A stretch of 64,000 nt of DNA from contig CAWFSF010000005.1 in the NCBI GenBank assembly GCA_963818475.1, positions 64,001-128,000 of the forward strand. The letters are read 5' to 3'. Origin of the DNA: Nitrospirota bacterium. Its GTDB lineage: Bacteria > Nitrospirota > UBA9217. The notes under the pieces are model-generated. The model did no database searches and had not been told where the DNA came from. It saw only the letters and a program-made list of their open reading frames with translations. How positions within the stretch are numbered: the stretch's first letter is position 1; each line of letters opens with the position of its first letter. A program made the translations under genes and the position numbers. Below, piece after piece: positions 1 through 64,000 of this stretch.

Positions 1-175
1 GCGCTAAGGCACGGCGGATCGTCTCCTCCATGTCCTTCTCGTCATCGCCCACAACGGTCTTGAAGGCGGTTTCGATGCCGCACAGCATCAGCTCTTCGGC
101 CAGGAACAGGGAGTTCGTGTCGAGCACCCCTCCGGAGAGCAGTTCAGTGCCTGTAGCTATGATCTCAGCGCGCAT
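1..175 (-). CDS. cinA: Competence/damage-inducible protein A, N-terminal part (runs off window)
   Basis: Manual translation from ATG 175: MRAEIIATGTELLSGGVLDTNSLFLAEELMLCGIETAFKTVVGDD, the typical CinA/MoCF-biosynthesis N-terminus; pgpA lies upstream. Confidence 0.9.
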   Translation of the reverse strand, partial: MRAEIIATGTELLSGGVLDTNSLFLAEELMLCGIETAFKTVVGDDEKDMEETIRRALA

Positions 176-284
176 ATCATCGCCAATCTTGCTTCATAAT
201 TCATAGTAGGCGCCTTAAAGGCGCTTTGTCGACAAGGTGTTATTGTATCATTGCAATGCGTTAACAGTCAATGAAAATTGATTT

Positions 285-846
285 TCACAAAAGCTCATAG
301 ACCCAGATTTTCCCGTCCGCCCTCGCCTCTTCAACCCTTTTCACGAGCCTTTTCTTATGGAGGTTCAAAAGCCGGGTGCCGCTCGTGTTCGCCTCAAGCT
401 TCCTGGCGTCCGAGAGGTCTTTGGAGGTGGCCTTCTTTTTTTTCACGATAAAGTCCAGCGTGTCCTTGAGATAATTGTTGAGATTACCCAAAACCACTCT
501 GCTGTTGTCCCGCATTTCAGCCATGAGTCGCCAGGTCCTTGCGCTCGAGCGCGACTTCGATATTTTCCTTCTGGTTTTCATTCAGTCCGGTGAGGAGAAG
601 ATACTTGTCCCCGTACTCGCCTGAGAGCAGCCGCGAAACAAGCTTCGTCACGATCTCATCGGCGCAGGAATAGTCGATCACCCCTATCTCCGAGAAATCG
701 AGGGCGACCACGGAGCCGTCCGCTTCATTTTCGATGCCCCGTTCGATCCGCTGCCGGACCGCCTGGCCCGAAGGCCGGGTCACGAGGTCCTTTGAACCGT
801 TGCCGAGTTCTTCTTTTAGCAATTTGTAGAGGTCGTACCTGATCAT
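285..846 (-). CDS. STAS-like domain + winged-HTH protein (frameshift near 530)
   Basis: ORF 517..885 (VALDFSEIGVIDYSCADEIV, STAS-like) continues in ORF 285..581 (ATSKDLSDARKLEANTSGTRLLNLHKKRLV, wHTH-like); GAGGA precedes ATG 846. Confidence 0.7.
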
Positions 847-864
847 TCCAAATCCCGTTCCTCG
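834..864. repeat. 31-bp direct repeat, copy 1
   Basis: cgtacctgatcattccaaatcccgttcctcg; 29/31 identical to 1146-1176; contains RBS and start of the STAS-wHTH gene. Confidence 0.9.
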
Positions 865-900
865 CCACTCAATTGATTTCATCATTTCAAATGTTGGCGC

Positions 901-1083
901 CTACTTCTTGATATAAGCATTGAGCCCGATGATCACCGGCTTCCCGTCTATGACGACATCGGTTTCCTTGTTCCCCCTCGTGCTGGCTACGACCAGGGTT
1001 TTACCCGATGCGCTCGGGGTCGGCGTTTCCAGGTCAGCGGTGATGATCAGTTTGGTGCCTTCGATTTTTGCGGTGATGGCCAT
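901..1083 (-). CDS. Small hypothetical protein (60 aa)
   Basis: MAITAKIEGTKLIIT...SASGKTLVVASTRGN...IGLNAYIKK, with AAGGAGG RBS. Confidence 0.75.
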   Translation of the reverse strand: MAITAKIEGTKLIITADLETPTPSASGKTLVVASTRGNKETDVVIDGKPVIIGLNAYIKK

Positions 1084-1145
1084 GATATACACCCTCCTTG
1101 ATAAATAAAACGTTGGGCTTTGCGAAGAATGTTCAGCCCGGGCTA

Positions 1146-1176
1146 CGTACTTAATCATTCCAAATCCCGTTCCTCG
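1146..1176. repeat. 31-bp direct repeat, copy 2
   Basis: cgtacttaatcattccaaatcccgttcctcg. Confidence 0.9.
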
Positions 1177-1483
1177 ATCTTCTTTCCCCGCCCTGACGGA
1201 GAAGGTCAGTAATGAACTCAGCTCGATTTTCACCGGTATTTTTGAAACCTCGTCCCGCGCACCACGCAAGCAGTTCATCCAGATCAATATCCACTTTGAG
1301 CGGAATCGACCCGAGTGCCTGCAAATTTTTAACGCTCTTTACGAGGTTCAACTTCCATTCATCATAGGTGTCTTCAAGCTCCTCCCGGTCACCTGCTGTG
1401 TCGAGCAGCTGCGGCCATTGGTCCTTGTGGTAGAAACCTATGCCGAAAACTGGCTGTTGTTTTTCTGGTGAAGGTTTTGACAT
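1151..1483 (-). CDS. Hypothetical protein
   Basis: ORF 1151..1531; likely start MSKPS after GAGGAG RBS; protein-like sequence (GIGFYHKDQWPQL...TYDEW). Confidence 0.7.
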   Translation of the reverse strand: MSKPSPEKQQPVFGIGFYHKDQWPQLLDTAGDREELEDTYDEWKLNLVKSVKNLQALGSIPLKVDIDLDELLAWCAGRGFKNTGENRAEFITDLLRQGGERRSRNGIWND

Positions 1484-1608
1484 GGCAAACTCCTCATTGA
1501 TCAAGTCAACGCTAGGATCCCCGCGCTTCATAGCGTGGGGATTGATCCGTTAGTTGGATTATGCTTAGTTCAGACTACACATCACAGTACAGTACGACGT
1601 CTATTTCT

Positions 1609-2202
1609 TTAAGGTATGTTCTTAATAGGAGCGGCAGTATTGTCTGAATTGTTATCTTTTGCTATAGGAACTTGCGCTGTACTCTTGGTTAGATTTGTCG
1701 AATCTTCGTTTTTTGTAATTAGGTCATGGTATAACTTTGTTTGTCCAACAAAAACACCAGCAAGAAAAACAGTTATTAAGACAGAAATAATCCAGAACCA
1801 AAAACTATAAGGGACATTGTGCCAAAGCCATTTCATCGTAATTTTGTCTGGATATTCGATTTGTTTATTCCCTAATATAACATCTTCTTTTAGCTTGCAT
1901 AGCTCAGGGTTTCTTTTTAGGCGCGTAATAATAGGTGCTAACGTAGCAATTATAGCCTCTACGCTATTGTAAGACTGAGTGCGATAAATGTTGGTATGTC
2001 CTTTGAGAAAAATTTGTTTAATAGAACTAGAATATTGATTTTGTCCGAGTGTATCGTCAAGTAAGTCTATAATTTCTACAACAAGAGTGCGTATTCGAGG
2101 GGTATCTTCCTTATTAATAAAAGAACCATTAAAACGACCCAAAATGGCAGTAATTTCAGAGTGATACCGTTCAAGTTCTTGAATAAATTTATCAGGTGTC
2201 AA
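1609..2202 (-). CDS. Low-GC hypothetical protein with C-terminal TM helix
   Basis: 197-aa ORF, AAGGAG RBS, AT-rich relative to flanks, hydrophobic stretch FWFWIISVLITVFLAGVFVG. Confidence 0.7.
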   Translation of the reverse strand: MTPDKFIQELERYHSEITAILGRFNGSFINKEDTPRIRTLVVEIIDLLDDTLGQNQYSSSIKQIFLKGHTNIYRTQSYNSVEAIIATLAPIITRLKRNPELCKLKEDVILGNKQIEYPDKITMKWLWHNVPYSFWFWIISVLITVFLAGVFVGQTKLYHDLITKNEDSTNLTKSTAQVPIAKDNNSDNTAAPIKNIP

Positions 2203-2232
2203 CGGCGCTCCTTTTCTAGAAACAACATTGAA

Positions 2233-2529
2233 TTAGCGAATACAGGTGCCGTATATCTGTCCACTTTCTTTAACACACCTCGAACCTGGACCGCAGTCTG
2301 TATTGAATGAGCAAGTATCGCCATAGGTTTTGTTAGTGTCAAGGGGTGCGTATACGGGTTTATCGTCATTTTTGTTGCCGGGAGACATGCCGCCCATGCA
2401 GACACCATAAATTGAACCACTGGATTTGATACATTTACTTCCAACTTCACAATCCGTGTTAAACTGACAGGCCATGGCAATTCCAGGGACAAATGCCGCA
2501 ATTACTATTAAAACTGTGAGGAGCTTCAT
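2233..2529 (-). CDS. Secreted Cys-rich protein with two internal repeats
   Basis: Signal peptide MKLLTVLIVIAAFVPGIAMA; two CxFNTDCxxGSxCxKxSGxIYGxC repeats; AAGGAGG RBS. Confidence 0.8.
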   Translation of the reverse strand: MKLLTVLIVIAAFVPGIAMACQFNTDCEVGSKCIKSSGSIYGVCMGGMSPGNKNDDKPVYAPLDTNKTYGDTCSFNTDCGPGSRCVKESGQIYGTCIR

Positions 2530-2595
2530 TTGTGACCTCCTTAGGAAGTGGCTCCAGGTTATACCGATGCACCAAGACGGAGCCTTTGTCTTGAT

Positions 2596-2661
2596 GTACA
2601 ACACACGCCTGACGCACCGACTTTGGCGCGTCGCTGTCGAGGCGCTTGGCGCTTGTTGGGT
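2596..2661 (-). other. attC-like integron recombination site (with 7-bp internal duplication)
   Basis: Minus strand ACCCAAC-AAGCG(CCAAGCG)-CCTCGAC...GTCAGG-CGTGT-GTTGTAC, 2 nt after the upstream stop; one extrahelical base; 59 bp once the gcgcttg duplication is removed. Confidence 0.7.
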
Positions 2662-2663
2662 AT

Positions 2664-3128
2664 TTATTTTTTCTTTCCGATCAACTTACAATTACGTTTC
2701 TGAAATTCGTTCTTTGCAATTAATTCTTGCGTCTCATCAGAATTGAAGTTATTTCCAGTTTTATAGACATTCTCCAATGCTGATTCCAAAGCGTGCTCAA
2801 ATATCCGACCAATCATAAAATCTTCTGAGGGTCCCTGTAAGAGTAGCAGAACTCCTACAGGGACTTCTGTCTTTATATCCTCTCTTTTTATCTTTTCGGA
2901 CTTCAATGCGGAAATAAACATCAATCCTCGATCATATCCAAACTTGAATAATCTTTCTTGCTCTTTAAAGTCTTTACTCTTTTCTGCTAATGCGGAACAT
3001 TCAAAGGCACTCCATGTTTCACGCGCCATGACCGCGTATTCCTTGGAACTTTCTGCCATACCGGATTCCGCGAAAAGAAACCCTATTAAAATGACAAATA
3101 TGAGTTGTTTGAAGCTTTTTTTTTGCAT
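2664..3128 (-). CDS. Exported hypothetical protein (cassette-like)
   Basis: 154-aa ORF with signal peptide, AGGAGG RBS, low GC, bounded by two attC-like sites. Confidence 0.75.
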   Translation of the reverse strand: MQKKSFKQLIFVILIGFLFAESGMAESSKEYAVMARETWSAFECSALAEKSKDFKEQERLFKFGYDRGLMFISALKSEKIKREDIKTEVPVGVLLLLQGPSEDFMIGRIFEHALESALENVYKTGNNFNSDETQELIAKNEFQKRNCKLIGKKK

Positions 3129-3145
3129 TGCTCCTCCTGTTTGAG

Positions 3146-3206
3146 TGCCAGCACCTAAAATCAGCGGGGCGGGTTGCCGCAGCCGCTGGGATTGAACTTG
3201 TTGAGT
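3146..3206 (-). other. Degenerate attC-like site
   Basis: Minus strand ACTCAAC-AAGTTC-AATCCCAGCGG...CCGCTGATT-TTAGGT-GCTGGCA; imperfect hairpin, R' core changed from GTT to GCT. Confidence 0.55.
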
Positions 3207-3208
3207 CG

Positions 3209-3240
3209 GTAGGTCGGGTAGAGCGCAGCGAAACCCGACA
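3209..3240 (+). repeat. GTAG-type REP flanking RAYT (left)
   Basis: GTAGGTCGGGTAGAGCGCAGCGAAACCCGACA; internal GTCGGGT/ACCCGAC stem. Confidence 0.9.
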
Positions 3241-3247
3241 TCATCCT

Positions 3248-3790
3248 TTATTCATTGCCGACACGATGTTTGAATGTAATCTCATTATGCGCACCCCAAT
3301 CGTCATGATAAATTCCCTGTTTCACATAGCGATTAAAGGTCGAATGCGGCCATAATTTTGGGGCCTTCGTCAAACCATGCTTTACCGGATTGTAATGAAT
3401 GTATTCAACATGTCTGATAAAATCGTCATCATCCCTTATCTGATGTTCCCAGTAACGCCTTTGCCAGATTGCTTGTTCACCTTTATCGAGATGGGCTGCC
3501 ATTTGCCGCCCCTTGAACTCCTCCCGGCATTGTCTGCTGAAATGACTCTTGATCTGACGCCAGCGCATGGAAAAGTTGCTGTCATTTTCCGGCAAGGTCC
3601 AGATACAATGCAGATGGTCGGGCAGCAATACAAAAGCTTCTACGGTAAATGGATGTCGCTCCATGATGGATTGGAAAGCCTCTTTCAGCAGTGAAACATT
3701 TGATTCATGACAGAGGATGGCACGTCGTTCGTACGTCACAATCGTAAAAAAGAACGTTGCCCCTTTCGCCGTCGATCTTCTGTATTGCAT
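3248..3790 (-). mobile_element. REP-associated tyrosine transposase (RAYT, Y1 HUH family)
   Basis: MQYRR...FFFTIVT, HUH motif PDHLHCIW, WQRRYWEHQIR, YIHYNPVKHG; flanked by inverted REPs. Confidence 0.92.
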
Positions 3791-3823
3791 CCTTCCTCTG
3801 ATGCTGGTCAATCGTTAGCATTG

Positions 3824-3855
3824 TGTCGGGTTTCGCTACGCTCTACCCGACCTAC
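3824..3855 (-). repeat. GTAG-type REP flanking RAYT (right, inverted)
   Basis: Reverse complement GTAGGTCGGGTAGAGCGTAGCGAAACCCGACA, 31/32 identical to 3209-3240. Confidence 0.9.
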
Positions 3856-3871
3856 GAAACTGCGTACTTAA

Positions 3872-4348
3872 TCAACGCTTGCGTCCTATGGGATTCTCTC
3901 GGGAAGTCTGCTGCCCGAGCTGTTGGGCGAGCCCGATGAGAATTCCTTCGGGACCCCGGATGTAGCAGAGCCGATATATGTTTTCATACTGGACCACTTC
4001 GCCGACGAGCTTCGCGCCGCGTTTGCCGAGCCGGACGAGCGTATCGTCGATGTCCTCCACGGTGAACATGACGCGTAGGTAACCGAGAGCGTTCACTGGG
4101 GCGCTGCGGTGATCGGCGACCACGGGCGGCGCGAGGAAGCGGGACAGCTCGAGCCGGCTGTGACCGTCCGGCGTACGCATCATGGCAATCTCGACGCGCA
4201 TGTCGCGCAATCCGGTGACGCCATCTGCCCAGTCTCCTTCAACTGTGGCACGCCCCTCGAGATCGAGACCAAGTTCGGTGAAGAACTCAATGGCGGCATC
4301 GATGTCTTCAACCACGATGCCGACGTTGTCCATACGCATGACTGTCAT
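3872..4348 (-). CDS. VOC/glyoxalase family protein
   Basis: MRMDNVGIVVEDIDAAIEFF...RLCYIRGPEGILIGLAQ; start preceded by GTTAGAAGCCAAGGAG (core-site-like GTT plus RBS). Confidence 0.9.
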   Translation of the reverse strand: MTVMRMDNVGIVVEDIDAAIEFFTELGLDLEGRATVEGDWADGVTGLRDMRVEIAMMRTPDGHSRLELSRFLAPPVVADHRSAPVNALGYLRVMFTVEDIDDTLVRLGKRGAKLVGEVVQYENIYRLCYIRGPEGILIGLAQQLGQQTSRENPIGRKR

Positions 4349-4412
4349 GATGTCTCCTTGGCTTCTAACAAGTTGTTTACTAGAAGCATAAAGCATCCAA
4401 TCCACAACACGC

Positions 4413-4459
4413 TATGGTTCAATTGATTCAATTGAACCATATTTAAGAACTTTTGTCAA
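4413..4459 (-). promoter_or_regulatory. sigma70-like promoter overlapped by a perfect 29-bp palindrome
   Basis: Minus strand TTGACA (4459-4454), 17 nt, TG-extended TTCAAT; palindrome TATGGTTCAATTGA-T-TCAATTGAACCATA at 4413-4441. Confidence 0.6.
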
Positions 4460-4495
4460 GAGGAAATTTTAGAGATGAAGAGAGAGGTGAGAAGA

Positions 4496-5338
4496 TTACA
4501 TTTCCGGCAGCAGAATATTGATCTGGCTTCCGGGGAAAGAGATGAGATTTCGTTCCTGTGCCGCGCCCCTGGCCCAGGGCGGGATGATGGAGAGCCGGGC
4601 AGTACCCGAGCGGATGGAAAGTTTGCCCTGCCATTGCTCGACAAAACGCCTGACCGCGGCGAGTCCATGGCCCCTGCCCTCGTCTTCATAGCGCGACGCG
4701 CCGTGCAGGAGCGCATGGTCGATGGCGTCAAGGTCTCCCTTCAGCTTGAACCGGTGCGAAAGAGATTTGCGAAATCCTACTCCCACGTCCATGACCGCGA
4801 TCTTGACGACATTCTTATTCATGCTCTGGTAGCGGTACTTCTGTATCCCTACATAGCCCGTGGTCTCGCTGTGTTCGATGATGTTCTGACAGACCTCGGA
4901 CAATGCCACGATAAAACCGTTGATGGTCCGGTCGTCGTATCGAAGATGCGTTGCGAGTATGGCCTGAGCGCGGTCTCTTACCTTTCCGACGATGGTGTGG
5001 ATGTCGTTGGACTTCTCGATCGCGGTGATTTCGAGCAGGACATCGGAATCGGGGTTTCGGTCATATTTTTCGGGAAGGTCGGGTGAAGAATAGTCGAGGG
5101 TGAAATAACGTTTCGCAAACGTAAAGAAGTCCATCCGGTCGAGGTAGGCGATCACCTCGGGAGATTGCGGGAGAATAACGCTCTTCCTCACATCCTCAAG
5201 CAGGCAAAGCTCGCCGATTTCGAGGAGCGCCAGCATGCCATAGGGATCGATAAAGGAAACTGTGCTGAGGTCTATCTGTTCCGAGCGAATAAAGGACTTG
5301 AGGGTTTGTTCGAAGGTATCTTCGGTTATCTGGTTCAT
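4496..5338 (-). CDS. STAS-like + HATPase_c (anti-sigma-factor-kinase-like) ATP-binding protein
   Basis: IDLSTVSFIDP (STAS-like); ALSEVCQNIIEH (N box), DVGVGF (G1), GRGHGL (G2). Confidence 0.8.
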   Translation of the reverse strand: MNQITEDTFEQTLKSFIRSEQIDLSTVSFIDPYGMLALLEIGELCLLEDVRKSVILPQSPEVIAYLDRMDFFTFAKRYFTLDYSSPDLPEKYDRNPDSDVLLEITAIEKSNDIHTIVGKVRDRAQAILATHLRYDDRTINGFIVALSEVCQNIIEHSETTGYVGIQKYRYQSMNKNVVKIAVMDVGVGFRKSLSHRFKLKGDLDAIDHALLHGASRYEDEGRGHGLAAVRRFVEQWQGKLSIRSGTARLSIIPPWARGAAQERNLISFPGSQINILLPEM

Positions 5339-5799
5339 CGGGAGAAATAAAACACCGCAGCCTGAAGCACGAGATTCGTATAGATCCCGGCGCCGATGTC
5401 GTCGAGCATCACGCCGAGTCCGCCGGGGATCTTTTCGAGCCGTCTCAGGGGAAAGGGCTTAATGATATCGAAGAACCGGAACAGAAAAAAACCAGCTGCC
5501 GCATACCACAACCCCGCAGGGACCAGAAACATGGCCACCAGGTATCCTGCGATCTCATCGATCACGATAGAGGGGCTGTCCTTGCGCCCAAGCAGGACTT
5601 CGGCGCGGTCAGCGGCCCAGGTCCCGAGAAGGAACACTGCAAGCATCAGCAGCGCGTACCAACTCGGCGAAAAGCCCTTCATGCACCAATAGAGGAGAAC
5701 TCCGACAACTGTCCCGGCTGTACCCGGAGCAAAGGGCGACAGGCCGGAATAGGCGCCCTGGGAAATAAAGAGGATGATCGTTCGGAAAAAAATATTCAT
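5335..5799 (-). CDS. pgpA: Phosphatidylglycerophosphatase A
   Basis: SPFAPGTAGT, DSPSIVIDEIAG, FRFFDIIKP, GVMLDDI motifs. Confidence 0.95.
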   Translation of the reverse strand: MNIFFRTIILFISQGAYSGLSPFAPGTAGTVVGVLLYWCMKGFSPSWYALLMLAVFLLGTWAADRAEVLLGRKDSPSIVIDEIAGYLVAMFLVPAGLWYAAAGFFLFRFFDIIKPFPLRRLEKIPGGLGVMLDDIGAGIYTNLVLQAAVFYFSR

Positions 5800-5929
5800 T
5801 CACCCTAACCCGGACACGTTCACGTCAAGTGCTGGTCTTACAGACCCGGATAACGGGTTGCACGGAAGTCACAGATGACAGAGAGAATAAAGATAATGCT
5901 GTCAACGTTCGTTCACCCGTGGAGAAGAT

Positions 5930-6375
5930 CTATTCGGGTTTGGGCGGATCAATAATATCCTCGTCGCCATAGGATTCAACGACTCCGTTGATGATGCGTA
6001 TGTAAAATTTATTTGATCTGAATTTACGCGTCTTGTTCATGTACACAAGATATTTGACATCTTTTTTTGCCGATACGCTCAAAGGCGGCCCCTCAAGCGA
6101 TAGTCACCGCCTCCTCGGGCATCCCGATGATGAGCGAAGCACTATTGAAGTCTGCGGTCGCGCATGGCGATTTTTATCACGCGGTCGTTCTGCAGGATAA
6201 CATGCCGCACGCCGTACCGCCAGCATTCGATGCCGCCGGCCCCCACCCATTTATCGCCAGGCCTGCCCTCCGCCGAAAGCAGGTCCTGTTGGGTCATGCC
6301 GACCGTTGCCACGGCGCACCCGGTGAGGAGCAGCACATATCCGATCATGATCATGCGGAGCAACAGATATCTCAT
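5930..6375 (-). CDS. Small lipoprotein with two SmpA/BamE-like repeats (frameshifted)
   Basis: Lipobox LLTGC; first unit VGMTQQDL...WRY; a second unit (IGMPEEAV...KYLVY...YIRIINGVVESYG) reads in shifted frames to a stop near 5930. Confidence 0.5.
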
Positions 6376-6433
6376 ACATCAGTCCTTGTCTGCCGAATTT
6401 GGACAATCAGTGCGCCTGCAAGCGGAAGGCAGA

Positions 6434-7046
6434 TCAAAAGACGTCTCCGGGCGACCGGAACAGAATGCCGATATTCACATAGATCAGCCGTTCCTTGATG
6501 TCGAGATCATAGAACGAGGTTGTGGAATCTCCTTCATAATTCATGAACAGATACCCTGCCTTGACCGCGAAAGTGACCGTACCGGGTAAATTGAAATTCA
6601 TGCCCAGCACGGGCCCCACGCCACCGCCGAAAAAATCATAGTCATTGAGCGAATCGCTTCCCTTCGGCCAGGCAAGGCGGATCTCCGGTCCCATCCACAA
6701 ACGAAAGCCATCTGTCCGCACTATGCCGAACCCGAAGGAATTGCTGATCATCAGGCCGCCAAGCTTCAGATCACTGACCTGCAAATTTATTGGTAAACTC
6801 ATCGTATCCCAGATTCAGCTGATAGTTGAAAAAGCTGTCCCGCGCCACAGCAGTGTCAAATACAAACCCCGCACCCTGATGCGCGGTCTTATCTTTAAAA
6901 CTGGTGCTGGAGTAGTCATCCGACCACGTCGCAGACCCGTCGCCGCCGACGGAGCCGTAAATACCGAATCCTGCGGCATGGGCATCAGATGTTCCCAGGA
7001 CCAGCGCGGTTGCAAAACAAATACACAATACGAGAATGTTCTTCAT
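6434..7046 (-). CDS. Outer-membrane beta-barrel protein (frameshift near 6790)
   Basis: Signal peptide MKNILVLCICF...AHA; alternating beta-strand pattern across ORFs 6771..7205 and 6434..6802. Confidence 0.7.
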
Positions 7047-7654
7047 CAAAAGCCTCCTTGAATATATTATGAAAGACTGCTGCTTCCAGTTTTCAGTCTT
7101 TAGTATTATGCATTTTATATGAGTCTGTGAATGGCAGCAAGAGAAAATCTGCAGAAGAAAAGGGGTATTTTCAGGGCATATGCGGAAAGTTGCATAATGA
7201 TGCAACGCAGAGCGTGCTTAAACAATGCTAGGCAAACTGTGGGGAAACATGAGGGGGCAAAGCTGAGGAGGCAGATAATCGCGTGAAGTCAACTGCAGCA
7301 CGCCTCAAGGGTGAATGAACATACTCTTTTAAGCGATTTTTTTCGCGGAGCAATCCTCACGACGTTCAAGCGTATAAGGACACACTCGCACCTGCTTAAG
7401 CGGTTTGCGCGACGTTCTTTTTCTTGTGTATGACAGGGCCGGACCAACAGACCGCCCCTCTCTCACGTGACTCATATTGACCGCTGTCATTATCTCTTTC
7501 CTCCCTCCTGCTCGTCGATACTTTCTATGATAGCATATTTTTTACCACTCACAATATGTTGAAATACCGAGCAATTGCCAGCAAGTTTACCATCCTGGTG
7601 ACCAATGAATTCACTCAGTCACGGCAACTAACACGGGTCTGATCCCTGGATGTT

Positions 7655-8482
7655 TCATAATTTTCTGTCGAGCAAACCGGCAAGACGCTCCAGATGTTCT
7701 TTTTCAGCTGCTGCGAGCAGAGAGAAGAGCTCTTTGGCATTTGTATCAGAGCCTCTCCGGCCCATCTTGATATAGAGGTCATAGGAATTTGTTTCGAGGC
7801 CGATCGCAAGATCCAGCACATCAGTGAGCTTTTTATCCCTGGCCCAGTCCAGGGCACCGGAAATGCTCATGCCCCCTTCCATAACATCCTCGGAAGTTCC
7901 AAGGCTGGCCAGTGGAAAGCCGGATGATGTAGTGGTCAGCTTGCGGAGCAGGTCCGCAAGCATTGATTGGTGAAGCTCTTCCGCAACAACAAGGTTCTCA
8001 AAGAGCTCGACTGCATCCCGATCGATCAGCAAGGTCTGTATCTCTGTGTAAAACCTCCGGCTCCCCTCCTCCAATGACCAGGCCAGGGCAATGAGCTCTT
8101 CCGTCGGCGCGTCATCCGGAAAGCGGGCCATCCCTGCATCAGGCTCGCCAGTCGCGACGAGGCCGTCCCACGCCCGCATCCCACCTTCCATACTGTACAC
8201 TTCCTTGAATCCGGCAGTGGCGAGCATCGACGCAGCGGCACGGCTGCGAACACCTGAGCCTCAATAAGCAAGGGTCGGTTTGTTCGGATCGAGCTGATCC
8301 GCAAGAGACAGGAGATCGGCGGCAGGCATGAGCCGGGCGCCGGGCAGATGGGCTCGTTCATATTCCCCGGGCTGCCGCACGTCGATCAGATTATATTCTG
8401 AGGCGTCCTTACGGCTGAGAAGCTCCCTGACCTGCGCTGCGCTCATCGTCGGCACCGGCTTAAAATAATCGCGTATGCTCAC
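7655..8482 (-). CDS. Rhodanese + rubrerythrin/ferritin-like fusion, probable selenoprotein (UGA at 8263-8261)
   Basis: ORFs 8261..8482 and 7655..8227 are in frame; read-through gives PTLAY-U-GSGVRSRAAASML (rhodanese CxxGxRS loop); C-terminal ExxH ferritin motifs (EELH, EKEH). Confidence 0.85.
8222..8254 (-). promoter_or_regulatory. Putative bacterial SECIS element
   Basis: Stem CGCAGC/GCTGCG starting 12 nt after the UGA, loop CGTGCC containing GU; wobble-rich lower stem GGTGTT/GATGCT. Confidence 0.7.
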
Positions 8483-8738
8483 GGGTCATCTCCTGCGTGG
8501 ATCCTCTCACCTTTTTGGAACGGTCATGCCGAAAGTATAGCACAGGGCTGCAGATGATTTCGACAAGACCTCGGTAACGGGATTTTCACTCGGAGAAGAA
8601 AGAGCGATAAGCCTGGCAGGGGTGAGTCAGAACGTGCAGAGAAGCCCCGGAAGCGGTCGATCCCGCAGTCCGTTATTTCACATTCCGAATTTGAACCACC
8701 GATTCCGCAATCCGAAATCCGCAATCCGAATTAGAACA

Positions 8739-9722
8739 TCAGGTGCCGTTTTCAAAAAATAGACCTGCCCTTTCCCACGCTTCATCCATAGTCGCGCTGG
8801 ACTGGACCCGCGATGCCAGGAGGTGGCCGAACTGATAGTTTCGGGCGAAATAATGCGTGAATTCCTTAAGCCTGCCGAGCCGGTATTCAGGCCGGAAAAG
8901 CTCGTTGAGGTGCTTGATAAAACTGCCATAGACCATCGGAAGCGAAACTGATGGATGATCGATGGCGCAGCCGTACACGTCCCGGGCGATCTCGGCAAAG
9001 AGCCAGGGTCGTATCGCTGCTCCGCGGCCGATCATCAGACCGTCGGCGCCGGACATGCGAAGACACTGTTCCGCATCCTGGACCGTGAAGATCCCGCCAT
9101 TGGCAATGACCGGGATCCTGACACGGCCTTTTACCTTGGCGACCCAGTCCCAGCGCGGCGCTCTGGCAAAGGACTCTTTTTTGAGCCGGGCATGGACCGA
9201 GAGCATATCAATGCCTTCATCTTCGAGCATGCTGCAGAAGTCCAGTAATTTCTGTTCGTCCAATTCGATGCCGAGCCGGATCTTTGCCGTAAGCGGGAGT
9301 TCGGTTCGCTTCCGGGCTTCGGCCACCATACGGCGTACATCCTCGGGCTGTTCCATCAGCCTGATACCCGCTCCCATCTTACCAACAGCGGGGGCAGGAC
9401 AGCCCATATTCAGGTCGATCGCATCCGGTTTCAGCTTATGCAGAACATCGATGGCCGGACCGATCTCCTGGTCCGTGGAGATCAGCAGCTGATAGGAAAG
9501 CGGTTTTTCCAGCACCGTCCTGATAATGTACGGCGAGAACCGGGGACTTTCGGTGGGCAGCCTTTTTGCCGCCAGCATCTCCGTTGACAACAGGCCGACC
9601 CCGCCGAAACCGGAACAGATCTGCCGGAGAGCGCTGTGCGTCAGGCCTGCCATGGGCGCCAGGAGCAGAGGCGGATCGATGGTAAGATCCCGGATCTGAA
9701 TTTTTCGGACGAGTGTTTTCAT
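8739..9722 (-). CDS. tRNA-dihydrouridine synthase family protein
   Basis: LAPMAG, IDLNMGCP, TAKIRLG, VHAR, IPVIANGGI, GLMIGRGA motifs. Confidence 0.92.
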   Translation of the reverse strand: MKTLVRKIQIRDLTIDPPLLLAPMAGLTHSALRQICSGFGGVGLLSTEMLAAKRLPTESPRFSPYIIRTVLEKPLSYQLLISTDQEIGPAIDVLHKLKPDAIDLNMGCPAPAVGKMGAGIRLMEQPEDVRRMVAEARKRTELPLTAKIRLGIELDEQKLLDFCSMLEDEGIDMLSVHARLKKESFARAPRWDWVAKVKGRVRIPVIANGGIFTVQDAEQCLRMSGADGLMIGRGAAIRPWLFAEIARDVYGCAIDHPSVSLPMVYGSFIKHLNELFRPEYRLGRLKEFTHYFARNYQFGHLLASRVQSSATMDEAWERAGLFFENGT

Positions 9723-9842
9723 TTTCTCTTCACTAAGGATCCAGATGCGGAGTTTTGCGTTGCGCAGGGAAGCTTCATGATAATCGATCCGAAGACGGGT
9801 TCACACGGGCCGGAGAACGGGAGGTCGTTAACAACGCGTTGA

Positions 9843-10463
9843 CTACTCGCTGCACGTCTTTTTCTTTTCACAAGCCTCGCCGATCTGTATGGCGCGGCCA
9901 TCAGCACCCTGGGGAACGCTGCAGCGAATTGCGTCAAAGGCGAGCAGGATGCGCTTTTCCTTCTCAATCCGCTCTGCAGCAAGCGGTTTTTGGTCGATGC
10001 CGGCAAGCATCTTCAGCAGCTCTTCTCTGACCGGGACCGAGCCAAAGCCTTCTCCGATCACATTGCCGGTTGCGGTATCCAGGAATTCCGCATGCTCCGG
10101 ATCTGCAACCACCGCGAACGGCACAGGCGGTACAGCGAGCAGCCGGGCCGCGGCAATGGCCTGGCGCTCACGGGAAGAGAGCGAGCCCGCGGAACATTTG
10201 ATGACCATCGCTTTTTTCCCACCTAGGGTCACCAGGAAATCCACAGAGGAATGCGCGTTCTCAGCACCGAGCGTAACGGTAAAAATGACGTTCCGCTCGA
10301 CCTCTTCCGCGGCATAGCCTTTCTTTTCCAGGAGAAGAAAGTACATCATCTTGCGTGCTGCAGCAGCAAGATGGGCGCCGTCCTCCATCTCCTGCTCGAT
10401 GATCGCAAAGATTTTTTTTTCACGCTGCACTAATTCGTCTTCCATCTTTGCCTGCTCTTTCAT
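9843..10463 (-). CDS. HsdR N-terminal-like (PD-(D/E)xK-type) domain protein
   Basis: LLLEKKGY...VDFLV...AMVIKC..GSLSSRERQAIAAAR pattern; no type I R-M genes nearby. Confidence 0.6.
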   Translation of the reverse strand: MKEQAKMEDELVQREKKIFAIIEQEMEDGAHLAAAARKMMYFLLLEKKGYAAEEVERNVIFTVTLGAENAHSSVDFLVTLGGKKAMVIKCSAGSLSSRERQAIAAARLLAVPPVPFAVVADPEHAEFLDTATGNVIGEGFGSVPVREELLKMLAGIDQKPLAAERIEKEKRILLAFDAIRCSVPQGADGRAIQIGEACEKKKTCSE

Positions 10464-10472
10464 GACAAATTC

Positions 10473-10510
10473 CACCTTTACCCTCTCCCCCGAGGGGAGA
10501 GGGTAGGGTG
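10473..10510. repeat. REP-like hairpin
   Basis: TACCCTCTCCCC-cga-GGGGAGAGGGTA, of the CCCTCACCCT..CCCTCTCCC type. Confidence 0.6.
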
Positions 10511-10524
10511 AGGGGGTGGTTTTA

Positions 10525-11178
10525 TTATTTTTTCTTTGCTGGTTTGGCCTTCTTCGCAGCTTTCTTCACTGCTTTTTTCACTGCCTTCTTTTTCGCAGGT
10601 GCGGCCTTTTTTACCGCCTTCTTCGCCGGTGCTGCTGTTTTTTTCTTTGCAGCTTTTTTTACAGCTTTTTTCGCTGTTTTCTTTTTCGGCTGGGCAGGCT
10701 TCTTGGGGGTCACCGACGCAAGTGTTGCAAGCTCCTTTCTCCCCGGCGTAGTGATCGCCCGGGTGCCTGCAGCCATGATGCCGGTGCCGCTGGAAGCCGA
10801 TGTCGCAGCCGGCAGCTGGAGCGGCTTCGGCGCGGGATTCGCCTTTGGCGCGCCGCCGGGCAGCATGCCGAGGATGTTCCGCTCGCGAACCAGGACGCGG
10901 TCCTCGTCGCCGACCTTGTAGGTCTGGCCGGCATATTGCTCGTAGAGCACATAGTCTCCCGGCTTGACTGTCGTTTTTATGAACTTCCGGTCCTTGGGGT
11001 CCTTCTTTTTCTTCTTGTCATAGGGTTCTTCTTCAAGCGCACCCGGTCCGATCGCCTCTACCACGCCCTGTGCCGGCTTTTCCCTGGCCGAATCGGGAAC
11101 ATAGAGGCCTCCCGCGCTCACTTCTTCAGCCGGGGATGGCTTGATCACTGCCCAGTCTTGCAAAGGTACCAGTTTCAT
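10525..11178 (-). CDS. Co-chaperonin GroES (Cpn10) domain with Lys/Ala-rich histone-H1-like tail
   Basis: MKLVPLQDWAVIKP...SAGGLYVPDSAREKPAQGVVEAIGPG...VKPGDYVLYEQYAG...ERNILG, then KKAVKKAAKK repeats; CAGGAGG RBS. Confidence 0.85.
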   Translation of the reverse strand: MKLVPLQDWAVIKPSPAEEVSAGGLYVPDSAREKPAQGVVEAIGPGALEEEPYDKKKKKDPKDRKFIKTTVKPGDYVLYEQYAGQTYKVGDEDRVLVRERNILGMLPGGAPKANPAPKPLQLPAATSASSGTGIMAAGTRAITTPGRKELATLASVTPKKPAQPKKKTAKKAVKKAAKKKTAAPAKKAVKKAAPAKKKAVKKAVKKAAKKAKPAKKK

Positions 11179-11326
11179 CGATGTTCCTCCTGAAATGATC
11201 TCCCGTAGGAGAACCATGCTCGCTACCAAGTATGGTATAGTTGTTGTATACGATTTTCCCAACACAATAATAACACGTTTATTATACGGGAAAACAACGC
11301 TCCTGTCAAAAGAAGAGGGAGGGATC

Positions 11327-11881
11327 ATGCATAAACTGGCAGCAATGGCGTTGGCAATGTTCTTCCTGGCGGGCGGAACAGCGGCTTTTGCAGATTCCAC
11401 GACAGTTTCGGACAAAGGGATGTTCGAAGTGGACGGCTCCTTTGGCTTTGGGAGCGGGTCGGGACCTTTGGACAACGGCGGCGGTGTCAACTTCGGCGCA
11501 GGCTCTATGCTGAACACCATCGACAGCAACCTTCAGGCGCGCGTCGATATGTCCTATTATGATTTCAGCACTGATTTCCTGGGTTATGACCTGTCCTATA
11601 CGCGCGTACCGATCACCGTCAGCGCTCGTTATTACTTTCCGATCAATGGCCGGCTGAAAGCTTTTGCCCAGGCAGGCCTTGAGACCAGCTTCGATTCTTT
11701 CGAGTCTTATGAAGGCACGGTGAACAAGCATACGGAAAACGAGGTGAATTTCGGGATCACGCCGGGCGGCGGCATCGAATTCCGGGTATTACCGGACGTC
11801 AGTATTTTCGCCCTCGGCAGGATCCATATCATCACGGACAATTACTTCAGCATGCAGTTCGGCGCCGCATTCCACTTCTGA
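11327..11881 (+). CDS. Outer-membrane beta-barrel protein
   Basis: Signal peptide MHKLAAMALAMFFLAGGTAAFA; C-terminal FGAAFHF; GGAGG RBS. Confidence 0.85.
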   Translation: MHKLAAMALAMFFLAGGTAAFADSTTVSDKGMFEVDGSFGFGSGSGPLDNGGGVNFGAGSMLNTIDSNLQARVDMSYYDFSTDFLGYDLSYTRVPITVSARYYFPINGRLKAFAQAGLETSFDSFESYEGTVNKHTENEVNFGITPGGGIEFRVLPDVSIFALGRIHIITDNYFSMQFGAAFHF

Positions 11882-11973
11882 TCCCTGGCATCGCAGCCGC
11901 GATAAGACTGCTCTCTGCCCTACTCGCTGGGCGGGCCGCCTTTATCCCTCCCGGCAGCGGCGCTTTTTCGTCT

Positions 11974-13053
11974 TTACCACTGACCGGCTTCCCGCAGCAC
12001 CCCTCCTGCAATGGCATCGAGCGGCAGTATGCGGTCCACAGCATCAAGCTCGATGGCCTTCTTCGGCATGCCGAAGACGACGCAGGAATCTTCATCCTGG
12101 GCGATGGTATAGGCCCCGGCCTCCTTCATCTCGAGCATGCCCCTGGCCCCGTCATCTCCCATGCCGGTCATGATCACGGCGATAGCGTTCTTGCCTGCAT
12201 AGCGTGCTGCGGAGCGGAACAGCACGTCGACCGACGGGCGCTGGCGGCTCACGAGAGGGCCATCCTTCATTTCCACATAATACCGGGCCCCGCTTCGTTT
12301 GAGCAGCAGGTGGCGGTTGCCCCGGGCGATGAGCGCCCGGCCCCGGATGACGGTGTCGTTGTCCTCGGCCTCTTTGACCGTGATCCGGCAAATCCCGTCG
12401 AGCCGCGTGGCAAAGGCCCGCGTAAAGTTTTCGGGCATATGCTGCACGATCACGATGCCGGGGGAGTCAGGCGGCATGGCCTGCAGGAACATCTTGAGGG
12501 CCTCGGTCCCGCCGGTTGATGCGCCGACCACAACCACCTTCTCCGTGGTCCGGAGCATTGCCTCGGTCTGCCGCGTCGATTTCGGCATGACGGCGTCCGC
12601 TGTCAGCTTCGGCGTGACCACGGTGATGCCCGTGGCAATGCGTTTCACCCGCGCCTGGGCAGCGGCCTTGACCGCGTCGCAGATCCGTATCCGCGATTCT
12701 TCGAGGAACTGCTTGGTCCCGATCCGGGGTTTCTGGATGATCTCGACCGCACCGTACTCCAGCGCCCGCAGCACCGTCTCGGACCCCTCCTCGGCCAGCG
12801 AGGAGCAGATCACCACGGGAATGGGATGCTGGCTCATGACCTTATGCAGAAACGTCAGGCCGTCCATGCGCGGCATCTCGACGTCGAGCAGGATCACGTC
12901 CGGGACCTCGTGCAGGATCTTTTCCGCGGCAAAAAACGGGTCCGCGGCCACGGCCATCACCTCGATCCCGTGGTCGGACGACAGGACCCCGCTCAGAAGC
13001 TGGCGGATGAACGCCGAATCATCAACTATGAGCACCCGTATCTTCCTGGTCAT
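11974..13053 (-). CDS. cheB: Chemotaxis methylesterase (REC + CheB)
   Basis: [32 protein letters not shown]. Confidence 0.97.
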
Positions 13054-13586
13054 TTCGCGTCCGTTCCGCTGTCGGCGAGAACAATGCCCGCCTGCAGCCG
13101 TTTCATCAAAACTTCTCCCGTCGCGGTATTAAAGAACAGTTTCCGTCCCGTCGTGCCGCCCACATCCATGGCGATCACCCGTATGCCCACCTTCTCAAGC
13201 GTCTGCTGCGCGATATCGATGTTCTGCCTGCCCACGGAAATAGTGTTTCTCCCGCTGAGCCGTATGCTGAACATGTCGGCGCCGCCGAAGACTTTCACCT
13301 CGATCTCGCCGCGTTTCATTCTGTGCTCGTCAAAGAGCTTCACCATCATCTCGATGGCGCATTCCACATACTTCGCCCGCTCTGCACAGGCCCGGCTGCA
13401 GACAGCGCGTTCGCGGCACTTCGGCAGCAGACCGTGGCAGATCGCGCCCACGCGCGTCTTTCGGTGGAACATGGTCACCGACAGGCAGGAACCGAGCACG
13501 GTCATAACGCTCGACGGTTTGTCCGAGAAATGCAGTTCTCCCGACTTCAGATAGATGACAGGCAGGTCGTTCTCGTTCGGGCTCAT
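13050..13586 (-). CDS. cheD: Chemoreceptor glutamine deamidase
   Basis: [30 protein letters not shown]. Confidence 0.93.
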
Positions 13587-14446
13587 GCGATCTTTCTGTA
13601 CACCGTGGACGTGACCCGCTGGAGCGGAAGATCGAAGCCGTGCACCGTTTCCGAGTGCCCCAGAAAAAGGTACCCGCCTGGCCTCAAGAAGTTGCACAGC
13701 CGTCCCAGCAGTTTTTCCTGGTTCAGGCGCTCAAAGTAGATAATGACGTTGCGGCAAAAAATGACGTCCAGGAGCTCTGGCCGCCGATACTGTTCATCCA
13801 TCAGGTTGACGCGCTCGAAACGGATCAGGGAGCGCAGCTCCGGAGTGATCCGCACCTGTCCCTTGGTGGGGTCCTTGCTCTTCATCAGGTATTTTTGTTT
13901 GATCGAGAGCGGCACCGGGGCAACGCGTTCCTCATCGTAAATGCCGAGTTTGGCCTTTTCCAGCACTTTGGTGGAAATGTCCGTGGCAAGAACAGTGAAG
14001 CGGAATCCCGGATGGAGAGTTGCGAATTCGGAAAGCACCATGGCGAGCGTATAGGGCTCCTCGCCGGACGAGCATCCCGCACTCCAGATGGTGAAGCACG
14101 ACCCGCTGCTTGAGGCAGGGTCGGCAAACGGCGGCAGCACGGTGTCGGTCAGAATTTGGAAGTGGCCTGGTTCGCGAAAAAAATCGGTCTTGTTCGTGGT
14201 GACGGCATTGATCATCTGCACCAGTTCATCCTGGCCGTTGGGGGAATTGAACAGGTACTCGCAATAGTCCCCGAAGGTGGCGGCGCCCACGCTCTTGAGG
14301 CGCTTCTGCAGCCGTGCTTCCAGCATGATCTTTTTCCCGGGCGGCATTTTGATCCCGCACTGGGTATGGATGAACTCGCTCAGCCGGGTGAACTCCTGCG
14401 CGGTCATGGGCTTTGCCATTTCTTTTTGAAAGCCGTTGTCTGTCAT
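13583..14446 (-). CDS. cheR: Chemotaxis methyltransferase
   Basis: TTNKTDFFRE, IWSAGCSSGEEPY, IFCRNVIIYF, FLGHSE. Confidence 0.97.
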   Translation of the reverse strand: MTDNGFQKEMAKPMTAQEFTRLSEFIHTQCGIKMPPGKKIMLEARLQKRLKSVGAATFGDYCEYLFNSPNGQDELVQMINAVTTNKTDFFREPGHFQILTDTVLPPFADPASSSGSCFTIWSAGCSSGEEPYTLAMVLSEFATLHPGFRFTVLATDISTKVLEKAKLGIYDEERVAPVPLSIKQKYLMKSKDPTKGQVRITPELRSLIRFERVNLMDEQYRRPELLDVIFCRNVIIYFERLNQEKLLGRLCNFLRPGGYLFLGHSETVHGFDLPLQRVTSTVYRKIA

Positions 14447-14737
14447 GCCTGTTCTTCCCGCGCCGGCGCTTTAAAGCCGGGTGCCGTTGTTTTCCGTCCA
14501 CACGAAAGGGTAAATAGTACGAAGGGTAGGATGGAGGATACTGTGTCTGTGTCCTGCAGCAGTACTGCACGTTCATCCGGCGTTTATGATAACCTGATAG
14601 GCTGGAACAATGCAAAGCCTTTTCTCACAAGGGACGATGATGACGACCTCTCTGGGACATCACGAAAAGAATTGTATTCTTCAGCGCCTCATGTTCAGCA
14701 GGTTAACTGGAGAGCGCGGGAAGAGAGCGCGTGCTGA

Positions 14738-16318
14738 TCAGGCAGTGCCACCCGGCAGGGCGTATTGTTCGGCCCGGGATTCATCGCCCGTCCCCGGAAG
14801 GGAGTCCATTTCGTCCAGCAGGAAGAACGCAATCGTTCCCTGCATCTGCTCCGCCTGGGACGAAAGGTCTCCTGCCGTAGCGGCAATCTCCTCGGCAGAG
14901 GCCGCGTTCTGCTGGATGACCTGGTTCAGCTGCTGGATCGCATTGTTGATCTGGCCGGCGCCCGAAGACTGCTCTTTGCTCGATGCGCTGATCTCCTGCA
15001 CCAGCTCCGCCGTCTTCTGAATGTCGGGGACCAGCCTGGCCAGCATGGTCCCGGCACGCTCGGCAACTGCAACGCTCGAAACGGACAGCGCTCCGATGTC
15101 CCGGGCCGCGGTCTGGCTCCGCTCGGCCAACTTGCGCACCTCGGCGGCGACCACGGCAAAACCTCTGCCGTGCTCGCCTGCGCGGGCGGCTTCGATCGCC
15201 GCGTTCAGCGCCAGCAGATTGGTCTGGCGCGCGATCTCCTCGACGACCGATATTCTGGCCGCGATCTGCTTCATGGCAGCCATCGCCTCTGTCACGGCCT
15301 GTCCGCTCTCGGTCGCATCAGCAGCCGACTGCTGGGCGATCTTTTCGGTCCGCTGCGCGTTCTCTGCATTCAGTTTGATCGTCGCGGACATCTCTTCGAC
15401 CGACGACGAGGCTTCCTCGGCTGAAGCCGCCTGCTCGGATGTGCCCTGGGACATTCGTTCCGACCCTGCTGTCAGGTCCTTGCTGCGCGACGCCACCTCT
15501 TCGGACATCCTGTGCACCTCAGCAATGACTTCGCCGAGCCTGGCCCTCATGGACTTCATGGCAATGAACAGCTGACCGGCCTCGTCCCGGGTTTCGAGGT
15601 CCCAGATCCGGGCACGGCTGTTGCGCAGGTCGCCGTTAGCGACCTTTTTCAGGATGCTGGAAACCCTGACCAGGGGCCGGGTGATGGACCGCGTCAGCAG
15701 CAAGCCGAAGAGACTGCCGAACACGATCATCACCAGGCTGAGACTGATGATCGTCCGGCGGGTCCTCAGGGCGTCCTGCAGCATCACGTCCTCGGACAGG
15801 ATATTCCGGCTCGCCAGCTCGCACGTTTTTTTGAGCAATGTCTGAACGTGCTCAAGGTGCGTCAGCGTGGATGCCTTGTAAATTTCGCGGGCCTCCTCGC
15901 TCTGGCCCTGGCTCCGCACCCGCTGGATATGGGCGGCTGATTCGTGCAGCATCCGGTGGGGCGCTTCGATCGCAGCCAGCGGCTCTGCTAAAGCAGGGAG
16001 CAGCTTCTCGGCTGCCGTCCTGCCGCCCCCATAATACCATTTTCCGAAGGCGCACTGGGTGTGGTCCAGCTGGACCTTCAGCTCCGTGACGCGGTCATCG
16101 TAGACATACTGTCCGAGAACTTGCGCCCAGGTGAGATGGTCCACTTCCCGCTGCAACAGCTCGCCCCGGAGCTTGCTGCCTTCGGTCGCCTCTATGCCGC
16201 CATCAACGATCATGCCTACACCGTAGATCGACCAAGCTGCGATCAACCCCATCATGAGCATGACCATCCCCATGCCGATCAGGATCTTTCTGCCGAGCGA
16301 GATATCCTTCCAGCTCAT
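14738..16318 (-). CDS. Methyl-accepting chemotaxis protein with CZB zinc-binding sensor
   Basis: TM1, DHLTW...CAFGKWY...HRMLH (CZB), TM2, [24 protein letters not shown]. Confidence 0.92.
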
Positions 16319-16354
16319 GCTTCCCCCCGTCGTCCTTGCGCTTCGCCTTCCCGA

Positions 16355-16865
16355 CTACTGCGCTGCTTCCCCTGCGGCCCCGGCCTGGCCTTCCTGCACC
16401 AGGGACAGTTCCTCGGTCGAGAAGATCTTGTCAATGTCGAGGATGATGATGAACTTGTCGTTCTGCTTGCCCATCCCCGTGATGAACTCGGTCTTGAGCT
16501 TCGTCCCGATCCGCGGAGCCGGTTCGATGTGCTCCGCCTCAAGATCGATCACTTCCTGCACCGAGTCGGCCAGCGCGCCCAGGATCGTGGTCTCGCTGTC
16601 CACCCGCACTTCCAGGATGATAATGCAGGTGTTCACTGTCTTTTCGGTCCTGCTCATGTCGAACTTGAGCCGCAGGTCCACCACCGGCACCACGCTTCCG
16701 CGCAGATTGATGACTCCCCGCATGAAATCCGGCGTCCGGGGGACCTTCGTGACGGATCGTAAAATCCAGCACTTCGCGCACTTTCGTAATATCAACCGCA
16801 TACACTTCTTCGCCGAGCTTAAAGGTAAGATATTGTGTCATCGCTTCGATTTCTGCTATGCTCAT
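16355..16865 (-). CDS. cheW: Chemotaxis adaptor CheW (frameshift near 16755)
   Basis: QYLTFKLGEEVYAVDITKVREVL joined to TKVPRTPDFMRGVINLRGSVVPVVDLR. Confidence 0.92.
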
Positions 16866-16882
16866 GGTTTCCTCCCTCGCAA

Positions 16883-16989
16883 TTTCGGATTAGGTAATTG
16901 CGGATTGCGAAATGAAAATCGGAAAAAGCTTTGGTATTGATGTCCACGGTTTCATCAAATCCGAAATCCGCAATCCGAAATCCGTAATT
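16883..16989. repeat. Inverted heptamer (AATCCGM) repeat element
   Basis: tttcggatt..ttgcggattgcg facing aatccgaaatccgcaatccgaaatccg. Confidence 0.75.
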
Positions 16990-18733
16990 TTAGTACCGCT
17001 CGAACTCCGCGTCTTTGCCGTCAGCCTTGCCGTGGCCGTCATGACCCATATTGAGCGCGACGCCTGCAGGTTTTGCAGCCAGGCCTTTTGCCAGACGGGC
17101 GATCTGGACCTGATGTGCGGAGTGAGCCGGCTTCCTGGCCCCGGCAAGCCGCCGAGTGCTCCCCTGTTCCACATTGTTCATCTTGAAGAACGAGATGGTG
17201 CCCTGGAGCTGCTCTGCCTGGGACGAGAGTTCTTCGGCCGTTGACGCCATTTCTTCGGCAGCACCGGCGTTCTGCTGGATCACCTGATTGAGCTGCTGGA
17301 TGGCGCTGTTGATCTGGTCGGCGCCGTGACGCCTGTTCCTTGCTCGACGCGCTGATCTCCTGCACGAGCTCCGACGTCTTCTGGATGTCCGGTACGAGCT
17401 TCGTCAGCATGGAACCGGCCCGCTCCGCAACCTCGACGCTCGACATGGACAACTTGCTGATCTCGCCTGCGGCGGTCTGGCTGCGCTCGGCCAGCTTCCT
17501 GACCTCAGCGGCCACGACAGCGAAGCCCTTGCCGTGCTCGCCGGCACGTGCGGCTTCGATGGCGGCGTTCAGGGCCAGCAAATTGGTCTGGCGCGCGATC
17601 TCTTCGATGATCGAGATCCTCGATGCGATCTCTTTCATGGCGGCCATGGCTTCGGAAACAGCCTTGCCGCTATCGATGGCGTCGTTGGCCGACTTGAGCG
17701 CGATCTTCTCGGTCTGCTGGGCATTGTCCGCGTTCTGCTTGATCGTGGCGTTCATCTCTTCAACCGATGACGAGGCCTCTTCCGCCGATGCCGCCTGCTC
17801 GGTCGTGCCCTGGGACATCTGCTCGGAACCGGCTGAGAGCTGCTGGCTGCCCGAGGCCACGTTGTCCGCCGCGGTCTTAACGTCGGCCACGACTGTTTTG
17901 AGCTTCTCGATCATCTTTTTCATCGCCAGAAGCACCTGGCCAGTCTCGTCCTTGTTTTGTTCGCCGATCGAAACCGTAAGATCGCCATCGGCCAGCTTAT
18001 TGCTCACGGCAACCGCTTCAACGAGAGGGACGGTAATATTCCGGGAAAGCGTAAACCCGATGACAGCGGAAAGAATAATGCCTATCAGGGTAAAGATGAG
18101 AATAAGCCTGTTTGCCAGTGCATAAGCTGCATCTGCAAGCTTCATGGCCTCGCCCATCTCGTTGCCGGCCATTTTTTCCGCATCTTCCATCTTCCTCAGG
18201 ATATCGTTCCGGGCCGCATCTGCCCCTTCCATTGCCTCACGGGCTCTGACCTCGGATTCAGCCAGCTGCACGGTTCCTGCCTGGACGGTTTGGCGGTGCT
18301 GACTGATGATTTCCTTGCCGTACTGGGCAAGCTTGTCATGAACTGCCTGGGCTTCCTCTATCTGCCGGATCAGGTCCTTGTTGGTTGTCGCAATAACAGT
18401 GATATCGCCGAGATTGCTCCCCCTCACAACAGCTTCAGCCATTTTGTCAAATTCTTTCATGAACTGCTCATATTCGCTTTCAATACCGGCCAGTTTTCCC
18501 GGATCAGGCTCAAGCATATACTCGGCCAGCGCATCTCCCGCCTGAAGGACCTTTGCTTTTGCCTCCATGACCGTATCGGCAATCGGCACTTTCTCGTCCA
18601 GGATCATATCGGCTGCCGACATCACCTGGTTAAGCTGGATGTAGGAAACAAAACCCGATATTGCCAACAGTGCCGTTATTAGAAAAAAGCCAGCCAACAA
18701 CTTCGTCCCAATCTTAATATTGCCCAGATTCAT
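16990..18733 (-). CDS. Methyl-accepting chemotaxis protein (frameshift near 17325)
   Basis: TM, helical periplasmic domain, TM, HAMP, signalling domain; C-terminal pentapeptide-like EFERY. Confidence 0.92.
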
Positions 18734-18828
18734 GATACCCTCCACTGTCAGATTTTTAAAATCGTTTAGGCTTCGCGATAATGGCGTTCATCAAAGATTT
18801 TATTGCTGTTTCTCTCTACCGGAAAACT

Positions 18829-19632
18829 CTAGAATTTTACAGCCAGGCCCGCAAGCACGGCATGGTCCGTTTCGGGATCGGTGAGCCCGGCCTTAACGCC
18901 GAGATCGATGTCAAGATTTTCGGAAATTCCATAAATAAGGCCGGCAAGAGCAAAGACCGGCCGGGTGCTGTCGTTCTTGTCGGGATTGCGCTCCTGGCCG
19001 AAGTTCCCCACTATCCGGAGCTTCTCGTTCACCGAATATTCCGATGCCAGGGAGAGATGGCAGAGGCCTTCACGCTCATCTGCCCGGTTCGCATGGTGGA
19101 TATATCCGAAGTTCGCGTGGAACACCCAGGGGCCTGCCTCCTGTGTACCGATCAGAAAAAGGCTGTACCCGTACTTTCCCGTGCCGAGACCGCGCTGATC
19201 GTTCCCCGTCGGCACGCTTATGCCGGGTTTCACGGCAAGGCCCCGGCCTTCCCGTTCCCAGAACCGCCACTTCATCTCGAGCGAGATGTCCGACAGTCCC
19301 TTCTCACTGGCATGAGCGGAGCCTGGCACGGTCAGGTCGCTCTCGTTCGTCTCGACCCAAACATAGGGCACGCCGATCACCGCATCAACGGCGTCCGTGA
19401 TGCCATAGGAGAGCGTGGCCCCCACCCCGACCGCTCGCTCGACCTTCTCGATGCCGGGCGCCGGCGTTTCCCGGTCGGAGGCGTATTCGCCGTTCAGTTC
19501 CATCTGAAACTTTCCTGTGCCCTGCGTTCCCATATCATCGGTGATCAACGGGTGGGCGGCATATGCTGCAGGGGAACAGAGCATGACCCCCAAAACCAGC
19601 GATATCTGCAGCACGACAAATTCTTTTTTCAT
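18829..19632 (-). CDS. Outer-membrane beta-barrel channel (MetA-pathway-type 'transporter')
   Basis: Signal peptide, then AHPLITDDMGTQG; GLSDISLEMKWRF, PTGN..GLGTG; terminal F. Confidence 0.8.
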   Translation of the reverse strand: MKKEFVVLQISLVLGVMLCSPAAYAAHPLITDDMGTQGTGKFQMELNGEYASDRETPAPGIEKVERAVGVGATLSYGITDAVDAVIGVPYVWVETNESDLTVPGSAHASEKGLSDISLEMKWRFWEREGRGLAVKPGISVPTGNDQRGLGTGKYGYSLFLIGTQEAGPWVFHANFGYIHHANRADEREGLCHLSLASEYSVNEKLRIVGNFGQERNPDKNDSTRPVFALAGLIYGISENLDIDLGVKAGLTDPETDHAVLAGLAVKF

Positions 19633-19688
19633 GCATCCCTCTTGTTAATTTACTGCTGCTTTTCTCCCGTGCGGCCTCAGAATATTTT

Positions 19689-20187
19689 TTATCCTTGCGT
19701 GTGTTCCGCATCCTGCACCAGGGCCAGTTCGTCGGTCGAGAAGATCTTGTCGATGTCGAGAATGATGATGAACTTGTCTGTCCCGCTTGCCCATCCCCTT
19801 GATGAACTCGGTGTTCAGCCTCGTCCCGATCTGCGGCGCCGGTTCGATGTGCTCCGGCTCCAGGTCGAGCACTTCCTGCACCGAATCGGCCAGCGCGCCC
19901 AGGATCGTCGTCTCGTTGTCCACGGTCACTTCCACGATGATGATGCAGGTGTTCACCGTCTTTTCCGTCTTGCGTCATGCCGAACTTGAGCCGGAGGTCG
20001 ACCACCGGCACCACGCTTCCCCGCAGGTTGATGACTCCGCGCATGAACTCCGGCGTCCGCGGCACCTTCGTGATCGACGTAAAGTCGAGCACTTCGCGCA
20101 CCTTGCGCGATGTCGAGCGCAAAGACCTCGTCGTCGAGCTTGAAGGTCAGATACTGTGTTGTTTCCATGATTTCCGCTGCGGCTCAT
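19689..20187 (-). CDS. cheW: Chemotaxis adaptor CheW (several frameshifts)
   Basis: METTQYLTFKL / KVREVLDFTSITKVPRTPEFMRGVINLRG / NTCIIIVEV...ADSVQEV spread over three frames. Confidence 0.85.
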
Positions 20188-20203
20188 AGGTGCCTCCTGT
20201 TAT

Positions 20204-20293
20204 CGAATGCGAAGTGCGGAATCCGGAATGAAATCAGCGAGCAGATCACGCTCCTGCCTCTTCATTCCGAATTCCGAATTCGCCATTCCGCAT
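20204..20293. repeat. Inverted heptamer (ATTCCGM) repeat element
   Basis: cgaatgcgaagtgcggaatccggaatg facing cattccgaattccgaattcgccattccgcat. Confidence 0.7.
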
Positions 20294-20296
20294 TTA

Positions 20297-22009
20297 TTAG
20301 ATATTTCTCGAACTCCGCTGTCCTGGCGATCGCCGTTGCCCATGGCCGTCATGGCCCATGTTGAGCGCAACGCCTGCGGGCATTGTGCAGCCGGGCCTTT
20401 TGCCGATGGGCGATCTGGGCCATGATGTGCCTTGTGTGAAGCCGGCATATGCCTGGCGCCGGCAAGCGCGCCGCGCGCTCCCCTGTTCCACATTGTCCAC
20501 CTTGAAGAACGCGATGGTGCCCTGGAGCTGCTCGGCCTGGGACGAGAGTTCTTCGGCCGTGGACGCCATCTCCTCGGCAGCGCCCGCGTTCTGCTGGATC
20601 ACCTGGTTCAGCTGCTGGATGGCGCTGTTGATCTGGTCCGCGCCGCGTGGTCTGCTCCTTGGACGCCGCGCTGATCTCCTGCACCAGCTCCGCCGTCTTC
20701 TGGATGTCCGGCACCAGCTTGGCCAGCATCTCGCCGGCCTTCTCCGCCACCTCGACGCTCGAGGTCGACAGCTGGCTGATCTCGCCTGCCGCGGTCTGGC
20801 TGCGCTCGGCCAGCTTCCTCACTTCCGCGGCCACGACGGCGAAGCCCTTGCCGTGCTCGCCGGCCCGCGCGGCCTCGATGGCCGCGTTCAGGGCCAGCAG
20901 GTTGGTCTGGCGCGCGATCTCCTCGATGATCGAGATCTTCGCCGCGATCTCCTTCATGGCGCGCCACGGTCTCGGACACGGCCTTGCCGCTCTCCTTGGC
21001 GTCGGCGGCCGACTTGAGCGCGATCTTCTCGGTCTGCTGGGCGTTGTCCGCGTTCTGCTTGATCGTGGCGTTCATCTCTTCAACCGACGACGAGGCCTCT
21101 TCCGCCGAGGCCGCCTGCTCGGTCGTGCCCTGGGACATCTGCTCGGACGCCGGCCGAGAGCTGCTGGCTGCCCGAGGCCACGTTGTCCGCCGCGGTCTTG
21201 ACGTCGCCGACCACGGTCTTGAGCTTCTCGACCATGTTCTTCATGGCGCCGAGCAGCTGGCCCAGCTCGTCCGTCGCTCTTGACCTCGATATTCAACGTC
21301 AGGTCACCCTCTGCAAGACGGCCGGAGACGCCCACCGCCTCGTTCACCGGGTTCGGTGATGCTGCGGCGTGATAATGAGGGTGATGACGATGCTCACGAT
21401 GATCGCGATCAGCGCGAGGGTGAACATGATAATATTGGTGCTGTTTTGTGAGGTCCGTGAAATAGACCTTCCATGGCGTCCATGCGCTTGTTGGACTCTC
21501 GCGCAAGTTCCTTGGCAGTCGCTTCGATCTTATGGGTCGAATCCTTGTACTCGTCGATGGCGGCATTGGCCTGCTGGGGCGTTGTGATCGATCCGGCCTG
21601 GATCATGCCGTAGACCTTCTTGAAGCCGCCGTCGTAAGCGGCCAGCTCGGTCTTCATGGTCTTTACTTCTTCCTTTTCAGCATCGAGGTATACGACTTTT
21701 TCAAGATCATTGAGCCGCGCGGTCAGCGCCTCATGTTGCTCCTTCCACTTGTCCATATACTTCATTTCTTTTTCCTTGTCCCCGATGTTCAGGAACAGGT
21801 CCTTTTCGTACCGCCGGAGCGCGTGCACATTGGCCCGCGCCCGGGCAGCATGCTCGGAAATGGTCGCGTCGCCCTGCAGCATCTTGATCGTTGCTGTGGA
21901 CATGGCATTGGTGCCCCAGTAGCCCGGACACCGCGATACCGATAAGAATAAGCAACACAATTCCAAAACCCAAAGCCAACCGCATCCCGATCTTCATGTT
22001 CTTCAGCAT
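20297..22009 (-). CDS. Methyl-accepting chemotaxis protein with four-helix-bundle sensor (many frameshifts)
   Basis: [25 protein letters not shown], and signalling-domain fragments near-identical to 16990..18733. Confidence 0.85.
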
Positions 22010-22091
22010 TACTTCTCTCCTTTACTTGATGTAATGTCGTTAAACAATAAAATGCAGGTAAGCAGCGCTCGCCTGCCGCTATCTGCTGTCC

Positions 22092-24291
22092 TTATTGATC
22101 GAACGTCCCCATGCCGCCTGCCGAAGTAAAGGAGAGCTCGTCTGCTTCCGCGATCTGCACCAGTTTCGGCACGTCCAGGACCAGCGCCACCGTGCCGTCT
22201 CCCAGGATGGTGGCGCCCGATAGCCCCTCCACATCGCGGTAGTAGGTGCCGAGGTTCTTGATGACCGTCTGGTGGCCGCCCACAATATGATCGACGACAA
22301 AACCGACCCGTTTCTGCTCGATGCCGCACGATCACGATCTGTTCGATGGCCGGCCCGGCGCCGGCGATGCTGAACTGTTCCCGCAGCCGGACATAGGGAA
22401 CGATGTGCCCCCGCACGTTATCAGGTGTTTGTTATTGCCTGTTGCGGAAGCTGCCGCCGATCAGCTCCACGCATTCATCGACCAGCGAAAGGGGGAAGAT
22501 GAAGTGCTCATCGCCGATCTTCGTGAGGAACCCGTCGATGATGGCCAGGGTCAGCGGCAACCGGAGCGTGATCACGGTCCCTGTTCCCTTGTCGCTGTTG
22601 ATCTCGATCGTTCCACGGAGGGCGTCAATGGCCCGCTTCACCACGTCGAGCCCCACGCCGCGGCCCGAAACGCTCGTAACCGTCTTTGCCGTCGAAAAGC
22701 CGGGCAGCAGGACCAGCCCGAGGACCTCCTTGTCGGTCAGGTCCGCGTCATCCCTGATCATTCCCCGCTCAACGGCCTTGGCGCGAACCGCGTCGCGGTC
22801 GAGGCCGGCGCCGTCGTCCCTGATCTCGATCAGGACATGGGCGCCGGAGTGCACGGCGGAGAGGCTGATGGTGCCGACCGCAGGCTTGCGGGCTGCTTTG
22901 CGGACCTCGGGAGATTCGATGCCATGGTCGATGCTGTTCCTGATCAGATGGACCAGCGGGTCGCCGAGCTTTTCGATCACGGTCTTGTCCAGTTCGGTCT
23001 CGGCGCCTTCGGTGACGAGCTCCACTTCCTTTCCCAGTTCCTTGCCCAGGTCGCGGACCAGCCTTCTGAACCTGCTGAAGGTGGTGCCGATGGGCAGCAT
23101 GCGGATGCTCATGGTCCGGTCGCGCAGGTCGGCGGTCAGCCGCTCCACCTCTTCGGCAATGGAGAGCAGCGCGGGATCGTTGCGGGTGGCAGCCGTCTGG
23201 CTCAGGCGGGCCTGGACCGTGACGAGTTCTCCCACCAGGTCGACGAGGCCGTCCAGCTTGTCCGTCGAGACCCGGATGCTCGAAGCAATTTCCGCGGTCT
23301 GGCGCCGCTCCCGCATTTCACGCACATGTTCCTGCTCGGCAAGGGCCGACTCCACCGTATCACCGCTGACGAGGCCGGTCTCGACCAGCACTTCGCCGAC
23401 CCGCTTTTTCGACTTCAGCGCCAGGTGAAGGTCCTCGGAACTGATATCGCCGCGCTCAAGCAGAATTTCTCCGAGCGTTTTGTAGGCTGCTTCATCGTAT
23501 GCAAGGCACCCTTCCTCATCAATGATGGTGATCGTTATTTCGCTCCTGTCCTTGACAAAGATGAAGACATCCTCGATGGCGTTGATCCCCTGGGACGTGG
23601 TCAGGATCACGTCCCAGAACGTGTAGCACAGGTCGGGATTGAAATCTTCGAAATAGGGGATGGCGTCGGTCCGGGCCACTACCCTGCCGTCGCCGAGGCC
23701 GATCAGCTCCTTCAGCAGATCAAGGGGATTCGTCCCTTCGGCGAGGATGCCAGGCGAGGGCCGGAACTGGATCCGGTAGGTCACCTGGTTCCCCGGGACC
23801 GGCGCTGCGCCTTCAGCCTGTTGTTTGGGAGTGCATGCAGGCGCGGTACCCCGCGAAGCAGCCAGGCCTGCGGGAATAAGCCTTTTAAACTGTGACAGGA
23901 TATCCGCCGTCATACCGGGAGCGATGGAGCCGCCGCAGTAGTATGCGTCGAACATCTCTTTGATCTGATCGCGGGCCCGCAGGGTGAGATCGATGATCTC
24001 CTTGGTCACGTCGATCTTCCCCTTGCGCACGAGGTCGAAAAAACTCTCGATTTCATGGGTAAAGGCCGAAACCTCGGTGAATTCGCAGGCCCCGCCCGAG
24101 CCCTTGATCGTATGCATGACCCGGAACACCCGGCCGATATGCTCCTCGTCCCCCGGGACGTCCTCAAGCTCCAGCAGCGAGGCTTCAAGCTCGGCAAGAA
24201 GTTCCTGCGCTTCTTCCCTGAAGGATTCACGGAGTTTGGCGACGATCTGCTCGGTTGACTCTTCGTCGATCGGTTCCCTGTCGTCGCTCAT
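22092..24291 (-). CDS. cheA: Chemotaxis histidine kinase CheA (frameshifts in C-terminal CheW domain)
   Basis: FRVMHTIKG (HPt), HLIRNSIDHG, DDGAG, SGRGVGLDVV, GATILGDG. Confidence 0.95.
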
Positions 24292-24645
24292 GACGCCCTC
24301 CTGTCATACTGCTCTGTCCAGAGACAGGTCCTGTCCTTGTCGAGGCGGCATCCGACCTGACGCAGATAGCCGGCTGATGCGGCAACCCGGTTCAAGATGT
24401 CCGGACGCGGTCCTGTGAAGGTGAAGTGCTTGTCCAGCCTCCCTGCGGAGCGATGGGCCGAGCAGAGGAGTTGAAGACAAGCCAGGTCCGTTTTCGTAAT
24501 GTTCTGGAGGTCCAGTGCGACCTCGTCGGAGTTGATCAGTGCCTTGATCAAGGACTGTCCGCACATCATGCATTTGATGCTCGGTCAGCTCGCCGTCGCA
24601 GGTTATGACACATTTTCTGTCTGACTGATCGATATGAATACCCAT
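24288..24645 (-). CDS. STAS domain protein (frameshift near 24570)
   Basis: MGIHIDQ..CDGELT joined to LDLQNITKTDLACLQLLCSAHRS; stop overlaps the cheA start. Confidence 0.8.
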
Positions 24646-24810
24646 AAACGTTGCCCGCCTTATCTGCAAACCAATCGCGTTAATGCGTCCTTGAATGAAG
24701 GGTTCGACTGACTGCATTAGAAATTGAACGATCTTTTTACGCCGGTTATCTTTTCAGAGACTTATTTTAGCAGATAATCACAAATTATAGCTATCCGCCT
24801 TGCATTATTT

Positions 24811-24826
24811 AGCAATATTTGTACCA
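24811..24826 (-). promoter_or_regulatory. sigma54 -24/-12 promoter of the chemosensory operon
   Basis: Minus strand TGGTAC-aaata-TTGCT about 165 nt upstream of the STAS start. Confidence 0.7.
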
Positions 24827-25057
24827 TCAGTTGCTTTTTTTTAATAGTCGTCTTAAATCAAATAGTTAGCTGTTATAAAATCAAAGAAACTGTCCGGAAA
24901 CACTACGGTATTAATAGATCGATAGCCATAATTTGGCAGAAGGGCGCCATCGTGGAGCCAGGGTACGAACAAATGTCACTGCGACCCTCTGCTCCCTTAG
25001 AGAACCACTTGTTTACGCAACGCAACGAAACATGAAAGGAAGGCTTTCGAGGACAAC

Positions 25058-25086
25058 AAAAAAGCCCCGGAAGGTTCCGGGGCTTG
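25058..25086 (-). terminator. Rho-independent terminator after csp
   Basis: aagccccggaa/ttccggggctt stem followed by a T-run on the minus strand. Confidence 0.85.
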
Positions 25087-25123
25087 GATAAGGTATATGC
25101 AATGGTACTGTTTAGGAAATGGC

Positions 25124-25324
25124 CTAGGCCTTCATAACGTTGGCGGCCTGAAGTCCCTTGGGGCCCTTCACGACCTCGAAGGTGACCTTGTCGCCTTCAT
25201 TCAACGACTTGAAGCCATCGCCTGCGATTGCCGAAAAATGTACGAATACGTCCTCACCATTTTCCTGCGTGATGAAACCAAACCCCTTGCTGTTGTTGAA
25301 CCACTTGACAACTCCATTTGCCAT
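25124..25324 (-). CDS. Cold-shock protein (CspA family)
   Basis: [33 protein letters not shown]. Confidence 0.97.
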
Positions 25325-25471
25325 GTTTACCATCTCCTATGCATCTTTGATTGAATTCTACCCGGGAATACTCCACGGATGCTAGAAGCATACCGTTTTC
25401 CGGGTACCGTGTCAAGCTGATATTTACGTTTTTAGGCGCCGCGCCGGGAGCGGCGCTCCGGGCTTCCGGCA

Positions 25472-28400
25472 TCATGATCGCTGCCCGCAGGACCGCGCCT
25501 GGTGCATGAACGCTTCAAGCCGCGTAAGTGTATGGGAATCCTGCTGCCCTTCGTAGGCGATGTTCAGCATTGGCAGGAACGGATGGTCTTCCCGCACACG
25601 CTTCAGCACGGCCGAGGTGATCGTCCCGGGCATGCAGGAAAGCGGCATCACGTTCACGATGCCGGAGACGCCTTGATTGATAAAGTCAATGGCCTTGCCC
25701 ACGGACAGGACAGCCTCCCCCTCGAAAGAGTCATGGAGGTAAGGCCGCGCCAGCTGCAGGGTCCGCGCTATGGACGGTTCATGGAGACTTCTGAATGCGC
25801 CGTTGAATTTTCCCAGGAACTGCGACTCGTCGCGCTGCTGCACCCAGGCGGTCAGATGCGCGGTGAGCAGCGCTTTCCAGGACCGGTTCATGCGCGCCGA
25901 CGTCTTGGAGGTTTCCGTAAGATAGAGCAGCCACTCCGAGATGGGAGCGACCCAGGCTTCGCCTCCCAGAGCCTCGATCTGCCGGACCAGCCCTTCGTTG
26001 CTGTAACGGTTCGAGCGGATATAGATCTCGCCCACCACACCGATCACCGGCCTGCTGCGCGGCGCTACGGCGATCTGCATGAACGCGGCATAGGCCTGCT
26101 CCAGCACGGTGGACAGCGCGGACCGGTTCTCTATGGCTCGGACGAGCGAATCCAGCGACGCGCCGTAGATGCGGTCCGTCTGGCCCTGCTGCAGTTCATA
26201 GGGCCTGATCTCGCGCAGCATCTTCTCCAGCAGATCGACGGCAAGCGTCCCCTGCCAGCACATGCGCACAAAGTTCCGGTCCAGCACGCGCACGTCGCGG
26301 TGCAGGGTCTCATCCTGCATGGGCGCAAAGATGGGCACGTGCTCCAGACCCATGCTGTCCAGCACCTGCCGGTGGTATTGCCGGTACTGGCCGAAGCGGC
26401 ACGGGCCTTTGCCTCCCGGCATGAAAAAGGCGCTCCTGCCAGGGTCGAAATCCTTTTTTTGCGTGGCCTTCACCATATCACCGACCGTGAGCATGAGCGG
26501 GTAGCACTCTCTGCCGGAGCTGTGCTCCCTGCCGATGCGACGGGTCTCACTGTCCGATTCAGGCAGCACGACTGCATCGACATCGCAGGCCCGGAACGCC
26601 GCGGCAAGCGCATGGGCATGGTCTGCCATGGCCGGCACATAGACGGTCCGGTTCTCCAGCGACCCGTCCTCTTCGCTGCGCGGAGCAGGCTTCGGTGCGC
26701 TGGCGCTCTGGCCCAGGCTGTCCAGGAAAGCCTCGATCCTCGTGATCGCGCCGGCGTCAGCGCTGTGTTCGTCGATCTCGAGCTGCAGGAACGGCTTGGA
26801 GCCCATCTCCTCGCGGAAAAAATGCGTGATGAACGAATCGGGTCCGCACCCGAAATTGGTGATGTAGACCGGATAGAGGTTCGGATGGTCCTTGATGAAC
26901 CTGGCTGCTGCCAGGATCCGCTGTCCCGACCGCCAGTACATGGACTCCCAGCCCGCCAGGTCGACCTCGTTCAGCGGCAGCAGGTCCATGGGGATGGCGC
27001 GGATGCCGAGATCGCGGATCTTTGCGGGCAGGTTCATGTTCAGCCCGGCGTCACAGGTATTATAGGAGCGCCCGATGAGGACAAAGGCCTTTTCGTCGGG
27101 AGCGAGCGTCGACAGAACCTGTTTGCTCCGTTCCGCAAGCGCGCTCACAAAAACCTGCTGGGCATCTTCCGCCTGCTGCTGCGCCCGTTTGACCCGTGCG
27201 GACGATCTGCCCAGGGCAGCGCCAACGGCTTTGAGGCTCCTGTCCCGGTGGCGACGGTCCTGCAGATGCAGCACCGGTTCGATCGTCCTGACATTCTTGA
27301 GCTGCAGTGTGGCCCGGGCGACATAGGGCAGGGACTGCACATAGGGACAGGCCTGCGTTCCGGAGTCCGCGCCCTCGGCCAGAGCAGGCAGCCTGACAAA
27401 GCTCGGCAGGAACAGGATGTCGACGTTCTGGTCAAGAAGATTCTGGATATGGCCCAGCGCAACGCGTGCCGGGAAACAGGTCTCGGCAACTGCGGCTTCG
27501 AGCCCCTTGTTGATGAGCGTCCGGTTCGTGCGGTCCGACAGTACGACCCGGTAGCCCAGGGAGGTGAAGAATGCCTGCCAAAAGGGCAGATAGTCGAGCA
27601 GGAACAGCGCGCGCGGGATGCCGATGGTCGGCGCTGCGGGATCAGCCGTCGCTCCTGCAGCCGTAATCAGACGCTCCCGCTCAACGAACAGGTCTTGCTG
27701 GCCGGCGTTGTCCGCGGTTTTTCTTTTCACGTCATACTTCTCGCACCGGCTGCCGTAGAACAACGGTGGTTCATTGTCGAAACTGACCCGCTGGATCGAG
27801 CAGCGGTTCGCACATTCGACGCATTCGAAGGTCGTGACCGCGTAGGGCCTGCTGCTCAGATCGAAGCCTTTAAACGAGCTTGATCCGCCGTTCCGTCCCT
27901 GCCGGGCCAGAAGCGCAGCGCCGATCGCACCCGTGACCTCGTGGTGGGGTGGCACCGACACGGTCTTGCCCGTTATGATCTCGAAGGCCGACACCACGGC
28001 CTTGTTCGAGGCAACGCCGCCCTGGAAGAAGATGCGGCTGCCCACCTTTTTACCGGCCACCACCTTGTTCAGATAATTATAGGCAATGGAGTAGGCCAGC
28101 CCGGCGGTCAGTTCTTCCACGCTTGAGCCGGTATTCATGGAATGCACCAGGTCCGATTCCATGAACACGGTGCAGCGTTCGCCCAGGCCGCAGGGCGTTG
28201 CCGCCTGAAAGGCGCGGTCCTCGAATTCTTTCCGGATGCTGATCCCGAGCCGCTCGGCCTGTTCTTCGAGGAACGAACCCGTGCCCGCTGCGCAGGCCTT
28301 GTTCATTTCGAAATCAACGACCGCCCCGTTCTGCAGGCTGATGTATTTCGAGTCCTGCCCGCCGATCTCGAAAATGGTGTCCACCGACGGATCGATCGCT

Positions 28401-29634
28401 GCCGCTGCCGTCGCCTGCGCCGTGATCTCATTTCTGATCACATCTGCACCGATCATGTCGCCCGTAAGGTACCGGCCGGAGCCCGTGGTCCCTGCCCCGC
28501 GGATGGAGACCCGATGGCCGATCTCCGCCCCAACCTCGGCGAGGCCCTGTTGCACGGCCTCGATGGGCCTGCCCGCTGTGGGCAGATACCGCTTCGCCAG
28601 CACGCGGCCTTGGGCATCGATCACGACAACATTGGTCGAAACGGACCCGACATCAACACCGAGGTAGGCTTCGACCGGCCCATCCGTGCCAACGGGCCCG
28701 TCATGGTCCGGTACCCGCGTGAACTGGGCAGGCATGCAAAGCGGACTCGCGCCAACAGGCTTCCCCTCACGACCTGATGCCGGACGAGCTGCAAGCAGGG
28801 CCGTCCCCACGTAGCGGACAGATCCGTCACGTTGCTCCCGGGCGATGAGCGCCGCGCCGATGGCGCCCGATGTCGCAAAATGCTCTGGCACGACCAGTTC
28901 CGATGCGTCCAGGCGCAGCACTTCCTGCAATGCCCGGCGCATGCCGAAGTTGGCGGCCACGCCGCCGAGAAAAAGGGCCGGGGTGACGATCTTCTTGCCT
29001 CTGCCGACCGTTGCCTTGAAATTCCTGACCATGGCAAAGCAGAGCCCCGCCACGATATCATGATCGGGCGTGGCGATCTGCTGCAAATGGATCATGTCGC
29101 TCTTGGCAAAAACGCTGCAGCGGCCGGCCACCCGGGGCGGTTTCGCTGACTTGAGCGCAAGGCGGCCGAAGGCTTCGATCGTAAGGTGCAGCCGCGACGC
29201 CTGCTGGTCGAGGAAGGAGCCGGTGCCCGCGGCGCAGACCGTGTTCATGGAGAAATCCTCGATCTCACCGCGCCGCCCGTTGCGTCGTGCCCAAGCATGA
29301 TAAGCTTGGCGTCCTCACCGCCCATCTCGATGATGCTCGCCGTTTCAGGGTGGAACCGGCCGGCAAAGCGCGCCTGCGCAAGGATCTCGTTGACGAACCG
29401 GGCGCCGATGAGTTCCGCAGCCTGTTTGCCGCCGCTGCCGGTGATGCCCGCCGTCCTGACCGCGGTCAGGGAAAACCGCGATGACAATGAAGCGAGCTCC
29501 TGTTCAAGGGAGCTGAGCGGGTCCCCCTTGATGCGCGTGTAGGTCTCGGCAAGCAGGCCGGCATGAGCGTCAATGAGCGCGGTCTTGATGCTGACCGACC
29601 CGATGTCAATGCCGAGAAAAAGATCGTTGTCCAT
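25472..29634 (-). CDS. Acyl-CoA dehydratase activase fusion (two BadF/BcrAD ATPase domains + DUF2229 + dehydratase-like), frameshift near 29270
   Basis: GIDIGSVS / GVDVGSVS, EIGGQDSK, MNxxCAAGTGSFL twice, ETCFP, FGCGPD, GPCRFGQY, PLSCMP. Confidence 0.9.
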
Positions 29635-29893
29635 GAATAGTGCCTCGTTCGGAAAGCAGGTGTACACGTCCCGGATCAAACGTGTCCGGAACCCGCGTGA
29701 ACCTGCGGAAAATTATCATATAAAGTTAATAAAGTTATTATAAGGAGAACAGCAACCCGAGTCAACTGCACAGGGATTTTCCGGGAGGCAAGCCGTCGCC
29801 GATCACTTAGTAAAAATACTTGTAAGCAATAATAAAAAATGTTATATAATGCACTATCGTCACCAGTAAAATTCACCCTACCCAAGGAGCAGT

Positions 29894-31442
29894 ATGGCCG
29901 GCCTCTCAGGCATCGTAAAAAATCTGGCGATCCCCTGGCTTTTTCAGGACATCAAAAACGATAAAAAGACCGGTACCGCAGTCCTCGAAAAGGACGGCGC
30001 GATCAAAAAGATCTATTTCAGCAACGGCGACATCGTTTTTGCCTCGTCCAGCCTCAATGAGGACCGGCTGGCCGAGTTCCTGGTTCGTACCGGCAAGATC
30101 ACGGCAGAGCAGCGCGATACGCTTATAGAGGCGGTCAGGACGTCCGGCAAACAGGAGGGTACCGTGCTCATTGAGCGCTGCATCGTCAGGCCTGCCGACC
30201 TGGTCGACCAGGTGAACCAGCAGGTCAAGCAGATCATCCTGGACCTGTTCACCTGGCGAAACGGCACCTATCAGTTCAATGAAGGATCGCTGCCGCAGGC
30301 CGAGATCATTCCCCTCTCCATGACAACGGCAAGCGTGATCCTCGACGGCGTCGGAGCGCTGGACTGGCAGGTCATCCGAAGAGTGCTTCCCCCGCCCGAG
30401 ACCGTGCTCCGGCCGGCAGCGGTCCCGCCCCGGCTCTTCCGCGTCGCCGACCTGACCCCGGAGCAGAAGAACATCTACGCCATGATCAACGGCAGCCGCA
30501 CCATCGAGGAGCTCTGCTCCCTTTCGGTGGTCGGCGACTTCAACACCTACAAGGCGATCTACGCCCTGCTGGCAGTGCGCATGGTAGAGCCGGGAACGGC
30601 CGAGGACGCCCGCATGTCAACGCGCGATACCGGCACGGGCCGCCTCTGCGGACAGCGGGGACCCGGAGGCAGGCAAGGCAGGTCCCATTTCGCGGGATGC
30701 GATCCAGGAAGCCTATGCCGCACTGGACAAGCAGGATCATTATCAGATCCTCGGCGTCGACAAAACGATCACCCCGGCCGAACTGAAAAAAGTATATTTC
30801 CGGCTGGCCAAGCGCTACCACCCTGACAGTTACATCGAGCCGGACATGGCCGACATGAAAGCCAGACTCGAAACGCTTTTCACCAAGGTCAACCATGCAT
30901 ACGAGACGCTCAGCAATGATTTCAAACGCAATGAGTACGACCGCATGCAGGTGCAGGGAACAAAAAAGTCGCCCGAAGTGGTCAAGGCCCGGAGCGAGAA
31001 GCTGGAAAAAAGGGCGACGGCGGCAAAACAATTTGAGACCGGCATGTCCGCCTTCAAGGTAGGCAATTTCTGGGGCGCTGAGGAATCCTTCAAGTGGGCC
31101 TGCCAGTTCGACCCGGAGAACAGCAAATACTTTCACTTTCGCGGTATTTCGCTGTCACGCATTCCCCGGAGAAGCCACGAAGCCGAGGAGCACTTGCGTA
31201 AGGCGATCGAGCTTGATCCGGAGATCAGCAGCTACCATCTGGAACTGGGGAACCTCTACCTGAAGGGCGGGCTCAAAACCCGGGCTCTGCAGCTTTTCAA
31301 CGAGGCGCTCGAATTGGACCCCGCATCGGATGCTGCCCGAAAAGCCGTTGAGGCCGCCGGCGGAACAACTGCGCCGAATGCAGAGCCCACGGACCAGAGC
31401 GGTGTGTTCAAAAAAATATTCAAGGACGGCAAGAAGCCCTGA
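29894..31442 (+). CDS. DUF4388 + DnaJ + TPR protein (frameshift near 30640)
   Basis: KTGTAVL...IYFSNGDIVFASS (DUF4388); HYQILGV...YFRLAKRYHPD (J domain, shifted frame); TPR repeats. Confidence 0.85.
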
Positions 31443-31447
31443 CCTTG

Positions 31448-32089
31448 TTATAGCCCTGCATGCAGTTTCAGAAGTTCGCCGATCAGATGATCAGCTTCGT
31501 GAGACTTCCCCTTCCGCAACAGATCGAGCACACCTGAACCGATGATCGCTTCAAGGACCTCCCGCCTGATCTTTTCGCTCCCGACCTTCTCCTGAAGACG
31601 CTTTCGCACAGCAGCCAGCCTCGTCAGCAACAACCCGTACTCAGGCCCGTACTGCTCCTCCAGTTCCTGCCGGATGCTCCTCGACAGCGCCGGACTCGCC
31701 CCGCTCGTTGATACGGCGATCACCAGGTCCCCGCGCTCCACCACCGACGGCACGATGAAGCTGCTCTCTTCGGGCGGCGCGGTAACATTCACGAGGATCC
31801 CTTTTTTTCGGCAAAGCTGCGCTACGGCACGATTGACGGTGAGGTCGTTGGTTGCGGCAATAACGAGGTGGGCGCCGGTAAGATGGGATTCCTGGAACAA
31901 GGCCGGGACCTGAAGGACCTTTCCGGATGCGGCAAGATCAGCCAGCGTTGGCGTAAGCGAAGGGCTCACGACCGTCACCCCGGCGCCCGCTTCAAGAAGG
32001 GAGAGCGTCTTGCGCTCAGCGACCTGGCCGCCACCAACGACCACGCAGCGCCGATCACGGAGGTCGAGGTTCACGGGATAGTATCTCAT
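31448..32089 (-). CDS. Precorrin-2 dehydrogenase / sirohydrochlorin ferrochelatase (SirC/CysG N-terminal)
   Basis: YYPVNLDL, VVGGGQVAERK, AVSTSGASP. Confidence 0.93.
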   Translation of the reverse strand: MRYYPVNLDLRDRRCVVVGGGQVAERKTLSLLEAGAGVTVVSPSLTPTLADLAASGKVLQVPALFQESHLTGAHLVIAATNDLTVNRAVAQLCRKKGILVNVTAPPEESSFIVPSVVERGDLVIAVSTSGASPALSRSIRQELEEQYGPEYGLLLTRLAAVRKRLQEKVGSEKIRREVLEAIIGSGVLDLLRKGKSHEADHLIGELLKLHAGL

Positions 32090-32826
32090 TTTGACGTGAG
32101 CGTGCTGATGAGGGGGCCGACGGTATCCTGCATGGAGGGATACTTTTTTACGAGCAGTTCGAACATCCGAAGCGCATCGTCACGCCTGCCCAGTTCCTTA
32201 TAGGACAATCCGGCGTAGTAGAGAGCGTCCTTGTCCGCCGTCGATCCCGGATAATCCTGCAGCAGCTGCTCAAGCCGCGCCGCGGCAGCCGGGTACGAGC
32301 CTTTTTTGTGGTAGAACCGTCCGACATAGAGCTCGTATGCAGCGAGCCTGTCCCTGCAGAGCGCAAGATAGCGGATCGCCTGCTCTTCATAGGCGCTCTT
32401 CGGGTATCTGCTCTTCAGGGTTTCGAATTCTTTTACCGCCGTGTGCACGGGCTCGGGATCGCGGTCGATGGTGGTGAGCTGGCTGTAACTGCACATGGCG
32501 ACCTGGAACTGCGCGTAGGCCGCATCCTTGTTCACCGGGTGATAGTTGAGGAAGGCCTGATACTCGACACGGGCTTCGTCGTATTTTTCTTCTCCGAAGT
32601 AGGTGTCGGCGATGCGCAGCATCAGGGCCGGATCATAGCTCCGGTCCGGTGCCTTTTCCTGTATTTCCTGATAGTCCTTGCGCGCTTTTTCGAAGGAACC
32701 CTTGACCATGTTCTCTTCAGCCTGTTTGAACAGAACCGTCGGGTCGAAGACTTCCTGTTTTTCCGCACAGCCGGCAAGAACAACGAGCAGCAGGAGGGAA
32801 AGCGGTTTTTTCATGAGGAGGATCAC
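32086..32826 (-). CDS. bamD: Outer membrane protein assembly factor BamD
   Basis: Lipobox LAGC, TPRs, DRDPEP, ELYVGRFY, YPGS. Confidence 0.9.
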   Translation of the reverse strand: MILLMKKPLSLLLLVVLAGCAEKQEVFDPTVLFKQAEENMVKGSFEKARKDYQEIQEKAPDRSYDPALMLRIADTYFGEEKYDEARVEYQAFLNYHPVNKDAAYAQFQVAMCSYSQLTTIDRDPEPVHTAVKEFETLKSRYPKSAYEEQAIRYLALCRDRLAAYELYVGRFYHKKGSYPAAAARLEQLLQDYPGSTADKDALYYAGLSYKELGRRDDALRMFELLVKKYPSMQDTVGPLISTLTSK

Positions 32827-32978
32827 TTTCTGGAATGGTGCCGAAGGGAAGGCACCTATGCGAGGTACACGGCTTCAGAGCGACAACGGTGGTACTATAG
32901 CATAGCGGTTTTCCCTTTGTCAATGATTGCTTGATTCAGCCTGATTGCCTGATTCAGCGATGCAAATACCATCCTAAT

Positions 32979-33662
32979 CTAATGCCGACTATTGTCCCCC
33001 CGTGCCTCACATGCCGTATGGCGAATGACCTTCCCCTTGACCATATACACGACCATTTCCGCGATATTGGTCGCGTGGTCTGCTATGCGCTCCAGATACT
33101 TGGTGATGTAGGTGAGGCGCACGGCCCGTGAGATGTTCTTGGGGTCCTTCAGCATATAGACAAGCAATTCGTTGAAGATCTGCTGGTTCAGGTTGTCGAC
33201 AAAATCGTCGGCCGCGCACACGTTCAACGCGAGATCGGCATCCCTGGCCACAAAGGCGTCGAGGCTGTCCTTGAGCATCTTCTGGGCCGCCTCGGCCATG
33301 CGCGGGATATCGATGTAGGGTTTGAGCGGCGGCTCGTCGTTCAGCTCGATCGCGCGCTCGCAGATGTCCACGGCCAGATCGCCCATGCGTTCGAGGTCGG
33401 TGATGATCTTGATGGCGGTGGTAATGAAGCGGAGATTGCTGCCCGTGGGCTGCCAGATGGCGAGGAAACGGATGCACTCCTCCTCGATCTCGACGTCGAA
33501 ATTGTTGACGATGGCGTCGCCGTCGATGACCTCGATCGCCAGGTTCCGGTCGCGTTCAACCAGTGCGGTGACGGATTTTCTGATCGACTCTTCGACAAAG
33601 CCGCCCATTTTGAGCACCCGTTCCTTGAGCGCTTCGAGGTCCTGTTCTTTCTGTCTGGCCAT
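32979..33662 (-). CDS. phoU: Phosphate signalling protein PhoU
   Basis: DLERMGD, YLERIADHATNIAE. Confidence 0.97.
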   Translation of the reverse strand: MARQKEQDLEALKERVLKMGGFVEESIRKSVTALVERDRNLAIEVIDGDAIVNNFDVEIEEECIRFLAIWQPTGSNLRFITTAIKIITDLERMGDLAVDICERAIELNDEPPLKPYIDIPRMAEAAQKMLKDSLDAFVARDADLALNVCAADDFVDNLNQQIFNELLVYMLKDPKNISRAVRLTYITKYLERIADHATNIAEMVVYMVKGKVIRHTACEARGDNSRH

Positions 33663-33680
33663 GTGGTCTCCCTCTTTCAA

Positions 33681-33794
33681 TTGCGGATTTCGGATTGCGG
33701 ATTACGGATTGAACAGGATCTCGGAATGCCGATGGTGAATTGAAGCGAAGGACCTGAGGTTTTACTCCGCAATCCGAAATCCGCAATCCGCAAT
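33681..33794. repeat. Inverted heptamer (AATCCGM) repeat element
   Basis: ttgcggatttcggattgcggattacggatt facing tccgcaatccgaaatccgcaatccgcaat, between pstB and phoU. Confidence 0.8.
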
Positions 33795-33798
33795 AGCT

Positions 33799-34578
33799 TC
33801 ACCCAAACCTTCCCGTAATATAATCGTCGGTCTGTTTATTGTCCGGATTCGTGAAGATCTTTTCCGTTGTCCCGTATTCGATCAGCTCGCCCATGTACAG
33901 GAAGCCCGTCATGTCCGAGACGCGTGCGGCCTGCTGCATGTTATGGGTGACGATAATGATCGTAACGTCCTTTTTCAGGGAAACGACGAGCTCCTCGATC
34001 TTGGCCGTCGAAATAGGGTCGAGCGCCGAGGTGGGCTCGTCAAAGAGCAGGACCTCGGGCTCAACGGCCAGTGCCCGCGCAATGACCAGCCGCTGCTGCT
34101 GTCCTCCGGACAGATCGTAGGCGCTCGCGTTCAGCTTGTCCCTGACCTCTTTCCAGAGCGCGGCATGCTTGAGCGCCTCCTCGATCCGTCCCACCAGTTC
34201 CGACTTGTTCTTGATGCCCTTCAGTCTGAGGCCGTAGGCGATATTTTCAGCGATGCTCATGGGAAAGGGCGTGGGTTTCTGGAACACCATGCCGATGCGG
34301 CTGCGCAGATTGATAAGGTCGATGTCGTTCGCCAGGATATTCTTATCCTGAAAAAGGATCTCCCCTTCATACCGGTGCTTCGGATAGAGGTCGTGCATCC
34401 GGTTGAAACATCGGAGCAGCGTGGTCTTGCCGCAGCCGGACGGACCGATCAGGGCGGTAACCTTGTTCTTGTAGATCGGCAGCGATATTTTCTGCAGGGC
34501 GTGAATAGTGCCGTTATAGTAAAAATCCAGGCTTTTGACCTCGATTTCGGTCGGTGGTGTCACTGCTTGTACCTCCAC
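33799..34578 (-). CDS. pstB: Phosphate ABC transporter ATP-binding protein
   Basis: [42 protein letters not shown]; start approximate. Confidence 0.97.
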
Positions 34579-35405
34579 TTTAATATCAGTCTTCCGGCAA
34601 TGGTCAGCATGAGAATGAAAAGAGTTATGACCAGGGCCGCGCCCCATGCCTGGGAATGCCAGTTCTCATAAGGCCCCATGGCATACTGGAAGATCGTGAC
34701 CGTCAGCGATGCGATCGGTCGGTTCATGTCCGTTGAGAAAAAGTTGTTGTTGAACGACGTGAACAGGAGCGGGGCTGTCTCGCCCGCAACACGGGCGATC
34801 GACAGCAGGACGCCGGTCAGAATGCCCGTGGCCGCGCCCCGGTACACGATCTGGATGATCACCTTGTAATACGGTGCGCCCAGCGCGAACGCCGCTTCCC
34901 GCAGGGTCCAGGGCACCAGTGACAGCATGTCCTCCGTGGTCCTCGAGCACCACCGGGATCATGATGATCGAAAGGGCGAACGCCCCTGCCCAGCCGCTGA
35001 AATGATGGAGCGGCCTGACAAGGATCGCATAGACGAACGCGCCGATAACGATGGACGGAACGCTTACCATGATGTCGGAAATAATGCTGATGATCCGTGC
35101 GATCGCTTTTCCCCGCGCATACTCGGCCAGGAAGGTCCCGCCCAGAACGCCCGACGGGGACGCCGATCAGCGTGGCTGCAAGGGTGATCATCAACTGTCC
35201 GACGAAAGCGTTTCTCAGGCCTCCGCCTTCAACGCCGGCGGCCGCGGGGTCATTGAAGAACAGGCTGATATGCAAAGCGCCCAGGCCATGGATAAGAACA
35301 TCGGCCAGGATATACACGAGCCAGAAGAGGCCTATTGCTGCGGCCAGGCCGCTCAGGGTGAGCGCGACGATGACTTTCTATTTTTCGTTTTTGTTCTATG
35401 TTCAT
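34560..35405 (-). CDS. pstA: Phosphate ABC transporter permease PstA (frameshifted)
   Basis: [36 protein letters not shown] across frames. Confidence 0.92.
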
Positions 35406-35537
35406 AGTTTATTAACCCAAGATTACGAAAATCAGCAAATACTGAAGATCACAAATAAGCTACAATGATCAATATCCTAATTCTAAACGTTCGTCATAAC
35501 ACTTGCGTGCCTTCGGAATCTTGCCAAATTCTGTTTC

Positions 35538-36479
35538 TTACCTTGAGTACTTCTTCTCCGCTTTCAGCAGAAAGAACTTGGCTATCGCCAGAATAATAAA
35601 GCTCATCACGAACAGCACGAGCGCCAGATAATAGAGCGAGGAAAGATAGATGTCGCTGTCCGCTTCGGTAAATTCGTTCGCCAGGCTGACGGTGATCGTG
35701 GAGGCAGCGTCGAGCAGCGATGTGGCGATCTTATGGTTGTTCCCGAGCACGAAGGCGACCGCCATGGTCTCGCCCAGCGCCCTCCCCAGGGACAAGGCAA
35801 CGCCCCCGAACACGCCCAGTTTGGAGTACGGGAGCACCACGTTCTTGACCACTTCCCACTTCGTCGCCCCGATGGCATAGGCCGATTCCTTGACCACAGC
35901 GGGGGTCAGATTGAAGGAGTCGCGCGCGATGCTTGCCGTGAACGGGATGATCATGATGGCGAGGATGACGCTTGCCGTCAGCAGATCGATGCCCATGGGA
36001 GTGCCCTCAAACAGGATGCCGACGAGAGGCAGTTTTCCGATGGTGCTCTGAAGCGCAGGCTCGATATACTTCGACATGATGGGCGCCAGGGTGAACAGTC
36101 CCCACATGCCGTAGATGATGCTCGGGATGGCGGCCAGCAGTTCTATGGCAATGCCGATGGGGCCTTTCAAAAAATTCGGGGCGATCTCGGTGACGAAGAT
36201 CGCGATGCCGATGGCAGTGGGAATGGCGAAGAGCAGGGCAAGGCCGGTCGTGAGGAACGTGCCGTAAATAGTGGTTGCCGCGCCGAACATCCCGGTCACG
36301 GGGTTCCATGCCGTCGAGGTCAGAAAACCGATCACCCCGAACTTCCCTATTGCGAGCGAGGACTCCTTCAAAAGTACTGCGATGATGCCAATGATAAAAA
36401 TGATGACGGTAAAGGACGCGACTGCGGTAAGGGAGAAAAAAAGCAGTTCAGGAAGATTTTTCTTGGGAGATATTGCCAC
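35538..36479 (-). CDS. pstC: Phosphate ABC transporter permease PstC
   Basis: ELLAAIPSIIYGMWG, GRALGETMAV. Confidence 0.97.
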   Translation of the reverse strand: MAISPKKNLPELLFFSLTAVASFTVIIFIIGIIAVLLKESSLAIGKFGVIGFLTSTAWNPVTGMFGAATTIYGTFLTTGLALLFAIPTAIGIAIFVTEIAPNFLKGPIGIAIELLAAIPSIIYGMWGLFTLAPIMSKYIEPALQSTIGKLPLVGILFEGTPMGIDLLTASVILAIMIIPFTASIARDSFNLTPAVVKESAYAIGATKWEVVKNVVLPYSKLGVFGGVALSLGRALGETMAVAFVLGNNHKIATSLLDAASTITVSLANEFTEADSDIYLSSLYYLALVLFVMSFIILAIAKFFLLKAEKKYSR

Positions 36480-36607
36480 TGCAGGACCTTTCTGCTCTAT
36501 CGAACGATGAAGGAAAATGAAACGGGTCAGGTATCATCAGTATATATACCTGACCCGCAGATGTCAATGTGCGTACATTTCCTTGTGCGTACATTTCCTG
36601 GTAAATC

Positions 36608-37619
36608 CTACTGAATGCCGTTCGCCTTCCAGTATGCCTGCACTTTCGCCTTCAGCGATTTCGGGAGCGGAACATACACCAGTTCCTTGGCCTTCGCATC
36701 GCCGTTCTTGAAGGCCCAGTCAAAGAACTTGACGACCTTCACATTGGAATCCTTTTTCTCTTTGCCGAGAAGGATGAACGTCGCCCCTGCGATCGGCCAG
36801 GACTTTTTGCCCGGCGCATCGTTCAGCCAAAGGTAGAAATCTTTTTTCGGGTCGAAGTTGGCTGTTGCTGCAGCGTCCTCGAAGCTCTCGAAGCTCGGTT
36901 CCACGAACGTACCGGCGTGGTTCTTCAGGACCGTATGGGTGAGGTTGTTCTGTTTGGCATAGGCGAATTCCACGTAGCCGATGGAGTTCGCCTGCTGCTG
37001 GACATAATTGGCCACGCCCTCGTTCCCCTTCCCGCCGATGCCCGCGGGCCAGCTTACGGACGTGCCGGCGCCGACCTTTTCCTTCCAGGCAGGGCAAACG
37101 TCGCTCAAATAATCCGTAAAGATGGCTGTCGTACCCGAACCATCGGAGCGGTGGACCACCGTGATAGTATTGTCCGGGAGGTTCAGCTTGGGGTTCATTC
37201 CCTTGATCTTCGGATCATTCCAGGTCTTGATCTCTCCCATGTAGATCTTACATACGGATTCCGGAGTCGAGCCGCAATTCTCCGGCCTTGATGCCGGCAA
37301 TATTCACCACCGGCACGACACCGCCGATCACTGCCGGGAACTGGAGCAGGTTGTCCTTGGCAAGCTCTTCCGGTTTGAGCGGCTTGTCCGATGCGCCGAA
37401 ATCGACCGTCCGCTCGGTGATCTGCTTGATGCCGCCGCCCGAACCGATGGACTGATAGTTCAGCTTCATGCCGGTTATCTTGTTGTATTCATTGGCCCAT
37501 GCCGAATAAACGGGATAGGGGAACGTGGCGCCCGCGCCGTTCAGCATCTCTTCCGCCTGCGCCTGGTTGACCGACAGCATTCCGATCAACAGTAACGCGG
37601 TTGTCAAAATTCGTTTCAT
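36608..37619 (-). CDS. pstS: Phosphate ABC transporter substrate-binding protein (frameshift near 37270)
   Basis: GAGATFPYP, YQSIGSGGG, DFGASD, HRSDGSGTT, GKGNEGV. Confidence 0.96.
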
Positions 37620-37653
37620 CTCTTTTCTCCTTGTCATATTTTTATGTTAGCAC

Positions 37654-37708
37654 GTTATACCACAGAATTGTTACAGGATTGTTACAAGTTGATTAAGCTT
37701 TTGTTAAA
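37654..37708 (-). promoter_or_regulatory. Pho-box promoter of pstSCAB-phoU
   Basis: TTTAACAAAAG CTTAATCAACT TGTAACAATCC TGTAACAATTC TGTGG-TATAAC (four 11-bp units, then -10). Confidence 0.88.
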
Positions 37709-37764
37709 TAGTCTACCTCATTCACCTCCTTTATTACGGCTTTTTTAACCGTGCCATCGGTTTT

Positions 37765-38142
37765 TTATGCCTGCAATTTGAGCTGCAGATTGACCTTGCT
37801 TCGCAGGTCGGCGATATTGCCTTTGCAGATGTATCCCCGGACCCCATGAGTTTTAACGAGCTCTCTCAGACTATCTTCGTCATTGGATGAATGAAAAAAG
37901 ATCGGCGTGCGGCGGGCATCGCAGTAGGGCTTAACGATCTCCGAGAGCTTATCGCCTGAGAGCCCGGGCATATTGACGTCGAGCAGCACCATATCAGGCT
38001 GGAACTCTCTTACGCGATTCGTCGCGCCTAACCAGTTCTTGTGCGTACCGACCTCGATCAGGTCATTCTGCAGGAGCTCCTTCGTGGTATAAAGATGCAT
38101 TTCATCATCATCGATCACGAGCACTTTTTTCTTATTCTGCAT
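37765..38142 (-). CDS. Single-domain response regulator
   Basis: VLVIDDDE, LLDVNMP, FHSS, YICK. Confidence 0.9.
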   Translation of the reverse strand: MQNKKKVLVIDDDEMHLYTTKELLQNDLIEVGTHKNWLGATNRVREFQPDMVLLDVNMPGLSGDKLSEIVKPYCDARRTPIFFHSSNDEDSLRELVKTHGVRGYICKGNIADLRSKVNLQLKLQA

Positions 38143-39337
38143 TGTAAAGCCCTCCTCGTCGTTCCATATTTTGTAGCGGTAAAGACACGATGAACGTCGT
38201 GCCTTTACCATAGATGCTGTCAATCGAGATCGTACCGCCGATCAGCTCCGTCAGATTCTTGCTGATCGTCAAACCGAGCCCGGTGCCTTCATGTTTTTTT
38301 GTTTTGGCGTCCTCGATCTGGCTGAAGGCGGTAAAGAGTTTATGGAGGTCCTCTTCTTTTATCCCTATGCCGGTGTCGCTCATGGCGATCGCCAGACTGC
38401 TTCCGTGGATGGAGAGCGTTAATTCGATCGTGCCGGATTCGGTAAATTTCGCCGCATTGCTCGCAAGGTTCATGAGGACCTGCCTGAGCTTAATGGGGTC
38501 GGTGGTTATCATCACGGCCATGGCAGGCGCATTCACCTGAACCACTACCGGTTTTTTCCCGAGAAGGATACGGGTGGTTTCCGCTATTTCAGCAAGGAGC
38601 GAAACGGCATCAACATTCTGGTGCGCCACTTCCATCTTGCCTGCTTCTATCTTCGAGAGATCGAGGATGTTCGTGATGACGGTCCTGAGGTTCGTCGCGC
38701 TGGAGATCATAAAGGAGAGGCGTTCCTTGATCTGTTCGATCGAGCCTTTGTCCGCCGACATGCGCAGCAGTTCGGCAAGTCCGATGATGGCGTTCACCGG
38801 GGACCGGAGTTCATGGGTTACGTTCGCCAGGAACTGGGACTTCACCTGATTGATCTTTTCCAGCTCCTGCGCCCGCGCGCTGGCCATTTCCTTCTGAAGC
38901 ACGCTGTTCGCCAGGGCATTGCTTTGCTGGATCACGAGCTGCTTGACCGACAGGAGACCTTTGTAGGTGCCTGCGGGGGTTACTACGATGATCTCGTCAT
39001 AGATGTCCTGCGGTGTCCGCTCCAGGGCCTTGTCAATGACCACGTCAAGCCGCTCGTTCTCGGGCACGATGAGCGGGGTCGTGTCGGTTATGGCGATGAT
39101 AGGGTGCTTTCCGTAAAGTTCGAAGCCGAATCTGCGGAACAGCGTAAAGAGCAGCTTCGTCCGCGTAACAAGGCCCACAGGCTCTTGATCCTCGACCACC
39201 GCGATCGCATCCAGGTCGGTCGTGCTGAAGAACCGCTCCGCCACCTTGTTCACGGTGGTCTGCGGCGGGATCTGTTCGTTCGATATAATGAGTTCTCCTA
39301 CGGGAAGCACTGAATCCTGTACCGTTATCGTCTGCAT
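38132..39337 (-). CDS. Cytoplasmic CBS-pair sensor histidine kinase
   Basis: N-terminal CBS-like pair (IAVVE..PVGLVTR, IIVV...YKGLLSV); HELRSP, NAAKFT, DTGIG, GTGLGL; no TM segment. Confidence 0.88.
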   Translation of the reverse strand: MQTITVQDSVLPVGELIISNEQIPPQTTVNKVAERFFSTTDLDAIAVVEDQEPVGLVTRTKLLFTLFRRFGFELYGKHPIIAITDTTPLIVPENERLDVVIDKALERTPQDIYDEIIVVTPAGTYKGLLSVKQLVIQQSNALANSVLQKEMASARAQELEKINQVKSQFLANVTHELRSPVNAIIGLAELLRMSADKGSIEQIKERLSFMISSATNLRTVITNILDLSKIEAGKMEVAHQNVDAVSLLAEIAETTRILLGKKPVVVQVNAPAMAVMITTDPIKLRQVLMNLASNAAKFTESGTIELTLSIHGSSLAIAMSDTGIGIKEEDLHKLFTAFSQIEDAKTKKHEGTGLGLTISKNLTELIGGTISIDSIYGKGTTFIVSLPLQNMERRGGLYNAE

Positions 39338-40524
39338 ACAACCTCCTCTTGATCTTTATATTTCTGTTTTGTTGGGTGATATTTTCCAGGGGTTGTAGGG
39401 GCGGGTTTAAAACCCGCCCTCGGCACCTGCGTCACGCCAAGCCCTGTCCCGAGTAAAGGCGTGGCGGCGTCTACCTTCACAAATGTCACGGTAAAGGTGC
39501 TGCCGGTCCCCGGCTTGCTCACGACCGAGACCTTGCCGCCCATGGCCTCCGCAAGATGCTTTACAATATAGAGTCCGAGGCCGGCACCTTTTACCCGCTC
39601 ACTTCCGGTGGCACGATAGAACTTATCGAAAATGCGGCCGATCTCGGCCTGCCCTATGCCGTCCCCGTCATCTTGTATGGAAATGTTCACCCGGTCATCA
39701 TTGTTGTCGAAGGAGATCCGGATTGTTCCGCCTTCGCGGTTATATTTGATTGCATTTGACAGGAGGTTGATCATGACCTGTTTGATCGCCGTTCTGTTGC
39801 CATGGACCAGGGATGAACTGCTGTTCACCGAGGTTATTTCGATATGCTTTTTTTTCGCGGTGTCCCGAAGGAGCTCAATCGTCTCATCGACCAGGAGACC
39901 GATAGCAACAGGCTGAGCGGTCAGGACCTCCTTCCCCAGCTCGAGCCGGGACAGGAGCGATGCGTCCTGCAGCAGACTTTCGGCATGGGAGGCCGCCATG
40001 TTGATGGTCTTCATATATTTATTCGATTCTCCCTTCCGCAGAGCAAGAGAAGAAAACCCGCCGATGGCGCTCAGTGCGTTCTGGAGTTCATGGACCATAT
40101 ACCGCACTGAGGTGTCCTGCTCCCGTTCCCGGGTTTGGAGCTGGTTGATCGTCTGCTGCCGGTAGATATGTTTCTTTATCTTCAGGAGCAGTTCCTTCAT
40201 AGAATAGGGTTTGGAAAGGTAATCATCGGCGCCGTGGCTGAGGCCTTTGACCCGCTCGTCCTCGTTTGACAGCGCGGTAAGCATGATGATCGGCAGCGAT
40301 TTTCCTTTTGCACCCTCCCGCAGGATACGGCAGGTCTCCCAGCCATTGAGCTCGGGCATCATGATATCCAGCAGGACCGCATCCGGCGTATGGCGCTGTA
40401 CCGCTTCTATGGCCTCTTTCCCATTACGGGCGATCTCAGTTTCATAGTTCTCTTTTTGAAGATGATAGCGGAGAAGCTCGGCACAGTCATTTTCATCATC
40501 AACAATAAGAATTTGTTGTTTCAT
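39325..40524 (-). CDS. Hybrid REC-histidine kinase
   Basis: ILIVDDE, LLDIMMP, GADDYLSKP; HELQN, NAIKYN, DDGDG, GAGLGL. Confidence 0.9.
   Translation of the reverse strand: MKQQILIVDDENDCAELLRYHLQKENYETEIARNGKEAIEAVQRHTPDAVLLDIMMPELNGWETCRILREGAKGKSLPIIMLTALSNEDERVKGLSHGADDYLSKPYSMKELLLKIKKHIYRQQTINQLQTREREQDTSVRYMVHELQNALSAIGGFSSLALRKGESNKYMKTINMAASHAESLLQDASLLSRLELGKEVLTAQPVAIGLLVDETIELLRDTAKKKHIEITSVNSSSSLVHGNRTAIKQVMINLLSNAIKYNREGGTIRISFDNNDDRVNISIQDDGDGIGQAEIGRIFDKFYRATGSERVKGAGLGLYIVKHLAEAMGGKVSVVSKPGTGSTFTVTFVKVDAATPLLGTGLGVTQVPRAGFKPAPTTPGKYHPTKQKYKDQEEVVCRR
39395..39420 (+). repeat. GTAG-type REP inside the 3' end of a kinase gene
   Basis: GTAGGGGCGGGTTTAAAACCCGCCCT hairpin. Confidence 0.75.
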
Positions 40525-40564
40525 AAAGCTTATGCCCTGATCCTTGCAAGAAGTTGCGATATGT

Positions 40565-40619
40565 ACTATACCCACACTCTGTTACAGGAGTATGAAGCCT
40601 GGGTTAAATGTTGGTTACG
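40565..40619 (-). promoter_or_regulatory. Pho-box promoter of the REC-HK / CBS-HK / REC operon
   Basis: CGTAACCAACA TTTAACCCAGG CTTCATACTCC TGTAACAGAGT GTGGG-TATAGT. Confidence 0.8.
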
Positions 40620-40649
40620 GACGGACATGTATAAGGAGGCCGATTTCCG

Positions 40650-41892
40650 TTAAGCAACGCGGGTGCGAATGCTGTCCGTGATACGATAGCTCCAAGACCA
40701 GATACCGGTCTCCGGGCAGGGTGACAACCGGGAATCCTGCCCGATCACATACCGGTTCCCCCGCCAGACCACGGTCGAGCTCAAAAGCGGCACGAACCAC
40801 AGCGCTCCGATGATCAGGTCCTTGACCGGCACCAGGAAATACCGGAGGGGCGATTGCCGGTGAGCACAGGTGCGTCCTGCTGCCGATTCGATCATGCTCC
40901 CGAGAAGGAGGTCGCCCAGGACCTTGATGAGTCCGATGACCAGCCGCGAAAGAAAGCGTTTCGCGCGACGGGCCCGTGAGCAGGACCGGCAATGCAGCCA
41001 TGAACACCGGGTTCACGAGCAGTTCGGATATATATTTCGCTCCGCCGATCTTCCACCTGAGCTTGCCCCATCGGGTGTGGCGGTTCATGAACCGCTTGAT
41101 GTCCCAGTACTCGTTGACGTTGCTGATCAAATGGTTCGACAGCACGACCTTTTTGCCGCTCTTGTTCATTTCCCTGCCGATGATGAAATCCTCGGCCAGA
41201 ATGTCCTTGAAAGCGGAAAGGCCTCCCAGCGCCTCAAGATCCGTCTTTTTCATGAGCATTGACTTCCCGATAACGCAGGGCATGCCCAGGGCCTGGTCGA
41301 GGAAACTGACGCTTCCCATGATGAAAGAATTGAGATGGAGGTTTTCCAGCGTGGCGCCGAGGCTCCGTCCGCCAACCCCGTGGATGAGGTTGCTGACCAG
41401 TCCGACCGAGGGGTCCGCTGTCTGCCGCACAATCTCACGCAAATAGCTCTTGCCTACTATCACATTGCTGTCGCTGATGAGGATGTAAGGATGCTGGGCT
41501 TTCTGGTAGGCCGGTATGAGGTTGTTCACTTTCGGGTTGTGTCCGGCATGACACTTCTCGACAACGAGGGAGATGTTCCGGTCTGAGTACTTCTCCTGTA
41601 CCTTTTTTGCTACTTTGTAGGCCGGATCGTTGAGGTCCTGCAGGCAGAAAATAACTTCGTAGGTCGGGTAATCCTGGGTGCAGAAGCTTGCGAGGTTGTC
41701 GAACAAGTTGTCGTCAAGTCCCTTGAGGGGTTTCAGGATCGACACCGGCGGGGTATGGTCCATTGTATACGCTGTTGTCCGGGCTTCCGGTTTCGCCTTC
41801 TTTCTCAAAAGTGCATAGGTTGCTCCAACCTGGAGCAGGTAGAGAATGATCCCTATCATTGAGATCGCAGCACATATGAGAAATATGGTCAT
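40650..41892 (-). CDS. Ceramide glucosyltransferase-like / HpnI-like glycosyltransferase (GT21), frameshift near 40940
   Basis: PPVSILKPLKG, NPKVNNL, ISDSN, GKSML, LAEDF, RHTRW, VVWRG. Confidence 0.88.
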
Positions 41893-41939
41893 GTGTCTCC
41901 TCCTTGAGAATTCTTATTGGTCGTTATATTCTTCATCGT

Positions 41940-42632
41940 TCAATTCCTGAAGAGCGTGATCGCGACACCCTTGTTGTGGCGAATGCAGTTCTTTACGGAT
42001 TCAACGTTCTTATCGCAGTTCAACAGTGTTTTCCATGAGTACAGGTGTCGTGCCTTGTGAAAATCGCTGTTGGCAATGTAGGGATATTTTTTCAGGCTGA
42101 TCACGTTGAACACGTCGTCCCTGTTCGCGATCTCCCAGGCATCGATGTATTTTGCGTATTTGTCACGGTTGTTCCAGAGATAGAGCGTATCCTTGTTTAC
42201 GAGTCCCGGTGTATGGTGAGGGTGGCAGGCAACGGTCAGGACATCCTGGCGCTTTGCTTCGAGAAAAATGTCCTCGTAACTCATGCAGGCGGGAATAAAC
42301 TCCTTGATATCGAGGAGCAGGAGATGAGCTGACTCGTCTTTCGATATATAATTTTTGCTGATTTCAACTCCGGGGATTACGAGCATGCCGTATTTTTCCC
42401 AGGCCCGAGCGGACTCCTGCCTGAGCGTATCGAGGTACTCGTCAAAGTTGTCCCCCCGGACCGAGAGATTGAACTGGCGGGCGAACTTGCCCATCGTGTT
42501 GTCGCCGTTGACGACATGGTCCGTGATCGCGATCGCGTCAAACCCGGCCTGGCCGAAGAGATCGATCGTTTTTCCCATTTCCAGCGAGCCGTCCGAAAAC
42601 GTAGTGTGAATATGGAAGTCGCATAACATCAT
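41940..42632 (-). CDS. PHP-domain hydrolase
   Basis: DFHIHTTFSDG, AITDH, PGVE, CHP, ANSDFH. Confidence 0.9.
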   Translation of the reverse strand: MMLCDFHIHTTFSDGSLEMGKTIDLFGQAGFDAIAITDHVVNGDNTMGKFARQFNLSVRGDNFDEYLDTLRQESARAWEKYGMLVIPGVEISKNYISKDESAHLLLLDIKEFIPACMSYEDIFLEAKRQDVLTVACHPHHTPGLVNKDTLYLWNNRDKYAKYIDAWEIANRDDVFNVISLKKYPYIANSDFHKARHLYSWKTLLNCDKNVESVKNCIRHNKGVAITLFRN

Positions 42633-42639
42633 GGTCGGC

Positions 42640-42694
42640 ATGGTACCGGATAATTGTTACCCCAGCATTACAATGTCGTGAAGTTTGCGTTAAT
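42640..42694 (-). promoter_or_regulatory. Pho-box promoter of PHP-GT21 (probably leaderless)
   Basis: ATTAACGCAAA CTTCACGACAT TGTAATGCTGG GGTAACAATTA TCCGG-TACCAT, then 7 nt, then ATG. Confidence 0.8.
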
Positions 42695-42714
42695 TCTTCC
42701 CTGGTCGGGATCGC

Positions 42715-42990
42715 TCATGCGGCCTCCTGAGCGGCGGCTATCCTTCTCCCGGACACCAGCCTGTCTTGCGGACGTTTGCATTCGAGCACCAGCTTTTTAA
42801 CGATCTGATCTATGTCCTCGGGCCTGACGCGCTGCTCGGGAGTCATGGAAAAGACCGCTTTTTTCATTCGAGTCTCGTACGTTTCGCCGCCCTCGATAAC
42901 GTCGTGATCGACGATGGTTACGTTGACCGGTTCGGTAAAATAGATATCAGCAACGACGCCGCTTTCGATCTTGATGATGATGTGGTTCAT
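42715..42990 (-). CDS. Hypothetical protein (91 aa), paralog of 53529..53804
   Basis: MNHIIIKIESGVVADIYFTEP...; GGAGG RBS; close paralog in the window. Confidence 0.85.
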   Translation of the reverse strand: MNHIIIKIESGVVADIYFTEPVNVTIVDHDVIEGGETYETRMKKAVFSMTPEQRVRPEDIDQIVKKLVLECKRPQDRLVSGRRIAAAQEAA

Positions 42991-43083
42991 TTCTGCCTCC
43001 TGGGCCGCCTATTTCGCCACTCCACCGCTCTTCCTTACGGGACATCCCATGGTGGTGCAGAAGCGTTTATCCGTTATTGAGCG

Positions 43084-43138
43084 ATGATACAGGAGAGGTA
43101 TTACAGGAGCGTGAAATAACCGTAAAAGTTCGGTTAAG
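43084..43138 (-). promoter_or_regulatory. Pho-box promoter of the 91-aa gene (copy B)
   Basis: CTTAACCGAAC TTTTACGGTTA TTTCACGCTCC TGTAATACCTC TCCTG-TATCAT. Confidence 0.8.
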
Positions 43139-43240
43139 TTATCGACCGGATCCGGATCAAACAGGCTGCTCCGTTGCAACGCTTGGGAGGCAGGCGAAGA
43201 GGTTGCAACGACAGGGAGCGCTACTTCGGGACCGGCGTAT

Positions 43241-43339
43241 TTACGTTCCATGAATGATAAGAACAATAAAACCGATCGCGAGGACCAGCCCTGCTGCAGT
43301 CAGTCCGTATTCTATTGTTTTCAGGATCTTCTTATTCAT
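43241..43339 (-). CDS. 32-aa single-TM small protein (absent from ORF track)
   Basis: MNKKILKTIEYGLTAAGLVLAIGFIVLIIHGT*; GGAGG RBS; paralog at 53413..53493. Confidence 0.7.
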   Translation of the reverse strand: MNKKILKTIEYGLTAAGLVLAIGFIVLIIHGT

Positions 43340-43422
43340 GCGGCATTTCCTCCACACCTTCATCGCTTTTCTGCGCCTTCCCTCATCGTGGGGCCGTGCA
43401 GCATAGTGCAGGCCACACGGTA

Positions 43423-43653
43423 TCAGCGCTTTTGCGTCAAACGTTCCTTAACACACTTGCTCACCAGAATGGGAAGGAAGGACTTCACTGTGCAGTCCTT
43501 TCCCAGTTCTTCCAGGAGTTCCCGGTACATTCTGTTGACCTCTTCCGCCGAAATGCCGAGTTCGTGCACGAGTCTGTCTATGGCGCGGACGTGAAGATCG
43601 TTGTCCTTGTCGTAGCTGTACCGTGCAGGGTCCGTTAGTGTGTGGTTCGCCAT
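43423..43653 (-). CDS. DUF3562-like small helical protein
   Basis: AIDRLVHELGISAEEV...TVKSFLPILVSKCVKERL; AAGGAGG RBS. Confidence 0.75.
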   Translation of the reverse strand: MANHTLTDPARYSYDKDNDLHVRAIDRLVHELGISAEEVNRMYRELLEELGKDCTVKSFLPILVSKCVKERLTQKR

Positions 43654-43708
43654 GGCAGTACCTCCTTCATGCTTTATAACGGGCCGCGAATACGCGCGTA
43701 GTGAGTCG

Positions 43709-43763
43709 ATACTACATGCCGGCCGTTACAGGAACATGACGATCTGGTGAAGTTTCTATTAAA
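43709..43763 (-). promoter_or_regulatory. Pho-box promoter of DUF3562 and the small TM protein
   Basis: TTTAATAGAAA CTTCACCAGAT CGTCATGTTCC TGTAACGGCCG GCATG-TAGTAT. Confidence 0.8.
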
Positions 43764-43774
43764 TTTGCATGTTC

Positions 43775-44020
43775 CCTTCAGGACCCGCGCCCTTAAAAGA
43801 AAGTCCGGGTGCTCCGCCAGAAGGGCCTCGTACTTCTCCACCGTGATCTTGTCGCCCGCATTGGCGTACCGGATCGCCTGATATGCCGCGAAGGCCTTCT
43901 CCTGCGGCGTCAGTTGCGCAAGAAAGGCCGGTTTCTGCCGGTAATAGGGGCCTGCCGGGGGTCTGCATAATCATCGAGGAATATACGGTTCCATGTGATC
44001 GCCTTCTTGAGATCGACGAG
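43775..44020 (-). pseudogene. Internal fragment paralogous to the TPR membrane protein at 47242..48383
   Basis: Reads LVDLKKAITWNRIFLDDYADPRQ..YYRQK..PQEKAFAAYQAIRYANAGDK...YEALLAEHPDFLLRA versus LVDLKKAMKW..DEYADARQ..PQEQAFADYQAIRFSNAGDK...YEALLARRPDFLLKA. Confidence 0.85.
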
Positions 44021-44079
44021 TTTGATTTCGGGGGGATGCCAAAGCAGTGCCAGGACAAGCAACGGAATGAACTTAAACG

Positions 44080-45099
44080 TTACCATGACGCCTTCCTCGG
44101 AGGGGCGGTTGCCGGATTAGCCAGGTAATTGGCGGTGAAAATATACTCACACAAGGCCTGCTTGAACGTCCCCCCTTCGCTCGTTCGCCCGGCAGCCTGA
44201 TCTGAAAGATATTTATTGAGCGCGGCAAGGAAGTTCTGATCGTTTATGCCGCCTTGAATTTTTACCAACGGCGCAACGACAAGGGGAAAATCGACCATCT
44301 CCTTTCCCGTCCCGAGTGCCAATCTCGCCTCCCATGCCCCTTCGCCCGGCAACACCGTGATGACCCAGCTTTTTTCGTCTACCTTCTGCACCGAAACGAG
44401 TTTCGCGTCCAACAGTGCGATATCGGGTGAATGATTCCCCTCGGCCTGCAGTTGCAGCCTGATCACGACCGGAGTTTTCCCGTCGGAAAGGGCAATGGCC
44501 GGATCCTGCGCTATCCTCTTCCCGTCATTGCGTTTAAAAAGGGCGGAAAAAGTCTGCAATCCCTTCTCTCCCTTGAATTCCCTGAATCGCTGCAGAACGC
44601 TCTTTTCCCGCTCATCGAAACTGATCAGCTTTGCCGCACCCGGCACTCTCGAGGCCGGTTCACCGCGGGGCTCGTCCGACGGGCCCGGCGGCGGGGAGTA
44701 GGTCAGGGCAGGGACGGGGAAGCTTTTCCCCGTTGTGTCCCTGACGGTTGCAGTTACCTGATTGATGACCCCGGGCAAATCTCCTTTTTTTTCGAACCTC
44801 AGATCGAGCTCGAAGGCCGCATCGGGATTTTCCCGGAACACATTGACAAGCAGCGTCCCCGGAGTATTTGCGTAAACATTAGTGAGGGTGCCTCCGTTCG
44901 CCGTCACCCGGGGATGCGCCAGGGAAGTCGTGTCGTAATCGATCGTTATGTCCATGGCTTCCACGCCGATGATATTATCACCCTCGATAAAAAACGCACC
45001 ATCGCCGTTGGGCGTGACAAGCATCTGCATCGCGGCAAAAGACCCGGCCGGGCAGAGAAGGACGAGCAACAGACCCATGATGCACACGGTGTTTCTCAT
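44080..45099 (-). CDS. Exported beta-rich protein (cohesin-like N-domain)
   Basis: Signal peptide; GVEAMDITIDYDTTSL beta-rich segment; Pro-rich linker; C-terminal EYIFTANYL. Confidence 0.7.
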   Translation of the reverse strand: MRNTVCIMGLLLVLLCPAGSFAAMQMLVTPNGDGAFFIEGDNIIGVEAMDITIDYDTTSLAHPRVTANGGTLTNVYANTPGTLLVNVFRENPDAAFELDLRFEKKGDLPGVINQVTATVRDTTGKSFPVPALTYSPPPGPSDEPRGEPASRVPGAAKLISFDEREKSVLQRFREFKGEKGLQTFSALFKRNDGKRIAQDPAIALSDGKTPVVIRLQLQAEGNHSPDIALLDAKLVSVQKVDEKSWVITVLPGEGAWEARLALGTGKEMVDFPLVVAPLVKIQGGINDQNFLAALNKYLSDQAAGRTSEGGTFKQALCEYIFTANYLANPATAPPRKASW

Positions 45100-45152
45100 C
45101 GCCTTTTCCCCTCGTTCATGACCCCAAAATGAATATGCTGCACGGGAGCGCG

Positions 45153-45767
45153 TCAGGGCTCGATTGCCGGTTTACTGTTGCTTTCACCCGGCAATGATAC
45201 GAGCCCTGCTTCCTTTGACATCAGGAACACCATCAACCCAAAGATTATGAAGAGAAAGCTCAGCAGGGTGATCGGCGGCAGCCCGCCGTTCCATTTCCGG
45301 ACCTGCAACCAGCCGTCCCAGCCCATGGCGAAAAGATGGCCTGCGACCAGGGCGTACACAGCGGCTGTCGTGGTTCTCCATTCCGCCGGCTTCAGGACGC
45401 AGGCATTCAGGCGCCAGATGCAATAAGCCGCCATCGCCCCGAAGAGGACCGTCGCCTCTCCAGTCAGGCTCATCTTGCCATTGTCGAAGAATTTATCAAA
45501 ATAGCTTTTTGAAAGAATCGAAAGCGATAAAAGGACATGAACGAAGACCAGGTTCGTGCAAGCTCGGCTCCAGAAAGCGGTAACTTCCCGCCGGCTGCGC
45601 AGGAGAGACATGGCTGCAATGAGCAGCGATACCGCCGCCGTCATGGAGAGGGCCTTGTTCAGAACATAAACCGGCACATGGATGAGTGAAACACCGCCGA
45701 ACCCGCAATATCGTACAACGGCATACATCGTTGTGGAAAACGCTACCAGTAATAATTGATTTACCAT
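45153..45767 (-). CDS. Integral membrane protein (about 6 TM, intramembrane His residues)
   Basis: 204-aa hydrophobic ORF; YVLNKALS, VFVHVLLS, VAGHLF, GW..W..GLPPITL resemble ferric-reductase-like TM segments. Confidence 0.7.
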   Translation of the reverse strand: MVNQLLLVAFSTTMYAVVRYCGFGGVSLIHVPVYVLNKALSMTAAVSLLIAAMSLLRSRREVTAFWSRACTNLVFVHVLLSLSILSKSYFDKFFDNGKMSLTGEATVLFGAMAAYCIWRLNACVLKPAEWRTTTAAVYALVAGHLFAMGWDGWLQVRKWNGGLPPITLLSFLFIIFGLMVFLMSKEAGLVSLPGESNSKPAIEP

Positions 45768-45821
45768 ACGTTATCGTTCCTTCTCTTCTCGCCCATTTAT
45801 CGGGTAGTTTTTCAATTTATT

Positions 45822-46967
45822 TCAAATCCCCCCGAACGGGCACTCCGGATCGGAAGCGGAGAAGTCGCCTCCCACGAACCCGGCCACGGCGCGGCACCCC
45901 CCCTTGCAGATTTCGAGATAGTCGCACGATCGGCAGGGCTCCGGCGCACGGTCAGTCCAGGTACGCAAGCGCGAAAGATGTTCCGAGCTGCTCCAGAGTC
46001 GGGGCAGCTCGAAAACGCTCTCCTCACCGGACAAGAAGGAGCAGCCCGCAAACCTGCCGTCCGAGCGGACCCCCAGAAGGACGTTGCCGGCCTCGCAGCC
46101 GTATACCGAGAACTGCTCCATCATCTTCTTGTCCGGCCGGTGCCAGCAGAACATCGGGACAAAGGAACAGTCGATTTTGGCCGGGACCCCGCAATCTAGG
46201 GAGAGGCGTCTGAGCATCGGATAGAATTCCCGGTTCTGGGCCGGAGTCAATCGCCGTTCGAAATAATTCTGTCTCCCCCTGCCCGAGGGTTTGAGGCGCA
46301 GAAGCTCCACATCGGAGAGCCCCCGTTCCCGGGCAAAGGTGAACAACTCGTGAAGGTGAGCGAAGCTCTGCCTGGTCACGACGCAGTTCAGGCCGACGTT
46401 GACGCCCGCCTCCAGAAGCATATCCACTCCGCGCATTGCCGCTGCGAAAGAAGCGGGACTCCGGCCGGCTTTCCCGTCACCCGCCGTGGCGTCGATGCTG
46501 ACGTTTACCTGGCCGAACATGCGGCATTGTGCGGCATATTCTCTGGACATCAAGACGCCGTTCGTGGTCAGGTTGGGGACGATGCCGCGGCTGCGCACAT
46601 AGGCGGCCAGTTCAAAGAAATCGGAGCGCTCCAGCGCCTCTCCGCCGCCCAGGGCCATATGGAACACCCCCATGCCGGCCAGCAGATCGACGGCCTTGCG
46701 AAACTCTTCAGCCGTCAGCTCGCCCGTGTCCGTTTTTCCCGAATCCATATAGCAGTGGCCGCATTGCTGGGAACAGGCGTTGGTCACTGAAAAATGGACC
46801 TCCAGCGGGGCGGAAAGAACACGGGTTTCCGGCCCTTCCCACAGCGGGCTGTGCTCGTGGCCCAGGCTCCGCATGAATTCCCGGTCCACGTGCACCAGCG
46901 TCGGGGGATTTTCCAATGACAGTATCCCCCCGAACGTCTCTAAGCGATGTTTCATGACGCCCATCAT
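45822..46967 (-). CDS. Radical SAM/SPASM domain protein
   Basis: CSQQCGHC, GGGEAL, TTNG, VSIDA; SPASM CEAG...DGRFAGC...CRSCDYLEICKGGC...DPEC. Confidence 0.95.
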   Translation of the reverse strand: MMGVMKHRLETFGGILSLENPPTLVHVDREFMRSLGHEHSPLWEGPETRVLSAPLEVHFSVTNACSQQCGHCYMDSGKTDTGELTAEEFRKAVDLLAGMGVFHMALGGGEALERSDFFELAAYVRSRGIVPNLTTNGVLMSREYAAQCRMFGQVNVSIDATAGDGKAGRSPASFAAAMRGVDMLLEAGVNVGLNCVVTRQSFAHLHELFTFARERGLSDVELLRLKPSGRGRQNYFERRLTPAQNREFYPMLRRLSLDCGVPAKIDCSFVPMFCWHRPDKKMMEQFSVYGCEAGNVLLGVRSDGRFAGCSFLSGEESVFELPRLWSSSEHLSRLRTWTDRAPEPCRSCDYLEICKGGCRAVAGFVGGDFSASDPECPFGGI

Positions 46968-46991
46968 TGCTCCTTCTGGCCATGTATCCGA

Positions 46992-47189
46992 TCATCGGCC
47001 GTTCACTTTTTTTTGCGCCTCTTCCAGTCGCCCGTCCTCTTGAGCTTTGGCCGCAACGGCAATCGCCGCGACAGTGTTAAAGAGGACCGTGGCTGCCGCT
47101 CCCGCGGTGAAGAAGACGATTATATCTGCGCCGACGCTGCTGGAGTTCGGATTGTAGCCGGTTTTGATCTTCAGGATGCGTCCTCTCAT
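46992..47189 (-). CDS. 65-aa peptide with GYNPNSSS motif and TM helix (candidate rSAM substrate)
   Basis: MRGRILKIKTGYNPNSSSVG + hydrophobic IIVFFTAGAAATVLFNTVAAIAVAA + charged tail; 24 nt upstream of the rSAM gene. Confidence 0.8.
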   Translation of the reverse strand: MRGRILKIKTGYNPNSSSVGADIIVFFTAGAAATVLFNTVAAIAVAAKAQEDGRLEEAQKKVNGR

Positions 47190-47241
47190 TTTTCTTGCCT
47201 TCCTTGTCCGGATTTATTGCGCGCTGCCCCGGCTCTCACGT

Positions 47242-48383
47242 TCAATTGATCTTTTCACCTGACACGGGTTTCTGGACTGCTTGCGGATTTTGTCCTGTTT
47301 CGAACCAGCCGCGGTACTTGACGGCAAAATCGTCCATGATCTTGGGGCCGTTCGGCTGGTATATAAAGAACAGGTAGAGCACCGCCGTCGTCATCAACAC
47401 AGTAAGGAGAGGACTGAGCCAAAGCAGCGCGCGCCGCCGTGTCTGCCAGAAGTTCCCACTGGTCAAAAGCAGCAGCCAGAAGAGGACCGGCAGGTTGATG
47501 ACGGCCGCGATGTAGACCACGGAGTCCGGAAAGCGAAATTGATCGGCTGAACTGTCGATGGCATAGAAGGACGGTATTCTTGAGGCGGCCAGGAGGAGCC
47601 AAAGACAACTGACTATCATGAAGGTTTTGAGCGAGGCCCGGGTCATCCCCTCCCAGGGCTTCATCAAAAGGGCCGCGGCCCAAAGGACCGCGACGACTCC
47701 CCAGGCAACGCCTGCCCAGACCGTTGTCATCCGCCAGTGGCGGCGGGCCTTCGCATGAGCCAGCCGATCGCTTTCGGTCACGTCTTTACCGCCGCGTTGA
47801 ACAAGGTACTGAAAGGCGAGATAGCTTTGCCCGCGCTTGTCCAGGCGGTCATAGGCCTGGCCCAGCTCCCGTTGGACCTCGGCCTTCAAAAGAAAATCGG
47901 GGCGCCTGGCCAGCAGCGCCTCGTACCTTTCCACAACAGCCTTGTCTCCCGCATTGGAGAACCGGATGGCCTGGTAGTCCGCGAAGGCCTGCTCCTGGGG
48001 CAGGAGTGCCGCGAGCAGGGAAATTTTGTCTCGGTAGACAATCGCCTGACGCGCGTCGGCATATTCATCCCTGTATACCCCGTACCATTTCATGGCCTTC
48101 TTGAGGTCGACAAGGTTGTTTTCATAAAGGTTCCCCAGCATCTGCACGGCATACCGGCGCGCGTTGCTTCCCCGGTGCTTGTCGCTATTTCCAGATTGAC
48201 GGTTTCGGCGTCGGCATAGCGGCCTTGGACAAAGTCCTGTTGGGCTTTCTTCTGCAAATCATCCGCCAAGGTACTCGCCGGTGATGCCGGGGCGACGAGG
48301 GGCAGACAAAGCAGACCAGCGAAAAATGCCAAGACGAGCAGAGGAGTGTATTTTAGTTTCGGCATGTCATTCAGGGGTATCAT
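47242..48383 (-). CDS. Exported TPR domain + C-terminal multi-TM protein (frameshift near 48170)
   Basis: Signal peptide, TPR-like helices (AQQDFVQGRYADA, ELGQAYDRLD), four hydrophobic segments; GAGGA RBS. Confidence 0.8.
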
Positions 48384-48399
48384 CTTTATCCTCGCCGGA

Positions 48400-48454
48400 A
48401 TATTACTCTATTTCTGTTACGGGGATATTACGTCGATATTATATTTGTGTTAAA
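48400..48454 (-). promoter_or_regulatory. Pho-box promoter of the TPR-peptide-rSAM operon
   Basis: TTTAACACAAA TATAATATCGA CGTAATATCCC CGTAACAGAAA TAGAG-TAATAT. Confidence 0.82.
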
Positions 48455-48507
48455 GCTGTTTTCACGCACGAAGCCGGTTGGCAAAACGATGAGGTGGCTT
48501 CATCCGG

Positions 48508-49867
48508 CTAAGACGAGATCAGCCGCAAGTTGAACAACCGCTCGATTAGCCATGTAAAGCCCAGCATGAAAATAGCCAGCGACACTCCAAAGGTCACTTT
48601 TCTGAATTCCATTTTACTTTTAAGCAGGTACAGGACCGGCAACAGTACCAGGAAAATCATCAGTTGTCCGACTTCCACACCCAGGTTGAAGGAGACTACC
48701 GATACCAGCAGGTTCGATTTTCCGACGATCAACTCCTGGAGAACGCTTGCGAAACCGAAGCCGTGGATCAGCCCGAAACCGAACGTCACGAGCCAGCGGT
48801 AATTAACTTTTTTCTTGAACAGGTTTTCAAGCGCGACAAAGCAAATGGAAAAGGCTATGACCGATTCCACAATCCGGGAATTCAAGCTGACGACCTGCAT
48901 CGCCGCCAGGAGCAGGGTAATGCTGTGCGCTACCGTAAATGCGGTGATTATCTTCAAGACTTCCTTGATTGACAGCCCGATCACGATGAGCGCCAGGAGA
49001 AATGCCATGTGGTCGTAGCCGGTCAGAATATGTTCGATGCCGAGCAGGATGAATTGACCGATAGAGGTCCACACCGGATGGCCCGCCGGACTGCGCCGGA
49101 CACTTTGTTGTGCAACAGGCGCGCCGGGGTTGTTCAGGACCTGCTTGATGCGCTCCGGATCGGTGCGTACTGCCTCTTTTCCTTGAGCGGCTGCGCTCAT
49201 TGGCTTCCCGGCTGTTGCGTGTACGGCCGCACTATCCTTTCGATTTTGCGTTGCCCGCTCTTCGTCGTCTTCGGCCCCGGGACTGCCGGCCACAGGGCCC
49301 TGAATGGTAAATTCCCAGACACGGACAGTGTTCTCGAAAAAGGTACTGTCGTTCAGGCTGCGAAAAATCCAGGACCTTTTGAAGGTCCGCACCGACGGCA
49401 TCCGTCAAATAGAAAAACGCAAGGTTGACGTGCTGGTTGTCCGTTTCATCGAACAGCATGCGATACTCGATTTTGACCTGGTTTGGGCTGTTGTGGAAGC
49501 CGATGTTTTCCGCCGCAAGCCATATTTGAAAATAGTTATTCTCATTTCTGGTAAGTTTCGTGACTTTTAGGGGATATGTCGTCCCGTTGACGGAGAGGGA
49601 CAGTTTGTCATTCACACAGGGCTGAAGCGCGGAAGCGGCGATGTTTGGGAGCTGTTCAGGGGAAAGAGCTTCGGGATTGTAACCAGCTTCCTTGACCCCT
49701 TTGATGTCGCCGAATAAAAGCGGGTTGAACTCCATGATGGCGGTGAGGCTGTTTTTTCCGAAACACCACCGGGAGCCCCCCATGGGCATGTTGTGAGCGG
49801 ACACCGGGACAGCTATGAAAAGAAACAGGATCAGGAAGATGAATGATAAAGGTTTTCTGAATGGCAT
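48508..49867 (-). CDS. HupE/UreJ-family membrane protein with N-terminal periplasmic domain (frameshifted)
   Basis: Signal peptide then AH; GIEHILTGYDH, TAFTVAHSITL, FGLIHGFGFA, FNLGVEVGQ. Confidence 0.88.
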
Positions 49868-49912
49868 AATCGTCAAAACCCCCCGGCTGCCTTTTGATGA
49901 ATGCAAAGGAAA

Positions 49913-49958
49913 CCCTCACCTTTGTCCGTTCCCCATCGAGGAGAGACAAAGGTGAGGG
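49913..49958 (-). terminator. Hairpin after the phosphoesterase gene
   Basis: ccctcacctttgtc / gacaaaggtgaggg 14-bp stem, followed by tttcctt on the minus strand. Confidence 0.55.
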
Positions 49959-50010
49959 AATAACAGTATGTCCTTGCCACTGCAGTTTATGCTGCTCTGA
50001 TACGATCGAC

Positions 50011-52759
50011 CTACTGGTACGTTATAACAAGCTTCGGCGCTTTGGTCGCCGACACGTCGTACGCCCTGGCGGTCCGCTTGCCGGTGCCGGTGACGATGAA
50101 GGCCATGGCGTTGTTCTGCGCCCAGCCCGTACGGTTCACGATTTCCTGGACGATCGTCTTCAGGTCCGGGGTCCGCTGGTCCGCGCCCGCGGCGTCCACG
50201 GTGTTCCAGGCAACCGGGCTCCAGGCTACGGAGGCGGTCGTTTTGGCACGGGAGGAGACGTTGTAGGCCGCCGTGGTGAAGGTGGCCGCATTGTCCGCGG
50301 CCTGGCCCTTGATGGTCAGGCTCGTGGCGGTGGAGCCGGTCTCGTCCACGGTGAACTGGATGTAGGCATTGGTGATGGTCTTGCCCTTCGGCACGTTCAC
50401 ATTGGTGAAGCGCATGCCGACGTACTGGTTGCCGGTCGTGGAGGAGTCATAGACCAGTTCCAGGTCGCTGCTGTTGTTGTACATCGTGCCGCCGGTCTGG
50501 CGCTCTTCCACGTCGTCATTGCTTGTGTTCACCTGGGAGTTTACGGTGACGGGCGTGGAAGCGCTGGGCGTGGCGGACGCCTGGTTGGAGTTGCCGCTTT
50601 CACCGTTGGCGTTCACGGCGGACACGACATAGTAATAGGTCGTACCGTTGGTCAGGCCGGTGTTGACATAGGTCACGGCGGTCACGCCGGTGGCCACGGT
50701 CGTGTAAGGTCCGCCGCTCACGGTGGCGCGCTTGACGCTGTAGCTCGTTGCGCCGGAGGACGCGGTCCAGGAAAGGCTGACCTGTCCGTTGCCCGCGGTC
50801 GCGGCGAGGCCCGTGGGGGCAACCGGTGGGGCAGGCGCGGTCGGCGTGGCCGAGGCCTGGTTGGAGTTGCCGCTCTCGCCGTTGGCGTTCACGGCGGTCA
50901 CGACGTAGTAATAGGTCGTGCCGTTCGTGAGGCCCGTGTTCGTGACGTTCGTCGAGGTCACGCCCGCCGCCACGGTCGTGTACGGCCCGCCGCTCACGGT
51001 GCTGCGTTTTACGTTGTAGCTCGTTGCGCCGAAGGAGGCAGTTCCAGGAAAGGTTCACCTGGGCATTGCCCGCAGTCGCGGTGAGGCCCGTGGGAGCCGC
51101 GGGAACGGACGCGCCGTGGGTCACGGTAATCGTATCGACCACCGTGCCGTCGGTCTTTTTGGCTTTCATGGTCATGGTGTTGCCGTTGATGTCGAAGGAG
51201 CAATAGCTCAATCCGCTGTAGCCCGCAACAACGTTGGGCTGCCCCATATCGACGGCATAGAGCGGCGCGCCGCCGCCGCCGTCGGTGATGTGCGGAATAT
51301 TATTTACCATGGCGCGGACATAGTTGTGGTTGTGGCCCGTCAGGACCATATCGACCCCGTACTGGAGAACGAGGGGCTGGATGACGTTCTGGACCGTGGT
51401 GTTGTTGGCGTGGGTGCCCGCGGCCCAGCCCGGCTCGTGGATCAGGATGATCTTCCAGGGCTTGGTCGTCGTGGCGAGATCGTTGACGAGCCAGTTGTAC
51501 TGCGCGGTGCCGGAGGTGTAGCCGCCGCCCGTGTACTGGTCTACCACGCTCACGTGGAGCGGGCCGTAATCAAAGGACCAATAGGCGCCTGCCGTATACG
51601 GGTAAGGATAGTACTTCGCATAGTAGGTGCCGGTGCCCTCGTGGTTGCCCTTGACCCCGTTGATGGGGGTCTCGGCCAAAAGTGCGCGGGTCTGCGGGTT
51701 CGCGTTGAACCACTCAGACGTCCAGGCGGATTCGGCGTCGCTCGAGACCCAGTCCCCGACCTGCAGGGTCAGGCTCTGGAACGCGGGGTCCGTTGCGTAT
51801 TCCGCGCGCATCCGGTTAATGACCTGTTCCATGCTCGCCGGGTTGGACCGGGTGTCGCCGAAGGCGAGGAACTTCACCGCCGTTGCGCTTGCGGCCGGCG
51901 CGGCCACGAACGAGCCCGTGCCGTAGACGGTCCCGCCCGCGGTGGCTGATACCTGGTAGTAATACTTGGTGGAAGGCGTTAAGCCCGTGATGGCGTACTT
52001 GTGCTGGTGGCTGGAGCCGTACTCCGCCACGTTGGCGCTGCCCATGGTGTAATTCGTGTCCTGGTCCACCACGGTGAAGTGGACCGGGCCGTAGTCAAAG
52101 GACCAGTAGAAGTTGGCTGCATAGGGATAGGGATAGTACTTCTTATAATATGTGCCGGTCCCTTCGTGGTTGCCCTTGACGCCGTTGATGGGGGTTTCGG
52201 CAAACAGAGCACGCGTCTGCGGGTTCGCATTGAACCACTCCGCGGTCCAGGCGGATTCGGCGTCACTCGAAACCCAGTCTCCGGCCTGCAGGACAAGGCC
52301 CTGGTATGCGGGGTCCGAAGCGTATTCCGCGCGCATCTTCGTGACCACTTTTTCCATGTCCGACGGTGTGGAGCGGGTATCCCCGAAGGCGAGGAACTTC
52401 ACAGCCGTGGCCGTGGCTGCCGGAGCGGTAACAAACGACCCGGAGCCGTACACGGTCCCGCCTGCGGTGGAGATAACCTGGTAATAATACTTGGTATCCG
52501 GCTGTAGGCCGGTGATGGCGTACTTGTGCTGGTTGCTGGTGCCGTACTCCGCGACGTTCGCGCTTCCCAGGCTGTAGCTGGTGTCCGTGCCCCACTTGAT
52601 CACGTTCGTTTCCGTCGCGTTGTCCTGCCAGAGCACGGTCATTGCCGCGTTCGTGTTTTCATAGATCAGGTAAGGCACTTTGGTTATGCCGGCAAAGGCC
52701 GCCGTAGTGCATAACAAAAAGACCAGTAAAACTCCGATGCTTCTTTTTAGTACATTCAT
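50011..52759 (-). CDS. Secreted purple-acid-phosphatase-like metallophosphoesterase with FN3 repeats and C-terminal beta domain (frameshift near 51035)
   Basis: Signal peptide from ATG 52759 (AAGGAGG RBS); FGDTR, GDW, GNHE, IHEP, GHNH; two FN3 repeats (TGLTNGTTYYYVV). Confidence 0.9.
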
Positions 52760-52904
52760 AATTCCTCCTTTTTCAGGTCGTTGCGACCCGGAATGAGAGA
52801 AGTTGCATGCAGCGACCTCTCCTGCTTCAAAATCTGACTGCAAAGAAATGTGAGAAGCACCTCCTTTTCTGGCCATCCGATTTCGCCGACGCGTGGCTGC
52901 GTTA

Positions 52905-53200
52905 TTCATGATTGTGTGCGACGCTTCGCTTTTGGTCGGACCATTCGGGGCCGTTCGGCTTCTTATGGCAGTCTGATTCAGCTCTTGCGGGCTTAGTCCT
53001 CGCCAAGCCCTGGACCCTGCCGGGATATTCTTGTAGCAGGCTGTGCAATCGGTCTTGACTTCATGCACGTGATGAGCGTGATAAAAGACTACCTTGCCGT
53101 TTTTGGCGGGAACTCCCTGTGATCACCGGCAGCTTCAGCAAAGAAAGCGCCCGAAAATGTCGCTATGCCGCGATCACCACAATAAATCCGGGAAGCACTA
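52905..53200 (-). pseudogene. Decayed triheme cytochrome c7 (PpcA-family) gene
   Basis: Across frames: EFPAKNGKVVFYHAHH..DCTACY..PGRVQG..DCHK..GPTKSEASH versus PpcA AKNGDVKFPHKAH..DCKKCH..PGKIEG..GCH..GPTKCGECH. Confidence 0.7.
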
Positions 53201-53237
53201 TTATGCTTGCGCGAATGGTTCTTTAGCCTTGAGTCGG

Positions 53238-53292
53238 AGGATACAGGAGAATTGTTACTGGAGTATGAAGGAAAAATGAAATTACCATTAAA
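53238..53292 (-). promoter_or_regulatory. Pho-box promoter of the cytochrome remnant / phosphoesterase / HupE unit
   Basis: TTTAATGGTAA TTTCATTTTTC CTTCATACTCC AGTAACAATTC TCCTG-TATCCT. Confidence 0.8.
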
Positions 53293-53412
53293 CTTTCGCC
53301 GGGAGCTGAGGGATAGTAATCCACGGTGGCTGAACGTGTAGGGTCAATCGCTGCGGCAGAGAATCCCCCGGCTCCCACCGGGGAGGCCTGCAAGTAGTCG
53401 CGGGCGGCTGCG

Positions 53413-53493
53413 TTATGGGAGGGGGTCGAGGCCTATGAGCAGTCCCGCCGCGGTCAGGAGATATTCAATTGCTTTTAGGATCGTCTTGCTCAT
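53413..53493 (-). CDS. 26-aa small protein, paralog of 43241..43339 (possibly truncated)
   Basis: MSKTILKAIEYLLTAAGLLIGLDPLP*; AGAGGA RBS. Confidence 0.55.
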   Translation of the reverse strand: MSKTILKAIEYLLTAAGLLIGLDPLP

Positions 53494-53528
53494 GTGAGTT
53501 CCTCTTTGAGATGAGCGGGCACTGCGCC

Positions 53529-53804
53529 TCAGGCGGCCGCCCCGACCTGCATCATGGTCCTTCCAGGCAGTTTCCTGTCCGCCGGGCGGCGGCATTCGAG
53601 CACAAGCGTTTTGACCGCCTGCTCGATCTCGTCCGGCCGGAGCTGCCGCTCCGGCGTCATTTTTAATACCGATTTTTTCATGCGCTCTTCGAACGTTTCT
53701 CCGCCCTCGATGGTGTCATGGTCCACGATCGTCACGTAGAGCGGCTCGGTGTAATACACGTCGGCTACGACGCCGCTTTCAATCTTGATTATGATATGGT
53801 TCAT
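53529..53804 (-). CDS. Hypothetical protein (91 aa), paralog of 42715..42990
   Basis: MNHIIIKIESGVVADVYYTEP...; AAGGAGG RBS. Confidence 0.85.
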   Translation of the reverse strand: MNHIIIKIESGVVADVYYTEPLYVTIVDHDTIEGGETFEERMKKSVLKMTPERQLRPDEIEQAVKTLVLECRRPADRKLPGRTMMQVGAAA

Positions 53805-53848
53805 GATCTCCTCCTTTGATTTCCTGATGCCTGTCTACTATGTTCTCC

Positions 53849-53903
53849 AGTGTACAGGAAGAGTATGACCCCAGTATGAAGAAGGGATGAAGTTTTTATT
53901 AAA
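53849..53903 (-). promoter_or_regulatory. Pho-box promoter of the 91-aa gene (copy A)
   Basis: TTTAATAAAAA CTTCATCCCTT CTTCATACTGG GGTCATACTCT TCCTG-TACACT. Confidence 0.8.
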
Positions 53904-55161
53904 TCTTCGATCTGCTCTGGATCAGGTAGGCATAGTAGGTCGCGGCGCTCGTCGGGTAACGCTTGAGCGTTTTGAAATCGACCTTGTAGAGGCCGAACCG
54001 GGAATCGAGCCCCTGGAGCCATTCGTAGTTGTCGATGAGGGTCCAGTAGAAATATCCCCGGACGTCAAGTCCCTCTTTCAGGCAGCGCTCTATGACATCC
54101 ACGTGCTGCTTCATGTACCTGACCTTCATTTCGGTATCATGCGTCGCAATGCCGTTCTCGGTGATGATGAGCGGCAGATTGAGTCGTGAGGCGTAGCGGA
54201 GCACCTTGGCCAGGCCGCGGGGATGCACTTCCCACCCGATATTGGTAAGACCGTGACCGTCGATGTCCCGATGCCGGAGTTCAACGCCCATTTTTTTCAA
54301 AGGATTGAACCGGAGATGGATGCGCGTATAGTAGTTCACGCCGAAAAAGTCGAGCTTGTCCTTGATCGGGACCTCGATCTCCACTGCGCGGGAAAAAGGG
54401 AATTTGATAATGAAGACGCCGGTCTGAAATGCGTTGATGATCGAATGATTGTAGAAGAAGTTCGCCGACTTCTTCAGGAGCCGGTCGAGGGGGTTCCATT
54501 TTTTCCAGGGAGCGAACACGGACATGTTATGCGCGATACTAACCTGTGCCTCGGGGACGTAACGGTGGATGATGTCATAGGCCTTGCCGTGGCAGGTGAA
54601 TATATTTTTAAGCGCGACCAGGGAGCGGGGAACGTCCCGCAGACCCGGCGGTGTGCATCCGTCAAGGTACCCGCCGATCAGGATGACATAGGGCTCGTTG
54701 AACGTGATCCAGTATTTTACGCTCCTGAGCGTTGAGACCATCTTCTCGGTGAAGCGCAAGAATTTTTCAATCGATGCGGTCCGATGCCAGGGACTTCGCT
54801 CCTGGAACCATCTGGGGTGCGTAAAATGATGGAGCGTGACCATGGGTTCGATGTTGTAGCTTCGCAGGATGTCGATGATCTCCTGGTAATGCGCGATGGC
54901 CTCTTCATCCCAGGTGTCCGGCCGCGGCTGGATCCTGCTCCATTCGATGGAGAAGCGATAGGAATTTACGCCTAATTCCTTCAGGAGCTTGAGGTCCTCC
55001 CTGAAAACGGCATAGTGGTTCGTTATTTCCGGGACATCGCTTAATACCGGGTCCCAGGTTGACCAGTCAGCGTTCCGAGAGCCTTCGAGCTGAAAGGCGG
55101 ATGTCGCAACTCCCCACTGAAAGTTTTCCGGAAAAGCCGGTTTCCTCGTTATCACAGGCAT
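53899..55161 (-). CDS. Glycoside hydrolase family 1 (beta-glucosidase-like)
   Basis: FQWGVATSAFQLEG, YRFSIEWSRI, TFNEP, GVNYY, ITENG, DNYEW. Confidence 0.95.
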   Translation of the reverse strand: MPVITRKPAFPENFQWGVATSAFQLEGSRNADWSTWDPVLSDVPEITNHYAVFREDLKLLKELGVNSYRFSIEWSRIQPRPDTWDEEAIAHYQEIIDILRSYNIEPMVTLHHFTHPRWFQERSPWHRTASIEKFLRFTEKMVSTLRSVKYWITFNEPYVILIGGYLDGCTPPGLRDVPRSLVALKNIFTCHGKAYDIIHRYVPEAQVSIAHNMSVFAPWKKWNPLDRLLKKSANFFYNHSIINAFQTGVFIIKFPFSRAVEIEVPIKDKLDFFGVNYYTRIHLRFNPLKKMGVELRHRDIDGHGLTNIGWEVHPRGLAKVLRYASRLNLPLIITENGIATHDTEMKVRYMKQHVDVIERCLKEGLDVRGYFYWTLIDNYEWLQGLDSRFGLYKVDFKTLKRYPTSAATYYAYLIQSRSKI

Positions 55162-55281
55162 CTCGATGCCCCTGTCTCCCCCGGTTATTGCCAATAAAGG
55201 ACCATGAGCAGAAGTCCTGCCAGGGAAGCTGCGAAAATGAGAATTTCCTCGATTCTTTCAGGAAGCTGCTTCTGTATATTG

Positions 55282-55707
55282 TTATGCATGGGTCACCTCT
55301 TTGGTATCACTGCATTTTTCCGGTGAAAATACTACCGCAAGCGTCCGGATACCGCCGATCACCAGGATCAGGGCCGCGAGCGCCATGATCATGCCCGCCT
55401 CCAGCTTGTGCTGATAGAGCCCGACCATGATCTCGCGCAGGACAAAGACCAGCGCCGCGTCGGTGATGAAGGTGATCTTGAGCCGGTGCACGGTGAAGTA
55501 TTCTATGAGGCTCCTGAGCAGTTCTATCACGATGAACATGGAAAGAATATTCGTTACGATCATGTCAAAAGCGGCAGCCAATGTCTGACTTCCAAACACC
55601 GCACGAAGGTCGAGAATGACCCGGGCGATGCCCATCAAAAGAGCAAGGATCACGATCGGGATCATGAATTTGATCATGCTGTCGACGATCTTGCTAAAGT
55701 ATTTCAT
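55282..55707 (-). CDS. Phosphate-starvation-inducible PsiE-family membrane protein
   Basis: Four TM segments; FIVIELLRSLIEYF, ITDAALVFVLREI. Confidence 0.85.
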   Translation of the reverse strand: MKYFSKIVDSMIKFMIPIVILALLMGIARVILDLRAVFGSQTLAAAFDMIVTNILSMFIVIELLRSLIEYFTVHRLKITFITDAALVFVLREIMVGLYQHKLEAGMIMALAALILVIGGIRTLAVVFSPEKCSDTKEVTHA

Positions 55708-55800
55708 GGGTTTTGTCCTTTTCAAAAAGTGTGGGACGGGCTGATAAGGCCCGTCCCCAGGAGGTGGGACGATGAAGCCGGATACGCTGCTGTGATGGCG

Positions 55801-56969
55801 TTAGAAGCTGTAATTGACGCCGAACGGAGAGTACCGCCGGGTCTAAACCGGCAGCCGGCGCATACGCTCCACCAGCGCCGCCCTGACCCAGACCGTAGGT
55901 GGCACCAGCGTCGTTTTTCGTGGCTGCGTACAGAATATATGCAGACGGTGCGCTTGGTAGAAGGCATGGTCCACTCCGACAGCCATGAACGTTGCGGCTC
56001 GTTTCTGCGACCGAATCGCCGTCGTCGGCGATGCCGAATGCGAGCTTGATGGTTTCCTTACCGAGTTTCTGGCTCACCGCAAGGTACATGGCGTCGCGGG
56101 TGATCGCTGAAGCAGCGGTGTCATCTTTGAGGGTCTCGAAGACGAACCCTATCTTCGTGCCGAAACCGATGGTGTAGCCCGCACCGAGTCTGGCGCCCGT
56201 AACCTCTTTACCAGCGACGTCCCAGGTGGCTACGCCGTTCTTGTGACTTTCAGCCGCCAGAGCGATTGCCAGGGCGCCTGCTTTAAAGACAGCCGAGGCG
56301 GAAACGAGGCGCGCGTCCGCGGTGGTGTTTGCAGTTTCCGATCCGGACTGTGACGTGGCCGCGCTGATCTGCAAGCCTCCCCAGGAGGGAGAAGAATAGG
56401 CGATCACGTCCTTGGGCCGAAGTTCGAAGTTCGATGCTCCGTTGACGTTGCCGATGATCGCATTGTAGTCGGCCATGGAATCGCCGAAGGGATCGAACTG
56501 GCCGGTCGCCGTCTTGTAAGGAGTGTCATGGGTGCCGAGGATCAGCATGCCCAAGCTCATCCGATTTCAGGCCGACATAGCTGTTGCGCAGCCCGATGCT
56601 GTTCACGCTCGTCGTGCTGACCGCGCCGGTCGTCGTATTGGTTACGCCCGTTGCTACGGTCGTGGTCGTGCCGTCCACGTTGACGCCCAGTTCCAGCTGG
56701 TACACGGCGGAAAATCCATCGTTCAGTTCCTCCGCACCCTTGAAGCCTAAGCGCGACGAGTTGCTGGAGACCCTGCTCAGGCTGGTGTCCGCCCCCGCCG
56801 CTTTGCTGCCGGTGTCTATCAGGTCGACGGACAGCTTGGCCGCGCCGTAAACCTGTAGGGTGCCGGTTGGAGACGCTTTTTCAACATCCACTATTTCGTG
56901 CGCCGCAAAAACCGGGGAACCGAAACTGCTTACCGCTACTACCGCTAACGCTGCTAAAACCTTTTTCAT
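55801..56969 (-). CDS. Gram-negative porin (frameshifted)
   Basis: Signal peptide; LQVYG, SNSSRLGFKGAEEL, RNSYVGL, GTHDTPY, YSSPSWGG; C-terminal GVNYSF. Confidence 0.88.
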
Positions 56970-57068
56970 TTTGTACCCTCCGTGATCTATGATTATTCCG
57001 TTTAATACGGAAGTGCTCCCCTGCGAACGCGACCACCATACGACACGTCGCGCTTTTGCATGGAGGGT

Positions 57069-57123
57069 AACTTACTCTCTCTGTGTTACATCAGTATGTC
57101 GACTTGGTTAAACCTTCGTGAAA
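57069..57123 (-). promoter_or_regulatory. Pho-box promoter of porin-psiE-GH1
   Basis: TTTCACGAAGG TTTAACCAAGT CGACATACTGA TGTAACACAGA GAGAG-TAAGTT. Confidence 0.75.
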
Positions 57124-57325
57124 TATTATCAAGAGCGATTCAGAAACGGAGAAGGATATTTAGCGGTCTTTAAAGTAGCGAAGCTTTTTCGGAGGCGTAG
57201 CATGGAATCCATATGAGAGAATCGCATGAACTGTTGTTTCAAACAGGAGAGGGAAGGTTTCGGAATCTAGGCCAAAGGTCAGCTTTTGCTATATGTCTAA
57301 TGCGGTATCCTGCGCAATCCCTCGG

Positions 57326-58042
57326 CTATCTGCCTTCTTTCAGTCTTTCAGCAAAATAGACCGGCAAACCGCTGCCAGTTATTGCCGCGGCGACTTTTTC
57401 GACATCGTAGGCAACGCGGATGAAGTCCACCTTCACTCCTGCCGGTGTTATCTCTATGAGCGTAAAGCATGCTCTCGGATCGCCATCCTTCGGTTTTCCG
57501 ACGCTCCCGGCATTGATAAATGTTTTCCCAATGAACTCTTTTTTGTAAGGCTTATGGGTATGGCCGTAGATCAGAATGTCCGCGTCCGTTTTTGACGCCA
57601 TCTCAAGAAAGAACTTCTCCGGCCTATCCTCAAACCAGTAGAGGTTGTTCTTACGCGGCGTTGCATGAAACAACAGTATCTTCCTGCCTTCGGCGCTGAA
57701 CTGTATCTCCGCCGGCAAATTTTTCATATAGTCCCTGCTTTTCGGTGATGCGTGGTTCTTCGTCCAGACAAAGGACAGGTGCGCCATCTCCTCCTGCACA
57801 GGCTCCTCGGCTTTGCAGCCGCAATGTTCCCGATCGTGCGCCACTGCCTCGTCGTAATTGCCCTGAACGCCTTCGATGCCGTGCTCGATCATGAAATCAA
57901 CGACGTCATTCACAAAAGGCGCGTAACCGCCGAGATCGCCGAGATGATACAATCTGTCAACGTGTATCGCCTTTGCCGAATCATAGACGGCTTTGAGCGC
58001 CTCTATATTTCCATGAACATCGCCGAGTATCCCGATTATCAT
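57326..58042 (-). CDS. Calcineurin-like metallophosphoesterase (YfcE-like)
   Basis: GDVHGN, LGDLGGY, GNYD, GHTH, NAGSVGKP. Confidence 0.92.
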   Translation of the reverse strand: MIIGILGDVHGNIEALKAVYDSAKAIHVDRLYHLGDLGGYAPFVNDVVDFMIEHGIEGVQGNYDEAVAHDREHCGCKAEEPVQEEMAHLSFVWTKNHASPKSRDYMKNLPAEIQFSAEGRKILLFHATPRKNNLYWFEDRPEKFFLEMASKTDADILIYGHTHKPYKKEFIGKTFINAGSVGKPKDGDPRACFTLIEITPAGVKVDFIRVAYDVEKVAAAITGSGLPVYFAERLKEGR

Positions 58043-58068
58043 ACCTCTTCACCCTTACCATTCACGCT

Positions 58069-59806
58069 TCAACCTTCAACCTTGATTTTTACCTTCGTGC
58101 CCTTTTCCGGCCAGCTCTCGATCTGCATCTCCCAGGCGTGGGCCTTTACCAGGTGCTTGACGATGGCCAGGCCGAGGCCGGTGCCGCCCATCTTCCGTGA
58201 TCGTGCTGTATCCACGCGGTAAAACCGTTCCCCAATGCGCGGCAGATGTTTTTCCGGGATCCCGACGCCGCTGTCTTCGACGTACAGACAGGGTTTGCCG
58301 TTCTCTATGCGAAAGCCGATCGTCACGCCGCCTGTTTCCGTGAATTTTATTGCATTATCGACGAGGTTCGTGAGTATCTGGATCAGCTTGTCCCGATCAG
58401 CAAAGAGCTTGATATGTTCCGCGGGGAAATCGGTTTTCAGATACAGCTTCTTTTCAGCAGCCTTGGGCCTCAGCAGCACGAGAACATGTTCGGTCGCATC
58501 GGAGAGATCCACCTCAGTTCGCTCTATTCTGGCGACGCCGAGTTCGATCTTGGAGATCGTCATCAGGTCGTCCACCAGGCTGTTGATCCGTTCGCTGTTC
58601 GCCTTGATGATCTTCAGGAATTTCTCGGCGTGCTCCGTATCATGCAAGGCGCCTTCCAGCAGGGTTTCGGAAAACCCCTTGATCGCGGTTATGGGCGTCT
58701 TTATCTCGTGCGATATGTTCGCCACAAAATCCTTGCGGGTCTGCTCCAGCTTCTTGAGCTGCGTGATGTCATGCAAGATGACGACAAAACCGGACAGGTC
58801 CTTTTCCACGTCGGTGAGCGGCGAAACCCTCGCGGAAAAATATCGTTCCTCCGGATGATCAAGCCGCAGTTCGCCGACGCCGGGCGTAAGGTTCTTGCGC
58901 GCTTCTTCCATGAGCGAGAGGAATAAGGGGTTACGGATGACCTCGAACACCTGTTTCCCCATCACTTCGCCGAAATAATGCCGTGATGCGGAGCTTGCCA
59001 GCTGGATCGCGCCGTTCGATTCGAGTATCATAAGAACATCGGGAATGCTTCGCAGGATCTCGTTGAGCCGTTTTCTTTCTCCTTCGTTCACAGCAATACT
59101 GTTTTGCAGCTCCGCCGACATCGTATTCAGACTTTCGGCTATCTCGTCAAACTCCCCGGCACGGTCAAGATACAGTTTCTTCCCGATCAGGCCGCCCGCA
59201 AGAGAACGCGAGAAATCCCCGATCTGCTTCGTCAGTCTTCTGATGCGCTCCAGCTGTCCGATTGAGAACAGGCCCGTCGCAAGCAGGATCGCGATGACGA
59301 CCGCGATGATCTTGAACCTGAGGGCGTTGATCGAGGCATTTACCTGTTTAAGCTGCATGCTGAGCCGGACAATTCCAACGGGAAGGCCTGCACGCGTTAT
59401 CCGCTTCGCAACATAGAGCAGGTCGTCGTGCAGGGTATCGCTGTAGCGGGTAGACATGCCCGTGCCGTACAGGAGGGACTGCTGGATCTCAGGGCGGGCC
59501 GCGTGATTGTCCATAAGGGATGATTCCGTGTCTGAGTCCCCGAGAACCCGTCCGTCGAGGTCGATTACGGTCACCCGGAGACCGGTCTGCTCCTTGAATT
59601 GCTTTGCAGAGACTGTCGAGAGGGGGTTGGGCATCGAACGGTATGTCATTGGAAATGAGTGTTGCCTGAGAAAGGAGGTGCTCCCGAAGATCATTGATAT
59701 GGCTGCTTCGCACGGTATCGGTAATAAAGAATTCGACAAGCACGATCGTAACAAGCATCATGACAGCATACAGTATGACGATCCGCCCGAAGAGGTGTTG
59801 TTTCAT
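58069..59806 (-). CDS. phoR: Phosphate regulon sensor kinase (frameshift near 59625)
   Basis: TM, RVTVIDLDGRVLGDS...NHAARPEI sensor domain, TM, HAMP, PAS, DFVANISHEIKTP, ERFYRVD..RSRKMGGTGLGL. Confidence 0.9.
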
Positions 59807-60498
59807 ACGTCTCCATCCACATAGTACCCTACTCCTCGACGGGTCTTTATGTAGACCGGATCGGAAGGATCGTCTTCGATCTGGGTCCGGAGTCTCCGGA
59901 TGTGGACATCGACGGTCCTAGGTTCGATGAAGGCCTCCCCCTTCCAGACGGCATCGACCAGCTGTTCACGACTGAACACCTTGCCTTTTCTAATAACCAG
60001 ATATACCAGCAGTTTGAACTCGGTCGCGCTAAGCTCCAGCGGGGTTTTGCCCTTGATAACGCCGTGGGTCTCGAGGTTGATGAGCAAATTGCCGATGCTG
60101 ATTGATTTTTCCGTTGTTGGTTTTTCTCCTGTCCTTCTTAAAACGGCTTTTATGCGCGCAATAAGCTCTCTCGAACTGAACGGCTTTGTCATATAATCAT
60201 CGGCGCCGCTTTCCAGTCCTATGACCCTGTCCACCTCTTCGCCTTTCGCGGTAAGCATGATAATGGGAGTATTGGCAGTTTTGGCATCGTTCCTGATGAT
60301 ACGGCACAGTTCCACCCCCTGTATGCCGGGGAGCATGAGATCGAGGACCACGAGATCGAACCGGTCCTTTCTGATCTTATGGAGAGCTGCTTCGCCGTCG
60401 GTTGCCGTCGTGACCCTGAAGCCGTCCTTTTTCAGATTGTACGACACGAGGTCAACAATATCCGGTTCATCGTCAACGATCAGTATTTTATCATTCAT
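59803..60498 (-). CDS. phoB: Phosphate regulon OmpR-family response regulator
   Basis: LDLMLP, PIIMLTAKGEEVDRV, RTVDVHIRRLR, TRRGVGY; coupled to phoR, same cluster as pst. Confidence 0.9.
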   Translation of the reverse strand: MNDKILIVDDEPDIVDLVSYNLKKDGFRVTTATDGEAALHKIRKDRFDLVVLDLMLPGIQGVELCRIIRNDAKTANTPIIMLTAKGEEVDRVIGLESGADDYMTKPFSSRELIARIKAVLRRTGEKPTTEKSISIGNLLINLETHGVIKGKTPLELSATEFKLLVYLVIRKGKVFSREQLVDAVWKGEAFIEPRTVDVHIRRLRTQIEDDPSDPVYIKTRRGVGYYVDGDV

Positions 60499-60750
60499 GG
60501 GCGTAGTTATACCATTTACCATTACGAGAATTCAAGAGGAGCGAAAAGATTTAACAGAACCGTAACATTCGTCAAAATGGGGATTTTGCCGGAGCGTATA
60601 GGACTGCCAGGGTACTGTAGGGATAGGAGCGAGGGCTGACGAGAAAAACATGATTGGGCGGTGTTACGTTTATGTCACGCCGAGACCGGAGGAACGATGT
60701 AAAAAAGCTTCCATGCAGTTCACTTGGAAGTTGTGCGGTTATTGTTAATA

Positions 60751-60837
60751 TGGTGCCGAAGGGGGGAATCGAACCCCCATGGGATTGCTCCCACTGCGCC
60801 CTGAACGCAGCGCGTCTACCAGTTCCACCACTTCGGC
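60751..60837 (-). tRNA. tRNA-Leu(CAG)
   Basis: GCCGAAG...CTTCGGC-ACCA acceptor stem, anticodon arm CTGCG-TTCAGGG-CGCAG, long variable arm, GGTTCGA T-loop. Confidence 0.97.
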
Positions 60838-60846
60838 ATGGCGTGT

Positions 60847-60875
60847 AATATAAAGACAATGCGGTGGATTGTCAA
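60847..60875 (-). promoter_or_regulatory. sigma70 promoter of tRNA-Leu
   Basis: TTGACA, 17 nt, TATATT, 9 nt upstream of the tRNA. Confidence 0.8.
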
Positions 60876-60891
60876 GGATGTTTTTACAGGA

Positions 60892-62300
60892 TGTCAACCC
60901 AAAGTAGAAATGTCCTACTCTTACCAAGATAGAAATGTCCGCTTTTAGGAAGCAATTGGAAATTGTACATTTGCTCTGCGGAGTCTCTTCCATGGATGAT
61001 CTGATGGTTGATACCGACTTGTCGGTTTCTTATTGACTGCCGGTGTTTTAGGGTTTTCTTTCGCTGGCCGTGTTTTGATCTCCCGATATGTTAATTCCAA
61101 GCCCCTGTGAGTGATATGCAGAGATCCATCGAGTCGTTCTTCCACTGCGACCTTTTGAGCTTTATAGCGTCTTTGATCTGGTACAGTTTGCCATTATACG
61201 CAATGGTGAAATCGTTCCGTAGCGTACGCTCCTCTCGAATGCAGAAGATCTTGTCGAGTTCCCTTATGGATAGCGCGCGTTGGTGTACATCGGCTGCAGA
61301 AACGGGTTTTACCTTGAATTTCGCATTGTATATTGGATGATACTTTATCAGGAATTCGTTTGCCTGCACAACACTGTTTACCCTGGCAAGCCTCATCTCT
61401 TTAACCAATCGATCCTGGAGCGTTCGAAAACTTCTTTCTATCCTGCCTTTTGCCTGGGGTGAATTCGCATGGATGACCGTTACTCCGAGTTCGGTTAGAC
61501 TCCTTTCGAACTGGCTCATGGGTTTTCTATCTTCCAACTCATCCTCGATGCTCTGCTTGGCATTGGATTTATACGTTGAGTGCTTGTCCAAATAGACACT
61601 CTGTGGAATGCCGTAGCGCTTGATATACCGCTTGAAGCTATCCATGGCTGGCATGGTCCCCTCATAATCATAAAAGCGCCCATACACCGTTCCTGTGGCA
61701 TCATCGATATATCCCATTAATACGCTCTCAGGACCCCGGCCTTCGAACCAGGCATGATGGGAGCCATCCATCTGGAGCATTTCACCAAAATGATGCTTCC
61801 TCTCGCGCCATTGCCGGTGCTTTCTACCCTTGCGCTTCTCATAAGGGATGCTTTCCTGATTAAGCCATAGACGGAGGGTTTCGTCGCTTAGCTTGATTTC
61901 ATGAACATCAAGAAGCTTTTCGCAGGCAAAGGTGGGGCCAAAATCACTGTATTTCTCCCGATACAGCTTGAGTGCCTTGTCTTTTACCTTCTGAGGGAAT
62001 CGACGATTCGAGGTTTTGCCGCGGGATCGGTGACTGATGCCGTCGTCTCCCTCCTTCCGTACTCGTTTGAGTATCCGTCGAATCTGCCTGCTGCTCAAGC
62101 CTACAAGTTCAGCAGCTGTCTTCTGCGTGATCCTTTTATCCAATGCTTGGTGGATAATGTGCAGTCTTTTTGTTTCTCTCCTGCTCATAGTGATCATGTC
62201 CATTTCTGTCACAGTACCCTCCAATTACATCAGGGTATTGTAACTTAGAATAGGACATTTCTACTTTGGGAGAATAGGACATTATCATTTTGGGAGTACA
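60892..62300 (-). mobile_element. IS1202/ISNCY-like insertion sequence
   Basis: TGT...ACA termini with repeated AGAAATGTCC boxes at both ends; flanking 16-bp direct repeat GGATGTTTTTACAGGA (60876-60891 and 62301-62316). Confidence 0.9.
60945..62224 (-). CDS. DDE transposase (ISNCY/IS1202 type), frameshift near 61150
   Basis: N-terminal HTH, QMDGSHHAWF, IDDAT, YLDKHS, SPQAKGRIER, TLQDRL. Confidence 0.92.
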
Positions 62301-62353
62301 GGATGTTTTTACAGGATGTCTTTTACAGGATGTTTTTACAGGATGTTTTTACA
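62301..62353. repeat. Tandem array of 13-bp units (4 copies)
   Basis: ggatgtttttaca ggatgtcttttaca ggatgtttttaca ggatgtttttaca. Confidence 0.9.
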
Positions 62354-62471
62354 TCTGGCGATGTTTATCCGAAGCCGCTGCGCTTTATTGACAGGCACTC
62401 TGCCATCTGCTACCATGGGCCGCATCAATGCACATGAGCCTGAGCAACGAACGACCGCCAAGGAGAATGAA

Positions 62472-62891
62472 ATGGTTGAAGCAAAAGTGACACTGGTCAA
62501 CGGGATGCAATTTTCAGGGACTGCCACGTCAGGCCATACGCTGACCATGGACGCTGATGAGGCCGTAGGCGGCGGCAACACCGGGTTCCGCCCCACGGAA
62601 CTGCTTCTGGTGGGCTTCGGCGGCTGCTCGGGCATGGACGTGATCTCCATTCTCAGGAAGAAACGGCAGCAGGTGACCGGCCTCGAGATCAATGTCAAGG
62701 GAGAGAAGTCGGACACCGCCCCGAAGATCTACAAGGAAGTCCACATCGAATACGTAGTGACCGGCAAGGGTGTGGAGCAGCAGGCGGTAGAGCGGGCGAT
62801 CATGCTCTCTTTGGAGAAGTATTGCTCGGTAGGTGCGACGCTGGCCAAGGCCGGCACGATAACGCACAGCTTCAGGATCGTGGAAGGTTAA
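62472..62891 (+). CDS. OsmC family protein (YhfA-like)
   Basis: GFRPTELLL..GGCSGMDV...LSLEKYCSV; AAGGAG RBS. Confidence 0.92.
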   Translation: MVEAKVTLVNGMQFSGTATSGHTLTMDADEAVGGGNTGFRPTELLLVGFGGCSGMDVISILRKKRQQVTGLEINVKGEKSDTAPKIYKEVHIEYVVTGKGVEQQAVERAIMLSLEKYCSVGATLAKAGTITHSFRIVEG

Positions 62892-63006
62892 CTACTGACA
62901 ACGGCAGTTGGACGGATCTGAGCGCCGATAGGGCCGGCCTTCAGATGGAAAGAATTTTCATCAGTATCCGCGTTCATCAGATTTTATCCGCGTCCAGATG
63001 CCCTTT

Positions 63007-63663
63007 TCATGCCCTTCTCTTCATCTCTTCCAGTTCCTTTTTCAGAACATCGATCTGCACTTGCATGTCGATAAACCGGTCCGCAATGGGGTCGGGAATG
63101 TGAATGTGGTCCATGAGGGCCTCATCGGCGACCCGTTCGTCCTTGATCCTCACGATCTTGCCGGGAATGCCGACCACCGTGGAATGGTCGGGCACGTCCT
63201 GGAGCACCACGGCATTGGCCCCGACCTTGACGTAGTCCCCTATCGTGATCGGACCGAGCACCTTCGCGCCGGCGCCCACGACCACATGGCTGCCGAGCGT
63301 GGGATGCCGTTTGCCCCGCTGCTTGCCGGTGCCCCCCAGCGTCACCCCCTGGAAAAGCGTCACGTTGTTCCCGACCTCGCTGGTCTCGCCGATAACGACG
63401 CCCATGCCGTGGTCGATGAACATGCCCGAACCGATGGTCGCGCCGGGATGGATCTCGATGCCGGTAAAAAACCGCGCAAGCTGCGACAGGGCACGGGGCA
63501 CAAAGGGAATACGCCGCTTCCATAGCCAGTGCCCAAGCCGGTAGGACAACAGCGCATGGAACCCCGCGTAGGTCAGGACGACCTCAAGCCTGCTCGTCGC
63601 CGCGGGGTCCATGGAAAGCGCCGCGTGAAAATCTTTTTTTATTTTATCGAACGTCTCGCGCAT
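63007..63663 (-). CDS. cysE: Serine O-acetyltransferase
   Basis: [44 protein letters not shown]. Confidence 0.96.
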
Positions 63664-63669
63664 AATTCA

Positions 63670-63758
63670 ATTTCGCATTGCGGATTGCGGATTTCGGAAT
63701 AACTGCATGTCGGCGTTTTTGTTTTTAATCCGCAATCTGCAATCCGAAATCCGCAATC
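63670..63758. repeat. Inverted heptamer (AATCCGM) repeat element
   Basis: ttgcggattgcggatttcgga facing aatccgcaatctgcaatccgaaatccgcaat. Confidence 0.8.
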
Positions 63759-63759
63759 A

Positions 63760-64000
63760 TCACTCCCTCAGCCACCCCGGCGGGACACCGGCCTTTCGCG
63801 CCTCGTCAGGAAGAACAACTTCGACCATATGCCTGGCCTCGTCGATCTCTGCCTGGGTGTCCTTCAGGGCTTGTTCCACCTGGACGAACTCTGCGACCGT
63901 CGGGGGCGGGGCCAGGGACAGCGACCCCCATGGCGCCAGCAGGTCCGTCCGCCGCTGCTGCAGGGACTGATAACGTTGTTCCGCTTGCCGCAGTTTATCC
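63760..64000 (-). CDS. C-terminus of a coiled-coil hypothetical protein (runs off window)
   Basis: Open frame ending ...LPDEARKAGVPPGWLRE*. Confidence 0.65.
   Translation of the reverse strand, partial: DKLRQAEQRYQSLQQRRTDLLAPWGSLSLAPPPTVAEFVQVEQALKDTQAEIDEARHMVEVVLPDEARKAGVPPGWLRE

Follow-up and report, generated by a model that had tools for sequence, protein, structure and literature searches.

Does a 65-residue membrane peptide encoded beside a radical SAM (rSAM)/SPASM enzyme in a Nitrospirota genome belong to a peptide-modification system that is already known, and why should such a pair lie behind a phosphate-type promoter? The window analyzed here (the whole 64,000 bp stretch of DNA examined) carries on its minus strand five co-oriented open reading frames with intergenic gaps of 52, 24, 54 and 53 nt (Table 1). 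The first-pass annotation had described these as one five-gene operon that includes a candidate undescribed modification system. The five co-oriented reading frames are indeed present, but the TPR-TM gene is split over two frames, and the operon boundary as first drawn is too narrow, because a co-oriented upstream HupE/UreJ_2 fusion gene and metallophosphoesterase (MPE) gene accompany the cluster in other genomes.

Table 1. Positions of the features of the peptide–rSAM locus in the window.
Feature	Coordinates	Strand	Basis
TPR + 4-TM membrane protein	47242..48383	(-)	ORFs; two frames in window
65-aa NPNSSS peptide	46992..47189	(-)	ORF; homolog alignments
Radical SAM/SPASM enzyme, 381 aa	45822..46967	(-)	Pfam, NCBIfam, ortholog alignment
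Accessory polytopic membrane protein, 204 aa	45153..45767	(-)	Alignment, n=10
Accessory exported protein, 339 aa, without known family	44080..45099	(-)	ORF; Pfam/NCBIfam negative
Pho-box-type promoter	48400..48453	(-)	Hexamer architecture as at pstS promoter
Metal-capture domain + HupE/UreJ_2 permease fusion	48508..49906	(-)	Pfam; relatives
Exported purple-acid-phosphatase-like MPE, FN3 + C-terminal domains	50011..53068	(-)	Pfam
pstS promoter, reference site for the regulatory claim	37650..37707	(-)	Pho-box architecture; PstS by NCBIfam

The promoter and its phosphate-starvation surroundings

A Pho-box-type promoter had been proposed ahead of the cluster, and its architecture recurs 10.7 kb away, ahead of pstS. 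Four hexamers in 11-bp phase (TTAACA at 48453–48448, ATAATA at 48442–48437, GTAATA at 48431–48426 and GTAACA at 48420–48415) are followed after 9 nt by a −10-like TAATAT at 48405–48400, and the pstS promoter has the same four phased [G/T]TAAYA hexamers, the same 9 nt spacing and a −10 box. The exact pattern GTAAYA-N5-GTAAYA occurs four times in the 4.66-Mb genome, the pstS promoter being one of the other three occurrences, and 7 of the 11 sites genome-wide with a phased score of at least 16/18 are inside the window. Of 28 type-A loci, 14 have a site scoring at least 15/18 ahead of the TPR gene, where 0.02 would be expected per window. The cluster promoter element is real and non-random, and it has the features that define Pho-regulon promoters: 11-bp direct repeats that replace the −35 element and are common to the pst genes of the same genome. 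The surrounding Pho island contains a PhoB/PhoR-like pair, pstSCAB-phoU, PsiE, a porin and phosphoesterases; PstC, PstB and PhoU exceed their own profile cut-offs, and the PhoB-like regulator reaches 273.7 bits against a cut-off of 296.2. The motif shared with pstS and the island around it suggest that the cluster is regulated by phosphate, as was first supposed.

The radical SAM/SPASM enzyme and its relatives

The SPASM domain is defined by a C-terminal seven-cysteine pattern that includes CX2CX5CX3C and goes with two auxiliary clusters. The enzyme belongs to Radical_SAM (PF04055; 62.2 bits against a gathering cut-off of 29.5, E = 9e-17), it matches SPASM families of NCBIfam across its whole length, and the pattern C345-x2-C348-x5-C354-x3-C358, which can be read directly in its sequence, makes it a SPASM protein. 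The cluster motif C65-x3-C69-x2-C72 and nine more cysteines (C267, C274, C291, C309, C345, C348, C354, C358 and C376) are the same in all 12 orthologs, in agreement with the CxxxCxxC and full SPASM set originally reported. Ahead of this core is an N-terminal extension of ~48 residues in which F12, G13, G14, P21, P22, L24, V27 and D28 are likewise invariant in these sequences; no Pfam PqqD match that would indicate a PqqD-like recognition element (RRE) was found in the enzyme, and the extension is only ~48 residues long. There are 1913 relatives at E ≤ 1e-40, and among the matches listed only generic names occur.

The enzyme falls below every curated cut-off in NCBIfam. The top-scoring curated family is MftC (TIGR03962; residues 49–379 on model positions 6–334 of 339, E = 4e-51), but its 174.2 bits are short of the cut-off of 265, and the closest solved structure by sequence, PqqE (PDB 6c8v; 88 bits, E = 6e-24, residues 45–376), leads to a family (TIGR02109) whose cut-off of 381 is far above the 95.9 bits obtained. 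These two, together with SkfB and CteB, are the closest solved and curated relatives, and all four modify peptides. Identity with the heme-pathway enzymes was considered and rejected: NirJ2 (131.6 bits), AhbD (127.4), NirJ1 (125.4), NirJ (114.1) and AhbC (103.5) all score lower than MftC and far under cut-offs of 500–650, although NirJ2 and AhbD are only moderately below MftC (131 and 127 versus 174 bits). The rSAM protein of the GeoRSP system (TIGR04303) was also rejected, at 125.8 bits against a cut-off of 400.

The NPNSSS peptide

The peptide begins MRGRILKIKTGYNPNSSSVG... and consists of a basic N-terminal strand (GRILKIK), the segment G-Y-NPNSSS-x-G, a hydrophobic helix and a charged, variable tail. 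Its family has 387 representatives at E ≤ 0.001 with the signature G-R-I-L-K-x-K-x-G-Y-NPNSSS-x-G followed by a hydrophobic helix and charged tail, and no existing family model for it was found in Pfam or NCBIfam. The motif is conserved as the first reading of the locus would have it: 47 diverse members, with an overall identity of just 25–48%, all have N13, N15, S16 and S18. All synonymous codons are in use at the conserved positions, and both serine codon families are represented at S17 and S18. The invariant part is only ~18 residues long; in many members it starts with the initiator Met or close to it, and the helix follows immediately; this core is nearly identical across phyla, whereas the helix sequence is very variable outside close relatives. 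The Tyr of the motif is replaceable (V, L, M, H, S and F are seen in the family alignment), so that a Tyr-based reaction like those of MftC or PqqE appears unlikely and no single target residue can be named. Counted over the 15 residues next to the hydrophobic stretch, the C-terminal flank has 4.0 K+R and the N-terminal flank 2.2 (138 diverse members), the 12 residues ahead of the NPNSSS motif have 3.8, and the predicted membrane topology is ambiguous.

The mycofactocin and PQQ systems resemble this one in having, respectively, an rSAM/SPASM enzyme beside a small peptide and a peptide-modifying SPASM enzyme. The substrate of MftC, however, is a C-terminal Val-Tyr, whereas the conserved segment here is N-terminal, its Tyr is replaceable, the tail is variable and charged, and there is a membrane helix; neither a Val-Tyr-ending MftA nor a PqqD-like MftB was found among the annotated conserved neighbors. 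The peptide also lacks the PqqA-like Glu/Tyr motif, and PqqB, PqqC and PqqD were not found among the annotated neighbors. With the scores above, these missing partners agree with the initial statement that neither layout is matched.

A conceptual parallel is offered by anSME (PDB 4k36–4k39), a SPASM enzyme that oxidizes a Ser or Cys in a protein destined to be a hydrolase, since here too a maturation module would lie beside exported phosphoesterases. The match of the enzyme to anSME is partial (rSAM core, ~46 bits, with no stretch passing alone), the peptide lacks the anSME target motif (C/S)-x-(P/A)-x-R, and we know of no need for formylglycine in purple-acid-type phosphatases. C-terminal sorting signals such as LPXTG and PEP-CTERM consist of a short motif, a hydrophobic helix and basic residues, and the peptide has a similar three-part look when compared by sequence alone; it differs from sorting-signal proteins in lacking both a cargo domain and an N-terminal signal peptide.

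Coupling of the peptide to the enzyme

Are the peptide and the enzyme a functional pair? In the phylum sample they occur in the identical 8 of 401 genomes. Among 79 loci from many phyla that were collected by the peptide motif alone, 58 have an ortholog of the enzyme within 2 kb of the peptide, and in 41 the distance is 400 nt or less, so the synteny expected of a pair is seen. Five genomes without the enzyme at the peptide locus all have a full-length ortholog elsewhere (387–559 bits), and in some Myxococcota the two genes are unlinked.

A predicted complex of the two proteins scored 0.82 (best of three controls, 0.01) and passed a mark reached by 58 of 80 complexes with solved structures and by 2 of 110 mismatched pairs, the run having been made with its own alignments and riding ligands, unlike the tool's calibration; part of this pass may be likeness, because solved rSAM–peptide complexes exist. 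At least 92% of contacts recur between runs, with a partner pLDDT of 68 or more. In the model, peptide residues 1–27 thread the active-site cleft with the N-terminus against the enzyme's N-terminal extension, which pairs with the peptide as a strand, and the predicted contacts include this extension, residues flanking the CX3CX2C loop, the GGE region and auxiliary-cluster cysteines.

Neighboring genes

The conserved partners of the pair are the TPR-4TM protein, present in 52 of the 79 loci, and exported purple-acid-phosphatase-like enzymes, an MPE being present in 53; these enzymes had been missing from the first-pass list of partners. That list held instead the TPR-4TM protein, which stands, and the 204-aa and 339-aa proteins, which occur in only 9 and 6 of the 79 loci and are lineage-specific accessories. 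The MPE belongs to Pur_ac_phosph_N (54.4 bits, cut-off 30) and Metallophos (70.9 bits, cut-off 21.5), and its homologs have signal peptides; its true start probably lies downstream of 53068, the naive ORF start. The TPR-4TM protein has a signal or anchor segment, a helical-repeat domain in the periplasm and, at its C-terminal end, four TM helices. No Pfam family was found for it, and Foldseek with an AF2 model of the L018 ortholog (pLDDT 81.1) gave generic TPR proteins only, for example BamD (E = 3e-3). The alignment of its membrane part contains no conserved Cys, His, Asp or Glu that would hint at a sorting protease.

In the 204-aa protein H30, H77 and H144 are invariant in 10 of 10 sequences, which bears out its description as a membrane protein with His residues; a weak pointer to PF01794 came from Atlas (score 0.84, 19% of cluster members), and the protein is possibly related to ferric-reductase/heme-b membrane proteins. 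The 339-aa protein has no family in Pfam or NCBIfam, and its signal-peptide-like N-terminus suggests that it is exported, as proposed.

The HupE fusion is present in 28 of the 79 loci and belongs to HupE/UreJ_2 (PF13795; 162.5 bits, cut-off 24.5, E = 8e-48). In relatives it is one protein of ~465 aa, L018 among those with the fused form, and its start here is likely the Met of MPFRK at about 49867. A His directly follows the predicted signal-peptide cut (...VSA/H), and an N-terminal His is found in 6 of 6 sequences. Signal peptide, first mature His, periplasmic domain and HupE/UreJ_2 permease follow the layout outlined for Anglerase-HupE/UreJ-2 and DUF6702 metal-capture proteins (Nat Commun 2025, PMC12537917), although the DUF6702 match is under its cut-off (E = 0.0075) and the likeness to that outline concerns this neighbor gene and not the peptide–rSAM pair. 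No protease or ABC exporter was found among the annotated neighbor clusters of the 79 loci, annotation having covered the largest clusters only, and the earlier remark that none accompanies the cluster agrees with this.

Proposed function and alternatives

The rSAM/SPASM–peptide system is real and apparently undescribed, and we give a probability of roughly 0.55 to the reading that the cluster is a member of a widespread, unnamed peptide-maturation system of this type that is expressed here within the Pho regulon. At low phosphate a PhoB-type regulator would bind the four hexamers between 48453 and 48415, to judge from the motif common to pstS, and would switch on the TPR-4TM, peptide, rSAM and two accessory genes. 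According to the co-fold model the cytoplasmic enzyme would strand-pair peptide residues 4–10 through extension residues 23–31 and the SPASM hairpin, and this binding would put G-Y-NPNSSS-x-G into the SAM/cluster cleft, where a 5'-deoxyadenosyl radical could take a hydrogen from a core Asn or Ser and so lead to oxidation or an intrapeptide cross-link. The modified peptide would be neither cut nor exported, and its helix would hold it in the membrane next to the TPR-4TM protein; that the product stays there is suggested by the conserved neighbors, among which neither a protease nor an exporter was annotated. Gene linkage suggests that the module would serve the accompanying exported purple-acid-phosphatase-like enzymes.

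An alternative that we consider unlikely is that the peptide is a partner and not a substrate, serving in the membrane as a small subunit to tether or gate the soluble enzyme beside the TPR-4TM protein while the true substrate is something else, for example a lipid, a tetrapyrrole or a phosphoesterase precursor. An N-terminus and polar helix positions that are conserved across phyla typify a structural subunit more than a natural-product precursor, but outside close relatives the helix sequence varies widely; NirJ2 and AhbD are the next-best profiles, but the closest solved and curated relatives modify peptides; and although the module is linked to membrane and exported proteins and has no annotated protease or exporter beside it, the predicted complex has the peptide in the active-site cleft and not on the surface.

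It is less likely still that the frameshifts are real and the cluster is a decaying remnant that no longer works in this genome. The TPR-TM gene is 97 aa and then 301 aa in another frame compared with the intact L018 homolog, and a frameshift near 48190 is indicated because its homologs are single proteins of ~375 aa; the HupE fusion and MPE genes also change frame (~49300–49400 and ~50600–51000), which makes three switches within ~5 kb, and a truncated second copy of the TPR gene lies at 44086–43674. However, pstS and a porin gene in the window are likewise split in this 7-contig, 91%-complete genome, which fits assembly indel errors, and the peptide, rSAM and both accessory genes are intact. 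The one sequencing run found contains 5% of the sampled words and does not extend over the three switch sites.

A classical RiPP pathway, in which the modified N-terminal segment is cleaved and then released or exported by an unlinked protease and transporter and the hydrophobic part is a C-terminal follower or recognition element, is very improbable: rSAM/SPASM–peptide pairs usually yield released products, and the separation of peptide and enzyme in some genomes means that other parts could be unlinked too, but the annotated conserved neighbor clusters hold no protease or exporter, the short invariant part often starts at the initiator Met or close by and runs right up to the helix, and a core so alike across phyla is unlike those of bioactive RiPPs.

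A tentative and rather doubtful further reading is that the peptide is a new kind of ribosomal, rSAM-modified membrane subunit, a peptide-derived prosthetic element staying in the membrane with the TPR-4TM protein, which the exported purple-acid-phosphatase-like enzymes would need for their maturation, their anchoring or their supply of electrons or metal. If true, this system would add to the bacterial response to phosphate starvation a branch not seen before, and one that extends over more than ten phyla whose members are mostly anaerobes.

Gene content of the operon and its surroundings

Five co-oriented open reading frames lie on the minus strand, separated by gaps of 52, 24, 54 and 53 nt, as the first-pass annotation had described, and four of them bear out their assigned character: a 65-aa peptide with one hydrophobic helix and a charged tail, a radical SAM/SPASM enzyme (rSAM), a 204-aa membrane protein with conserved histidines, and a 339-aa protein with a signal-peptide-like N-terminus. 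The first gene, TPR-4TM, does encode the expected signal or anchor, helical repeats and four transmembrane helices, but the copy in the window is split over two frames (97 aa, then 301 aa), the switch lying near 48190 when it is compared with intact homologs of ~375 aa. Pfam supplies a family name among the five genes for rSAM only and has no model covering TPR-4TM, and a Foldseek search of the PDB with the TPR-4TM model returned only generic TPR proteins, with no match for the membrane part.

Eleven loci from named genomes, collected with rSAM as query, show that the cluster is wider than had been proposed. The order TPR-4TM, peptide, rSAM is found in 9 of these; all 11, like the window, carry an exported purple-acid-phosphatase-like metallophosphoesterase (MPE) with Pur_ac_phosph_N and Metallophos domains, and most have a ~465-aa protein in which a periplasmic domain is joined to a HupE/UreJ_2 permease (PF13795, E 7e-47). 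A histidine stands right behind the predicted signal-peptide cut of this periplasmic domain in 6/6 cases, and the layout of the fusion matches that of the anglerase-HupE/UreJ-2 metal-capture proteins described in PMC12537917.

Just downstream of the 339-aa gene, two short ORFs resemble TPR-4TM residues ~75-178 (at most 56% identity to the ortholog of the homologous locus L018) and are a truncated second TPR-4TM copy. Since the 339-aa gene directly precedes a TPR gene in Geobacter-type loci, a second cluster may have undergone partial deletion at this place.

Features of the window, with coordinates where available
Feature	Position	Strand	Remarks
Small metallophosphoesterase	57326-58042	-	Metallophos_2
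Porin	55694-56969	-	split over two frames
MPE (large phosphoesterase)	53068-50011	-	frame change
HupE fusion	49906-48508	-	frame change
Pho-box element before TPR-4TM	48453-48400	-	site at ≥16/18
TPR-4TM	48383-47242	-	N-terminal signal/anchor, helical-repeat domain, four C-terminal TM helices
Peptide, 65 aa	47189-46992	-	MRGRILKIKTGYNPNSSSVG, then hydrophobic helix and charged tail
rSAM, 381 aa	46967-45822	-	
Membrane protein, 204 aa	45767-45153	-	H30, H77, H144 unchanged in 10/10 sequences
339-aa protein	45099-44080	-	signal-peptide-like start
Truncated second TPR-4TM copy	43674-44086	-	two short ORFs, two frames
GT21 glycosyltransferase	40615-41892	-	HpnI-like, 229 bits, under cut-off
Pho-type site before hybrid gene	40565-40607	-	16/18
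Hybrid response-regulator/histidine-kinase gene	40575-39325		
Exact hexamer pair before pstS-pstC	37685		pstS site, ≥16/18
pstS	36608-37637	-	split over two frames
Further Pho-type site	35426		≥16/18
pstC, presumed pstA, pstB, phoU			PstC, PstB, PhoU over cut-offs
PhoB-like regulator			273.7 bits vs cut-off 296.2
PhoR/PnpS-like kinase			
PsiE			

A Pho-type promoter within a Pho island

The Pho-box-type promoter claimed for the operon is supported. Ahead of the TPR gene, a 124-nt gap contains TTAACA, ATAATA, GTAATA and GTAACA in exact 11-bp phase, followed after 9 nt by TAATAT, and the pstS site likewise has four phased hexamers and the same 9-nt spacing to its -10 element, TATAAC. The exact pair GTAAYA-N5-GTAAYA has four matches in the 4.66 Mb genome, one other being that directly before pstS-pstC. 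Another, on contig C6 (position 266187, plus strand), is found where a small ORF begins, 5' of a gene for a group-II-intron-type reverse transcriptase, and is probably unrelated to Pho control. When three phased hexamers were scored genome-wide with a threshold of ≥16/18, 7 of the 11 matches fell in the 64-kb window, where they make four sites; the one before the hybrid response-regulator/histidine-kinase gene, with 9-nt spacing to TATAGT, suggests a Pho-controlled secondary two-component system.

Among 28 loci of the window's type, 14 have a site of at least 15/18 upstream of the TPR gene (50–100 nt upstream in 13, 222 nt in one), where background expectation is 0.02 per upstream interval searched; most of the other 14 come from Geobacter-type or "delta proteobacterium" records. 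In several loci a terminator-like hairpin stands just 5' of the element, and the TPR gene therefore begins its own transcription unit. From its gene content (Table), the window as a whole is a Pho island on one strand, in which the GT21 and Metallophos_2 pair is reminiscent of the lipid remodelling that bacteria carry out with PlcP and a glycosyltransferase when starved of phosphate.

Coupling of the peptide and rSAM

Across 401 sampled genomes of the phylum, the peptide and the rSAM ortholog (E ≤ 1e-60) occur in exactly the same 8 genomes, and both are missing from the five further genomes of the genus. Searching 185,579 species genomes for the pattern K-x-G-[YFH]-NPNSSS returned 193 matches; 180 of them were confirmed, and 79 loci were kept, which by depositors' labels span at least a dozen phyla. 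Those labels may differ from genome taxonomy for L018, L023 and L030, since the TPR genes of L018 (labelled Nitrospirota) and of a genome placed in the same family as the window's are 100% identical. The expected synteny was found: an rSAM ortholog is in the fetched flank of 58 of the 79 loci, never more than 2 kb from a peptide and within 400 nt in 41. Of the 21 rSAM-less loci, seven stop within 2.4 kb downstream of the peptide; for five of the 21 the whole genome was searched, and each has a full-length ortholog elsewhere (387–559 bits).

The two membrane proteins had been proposed as constant neighbours, and this stood for TPR-4TM (52 loci) but not for the 204-aa histidine protein (9 loci); the 339-aa protein is found in 6. 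Other flanking genes are a metallophosphoesterase (53 loci), the HupE fusion (28), a TlpA-like thioredoxin (21), a phosphoesterase-CcdA fusion (19) and a second peptide (17). Blind clustering of all ORFs ranked rSAM (58 loci), phosphoesterase (54) and TPR-4TM (53) at the top. A 591-aa ORF in L069 that seemed to fuse rSAM to the 204-aa protein is an artefact, since the tblastn matches are in different frames and the NCBI protein there has 383 aa.

Three layouts recur. The first is the window's; the second, which is widespread, runs peptide 1, TlpA, phosphoesterase-thioredoxin-CcdA, peptide 2, TPR-4TM, rSAM; the third comprises minimal or unlinked forms, chiefly in Myxococcota. Examples of the second are L019 (1-6300), L072, L078, L079, L085 and L091, among others, and its phosphoesterase is joined to a CxxC domain and to a membrane domain of the CcdA/DsbD type. 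This layout suggests electron transfer to the periplasm as a theme that recurs; the His-rich 204-aa membrane protein might fill this role in loci of the window's type.

The peptide family

The peptide has 209 close relatives at E ≤ 0.01, and against 1.84 billion representatives a profile search found 387 at E ≤ 0.001. The first 148 of these are 49–126 aa long except for one of 331 aa (P0147), which looks like an over-extended ORF. Most of the 148 share the consensus [KR]-G-[KR]-[IV]-L-[KR]-[IVL]-K-x-G-[Y, rarely F/L/M/H/V/S]-N-P-N-S-S-S-[ILVM]-G, preceded by 0–55 aa and followed by an uncharged stretch of ~25–27 residues and then a charged tail; the N-terminal part is absent from three fragments, and the NPNSSS core varies in a few. 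In 47 diverse members (25–48% identical to the window's peptide) N13, N15, S16 and S18 are invariant, so the motif is indeed conserved, and G3, L6, K9, G11, P14 and S17 are shared by at least 90%. The conserved positions use the full set of synonymous codons, with serine codons of both families at S17 and S18, and selection is therefore on the protein; this set was chosen by amino-acid pattern and informs on codon spread only. NCBIfam gave no consistent family over the 47 members, Pfam has no model for the peptide, and longer proteins yielded no fused forms, a result of little weight.

A 19-residue window of mean hydropathy ≥1.6 is present in 262 of 265 members. The 12 residues ahead of the motif average 3.8 K+R and 0.08 D+E, and within 15 residues of the uncharged stretch 138 diverse members have 4.0 K+R on the C-terminal flank versus 2.2 on the N-terminal flank (C-flank higher in 99). 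The motif must meet rSAM in the cytoplasm; judged from these residues, the peptide may be N-in, N-out after modification, or a re-entrant anchor.

rSAM and its modelled complex with the peptide

The enzyme matches Pfam Radical_SAM (E 9e-17), and the predicted cysteine set is complete: C65-x3-C69-x2-C72 and nine more, including C345-x2-C348-x5-C354-x3-C358, are invariant in 12/12 orthologs. The best 25 of 60 NCBIfam matches (E ≤ 0.01) are all under their curated cut-offs (MftC 174 against 265, NirJ2 132 against 500, AhbD 127 against 500, GeoRSP 126 against 400, PqqE 96 against 381), which places it outside those characterised families, as had been supposed. Its closest solved structures are PqqE, SkfB, CteB, MoaA and anSME, and the 120 listed of its 1913 relatives at E ≤ 1e-40 bear generic names only.

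We co-folded rSAM (from an alignment of 12) and peptide residues 1–32 in the presence of SAM and three 4Fe-4S clusters, as the first-pass annotation had suggested, and obtained scores of 0.82, 0.82 and 0.87, versus 0.01 for the best of three controls; the calibration mark was reached by 58/80 solved complexes and 2/110 mismatched pairs, in a set-up whose alignments and riding ligands differ from ours. As solved rSAM-peptide complexes exist, part of the score may reflect likeness to them. At least 92% of contacts agree between runs, with partner pLDDT of at least 68. Peptide residues 4–10 pair in the model with rSAM 23–31 and 285–287, the partner being a conserved ~48-aa extension absent from MftC-type models, and peptide 1–27 further contacts rSAM 58–60, 73 (beside the cluster loop), 103–108, 130–134, 151–155, 192–194, 219–223, 262–270 and 309–311. 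The modelled contacts follow the route of a substrate; less probably, the peptide is a non-substrate tether.

Proposed mechanism and its significance

The mechanism to which we commit is that a Pho-controlled unit makes the peptide, that rSAM would capture its basic N-terminal strand and perform radical chemistry on its Asn/Ser core, and that the modified peptide would stay in the membrane with TPR-4TM and serve the exported purple-acid-phosphatase-like enzymes. Computation supports the regulation and, through the model, the pairing; we infer the reaction, the membrane location and the phosphoesterase link. A released RiPP with unlinked export parts is an unlikely alternative: in its favour, unlinked forms of the system do occur; against it, no protease or ABC exporter is among the annotated (larger) neighbour clusters of the 79 loci, as had been noted for the operon. 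That the cluster is a decaying copy in this genome could be read from its split genes, but with pstS, porin, HupE fusion and large phosphoesterase each split, frameshifts are frequent in this assembly, and so many in a 7-contig, 91%-complete genome suggest assembly indel errors (one public read run held 5% of sampled words, its five short contig pieces lying outside the frameshift sites).

Among known chemistries, a glycyl-radical signature was set aside, the spacing before G-Y being off by one residue and the enzyme being of SPASM type; three-residue cyclophane (triceptide) and MftC/PqqE-type Tyr chemistry were set aside because the aromatic position is replaceable. The N-S-S sequon was likewise considered as a possible glycosylation site and set aside.

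Literature text searches found nothing relevant on NPNSSS, on rSAM/SPASM enzymes with purple acid phosphatase, the Pho regulon or metallophosphoesterase/CcdA/thioredoxin, or on a precursor peptide with a TM helix (subscription-only literature and supplements lay outside their scope), and neither these nor NCBIfam or Pfam hold a named family for the pair. Pairs of an rSAM/SPASM enzyme and a neighbouring peptide are known already; the substrate architecture, partners and regulon are new. Peptide-acting enzymes of this class have so far been those of cofactors (PQQ, mycofactocin), matured enzymes (sulfatases) and secreted natural products. Here a short, nearly invariant motif joined to a membrane helix is the apparent substrate; it is kept across many phyla, and the system is linked to exported phosphoesterases as well as, in this genome, to the Pho regulon. 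The system can be tested directly in two hosts that are in culture, Geomesophilobacter sediminis Red875 and Desulfosarcina variabilis Montpellier. If the proposed mechanism is true, the substrates of these enzymes would gain a new class, and Asn or Ser residues would probably undergo a reaction of a new kind; thousands of small proteins annotated as "hypothetical", as well as entries labelled only "radical SAM/SPASM", would acquire a function, and an unrecognised requirement of anaerobic phosphate scavenging would be indicated.
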